Origin: Cyanobacteriota bacterium
Lineage (GTDB): Bacteria > Cyanobacteriota > Cyanobacteriia > Cyanobacteriales > Nostocaceae
Assembly: GCA_046045965.1 (NCBI GenBank)
Contig: JBJOKS010000051.1
Span: 1-17,324, forward strand
Direction of reading: 5' to 3'
Length of the DNA: 17,324 nt
The translations under genes and the position numbers were made by a program. Positions 1-17,324 of this stretch are shown here, piece by piece (positions within the stretch are counted from its first letter, which is position 1; every line of letters begins with the position of its first letter). Under the pieces are notes generated by a model. It was not told where the DNA came from. It saw only the letters and a list, made by a program, of their open reading frames with translations, and searched no databases.

Positions 1-3000
1 AATTGGGATCTTGAATTTCAGCAAGGATGTATTTTACCGATGTTTCTGCATCTAAATCTGGACTGATATCAAGGGAACGACAAAATACAGTTTCCCATTC
101 GTGATTTAAACTCTTGGTCAGTCCAAATAATCCTGCACTAATTGGACTAAAATTAGTTGCTTTTCCGAGTGCAAATTCTCCATCTAATCGTGCAACACTT
201 AAGAAACAATTACGTCCTTTGGTTGCTGCTTGATTGAGTGGTTCTTTCAGATGTTTGGCAATTAAAAAGACATGACGGAGAATGGATTTTTCAGTTTCAG
301 AACTACCACTGAATACAGGATTTAAGTGAATGAAACTAGCTACAGAACCAAAATTATCAGCAATATCAGTTAATTGTTGTTGTAAACTTTCCTCATCCCA
401 ATCATTTAATCTTACCTGATTAATTTCCGCAGGTAAATTTGATTCGATAGAAGGGAAGCTTAAAACTACGGTTTTGCAACCTCTTCCTGCTAAATTTGTA
501 GCTAATTCTTGGGTAGTTGGAGAACCATCATCAGTGATTAAAACAATGTGATTTTCAGGAATGGTGAAATCTAAAATATCAGGTGGGGGAAGTGGTTTTA
601 ATTTTGCTGGACTGCGAAGAATTTGGTGTTTAAATTCTGGTTCTTTAAGATTCTGCTGTTCTGGTATCAGCAACTTAGTTACACTTTCAGCCTGATGTTG
701 CATATACTCGGCAATTTGTCCTAGTGTACGCAATTGTCCTAATTCTTCTGGGTTCGGTTTGGGTAAGTCTGGGTAAAGTTCTAAGAGTCCTCCTAAAATT
801 TCTACCCGTTTGATCGAATCAATTCCTAAATCTGCTTCAATATCCATTGATAGTTCTAACATTTCTACTGGATAACCAGTTTTATCACTAACAATGTTGA
901 GCAGAATGTTACTCAAATCTGCGGGAATTGTTATTTCTTTTTCAGCAGATTTTTCTAATACATTCTCCTGAGATGGAATAACAATCTGTATTTCATTCTC
1001 GACAGTTTTATTAGAAACTTCTACTAACATTTGTGCGGGGAAAATTGGTGTTTCTGAAGTCTCTACTTGTTGATTTAGCAACTCTGGAACTAGAGTTTTT
1101 ATATACTCGGCAATTTGTCCCAGAGTCCGCAACTGTCCTAATTCTTCTGGGTTGGGTTTGGGTAAGTCTGGGTAAAGTTCTAAGAGTCCTCCTAAAATTT
1201 CTACCCGTTTGATAGAATCAATTCCTAAATCTGCCTCAATATCCATTGACAGGTCTAACATTTCTACTGGATAACCTGTTTTATCACTGACAATATTGAG
1301 TAGAGCTTGGCTAAGAGTGGAGGTATCAATATTAATTGGAGTTGTAATATTGACGGTGATAGGATTTGATTTTTCTTCTATCTCCTCCACTGCAATAAAC
1401 GAAGAAATATTAACTTCATTTACGCCAAAATCATTATCAAAGGATTTTTCAGTTTTCTCTGCTTCTAGGAAATGCTGAGTAAGATTTATAGAAGGAGGTT
1501 GTTGTGGATTTATATCATCAGAAATCTCTAAAAAATTATAATGTTGTTGCAGTAATTGAAAGTAGTTATTGGCGTAGTTTTGCTGATAGTTGAGATATTT
1601 TTCATGAATGCGGATAGTTTCAGATTGATGATCATGAAGCCGCATCATGCTACGTTCAGAACTAGAAATTGCTAGTTGTTGTGTTTGCGCTTGATATTCA
1701 TTTACCTCTTTATTTTCTAACAATGAATACTGTTTCTGCATTAATTCATAAAATGTCTTTGTGTACTCTGTTTGATTTTGCAAAGACTGTTCATGAACTT
1801 GTGTAATGTCACTTTGTTGGCGAGTAAATTCTGCTAATGATTGTTCTAAACTATCAATAACTCGGTCATAATTGGGAAGTTGAATTTCTACTTTTTCTAA
1901 TTTGCTATTATTGCCATTCTTCACGGTTTTACCATGACTGCTTTTTTCCTCTAACACTTCCTGGTTTGGGGGGAGGGGAATTTTGATATCAGCAACAACT
2001 GGTTGCGGGTGGTGTTCGTTGACTTTTGCTGTTTCCAATTTGACAACATGACCATTTTCTAAGGCTTTTGCAAATGCTTTTTGTACTTTTTCGGTGATAT
2101 TGGTACTATTCAAACGCACATTCAAAACTTTCTTTTTATCAACTTCGGGTATTTTAGTTTCAATTTGGTAAGGGTCGAGATTTTTCAAAGGTACACCAGC
2201 AACTCGCAACTGTATTACTGCTTCTCTTAATACTAAATCGCTATCTTTGCGATAATTTCCATTTAAAGCTACAGCTATATGCGGTTTTTCACCCAAAATC
2301 TCTTTCACTAAGTTAGTGAGAACGTTTTTTGGTCCAAACTCAATAAAGCAAGAACCACCATTTGCATAAATATTTTCAATCTCCTGTTGAAATAACACCT
2401 GATTTAACAAATGTTGCTTGAGATTTTTTTGAATTGCTGCGGGTTCATGGGGGTACAATTTCCCTGTGACATTGCTATAAACTGGAATTTTTGCTTGATG
2501 AAAAGTTACCTTGTCAATTGCGTGGGAAAAAGGTTTTTGTGCATGGGCTACTAATGGTGTGTGAAAAGCTGCGGAAACTCCTAATAAAAATGTTGAAAAT
2601 CCCTTTTCTTGCAAAACATTCTGCACTTTGGTAATTTCTGATTTCTTACCAGCTAATACTACCTGATGCTGAGAATTCCAATTAGCAATAGCAACTTGAG
2701 GGAAGTCTTTAATTAACTCTTTTACCTGACTGACATCACCTTTAACCGCTAACATTCCCCCCGCATCAATTTCTGTGGGTGTGGCCATTGCTTGTCCTCT
2801 AGCTTTGACCAAAAAGAAATAATCTTCTTCACTTAAAACACCCCCAGCCCATAAAGCTGTTAATTCTCCAAAACTATGACCGGCAACAAAATCAGCTTTA
2901 AAACCAGCTTGTTTTAATATTTTATACAACCCTGCACTAAAAGCGCCAATTGCTGGTTGTGCATATTCGGTTTTTTGTAGTGTTTCTAGCTGATTTTTTT

Positions 3001-5047
3001 GGTGTTCTGCCTCAAAAACTGGCTGTGGAAATACGACTTCAGAAATGGATTTTAAACCATCTTGAGAGAATAAATGATCAAGGTGATTATAGGTTTGACG
3101 TAAGCAAGGAAAGTTAATTACTAATTCTCGCCCCATTTCCAAATATTGGGAACCTTGCCCGGAAAATAATGCTACTATTTTGCCTGTAGTTTCTATTCCT
3201 TGTTGACGGTAATATATTCCTTTGGGATGTTCCCAAGATTCCGCTTGAGGTTTATTTTTGATTAACTCAATAATGAGGTGTAAAAATTCTCCAGCTTGTG
3301 TCAAAGATGCTGCTACAAATCCCACTCTGGCATGGTTAGTAGGAACTTCAATTTTTTCGCATTCTGTAATTAGTTGTTGATAATGCCGTTCTTGATCTTC
3401 TGATTGCAATTGTTGCTGGATATCTTCACAGCGAGATAATAATTCTGCGGTTGTGGGTGCAAATAAGAGGATTGATTTTGCAGAATTGTGTAAACGATAC
3501 GAATGATCATGTTCATTTGTATATTCCTCTAAAACAACGTGATAATTTGTGCCTCCAAAACCGAATGCGCTTACCCCTGCGCGTCTAGGTTGGTTAGTAA
3601 TCCAAGGTCTAGTTTCTGTGTTTAAATAAAATGGTGAATTCTCAATATTTAGTTTTGGATGTGGTTTGGTAATGTTAATTGTGGGTGGTAATACTTTGTG
3701 ATGCAATGCCAAAGCTGTTTTAATTAAACTTGCTGCACCAGCGGCGGCTTTGGTGTGTCCAATTTGGGATTTAACTGTTCCCAAGGCAATGTGTTGTTTT
3801 TGGGAATTGTTTTCACCAAATACCTCTTTAATAGAGGTGAATTCGGTGGGATCTCCTACCATTGTTCCTGTGCCGTGGGCTTCAATTAAACCCACAGTTT
3901 CTGGTGAAAATCCGGCATTTTCATAAGCACGACGGAGGGCTTTAACTTGTCCTTGGGAATGGGGAGCGTAAATACTTTTATACTTGCCATCGCTGGAAGT
4001 GCCAATACCTTTAATGACTGCATAGATGCGATCGCCATCTCTAACTGCATCATCCAGGCGTTTAAGTACCAACATCCCCACACCTTCACCTAACATCATG
4101 CCATCTGAATCTGCATCAAATGGTTTAACTTTTTCCCCAGGAGAAACAGCAGGTGTTTTACTAAAACACATATAGGCAAAAATCGAATTATCGGTGTCAA
4201 CTCCGCCAGTTATCATCATATCGGCGCGATGTTCAACTAACTCGCTAATTGCCATTTTTAATGCACCTAAAGAACTGGCACAAGCTGCATCAACTACACA
4301 ATTCATCCCTCCCAAATCGAGACGGTTAGCGATACGTCCAGAAATCACATTAGCTAACATTCCGGGGAAGGCGTTTTCTTCCCACTGCACATAAGCACTT
4401 TTGAGTTTATCAATCACTTTTTCGGTTTCTTGAGCTGATAAACCGCTGTTTTTCAGAACTTTTTCCCAAACCGGATATTGCAACCTTGCACCTAAAGGTA
4501 CTGCTAATTGTCTACCAATTGCTACACCTAATATTACTCCCGTGCTTTCCCTATTAAACTGTCGAGATTCAGTATAACCTGCATCTTCCATTGCCGCTTT
4601 TGCAACTACCAAACCCAATAACTGGGAAATATCTGTCACCTCTAAAATATTTGGAGGTAAACCAAATTCCATCGGATTAAAATCAATATCTGGGATGAAT
4701 CCGCCTCGTTTACAGTAAGTTTTATCTGGTGCTTTGGGATCAGGATCATAGTAATCCTCTACACTCCAGCGTGAAGGGGGAACATCAGTAATACAATCAA
4801 CTTTCTGAATGATTTTTTCCCAATATTCCTGTAAATTTTTTGACTGGGGAAATATCGAAGCCATACCAATAATTGCAATATTTGTTTGCTGCAATTTGGT
4901 ATTAATTTCACTGACTAAATTTGTGTTTTCTGTTGTAATTTGTGGCATATTTCTTTTTACCTTGATAAGCTTGAGCAGAGCCTTTTCACAATTGCTAACT
5001 TCATCTTGCAATTGTGATAACGCAGCTTCAAATTTGGAAGCAGCCAT
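1..5047 (-). CDS. hglE: Heterocyst glycolipid synthase-type iterative type I PKS (PfaA/HglE family; KS-AT-ACP-ACP-KR-like C-terminal region); 3' end lies beyond the window edge
   Basis: Segments translated by hand. N-terminus MAASKFEAALSQ...NIAIIGMASIFPQ. KS motifs DLGGMNCVVDAACASS (~4270-4320), EAHGTGT (~3865-3885) and KSQIGHTKAAAG (~3740-3775). AT motifs VAGHSFGELTA (~2855-2890) and AAFHTP (~2555-2575). Two ACPs with IEADLGIDSIKRVEILG. The left edge reads DLDAETSVKYILAEIQDPN in the same frame as ATG 5047. Alternative starts are ATG 4948 or an upstream TTG near 5122. Not every codon was checked. Confidence 0.9.
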   Translation of the reverse strand, partial: MAASKFEAALSQLQDEVSNCEKALLKLIKVKRNMPQITTENTNLVSEINTKLQQTNIAIIGMASIFPQSKNLQEYWEKIIQKVDCITDVPPSRWSVEDYYDPDPKAPDKTYCKRGGFIPDIDFNPMEFGLPPNILEVTDISQLLGLVVAKAAMEDAGYTESRQFNRESTGVILGVAIGRQLAVPLGARLQYPVWEKVLKNSGLSAQETEKVIDKLKSAYVQWEENAFPGMLANVISGRIANRLDLGGMNCVVDAACASSLGALKMAISELVEHRADMMITGGVDTDNSIFAYMCFSKTPAVSPGEKVKPFDADSDGMMLGEGVGMLVLKRLDDAVRDGDRIYAVIKGIGTSSDGKYKSIYAPHSQGQVKALRRAYENAGFSPETVGLIEAHGTGTMVGDPTEFTSIKEVFGENNSQKQHIALGTVKSQIGHTKAAAGAASLIKTALALHHKVLPPTINITKPHPKLNIENSPFYLNTETRPWITNQPRRAGVSAFGFGGTNYHVVLEEYTNEHDHSYRLHNSAKSILLFAPTTAELLSRCEDIQQQLQSEDQERHYQQLITECEKIEVPTNHARVGFVAASLTQAGEFLHLIIELIKNKPQAESWEHPKGIYYRQQGIETTGKIVALFSGQGSQYLEMGRELVINFPCLRQTYNHLDHLFSQDGLKSISEVVFPQPVFEAEHQKNQLETLQKTEYAQPAIGAFSAGLYKILKQAGFKADFVAGHSFGELTALWAGGVLSEEDYFFLVKARGQAMATPTEIDAGGMLAVKGDVSQVKELIKDFPQVAIANWNSQHQVVLAGKKSEITKVQNVLQEKGFSTFLLGVSAAFHTPLVAHAQKPFSHAIDKVTFHQAKIPVYSNVTGKLYPHEPAAIQKNLKQHLLNQVLFQQEIENIYANGGSCFIEFGPKNVLTNLVKEILGEKPHIAVALNGNYRKDSDLVLREAVIQLRVAGVPLKNLDPYQIETKIPEVDKKKVLNVRLNSTNITEKVQKAFAKALENGHVVKLETAKVNEHHPQPVVADIKIPLPPNQEVLEEKSSHGKTVKNGNNSKLEKVEIQLPNYDRVIDSLEQSLAEFTRQQSDITQVHEQSLQNQTEYTKTFYELMQKQYSLLENKEVNEYQAQTQQLAISSSERSMMRLHDHQSETIRIHEKYLNYQQNYANNYFQLLQQHYNFLEISDDINPQQPPSINLTQHFLEAEKTEKSFDNDFGVNEVNISSFIAVEEIEEKSNPITVNITTPINIDTSTLSQALLNIVSDKTGYPVEMLDLSMDIEADLGIDSIKRVEILGGLLELYPDLPKPNPEELGQLRTLGQIAEYIKTLVPELLNQQVETSETPIFPAQMLVEVSNKTVENEIQIVIPSQENVLEKSAEKEITIPADLSNILLNIVSDKTGYPVEMLELSMDIEADLGIDSIKRVEILGGLLELYPDLPKPNPEELGQLRTLGQIAEYMQHQAESVTKLLIPEQQNLKEPEFKHQILRSPAKLKPLPPPDILDFTIPENHIVLITDDGSPTTQELATNLAGRGCKTVVLSFPSIESNLPAEINQVRLNDWDEESLQQQLTDIADNFGSVASFIHLNPVFSGSSETEKSILRHVFLIAKHLKEPLNQAATKGRNCFLSVARLDGEFALGKATNFSPISAGLFGLTKSLNHEWETVFCRSLDISPDLDAETSVKYILAEIQDPN
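702..1303 (-). repeat. Two tandem ACP-domain coding repeats (~702-904 and ~1101-1303, offset 399 bp)
   Basis: Near-identical DNA (e.g. gggtaagtctgggtaaagttctaagagtcctcctaaaatttctacccgtttgat in both copies). Both encode the phosphopantetheine motif LGIDS. Confidence 0.92.
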
Positions 5048-5316
5048 GACAATATCTTCAGTAGTTTGCTCGTGCAATGTAGAACTAGAAATGTGTAAAA
5101 AGTCGTTATCTCTGTGAATCAAGACATTAGAATTAAAGAACTAGAGACAACAATCTTGTCTGTGTAAGTAAATTATTGATTGCTAAATTAAATTTGGTAA
5201 AATGCTTCACTCTGCGGCTTAAGCTGGGATAGTTTCATATTGAAAACTTGATCCTTTTCCCTGTAACTTCAAATTGCCGCTGACTTATTTTTATCTTAGA
5301 CTGGTGACAAATCTTT

Positions 5317-5356
5317 TGCAACTCCTATGCAACTTAGATGCAACTTAATCAAGTTG
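5317..5356. promoter_or_regulatory. Three phased TGCAACT direct repeats (11-bp period) overlapping an inverted repeat CAACTT-N4-AAGTTG; putative protein-binding array upstream of hglE
   Basis: TGCAACT at 5317, 5328 and 5339; CAACTT at 5341-5346 and AAGTTG at 5351-5356. Function is inferred. Confidence 0.55.
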
Positions 5357-5450
5357 TGTGAAATCTAAGTTTGCTTGAGGCATATCGGTGAGATATTCGT
5401 TTATCCAATTACTATCAATAATTAACTGATCTTTTTCACAGAATTACAAA

Positions 5451-5468
5451 AGTTGCATATAAATTGCA
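5451..5468. promoter_or_regulatory. Inverted copies of the same motif (AGTTGCA, AATTGCA), again 11 bp apart
   Basis: AGTTGCA at 5451 is the exact reverse complement of TGCAACT; AATTGCA is at 5462. Confidence 0.45.
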
Positions 5469-5612
5469 TATCTGTTAAGACTTCAGAAGTCAGGAGTCAA
5501 AATGTTTGATAAATCGGTGGATGAGCAAATAGATATTTTGGGCTTATGGTTTTCCCTGAAAGCTTACGTAAAAACAAAAAATTTTATTCAGCTAGTTATT
5601 AGTTGAATTACT

Positions 5613-5628
5613 TTTACAAATTTGTAAA
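5613..5628. promoter_or_regulatory. Perfect 16-bp palindrome TTTACAAATTTGTAAA, possible operator
   Basis: Read directly; the AT-rich context lowers its significance. Confidence 0.3.
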
Positions 5629-6159
5629 TTTTGCATCTATCTAAAAGTGGATTTTTGATAATACTTATTATAACATTTTAATTCCTAAATTCTTTGATAA
5701 GTTAGGAATCTATATCTTCTAAAATTTTCGATTTATATGTAAATTTAATAACTAATAGCTATGTCTAAAGTATGAGTAAAATCATATTATTTACAACAAA
5801 AGTGCTGATTTTATGTGTTGAAGTAACAAATGCGAGTAAACCATATTGACGAATTTTAAATCTGTCAAGCTACGGGCAAAAATTATCTATACATATTTGT
5901 TGCATAGGGGTTGAATTTGATGAATAATCAGTTTATTGTGTGTTATTGAATGATGTAAATGTAAATCCATGCTGTTGGTTTAGCGTAGTGGGTAGATCCA
6001 GAATTTAGGTAGAGAAAATATATAAATTCACCTTATGAATTCATCAGTCTATCCACTCTTAAATACACAGTATTGCAGTAAAACTTCATGCAATTTAACC
6101 AGATTGTGTGTAGGGTTCTGCAAAATGGTAATTACAAGAAACTATAAGGGCTTGCTGGC

Positions 6160-6483
6160 ATGAGACTATCTGAATTAGATCCACTCATACCGCTAAATGA
6201 GTTGAGAGAAGAACTGCTTAAATTACCAAAAGGCTACTCTTTTTATGAAGACGAATTGGTAGACTTCCTATCACGACGCAGATGGCCAGAGAGCGATCGC
6301 CGAATTGATAGAACAACTTTCTGGCGGTGGCGAAACGACAACGGAATTGAACATCAAAAAGTATTCAGCCGCTTGGATATCCTCAAACTCTGCCAAATTT
6401 GTGATCATTATCGTGTCGATGGAACTCGCAACGAATACTTAGCAATTATGAAAAAGAAAAAAGAACTGATGCTCAACAAATAA
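6160..6483 (+). CDS. Small (107 aa) MerR/excisionase-like helix-turn-helix protein, putative DNA-binding regulator
   Basis: The pattern FYEDELVDFL...IDRTTFWRWRNDNG...FSRLDILKLCQICDHYRVDG resembles the MerR N-terminal winged-HTH. It has a basic tail and no long coiled-coil or effector domain. Confidence 0.6.
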   Translation: MRLSELDPLIPLNELREELLKLPKGYSFYEDELVDFLSRRRWPESDRRIDRTTFWRWRNDNGIEHQKVFSRLDILKLCQICDHYRVDGTRNEYLAIMKKKKELMLNK

Positions 6484-6543
6484 CCATTGCATCTTACTGG
6501 TGCAGACAATACTAAATAGCTCTACTCACAGCCGATATAGCGA

Positions 6544-6572
6544 AGGAATTGATGGATATATATCCATCTTCC
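6544..6572. terminator. Hairpin (perfect 18-bp palindrome GATGGATATATATCCATC at 6551-6568, extended by GGAA/TTCC); possible terminator or RNA-stabilising stem
   Basis: Inverted repeat about 65 bp after the stop of the 107-aa ORF; no strong U-tract. Confidence 0.35.
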
Positions 6573-6785
6573 TAGCTCTATCTTTACCAAATTCACGTAA
6601 GTATTTAAAACCAGTTAGAACCAGTTATAAGCAGAAATAACAAAAATTAAATAAGTCGCACCAACGTTATCAGGGAATGCTATCAAGTGTACTGCTCTGT
6701 CTCTTTTATTGATAGAGATAGAAGCTTCTATTAACCCCATTAGGGGAAAAAACGCCGTTTTAATTGCTAATTTAAAGGCATAATT

Positions 6786-7985
6786 ATGGTACACAAAGAA
6801 AAGCAGTCATTCACAAACCCTGTAGGTTGGTTGTCGATAACTTTGGCAGTTACTACATTTGTAGCTACTGGCGTATTATCTTACTACAGCCTGTCACGTT
6901 TTCATTTGAAACCTAAATCAAATACTCCAGTTTCTATCAGCAGTCCTACTCCTACAGTGACTGCTGTTGCAGCTTTAGGACGTTTAGAACCTCAAGGAGA
7001 AATCATTCGTTTGTCTGCTCCCAATTCTCAAGGGGGGGGTGTGAGAGTAGCCAAACTTTTGATAAACAAAGGTGATAAAATTCGTCAAGGACAAGTAGTA
7101 GCAGTTCTTGATAATCACGCTCCTAATGTTGCAGCTTTAGAAAAAGCTAAACGACAAGTACAAGTTGCTGAAGCTAGTCTCAAACGAGTAAAAGCAGGAG
7201 CAAAACAAGGTGATATTTATGCTCAAAAAGCTACAATTGCTCGTTTAGAAGCTGAGTTACGTGGTGAAACTTCTGCTCAAAAAGCCACAATTGCTCGCTT
7301 AGAAGCTGAATTAAATAATGCAGAAACAGAAAATCAGCGATATCAGAAATTATATCAAGATGGCGCTATTTCGGCTTCAAATGCTGATACTAAACGCCTA
7401 CGAAGGGATACTGTACAACAACAATTAAATGAAGCCAAAGCTGCCTTAAACCGAACTGTAGAAACTCTGCAAAAACAGTTAAATGAAGCCCAGGCTAGAC
7501 TGGAGAGTATTGCCGAAATTCGCCCCACGGATGTGCAAGCAGCACAAGCTGATGTTGAAAGTGCAAAAGCATCCGTTAAACAAGCTCAAGCAGAGCTAGA
7601 TTTAAGTTCTATCCGTTCACCTATAGATGGACAAGTGTTAAAAATTAATGCTTGGCCAGGAGAAATAATTGGTAGTAATGGGATAGCTCAATTAGGTCGC
7701 ACTCAACAGATGTATGTAGTCGCAGAAGTCTACGAAAGTGATATTAAAAAAGTGCGTTTAGGTCAGTCGGTTGAAATTACTGGGGATGCTTTTACGGGAA
7801 AAATTCAGGGAACAGTTACAGATATCGGTTTACAAGTTGGTAAACAGAATATCTTTAATACTAATCCCGGTGCTGATACAGATAACAAAATAGTTGATGT
7901 CAAAATTCGCATTGATAAACCAACAGATAACCAACGAGTTGCGGCTTTGACTAACTTACAGGTGCAGGTACTTATAAAAATATAA
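6786..7985 (+). CDS. devB: DevB-family membrane fusion protein (ABC exporter periplasmic adaptor)
   Basis: N-terminal TM helix, AVAALGRLEPQGE, lipoyl-like halves (IRSPIDGQVLKI), long alpha-hairpin, MYVVAEVYESDI, C-terminal LTNLQVQV. Which paralog it is (devB vs hgdB etc.) is unresolved. Confidence 0.9.
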   Translation: MVHKEKQSFTNPVGWLSITLAVTTFVATGVLSYYSLSRFHLKPKSNTPVSISSPTPTVTAVAALGRLEPQGEIIRLSAPNSQGGGVRVAKLLINKGDKIRQGQVVAVLDNHAPNVAALEKAKRQVQVAEASLKRVKAGAKQGDIYAQKATIARLEAELRGETSAQKATIARLEAELNNAETENQRYQKLYQDGAISASNADTKRLRRDTVQQQLNEAKAALNRTVETLQKQLNEAQARLESIAEIRPTDVQAAQADVESAKASVKQAQAELDLSSIRSPIDGQVLKINAWPGEIIGSNGIAQLGRTQQMYVVAEVYESDIKKVRLGQSVEITGDAFTGKIQGTVTDIGLQVGKQNIFNTNPGADTDNKIVDVKIRIDKPTDNQRVAALTNLQVQVLIKI

Positions 7986-8007
7986 ACGGTAGATTAGATC
8001 CCTCCAA

Positions 8008-8026
8008 CCCCCCTTATTAAGGGGGG
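8008..8026. repeat. GC hairpin CCCCCC-TTATTAA-GGGGGG between devB and devC, resembling small dispersed cyanobacterial inverted repeats
   Basis: Read directly; context ccctccaaccccccttattaaggggggct. Confidence 0.55.
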
Positions 8027-8091
8027 CTAAGAGAGATCAAGAAATGATTAATAATTCAATTTGTATAATCTGACTTTCAGAGGTTTTAAAT

Positions 8092-9264
8092 ATGATTTTG
8101 AATATCCCTCTAGCTTGGCTACAATTAGCCAAACAAAGAGTTCGCTTTTTTGTGGCTTTAGCCGGAATTGCTTTTGTTGCTGTTTTGATGTTTATGCAAA
8201 TAGGCTTTCAAGACGCTTTGTATGCTAGTTCTACACAATTACATAAAAATATCCAAGGAGACTTGTTTTTAATTAGCGCCCAATATAAATCTTTAACATC
8301 TAATCAAAGTTTTCCCCGCAGTCGTTTATACCAAACATTAGGTTTTGCAGATGTTGAAGCCGTTGATCCTTTATATGTGCAGTTTGCTAAGTTAAAAAAT
8401 CCCATTAATGGGGGCAAGTATCCTATATATATACTAGGATTTGACCCAGTTAAATCAATTTTTAAATTACCAGAATTAGAGAAAGATTTTAAGTTACTAC
8501 AAATACCTGATCAAGTATTTTTTGACGGTGCTTCTCGTCCAGAGTTCGGACCTATTGCTGAATTTTATCAGCAAAATAAACCTGTAAGTATGGAAATATT
8601 TAGTTATACGGGTTTAGTCGGTTACAGAGTAAAAGTTAGTGGCTTATTTAGTCTTGGTCCTTCCTTCGGAGTTGATGGAAATTTAATTGTTAGTTCTTCT
8701 ACCTTCATGCGAATATTTGCGGGACGTAATGCTGACGAAATAGATATAGGCTTAATTCACCTCAAACCAGGTGCTAATACTAAAAAAGTTTTAGCAAATT
8801 TATCAGCCAAGTTACCTAAAGATGTCATTATCATGACTCGCCAACAATTTATTGATTTTGAAAAAAGCTATTGGACTTTAAGAACACCAATTGGATTTGT
8901 ATTTAACCTCATGGTATTTATGGGTTTTGTGGTGGGGGTAATTGTTGTTTATCAAATTCTTTATAGTAATATATCCACTCATTTTGTAGAATTTGCCACT
9001 CTCAAAGCTATGGGTTTTAAAAATAAATATCTCTTGCGTGTCGTTTTTCAACAGGCTTTATTTTTAGCAGTATTGGGCTATATTCCCGGTTTTGCTATAT
9101 CCCTGGGACTTTATGATGTTGCCAAAAATGCAACTAAGTTACCAATTATTATGGATATAGAAAAAGCATCAATAGTGTTAATTTCCGCTATTTTGATGTG
9201 TTTAGTTTCTGGTTTTTTCTCTACAAATAAATTACGCAAGTTAGATCCAGCCGAAATTTTCTAG
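8092..9264 (+). CDS. devC: DevC-family ABC exporter permease (FtsX/MacB-like)
   Basis: IPLAWLQL...ALAGIAF N-terminus, VYQILYSNI..H..EFATLKAMG motif, KLRKLDPAEIF C-terminus. Confidence 0.92.
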   Translation: MILNIPLAWLQLAKQRVRFFVALAGIAFVAVLMFMQIGFQDALYASSTQLHKNIQGDLFLISAQYKSLTSNQSFPRSRLYQTLGFADVEAVDPLYVQFAKLKNPINGGKYPIYILGFDPVKSIFKLPELEKDFKLLQIPDQVFFDGASRPEFGPIAEFYQQNKPVSMEIFSYTGLVGYRVKVSGLFSLGPSFGVDGNLIVSSSTFMRIFAGRNADEIDIGLIHLKPGANTKKVLANLSAKLPKDVIIMTRQQFIDFEKSYWTLRTPIGFVFNLMVFMGFVVGVIVVYQILYSNISTHFVEFATLKAMGFKNKYLLRVVFQQALFLAVLGYIPGFAISLGLYDVAKNATKLPIIMDIEKASIVLISAILMCLVSGFFSTNKLRKLDPAEIF

Positions 9265-9276
9265 CACTATCCAATT

Positions 9277-9960
9277 ATGATGGAATCAAAAGCAATTTTA
9301 GAAATCTGTAATCTCAATCAATATTTTGTGACAACCAAATTAAAAGACCAGATATTATTTGACATTAATTTGACAATTAGTTCTGGTGAAATTATCATCA
9401 TGACTGGTCCTTCTGGTTCGGGAAAAACGACTTTGTTAACTTTAATTGGTGGTTTACGTTCTGTTCAAGAGGGAAGTTTAAAATTTATCGGACAGGAATT
9501 ATGTGGAGCAGAAAATGATAAATTAGTGCAAGTACGTCGCCAAATTGGTTATATTTTTCAAGCTCATAATTTACTAGACTTTTTAACAGCTAGACAGAAT
9601 GTACAAATGTCGTTGGAATTACAAGCAAATATTTCTGAATCGGAAGCTAAGATGCAATCAGAAGCGATGCTTCATGCTGTAAAATTAGGTCATCGCATTA
9701 ATTATTATCCATCTGATCTTTCAGGTGGACAAAAACAACGGGTTGCTATTGCTCGTGCTTTGGTTAGTCATCCTAAATTAGTCTTAGCTGATGAACCTAC
9801 AGCAGCTTTAGATAGTAAATCTGGTCGAGATGTTGTCAACTTGATGCAAGAATTAGCACGGGAACAAAATTGTGCTATTTTAATTGTTACTCATGATAAC
9901 CGCATTTTAGATATTGCTGACCGGATCATTCAAATGGAAGATGGTAGGTTAATTATGTAA
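9277..9960 (+). CDS. devA: DevA-family ABC exporter ATP-binding protein
   Basis: Walker A GPSGSGKT, IGYIFQAHNL, signature LSGGQKQR, Walker B/D-loop LVLADEPTAALD, H-loop VTHD; starts 12 bp after devC. Confidence 0.93.
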   Translation: MMESKAILEICNLNQYFVTTKLKDQILFDINLTISSGEIIIMTGPSGSGKTTLLTLIGGLRSVQEGSLKFIGQELCGAENDKLVQVRRQIGYIFQAHNLLDFLTARQNVQMSLELQANISESEAKMQSEAMLHAVKLGHRINYYPSDLSGGQKQRVAIARALVSHPKLVLADEPTAALDSKSGRDVVNLMQELAREQNCAILIVTHDNRILDIADRIIQMEDGRLIM

Positions 9961-10086
9961 GATTTCCGAAGTCAGGAGTCAGGAAAATATGGAAGTTTGA
10001 ATTATGTCTTATGGAGGAAATTATACCTACTTTAAGGATGAGGAAACGATGTTTTTATTAAAGTAGAGTGTAAAGTATAAGCACGC

Positions 10087-10120
10087 TATATCCCCGAATT
10101 TTTAGGAGGTTGGGGATATA
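10087..10120. repeat. Inverted repeat TATATCCCC-N16-GGGGATATA; dispersed-repeat-like hairpin or possible terminator after devA
   Basis: Arms at 10087-10095 and 10112-10120. Confidence 0.5.
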
Positions 10121-10151
10121 TATCATCTCTATTTAATTTTGAATTGATATT

Positions 10152-10379
10152 ATGGTGCAAGATTTGATTGTTTGTCTCCAAGAAGCAACTTTATACTTTA
10201 TTTTTAAAAAGTCTTGGCTTCCTAAACATCCTGATGAATGTTTTGTCAATCTTCCCTGCGGATGTCAGCATCCTGGAAAAGAAATTAAATGTGAAGACTG
10301 TCCATATTTAGAGGCTTGTTTGTCCAGTTATAAGCTGCATAAAGACCATATTAAAAAAAAGAAAAAAGTGGCTATTTAA
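10152..10379 (+). CDS. Small Cys-rich hypothetical protein (possible metal-binding)
   Basis: 75 aa with C..CGC..CEDCP..C and a Lys-rich tail; overlaps the convergent gene's stop by 4 nt. Confidence 0.45.
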   Translation: MVQDLIVCLQEATLYFIFKKSWLPKHPDECFVNLPCGCQHPGKEIKCEDCPYLEACLSSYKLHKDHIKKKKKVAI

Positions 10380-11149
10380 GATAATAAAATAGCAGAGTTT
10401 ACATCTAAAAATAAGCTGGCTTGTGGTTGTTTTCTCAAAATTGAAGCTGGACAATTTGTGGTAATAGTCCCGTTTAATATCTCTTTGACTATTTTAGCTT
10501 TACGTGTTTCTGGTGCTAGACAGATAATTTTTTTAGCAGTACAAATCATGGGTATAGTAACAGTAAAAGCGTATTGGGGAACGGTTTCTAAGTTGGGAAA
10601 ATATCCTGTTTTCACTTGTTGCTGGCGGTTGACTTGATCTAGTTTTACTAATTTGACACTAGCAGCATCTTCAAAATTTGCGACTGCGGGATCATTAAAG
10701 GCTAAATGTCCATTTTCTCCTACACCCAATAGACATAAATCAATGGGTTGAGCTTTTAATAGTTTAGTATAGCGATCGCACTCCGCAACTGGTTCCAAAG
10801 CATCCCCTTCTATATAGTGAAATTGCTGTGGAAATACCCGTTTTTCTACACGCTCTCGCAAATAACGCCGGAAACTTGCCGGATGTTCACTATTAATTCC
10901 TAAATATTCATCAAGGTGAAATAATGTTATCCTTGACCAATCTATCCCACCTAAACTAATTAAAGCATCAAGAAATTTAAGTTGGGAATTTCCTGTGGCT
11001 AATAACAAAGCAATTGTATCCTGTTTTTGCAGCAGGTGATCTAAATACTTCTGTGCAATTTCGGCAGCATTCTGCGCCATTTCCGCTTCAGAGTTGTAAA
11101 TCTTTACTAAGAGTTTATCGACATGAAAAGATGTTGTTGCAGATGACAT
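10376..11149 (-). CDS. nagB: Glucosamine-6-phosphate deaminase / isomerase family protein
   Basis: LATGNSQ, FHLDEY, LGVGENGHLAFNDP, PASILR motifs. Confidence 0.88.
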   Translation of the reverse strand: MSSATTSFHVDKLLVKIYNSEAEMAQNAAEIAQKYLDHLLQKQDTIALLLATGNSQLKFLDALISLGGIDWSRITLFHLDEYLGINSEHPASFRRYLRERVEKRVFPQQFHYIEGDALEPVAECDRYTKLLKAQPIDLCLLGVGENGHLAFNDPAVANFEDAASVKLVKLDQVNRQQQVKTGYFPNLETVPQYAFTVTIPMICTAKKIICLAPETRKAKIVKEILNGTITTNCPASILRKQPQASLFLDVNSAILLS

Positions 11150-11208
11150 TTGCTTGCAGAAAAGGTAGTTGGTAATTAGCCAAGGATAATTTTACTTATC
11201 TTTCCATC

Positions 11209-11511
11209 TTACTTATTAATAGGGGTTTTGCTTTGCCACATTTGTTCAAATTCTGCTTGAGAAATTTCAAATTCTTCTATAGTTTTATCATCTAATTTTT
11301 TATCGCATAGCATCCCATAATTATCGGCTACATGATTTTTATCATAAAATAAAACGTTGCCATTTTCATAAATTTCTATTTGTCTATGGGCATATAAATT
11401 ACCATCAAGTTCCATAAAGTAGGTGCTACAACCCCAAGAGTCATATTCACCTCCAAGAGGTACATCCCAAGACCATTTGTAGTATTTTTTGGTTTTTTGT
11501 AATGTAGACAT
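11209..11511 (-). CDS. Small acidic/aromatic hypothetical protein (DUF6881-like, immunity-protein-like)
   Basis: RBS AGGAG upstream of the ATG; pattern Y..ELD..Y..RQIEIYENG...EIS..EFE..W. Family assignment is from memory. Confidence 0.6.
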   Translation of the reverse strand: MSTLQKTKKYYKWSWDVPLGGEYDSWGCSTYFMELDGNLYAHRQIEIYENGNVLFYDKNHVADNYGMLCDKKLDDKTIEEFEISQAEFEQMWQSKTPINK

Positions 11512-11769
11512 ATTGCACTCCTATTAGATTTGTAATACCTTCAATGACGTAGCCATACTTGATTTTTGAGCCAGGGAACGGACAACAGACAGTAGGTGAT
11601 ATATTTTCTCACACAGAATTTAGCAGAACCATAGTAATTGAAATTTTATGAAGTACGAGGACACCCTCTACAATATCTATTTTACCAATTATTTATTGTA
11701 AAAATTGATGATAATCATAATATGATAGTTTAAATTAAGCAATATTTCTAATCAGATTATTCTGAGTAT

Positions 11770-12207
11770 TTAGTTAAGTCGGATTATTTCCCGTACTTCC
11801 ATTAAAATTTGACCTAGCATATTTTTACCACTACCATCAGATCCACAACCCCAATAGAAGTCTATAGGGGAATTTTCCACTATTTCTTCATCACCTGTAG
11901 ACAGGAGAACTTCCCTAATATCTAGGTGGGTGGAAAATTTACACAGCACTGCTTTTCGCATAATATCATCTTTCACTTGTTCCCAATCTGAACGGAGAGG
12001 ACGAGTTCTTTGTCTACCCATTTTTGCTGCATCCTTTGGAGTTTTAACAAGTCGGATCGCTTCTAAATGGTGTGTGCCAATAAATTTTTGTGCTTGAAAG
12101 TAATGTTCACTGGTAGACCAATACAAATCATCTAATACAAATCCGTGAGGTGAAAAGTTAGAAAAACAAGCGTATTGATCACGAGTATGATAAAAGTAGA
12201 TTGTCAT
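11770..12207 (-). CDS. NADAR (YbiA-like) family protein
   Basis: FSNFSPH, W.TSEHYFQAQKF, R.DWEQVKDDIM, KF, LLSTGD..IVENSP.D.YWG.G..GSGKN.LG..LM.VR motifs. Confidence 0.93.
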   Translation of the reverse strand: MTIYFYHTRDQYACFSNFSPHGFVLDDLYWSTSEHYFQAQKFIGTHHLEAIRLVKTPKDAAKMGRQRTRPLRSDWEQVKDDIMRKAVLCKFSTHLDIREVLLSTGDEEIVENSPIDFYWGCGSDGSGKNMLGQILMEVREIIRLN

Positions 12208-12281
12208 GTAATTTATCCCGTAAAAATCAAGTTTGTTTTGACATTAAGAATTTAACATATTGATTATTTATTTGTAGATGT

Positions 12282-12602
12282 TTAAATTTGCTTTTCGCTA
12301 CTAGCTAAGTCTCTTTGTTCATAGTGACGACAGTCTTGACAAGGTCCACTAGGATTAACAGCACAACGGACGTAACTAGACCGAGCATTAAATTTACAAC
12401 TAATATCACCTACCAAATAACCTACACCTTCTAAATAATAACGCTCGCTCTCAATAGGTCTAATTTGTGGTTGGATCTGGGAATAGTTGTAAGCTACTTG
12501 TCTGCTGCGTGCGTGTGTCCGCTGCTGGGTTTTGCGAATCACCCACAAAGACCACAAGGACGGTAAAAAACCAATGATTATCAACACTATTGTTTTTAAC
12601 AT
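12282..12602 (-). CDS. DUF6464-like cyanobacterial membrane-anchored Cys-motif protein
   Basis: GDISCKFNARS.Y.RCAVNP.GPC..C.HY motif and an N-terminal TM helix. ATG 12602 (MLKTIVL, preceded by AGAGGT) is preferred over 12671. Confidence 0.75.
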   Translation of the reverse strand: MLKTIVLIIIGFLPSLWSLWVIRKTQQRTHARSRQVAYNYSQIQPQIRPIESERYYLEGVGYLVGDISCKFNARSSYVRCAVNPSGPCQDCRHYEQRDLASSEKQI

Positions 12603-12706
12603 TTTTATATTTACCTCTTTTGTGCGTTGATTTTTATAAAATCTCACTCCTCTATATTTCTGACTGAACAATCATTCTCAATGCTAACTTTTAACTCCTT
12701 AGTCAA

Positions 12707-14062
12707 TTATGAATTATCTGTCAGTTGTTTGACATGAGCAGGGAAACTGGCATTTTTGAGAGATTGGACAGCGGAGAAAGAATCTTGCACCCAAAATTGC
12801 TTACCAAAACGCACGAGTTGACGAGAATTTCCTGCTTGGACAATTCCAATTACTGGGACTTTTGCTTTATCTTTATCTCCTGATTGTTCTTTCAAAATTG
12901 ATCGGAGACGATGTTGCACATCAATAGTACCGGCTTCCTGTGGATTTAATTCTACTACTACCATTTGAACTTTCTCAACTTGTTCGGCATCTTCAACAAT
13001 AAATTGATTTTGATCATCCCGTTTGTCTACTTTTCCCCAAATGATTAATCTAGCATCAATTTGTAATAGTGAACTAACTCGTTCATAATTTTTAGGAAAG
13101 ACAATTGCTTCTAATGCAGCTGTTAAATCTTCTATTTGTAAAATTGCCATTGGATCGCCTTTTTTGGTGACTACTTTTTTCACATTATTCAGCATCACAA
13201 CTGCACAAAGCATGGTATTATCTTTCTGTTCTCCTAACTGTGCCAGGTTAATTGGTGCGAGCAGAGAAGAAGATTGTTTAATGTTTTTTAGTGGGTGAGC
13301 CGACACATAAAAACCTAATAATTCTTTTTCCATTCGCAACTTTTCCTGTGGGGGAAAATCTAAAGTTGCTTCAGCTTTGGGAGCAGATTCAAAAGCATTT
13401 TTAGCTGATTGTTGATTATTACTGGCAAGTCCACCACCCATAAAATCAAATAGATTTCCCTGTCCACTGGCTCTATCTTTAGCACGGGATTGCGCCCAAT
13501 CATATACTAATTCTAAATCTCTAATTAATTGTTGGCGGTTGGATTCAATTTTATCAAAGGCTCCACACTGAATCAATGATTCTAAAGTCCGACGGTTAAC
13601 AGTACGTAAATCAATGCGATCGCAAAAATCGCCTAGAGATTTAAATTCTCCTCCCTCTGCTCTCGCTTCTAAAATTCCAGCGATCGCATTTTGTCCCACA
13701 TTCCGCACTGCCGAAAATCCAAATAAAATCTTATTATCTGCTGGCGTAAAATCCAACCCAGAACGATTAATATCCGGCGGATCAATTTCAATTCCCATCG
13801 TTGTGCAGTTGTTCAGATATTTCTGCACTTTATCTGTATCTCCACTGTTAGCAGTTAACAGCGCCGCCATATATTCTAATGGATAATTGGCTTTTAAATA
13901 TGCCGTTTGATAAGTAACATAACCGTAGGCGGTAGAATGGGATTTATTGAAACAATTAGAGGCAATTAAACCATTTTTAATGGCAAAATTATGATCCTGT
14001 GCAACGCCAATATCATAAACATTGGCTTCACCTACGTATTGACGAGAAATGATTTTAACCAT
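12707..14062 (-). CDS. dnaE: DNA polymerase III alpha subunit C-terminal part, fused to split intein C-fragment (dnaE-c)
   Basis: A 36-aa IntC followed by CFNKSHSTAY, YLKANYP.EYMAALL, PPDINRS, EKELLGFYVS.HPL and the OB fold. Confidence 0.97.
   Translation of the reverse strand: MVKIISRQYVGEANVYDIGVAQDHNFAIKNGLIASNCFNKSHSTAYGYVTYQTAYLKANYPLEYMAALLTANSGDTDKVQKYLNNCTTMGIEIDPPDINRSGLDFTPADNKILFGFSAVRNVGQNAIAGILEARAEGGEFKSLGDFCDRIDLRTVNRRTLESLIQCGAFDKIESNRQQLIRDLELVYDWAQSRAKDRASGQGNLFDFMGGGLASNNQQSAKNAFESAPKAEATLDFPPQEKLRMEKELLGFYVSAHPLKNIKQSSSLLAPINLAQLGEQKDNTMLCAVVMLNNVKKVVTKKGDPMAILQIEDLTAALEAIVFPKNYERVSSLLQIDARLIIWGKVDKRDDQNQFIVEDAEQVEKVQMVVVELNPQEAGTIDVQHRLRSILKEQSGDKDKAKVPVIGIVQAGNSRQLVRFGKQFWVQDSFSAVQSLKNASFPAHVKQLTDNS
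13955..14062 (-). other. DnaE split intein C-fragment (IntC, 36 aa)
   Basis: MVKIISRQYVGEANVYDIGVAQDHNFAIKNGLIASN|CFN: block F (VYDIGV..DHNF), terminal Asn, Cys+1 at 13952-13954. Confidence 0.97.
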
Positions 14063-14142
14063 ATTACTTAGCTTTTGAAAATTTGTTTATTTACTGATTT
14101 TAGATTAACAATTATGCTGTACAGCAGCTTTCATCCATCAGT

Positions 14143-14469
14143 CTAATTTACCAAATAAATCGAAACTAACCAAGCACTAATTCCTGAACCAATCCAGCCA
14201 AACAAAAACATCATAATAAACATCATGATACCCCTACCAACTCCCGCTCCCAATGACCCCGCCTCCGGTGGACCAGTTTTCAGATCATCCAACCAGATTA
14301 AATACCCATAGAAAGAAGCTCCAGCGATCGCCAACAGTATAAACCCAACCATCCCACCTACGGGAATCAAAAGCAGACTCCAAATAAACCCAAACCGATT
14401 AAAAGCACCCCATAGAATGAACAGAGTTGGACTAGCCAAAACCATCAAAGGTAATAAGAATTGAATCAT
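14143..14469 (-). CDS. Small hydrophobic membrane protein (~3 TM, Gly-rich), unknown function
   Basis: Hydrophobic segments separated by W.DD..TGPPE.G. ATG 14469 is preferred over the non-ATG start at 14505. Confidence 0.65.
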   Translation of the reverse strand: MIQFLLPLMVLASPTLFILWGAFNRFGFIWSLLLIPVGGMVGFILLAIAGASFYGYLIWLDDLKTGPPEAGSLGAGVGRGIMMFIMMFLFGWIGSGISAWLVSIYLVN

Positions 14470-14602
14470 GATGAAATTGGGGTTTTTCCTTAGCAGCCAG
14501 ACCAAACAAAGGCAAACTCATCTTTATGCGTTTTGCATTGAAGGATATGAGCAATATCACCAAACATATAGGGAAGGTTTTCGCAGGAAGCTAAGTGAAA
14601 TA

Positions 14603-16270
14603 CTAAGAGATGTTTACTGAGAAAATTTGCAGACTACCTTGAGTACAAATTAATCGCAGACTATCAATTTCCGCAGGTGGGATACGATGTCGGTAATGAG
14701 AGAGAAAGGTGTCATTCAAATAAACAGCCAATTGGGTTTCTTGTACCACGATCTTCACAGTAAACTTTTTACCAGAGGCCATCTCTTGAGGGAAGGGTAG
14801 TCTTTCCTCTTGTCCCCAATTTCCAACCTTAGTATTTTGAACGATTTGTCCTTCATGGGAACGGGGATTGAAATGATAGGCAAAATTTTCTCCTGCCATG
14901 AGGTTGAAAGAAAAGCAGGAACCAAGAGAAATAGCAACAATTTCTACCGTAGAACCTGGTCGGAATTTAACAATATTCCACCAAATTATATCTTCTGGTT
15001 TAACGGTTAAAAGCAGTCCTGGTGTTGTCGAGTAAGGTATTTTCTGAACAATGTCATTTCTTTGTATCGCTTCAGGACAGTAATCGACCTCAGCAAACCA
15101 GCCTTCCGTGTCCCCTCCAGCCCATCCTTCTACACCAAAAGTTTGACGGCATAGCTCTTTGAACTCTGGAGCAGCACTGATATCTTGATTTTTGTATCCT
15201 GCTGGATGGAAAATTCCGCCTATATATCTGCCTTTAAGGCGAATTTGCCCCACCACATAGATACCTCCACCCACCGAATACACAGCCTTGGCTGGATTTC
15301 GTGAGTAAAATGCCACATAGCCACCATCAACGCCAGTGTACTGATTCACAGTAGGTAAAATTAGCTCCTCAACTCCCTGCGCCCCATGAGAATCAATGCC
15401 AACCATATCCATATCATTAGTAAAAACGCGAAAATCTTCTGGTAGCCAGTAGGGAATTGAATCTGGTTGGGAAGATGATTTAGTCGTCTGTGATGGATGT
15501 TGTCCCGGCTGAGGTAATATTACATAGCCTTTTTTTAACTTCTCATTGATTTTCTTCACAGCAGCAGCTTGGACTTGGCGGGGAGTTTTGTAAGTTGTGT
15601 GGTCAGTTTTCCCAGCAGTACCAATGCGACCATAGCAGATTTTTAGAGTAAATCCTTCAACGGTGACTTCATAGAACTTGTGGGACTTGTCGTTGGAGAG
15701 TTCCATATAAACAGGTTCACCGATGGAATGGGGGGAATAGTAGGGGTCATTGCTGGTAATAGTGGAATAATAGTATTCTTCAGCTTCTTCTTGGGACCCA
15801 AACTCACGCACATCTTCAGATAAAAAATTCTCGCCAAAATCGGTAGAAATCAGCCTTACTTGCAGACCTTCTAGGGTAATATTTCCATAATTGGGCATTT
15901 TACCGGTGTCGATTTCAAACCGGGCATATACATCAGGTTGAGGTAGAGGATAGCAAGGAAAATAGCGATCGCCCGATTTATCAACTGCAACTAATATACC
16001 GCCACTCATGAACAAATTTCCATCCTCTAGTACACGCAATTCTTCAGTGTAGGAAGGAGTTGTCCAAGTCAGGAAAACAGATCGACAATCAGGTGAGATG
16101 GTGTAGTTACCCGAACGACTATGGTTGATTATTTGACAAGAACCATCAGGTGCAAATGAATAGGGGTATTTATCGCCTAATAGCCAAATTGAACGGATCA
16201 GTTTTTCACGAAGTTCTGATTGAGTGGAGGGATGAGAAGACATAGATAGTTGAGTATTTTTATACTCCAA
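14603..16270 (-). CDS. Multidomain protein: N-terminal beta-rich domain + degenerate WGR-like + WGR + unknown domain + C-terminal galectin domain
   Basis: WGR (~15524-15712): SHKFYEVTVEG...YGRIGTAGK...KINEKLKKGY. Galectin (~14606-15040): HFNPR, IVQN, WGQEER, YRHR. The start may be ATG 16243. Confidence 0.85.
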   Translation of the reverse strand: MEYKNTQLSMSSHPSTQSELREKLIRSIWLLGDKYPYSFAPDGSCQIINHSRSGNYTISPDCRSVFLTWTTPSYTEELRVLEDGNLFMSGGILVAVDKSGDRYFPCYPLPQPDVYARFEIDTGKMPNYGNITLEGLQVRLISTDFGENFLSEDVREFGSQEEAEEYYYSTITSNDPYYSPHSIGEPVYMELSNDKSHKFYEVTVEGFTLKICYGRIGTAGKTDHTTYKTPRQVQAAAVKKINEKLKKGYVILPQPGQHPSQTTKSSSQPDSIPYWLPEDFRVFTNDMDMVGIDSHGAQGVEELILPTVNQYTGVDGGYVAFYSRNPAKAVYSVGGGIYVVGQIRLKGRYIGGIFHPAGYKNQDISAAPEFKELCRQTFGVEGWAGGDTEGWFAEVDYCPEAIQRNDIVQKIPYSTTPGLLLTVKPEDIIWWNIVKFRPGSTVEIVAISLGSCFSFNLMAGENFAYHFNPRSHEGQIVQNTKVGNWGQEERLPFPQEMASGKKFTVKIVVQETQLAVYLNDTFLSHYRHRIPPAEIDSLRLICTQGSLQIFSVNIS

Positions 16271-16394
16271 ATATAGCTCAACTCAATTGTGGCAGGTGCA
16301 GGAGCTAAAAAGCTTAACCTTATTTATCAGCGATCGCTCTCCATAGAGTATGAGAAAATATTATAGGTAATAGGTTTAGATATTTTTAAACACC

Positions 16395-17036
16395 ATGACT
16401 ATTGCTAAATCTCCCCCAACTTTACCACTTTTGGAAAATGGCGATCGCCTGGATCGTGCAGAGTTTGAACGTCGTTATACTGCGACACCCAATGTCAAAA
16501 AAGCTGAGTTAATTGAAGGTATTGTATACGTGGCTTCTCCTTTACGCTTTACACCCCATGCTAAACCACATGGCGACTTGATAGGCTGGTTATGGACTTA
16601 CAAAACTGCTGTTGGTGCGATCGAGTTGGGTGTTGAACCCACTGTGCGCCTTGATAATGACAATGAACCGCAACCTGATGTAGTGTTATTTAGAGTTAAT
16701 GGGAATGCCATAATTGATGATGATGGTTATATCACGGGTGCGCCGGAACTAATAGTAGAAATTGCTGCCAGTACAGTTTCCTATGATTTGCATGATAAAA
16801 AATGGGCTTATCAGCGTAATGGCGTTAAAGAATATATAGTTTGGCGGACATTTGATCAAGAAATTGATTGGTTTGTATTAGAAGATGGCAAATATGTAGA
16901 GATGAAACCAGATGCAGAGGGAATTATTAAGAGTGTGGAATTTGCGGGTTTATGGTTAAATGTTAAGGCGTTATTAGCGGGAGATATGCAGCAGGTTTTG
17001 AAAACTTTAAATGAGGGGATGAAAGCGGAATTATAG
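16395..17036 (+). CDS. Uma2 (DUF820) family PD-(D/E)XK putative endonuclease
   Basis: LENGDRL.R.EFE.RY, AELIEGIVY, EPQPD, APELIVEIAAS, DK...Y.RNGVKEY motifs. Confidence 0.93.
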   Translation: MTIAKSPPTLPLLENGDRLDRAEFERRYTATPNVKKAELIEGIVYVASPLRFTPHAKPHGDLIGWLWTYKTAVGAIELGVEPTVRLDNDNEPQPDVVLFRVNGNAIIDDDGYITGAPELIVEIAASTVSYDLHDKKWAYQRNGVKEYIVWRTFDQEIDWFVLEDGKYVEMKPDAEGIIKSVEFAGLWLNVKALLAGDMQQVLKTLNEGMKAEL

Positions 17037-17055
17037 GATAGTGCAGGAGAGGCGA

Positions 17056-17199
17056 TCACACCGTAGATATGGTATGGGCTTGTAGACTTACAAATAATGG
17101 ATCAATACTGCTATCTTCATCCGCATATACAGCATCTAACTGTTGAGTAATTTGATCCGGTTTATGTGATTGCAAATATTCTTGAAGTGCGATCGCATA
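17056..17199 (-). pseudogene. C-terminal fragment of a ChpI/CopG(RHH)-like antitoxin; N-terminal RHH missing
   Basis: YAIALQEYLQSH...ITQQLDAVYADEDSSIDPLFVSLQ resembles the C-terminal half of ChpI-like antitoxins (from memory). The upstream part of the 79-aa ORF lacks an MKTAISIPD-type start. Confidence 0.5.
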
Positions 17200-17324
17200 A
17201 ACAGTAAACCAAAAAGTTTTTCTCCGAAGAGCGATCGCTAAGGATAACAAAGCACCATTTACGTAAGGATTGGTCAAATAAAAGACAGTAAACATAATTA
17301 ATGCTTATAGTGATATCAGAGTTT

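Follow-up and report, generated by a model that had tools for sequence, protein, structure and literature searches.

What a galectin domain does in a cyanobacterial protein that also carries a WGR domain is the question raised by a gene on the 17,324-nucleotide stretch of DNA analysed here (hereafter, the window). Work on galectins has dealt almost wholly with animals and fungi; bacteria go unmentioned in a review of how galectins evolved (PMC10343441), and a 2023 survey merely counts PF00337 domains in cyanobacteria. A sequence-only reading of the window had noted a galectin carbohydrate-recognition domain (CRD) and a WGR domain in one protein, and our analysis confirmed this observation.

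A five-module mosaic protein

The coding sequence of this mosaic protein lies at 14603..16243 on the reverse strand and encodes 546 aa from the ATG at 16243, which is the likely start codon; a database protein of 546 aa that is 99% identical to the query (P0002) begins at this ATG. The open frame extends to a TTG at 16270 and would then give 555 aa; residue numbers follow this 555-aa form of the query protein (P0001). From the N- to the C-terminus, five modules follow one another, namely A, B, WGR, C and the galectin CRD, and the matches in Pfam at E ≤ 0.1 are WGR and Gal-bind_lectin alone. All peptide fragments quoted in the sequence-only reading are found in the translation of the ORF at 14603..16270. 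The interval it assigned to the protein, 14603-15712, takes in just the part between the stop codon and the beginning of the WGR domain; the gene runs on to 16243/16270 and includes two more N-terminal modules. Modules A, B and C had been missed, as had a small downstream ORF encoding transmembrane (TM) helices.

Module A (residues 10-113; 15932..16243, reverse strand), as delimited by a blastp module map and alignment A1, is a conserved N-terminal module of helix and beta-strands without a Pfam match at E ≤ 1; its language-model look-alikes are small lipocalin-like domains (scores 0.85-0.88), a weak lead and nothing more. Module B (residues 119-186; 15713..15916, reverse strand) is a beta-beta-beta-alpha unit according to the module map and the secondary structure of the AF2 model, and is possibly a degenerate WGR-like repeat, as a weak match to the WGR domain of the protein family might suggest (hhalign, P = 0.0084, probability 4.7%, 49 columns). 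A Pro/Gln/Ser-rich linker (residues 251-266; 15473..15520, reverse strand), with pLDDT < 50, lies between WGR and module C. A promoter-like site 5' of the gene (16360..16389, reverse strand) consists of TTAAAA, an 18 nt spacer and TATAAT, with 10/12 matches, and is a consensus match only.

The AF2 model of the full-length protein is poor overall (mean pLDDT 55.6). The highest Kyte-Doolittle mean over 19 residues is 1.49, compared to an applied threshold of 1.6, and the protein thus contains no hydrophobic segment, which fits the lack of a signal peptide and of a TM helix. It is probably soluble and cytoplasmic, in agreement with the sequence-only reading, which had seen no obvious signal peptide. 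The GC content of the gene (0.39-0.445) exceeds the values typical of the window (0.33-0.40) so slightly that it gives no clear sign of transfer. Membership in the NCBIfam family LIC_11051 was rejected, as the sole match, in the WGR part, reached 41.1 bits vs. a cut-off of 1000.

Galectin and WGR domains

The galectin CRD comprises residues 410-555 (14606..15043, reverse strand) and was detected by Pfam, phmmer, a genome scan and Foldseek. Gal-bind_lectin (PF00337) matches residues 435-553 (nt 14612-14968) with E = 8.1 × 10−21 and 74.3 bits (gathering threshold 22.1), and with 77.9 bits when the profile was run against the genome. The canonical beta-galactoside contact signature, H-x-N-x-R...V-x-N...W-x-x-E-x-R, is located exactly where the sequence-only reading had placed it (14801..14875, reverse strand), with all residues kept: the eight contact residues (H466, N468, R470, V477, N479, W485, E488 and R490) are present, and the sugar-contact residues align to the same residues in galectin-9. 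Comparison of the protein to PDB sequences with phmmer yielded 111 matches at E ≤ 0.01, of which the best 60 are all galectins, headed by galectin-9 (3wv6, E = 3.3 × 10−22). The proposed check of an AlphaFold-type model with Foldseek likewise recovered galectin structures: the predicted CRD has at least 500 matches in the PDB at E ≤ 0.001, all galectins among the matches listed, and superposes on galectin-8, -7 and -9 with E of about 10−10 to 10−11, TM-scores of up to 0.82 and rmsd of 2.1-2.3 Å (for galectin-7, 7n57_B, TM 0.82 and rmsd 2.2 Å over 138 columns), at moderate AF2 confidence within the CRD (pLDDT 52-83). In sequence and in predicted fold, the CRD is a genuine galectin domain.

Like the animal and fungal galectins (PF00337; nearest solved, human galectin-9, -8, -7 and -3), the query protein has no signal peptide, and it has the same predicted beta-sandwich fold and all eight canonical contact residues. 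Unlike them, it belongs to a prokaryotic host, and its single CRD, which is ~25-31% identical to solved galectins in structural alignments, stands at the end of a chain of 546 aa that combines several domains, among them WGR and unassigned modules. Among 35 related domains scoring at least 60 bits, the contact signature is intact in 23, and one subclade of related CRDs has H-x-D-x-R in place of H-x-N-x-R. That the signature is kept while CRD identity to the query drops to 43-44% (P0038 and P0041) argues for selection on sugar binding.

The WGR domain (residues 187-250; 15521..15712, reverse strand) is similarly clear, in the Pfam search (PF05406, E = 8.6 × 10−14, 51.9 bits vs. a gathering threshold of 22), in the genome scan (53.1 bits) and in alignment A2, where the residues of its central Y-G-R motif (Y204, G205 and R206) are invariant. 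Both domains exceed their gathering thresholds in the HMMER comparison that the sequence-only reading had called for. Among PDB sequences, the sole match of the WGR segment is an uncharacterised Bacteroides protein (2ra8, E = 6.7 × 10−7), with no PARP match at E ≤ 1, and Pfam detected no PARP-type catalytic or regulatory domain in the query protein. Because the nearest solved WGR domain is that of 2ra8 and not of a PARP, DNA-break binding would be an extrapolation: WGR is common to the query protein and the WGR-catalytic module of PARP1/2/3, and DNA-break sensing is an analogy only. The domain is of the same type as in bacterial WGR proteins including 2ra8, with a Y-G-[RK] centre (Y-G-R in the query, Y-G-K in 2ra8). 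Burroughs and Aravind 2014 (PMC4275035, section 9) pointed out bacterial fusions of WGR with YwqG/DUF1963 (TYPP), and galectin occurs 0 times in that paper; close relatives of the query protein combine WGR with DUF1963, whereas the query protein itself lacks DUF1963.

Module C

Module C (residues 267-402, ~125 aa; 15065..15472, reverse strand), defined by alignment A3, AF2 and structural searches, is the most conserved part of the protein family, with 15 invariant columns across 34 sequences, and was modelled with pLDDT 86.2 and pTM 0.80. It falls into no Pfam family, and structural searches yielded no match with Foldseek against the PDB (best E 1.7), with VIA-align over 48161 chains (best Z 2.5; Z ≥ 2 in 5/48161) or against BFVD (best E 1.6). 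Judging from the model, module C is apparently a new domain; the absent structural match is no proof of a new fold. An assignment as an Arr-type ADP-ribosyltransferase, suggested by a language-model row scoring 0.79, was rejected as noise (the module C rows score 0.80).

Module C occurs alone in proteins of ~127 aa and is elsewhere fused to HU, C1 peptidases (P0052-55 and P0059-60), AAA_35-WD40 in a STAND-like NTPase protein (P0056), WGR or TM modules. Its carriers are mostly filamentous cyanobacteria, with some Deltaproteobacteria and rhizobia, and it is present in 10 of the 401 sampled cyanobacterial genomes. The query's own genome (92.2% complete) contains one copy each of module C, WGR and CRD. 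A homodimer prediction for module C scored 0.00, which counts neither for nor against pairing. In being found on NTPase and effector-type proteins as well as alone, module C is spread like the effector-associated (adaptor) domains described in the available part of Kaur et al. 2020 (PMC7159879); in contrast to these, it has no second genome copy for homotypic pairing, no conserved NTPase operon was found beside the query gene, and module C is not among the effector-associated domains published in that part of the source.

Downstream membrane protein

The small multi-TM ORF lies immediately 3' of the gene at 14143..14505 on the reverse strand (120 aa from a TTG; an ATG at 14469 would shorten it). 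Its product contains 3-4 hydrophobic helices in which small residues abound. In 11 of the 75 homologues, a C-terminal TM module with 55-66% identity to this product is fused after module C, i.e., at the position of the CRD in the query protein. In genome G089, an ORF directly 3' of a WGR-galectin-DUF1963 gene is 57% identical to the TM ORF (E = 4 × 10−37). From these similarities, the TM ORF is a separate-gene version of the TM module fused in relatives, and its product is presumed to be a partner of the query protein. No terminator-like site was seen between the two genes, and no conserved operon was found around the query gene beyond the TM ORF. The co-occurrence of CRD and TM ORF in both the window and G089 indicates that CRD and TM module are not simple alternatives.

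Distribution and decay

The sequence-only reading knew of no characterised protein with this architecture. In the literature searched, we found neither a paper describing WGR-galectin proteins nor a characterised one, but the architecture is not a singleton: WGR and galectin domains are both present in 29 of the 75 homologue clusters, all named ones from filamentous cyanobacteria, and public records label some relatives 'WGR domain-containing protein', 'Galectin-9' or 'galectin family protein'. PF00337 itself was detected in 3 of the 401 sampled cyanobacterial genomes. The WGR-galectin architecture is thus recurrent yet rare and patchy. In many relatives, the CRD is located mid-protein (WGR-CRD-DUF1963). 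The C-terminus of relatives is replaced or extended by DUF1963/TYPP (many clusters) or SMI1/KNR4 (P0041); the Pfam scan of the query protein revealed neither DUF1963 nor SMI1/KNR4 (SUKH). In a quick CRD tree, the WGR-linked CRDs and a few other single-CRD proteins split from 135 multi-CRD proteins with weak support (SH-aLRT 79-85). On the sequence comparisons, the query protein is one of a family, in filamentous cyanobacteria, whose members have shuffled their domains.

At the locus itself, two genomes of the same genus lack the gene upstream of dnaE-C. In the syntenic Sphaerospermopsis locus (L005), the TM ORF is deleted in its entirety, along with the greater part of the CRD, and the remaining ORF (P0004, 401 aa) is kept, which shows that the N-terminal part can endure without CRD and TM. 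In a Planktothrix MAG (L010), the gene is broken into two ORFs, with a TM remnant of 19 residues. Near-identical DNA is found in contigs from several freshwater metagenomes (word shares 0.84-0.90). Contigs from two metatranscriptome libraries match parts of the gene at ≥ 95% identity; these are assembled contigs from libraries that may hold DNA, a weak hint that the gene is probably expressed. The region of the TM ORF is not covered by the contigs (X4 and X9), which proves nothing.

Possible functions

The explanation we favour, with a probability of about 0.35, is that this is an accessory gene for a soluble cytoplasmic protein of five modules in which the CRD and the TM protein would provide a membrane end, the N-terminal half a ligand-binding end and module C the coupler. 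The CRD would bind beta-galactosides present within the cyanobacterial cell. Among these, the head groups of the galactolipids MGDG and DGDG in thylakoid and plasma membranes greatly outnumber all others, and the CRD together with the TM protein would therefore hold the query protein at the membrane, making the C-terminal end of the system its membrane end. The N-terminal half (A, B and WGR) would bind a ligand, nucleic-acid-like or of another kind, and module C, the conserved core, would couple both ends, serving other outputs in relatives, where it is joined to a TM module, to a C1 peptidase or to a STAND-type NTPase-WD40 protein. Since canonical galectins favour Gal-beta-1,4-Glc(NAc) disaccharides and have little affinity for simple galactosides, binding of galactolipids is a guess. 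Several observations also weigh against this explanation: the joint presence of CRD and TM ORF in the window and in G089, the mid-protein CRD of many relatives, the H-x-D-x-R subclade, the poor full-length model, the missing RNA-library cover of the TM ORF and the persistence of the N-terminal part alone in Sphaerospermopsis. That the gene is rare, patchily distributed and decaying suggests a dispensable role linked to conflict or stress and not a housekeeping one. At our best guess, the protein may be a membrane-associated accessory sensor or adaptor whose CRD would bind beta-galactosides, possibly galactolipid head groups.

We regard as unlikely that the two genes form a surveillance or anti-phage (abortive-infection-type) system, in which WGR, CRD or both would detect a sign of invasion or damage, be it foreign nucleic acid, a glycosylated molecule or glycans uncovered when membrane or envelope is damaged, and the TM protein, with its many small residues, would be a membrane-disrupting effector. 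This idea is close to the sensor or adaptor in a defence or envelope-damage system proposed by the sequence-only reading. The rare, patchy spread with presence/absence polymorphism at the locus and the extensive domain shuffling among relatives lend such a system circumstantial support, as does the occurrence of module C on the AAA_35-WD40 STAND-like protein and on C1 peptidases, a wiring like that of conflict systems of multicellular bacteria in the available part of PMC7159879; however, with a single copy of module C, WGR and CRD in its own genome, the query protein has no paired adaptor. Neither the query protein nor the TM ORF matches any family in PADLOC-DB v2 at E ≤ 0.01 (0 families). 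The PADLOC model WGR_XIII, from retron type XIII, shows that a WGR protein can be part of a catalogued defence system, and is weakly matched by the relatives P0041 (E = 1.9 × 10−10), P0015 and P0040, but these matches concern the WGR part and span only ~90 of the 973 model positions; Pfam scans detected no reverse transcriptase among the window ORFs. The flanking Uma2 and NADAR genes match the candidate PADLOC families PDC-S03 and PDC-M42C, although the Uma2 family is widespread and the NADAR gene is at a distance of four genes, on the far side of dnaE-C. At five other loci, the neighbours are unconserved housekeeping genes (EamA, PNPOx-like, GNAT, aminotransferase and Psb27).

It is improbable that the protein is a lectin exported without a signal peptide, which would bind galactose-containing sheath, exopolysaccharide, heterocyst-envelope material or the glycans of other organisms. 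Animal galectins likewise lack signal peptides, the named carriers are all filamentous cyanobacteria, and at 5-10 kb from the gene the window also encodes a PKS and an exporter set (HlyD/FtsX/ABC); however, secretion-system genes are not conserved beside the gene, the TM-fused relatives have ~280-460 residues before the first TM helix and no signal peptide, and the modules that accompany the CRD (WGR, DUF1963/TYPP and SMI1/KNR4) are domains of an intracellular type (PMC4275035, section 9). We give equally little credence to a protein-protein interaction scaffold or a SUKH/TYPP-like immunity or chaperone protein, in which the CRD would be a generic beta-sandwich surface and not a lectin. The C-termini of relatives do carry DUF1963/TYPP or SMI1/KNR4 (P0041), and a role in protein-protein interactions or a chaperone-like role was proposed for bacterial TYPP in section 9 of Burroughs and Aravind 2014 (PMC4275035), but the query protein contains neither DUF1963 nor SUKH, Pfam scans of the listed window ORFs detected no toxin domain, and pure protein binding would not need the sugar-contact residues, which 23 of the 35 domains retain strictly. 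A recent product of domain shuffling that has little or no selected function and is decaying, as the truncated Sphaerospermopsis and split Planktothrix copies could suggest, has against it an intact frame of 546-555 aa, near-identical DNA in several freshwater metagenomes, a lectin signature and module C conserved among sequences 43-99% identical, and RNA-library contigs covering parts of the gene, and we consider it very doubtful.

Sensing of damage or invaders by galectins is known from animal galectin-3, -8 and -9. With low probability, the query protein could be a bacterial counterpart of this cytosolic surveillance, in which the CRD would read beta-galactosyl groups (galactolipid heads, glycans bared by a breach of membrane or envelope, or a glycosylated invader molecule) and relay the signal via WGR and module C, as a structurally new coupling domain, to the small membrane protein. 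If so, bacteria too would have galectin-based sensing, with a domain without a known fold as its basis.

Given that the WGR-galectin architecture recurs and has already been annotated automatically, its value lies in testing and not in its existence. Module C, being conserved, confidently modelled, unmatched and linked to peptidases and STAND-like NTPases as well as to membrane modules, is a good target for structure determination. The canonical sugar-binding site is retained intact in a family of probably cytoplasmic multi-domain proteins of cyanobacteria. If the CRD binds sugar, this family would allow the purpose of an intracellular galectin to be studied in a simple bacterial setting, and would supply, for a photosynthetic cell, a protein that may read galactolipids or other beta-galactosides.

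Domain structure of the mosaic protein

P0001, the mosaic protein of the window, is encoded on the minus strand by an ORF at 14603..16270 (555 codons from TTG; residue numbers refer to this form), and the window itself is an entire 17,324-bp contig of a 5.29-Mb assembly (107 contigs, 92.2% complete). A database protein of 546 aa, 99% identical to P0001, begins at the ATG at 16243, which makes this ATG the probable start; upstream of the gene is a promoter-like TTAAAA-18-TATAAT (16389-16360). The Pfam profile Gal-bind_lectin matches residues 435-553 (74.3 bits vs. a curated cut-off of 22.1) and WGR matches residues 187-250 (51.9 bits vs. 22), confirming the sequence-only reading of a galectin domain and a WGR domain in one chain. 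The contact signature H466-x-N468-x-R470 ... V477-x-N479 ... W485-x-x-E488-x-R490 falls at nt 14801-14875, exactly where that reading had placed it. Comparison of P0001 with PDB sequences (phmmer) yielded 111 sequences at E <= 0.01; the best 60 of the 111 were all galectins, and the top match among those listed was galectin-9 (E = 3.3e-22), whose contact residues line up with those of P0001. AlphaFold2 modelled the 546-aa form with low overall confidence (mean pLDDT 55.6), the galectin domain (CRD) reaching 52-83; the modelled CRD superposes on galectin-8, -7 and -9 (Foldseek; E about 1e-10 to 1e-11, TM-score up to 0.82, rmsd 2.1-2.3 Å), in agreement with the proposed galectin assignment.

Module borders, drawn by blastp against 75 homologues from a 5.8-billion-protein collection, split P0001 into parts that are found independently of one another: module A (residues 10-113), module B (119-186), WGR, a Pro/Gln/Ser linker, module C (267-402) and the CRD module (410-555). 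Module A has no Pfam match at E <= 1 and a sub-threshold, lipocalin-like lead (score 0.88). Module B, modelled by AlphaFold2 as a beta-beta-beta-alpha unit, aligns weakly and in register with the family WGR (hhalign, P = 0.0084) and is possibly a degenerate WGR repeat. At its centre, the WGR domain carries Y-G-R, invariant across the family, and the sole PDB sequence match to this segment is not a PARP but 2ra8, an uncharacterised Bacteroides fragilis protein (E = 6.7e-07). The 652-aa orthologue on an Anabaena catenula contig (L009 4898-6853) has an extra Pro/Gly/Arg-rich insert of ~60 residues between module B and WGR, present in no other aligned sequence.

Module C

The best conserved part of P0001 is module C (window 15065-15472, minus strand; roughly 125 aa), with 15 invariant columns among 34 sequences that take in rhizobial and deltaproteobacterial proteins. 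Its carriers are cyanobacteria, rhizobia and Deltaproteobacteria, where it occurs alone as ~127-aa proteins, fused to HU (P0085), at the N-terminal end of C1 peptidases from Nodularia, Rhizobium and Sinorhizobium (P0052-55, P0059-60), at the C-terminal end of an AAA_35-WD40 protein (P0056), and joined to WGR as well as to a TM module. No Pfam family corresponds to it. The model built from its alignment (A3) is confident (pLDDT 86.2, pTM 0.80) and matched nothing in the PDB (Foldseek, best E = 1.7), among 48,161 chains (VIA-align, 5 at Z >= 2, best 2.5) or in BFVD (best E = 1.6); the modelled module thus has no known fold matched in PDB/BFVD, which falls short of proving a new fold. Module C is single-copy in its own genome, and the module-C part of A3 has matches in 10 of 401 cyanobacterial genomes, 12 more matching only later A3 positions (galectin or peptidase columns).

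A small membrane protein as presumed partner

Just downstream of the P0001 gene lies the TM ORF (14143..14505, minus strand, 120 aa), with no terminator-like site between the two ORFs in the window. It is 55-66% identical to a hydrophobic segment following module C in 11 of the 75 homologues; in Planktothrix-type relatives this multi-helix segment occupies the place of the CRD in P0001 (alignment A1). A genome of a different family in the same order (G089) has a 57%-identical TM ORF (E = 4e-37) directly after a WGR-galectin-DUF1963 gene, and a Planktothrix MAG retains a 19-residue remnant of the TM module after the homologue, which is itself broken into ORFs of 117 aa and 303 aa (L010 7944-9383). 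Fusion and adjacency with the TM ORF are the only conserved gene link found for the P0001 gene; other neighbours of P0001-type genes are of housekeeping types and differ from locus to locus. In G089, a divergent gene (L012 8836-12672) adjoining the WGR-galectin-DUF1963 gene encodes a 1278-aa PD-(D/E)XK nuclease and SF1 helicase protein that matches PADLOC MkoA (E = 5.3e-22). At three Anabaena/Dolichospermum-type loci, an ORF of ~190 aa without a Pfam or PADLOC match, absent from the window, lies directly upstream of the P0001-type gene on the same strand (L007 7329-7904, L008 616-1197, L009 4218-4790).

Locus variability and neighbouring genes

The Sphaerospermopsis aphanizomenoides locus (L005) is syntenic (Uma2, gene, dnaE-C) and has two deletions, spanning window positions 15093-14782 and 14662-14136, that remove most of the CRD and the entire TM ORF, leaving a CRD remnant of 119 bp (93% identity, L005 9146-9264) and an annotated 401-aa WGR protein (P0004). 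Two same-genus genomes encode a DnaE-C 95-97% identical to the window's, have no similar sequence upstream of roughly window position 14100, and contain no P0001 gene, TM ORF or Uma2 within 6 kb. Given this loss and these absences, the P0001-TM ORF unit is dispensable and variable. Several freshwater metagenomes include contigs with near-identical DNA. Two metatranscriptome libraries have contigs over 14718-15074 and 15145-16273 (X4) and 15198-15580 (X9), only a weak hint that the P0001 gene is transcribed, as DNA may also be present in libraries of this kind; the TM ORF has no cover in these contigs, which proves nothing.

Elsewhere in the window, a split DnaE is represented by its C-terminal half (12707-14062, minus; Pfam matches to HHH_6 and OB-fold), whose start has a weak intein-splicing match (residues 2-36), as is usual for the split dnaE intein of cyanobacteria. 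An open-ended KS-AT-ACP polyketide synthase of >1707 aa (2-5122, minus; Pfam) is adjoined by a HlyD/FtsX/ABC-ATPase exporter trio (6786-9960, plus; Pfam); we take these to resemble heterocyst-glycolipid synthesis and DevBCA-type export genes. A NADAR-domain protein (11770-12207, minus) that matches the PADLOC candidate family PDC-M42C (E = 4.5e-13) stands beside a DUF6881 protein (11209-11511, minus), and the Uma2 protein flanking the P0001 gene (16395-17036, plus) matches candidate family PDC-S03 (E = 4e-16).

Distribution of the family

Among the 75 homologue clusters, 29 combine WGR with galectin; many of these add DUF1963/TYPP, one has SMI1/KNR4 and one a beta-propeller. Every such cluster with a source name belongs to filamentous cyanobacteria (Dolichospermum, Planktothrix, Phormidium, Aerosakkonemataceae, Coleofasciculaceae), and Sphaerospermopsis and Anabaena records hold further loci encoding a P0001-type protein. 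PF00337 is nevertheless rare, being found in 3 of 401 sampled cyanobacterial genomes, including that of the window, and in neither of 2 other same-genus genomes nor any of 14 control genomes. When 1.84 billion representatives were searched exhaustively with phmmer, 777 proteins scored E <= 0.001. From 173 CRDs, a quick maximum-likelihood tree was built (best domain per protein only, leaving out domains that covered <75 query positions or were shorter than 90 aa); it separates 32 WGR-linked CRDs and 5 other single-CRD proteins from 135 multi-CRD proteins and a damselfly galectin, with SH-aLRT support of only 79-85, a topology that would fit a single origin and later shuffling. Two single-CRD proteins without WGR from the representatives search, P0147 (304 aa) and P0228 (211 aa), have a hydrophobic, signal- or anchor-like N-terminus and altered contact motifs, and group with the WGR-linked CRDs in this tree.

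Possible function

Taken together, these comparisons show a predicted cytoplasmic protein with a conserved lectin site and a link to a small membrane protein, organised around a conserved core of uncharacterised kind. We tentatively prefer a model (probability about 0.35) in which the CRD and the TM protein would form the membrane end of a system, and module C would link this end to A, B and WGR, which would bind a nucleic-acid-like ligand. Candidate ligands of the CRD would be the head groups of MGDG and DGDG, which, in thylakoid and plasma membranes, are the dominant beta-galactosides inside a cyanobacterium.

The main rival is the surveillance or defence idea of the sequence-only reading, here with the TM protein as effector; it draws on the patchy distribution, the domain shuffling, the finding that STAND-like and peptidase proteins also carry module C, and a retron-XIII WGR model in PADLOC, but neither P0001 nor the TM ORF has a PADLOC match and the gene lies outside any defence island, and we consider it rather unlikely. 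Every 19-residue window of P0001 stays below a Kyte-Doolittle mean of 1.6 (maximum 1.49); neither a signal peptide nor a TM helix is predicted, which for the signal peptide agrees with the sequence-only reading. Three further readings are each improbable: an exported lectin, a SUKH/TYPP-like protein-binding scaffold, and decaying shuffled debris. WGR fusions of YwqG/DUF1963 are mentioned, and a PPI or chaperone-like role is proposed, in excerpts of Burroughs and Aravind 2014 (PMC4275035) that do not mention galectin. Of 35 related CRDs scoring at least 60 bits, 23 keep the complete contact signature, and a DUF1963-bearing subclade has H-x-D-x-R.

Excerpts of Kaur et al. 2020 (PMC7159879), which defined effector-associated adaptor domains, contain neither galectin nor WGR, and a term search of the full text of 'A brief history of galectin evolution' (PMC10343441) found no mention of bacteria. 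Excerpts of a 2023 cyanobacterial lectin survey (PMC10655256) give order-level counts of PF00337 domains (Nostocales 18, Oscillatoriales 8, Synechococcales 6, Chroococcales 4, Spirulinales 2, Gloeobacterales 1) and are silent on architecture and WGR; its supplements might list individual proteins; from these counts, galectin-type domains in cyanobacteria are already on record. No description of module C, the TM partner or the WGR-module C-CRD architecture was found in the literature searched, consistent with the earlier statement that no protein combining galectin and WGR was known to have been characterised. P0001 is a real and correctly read feature, a member of a recurrent but rare, uncharacterised cyanobacterial family, for which the clearest payoffs are expected from lectin binding and the structure of module C.
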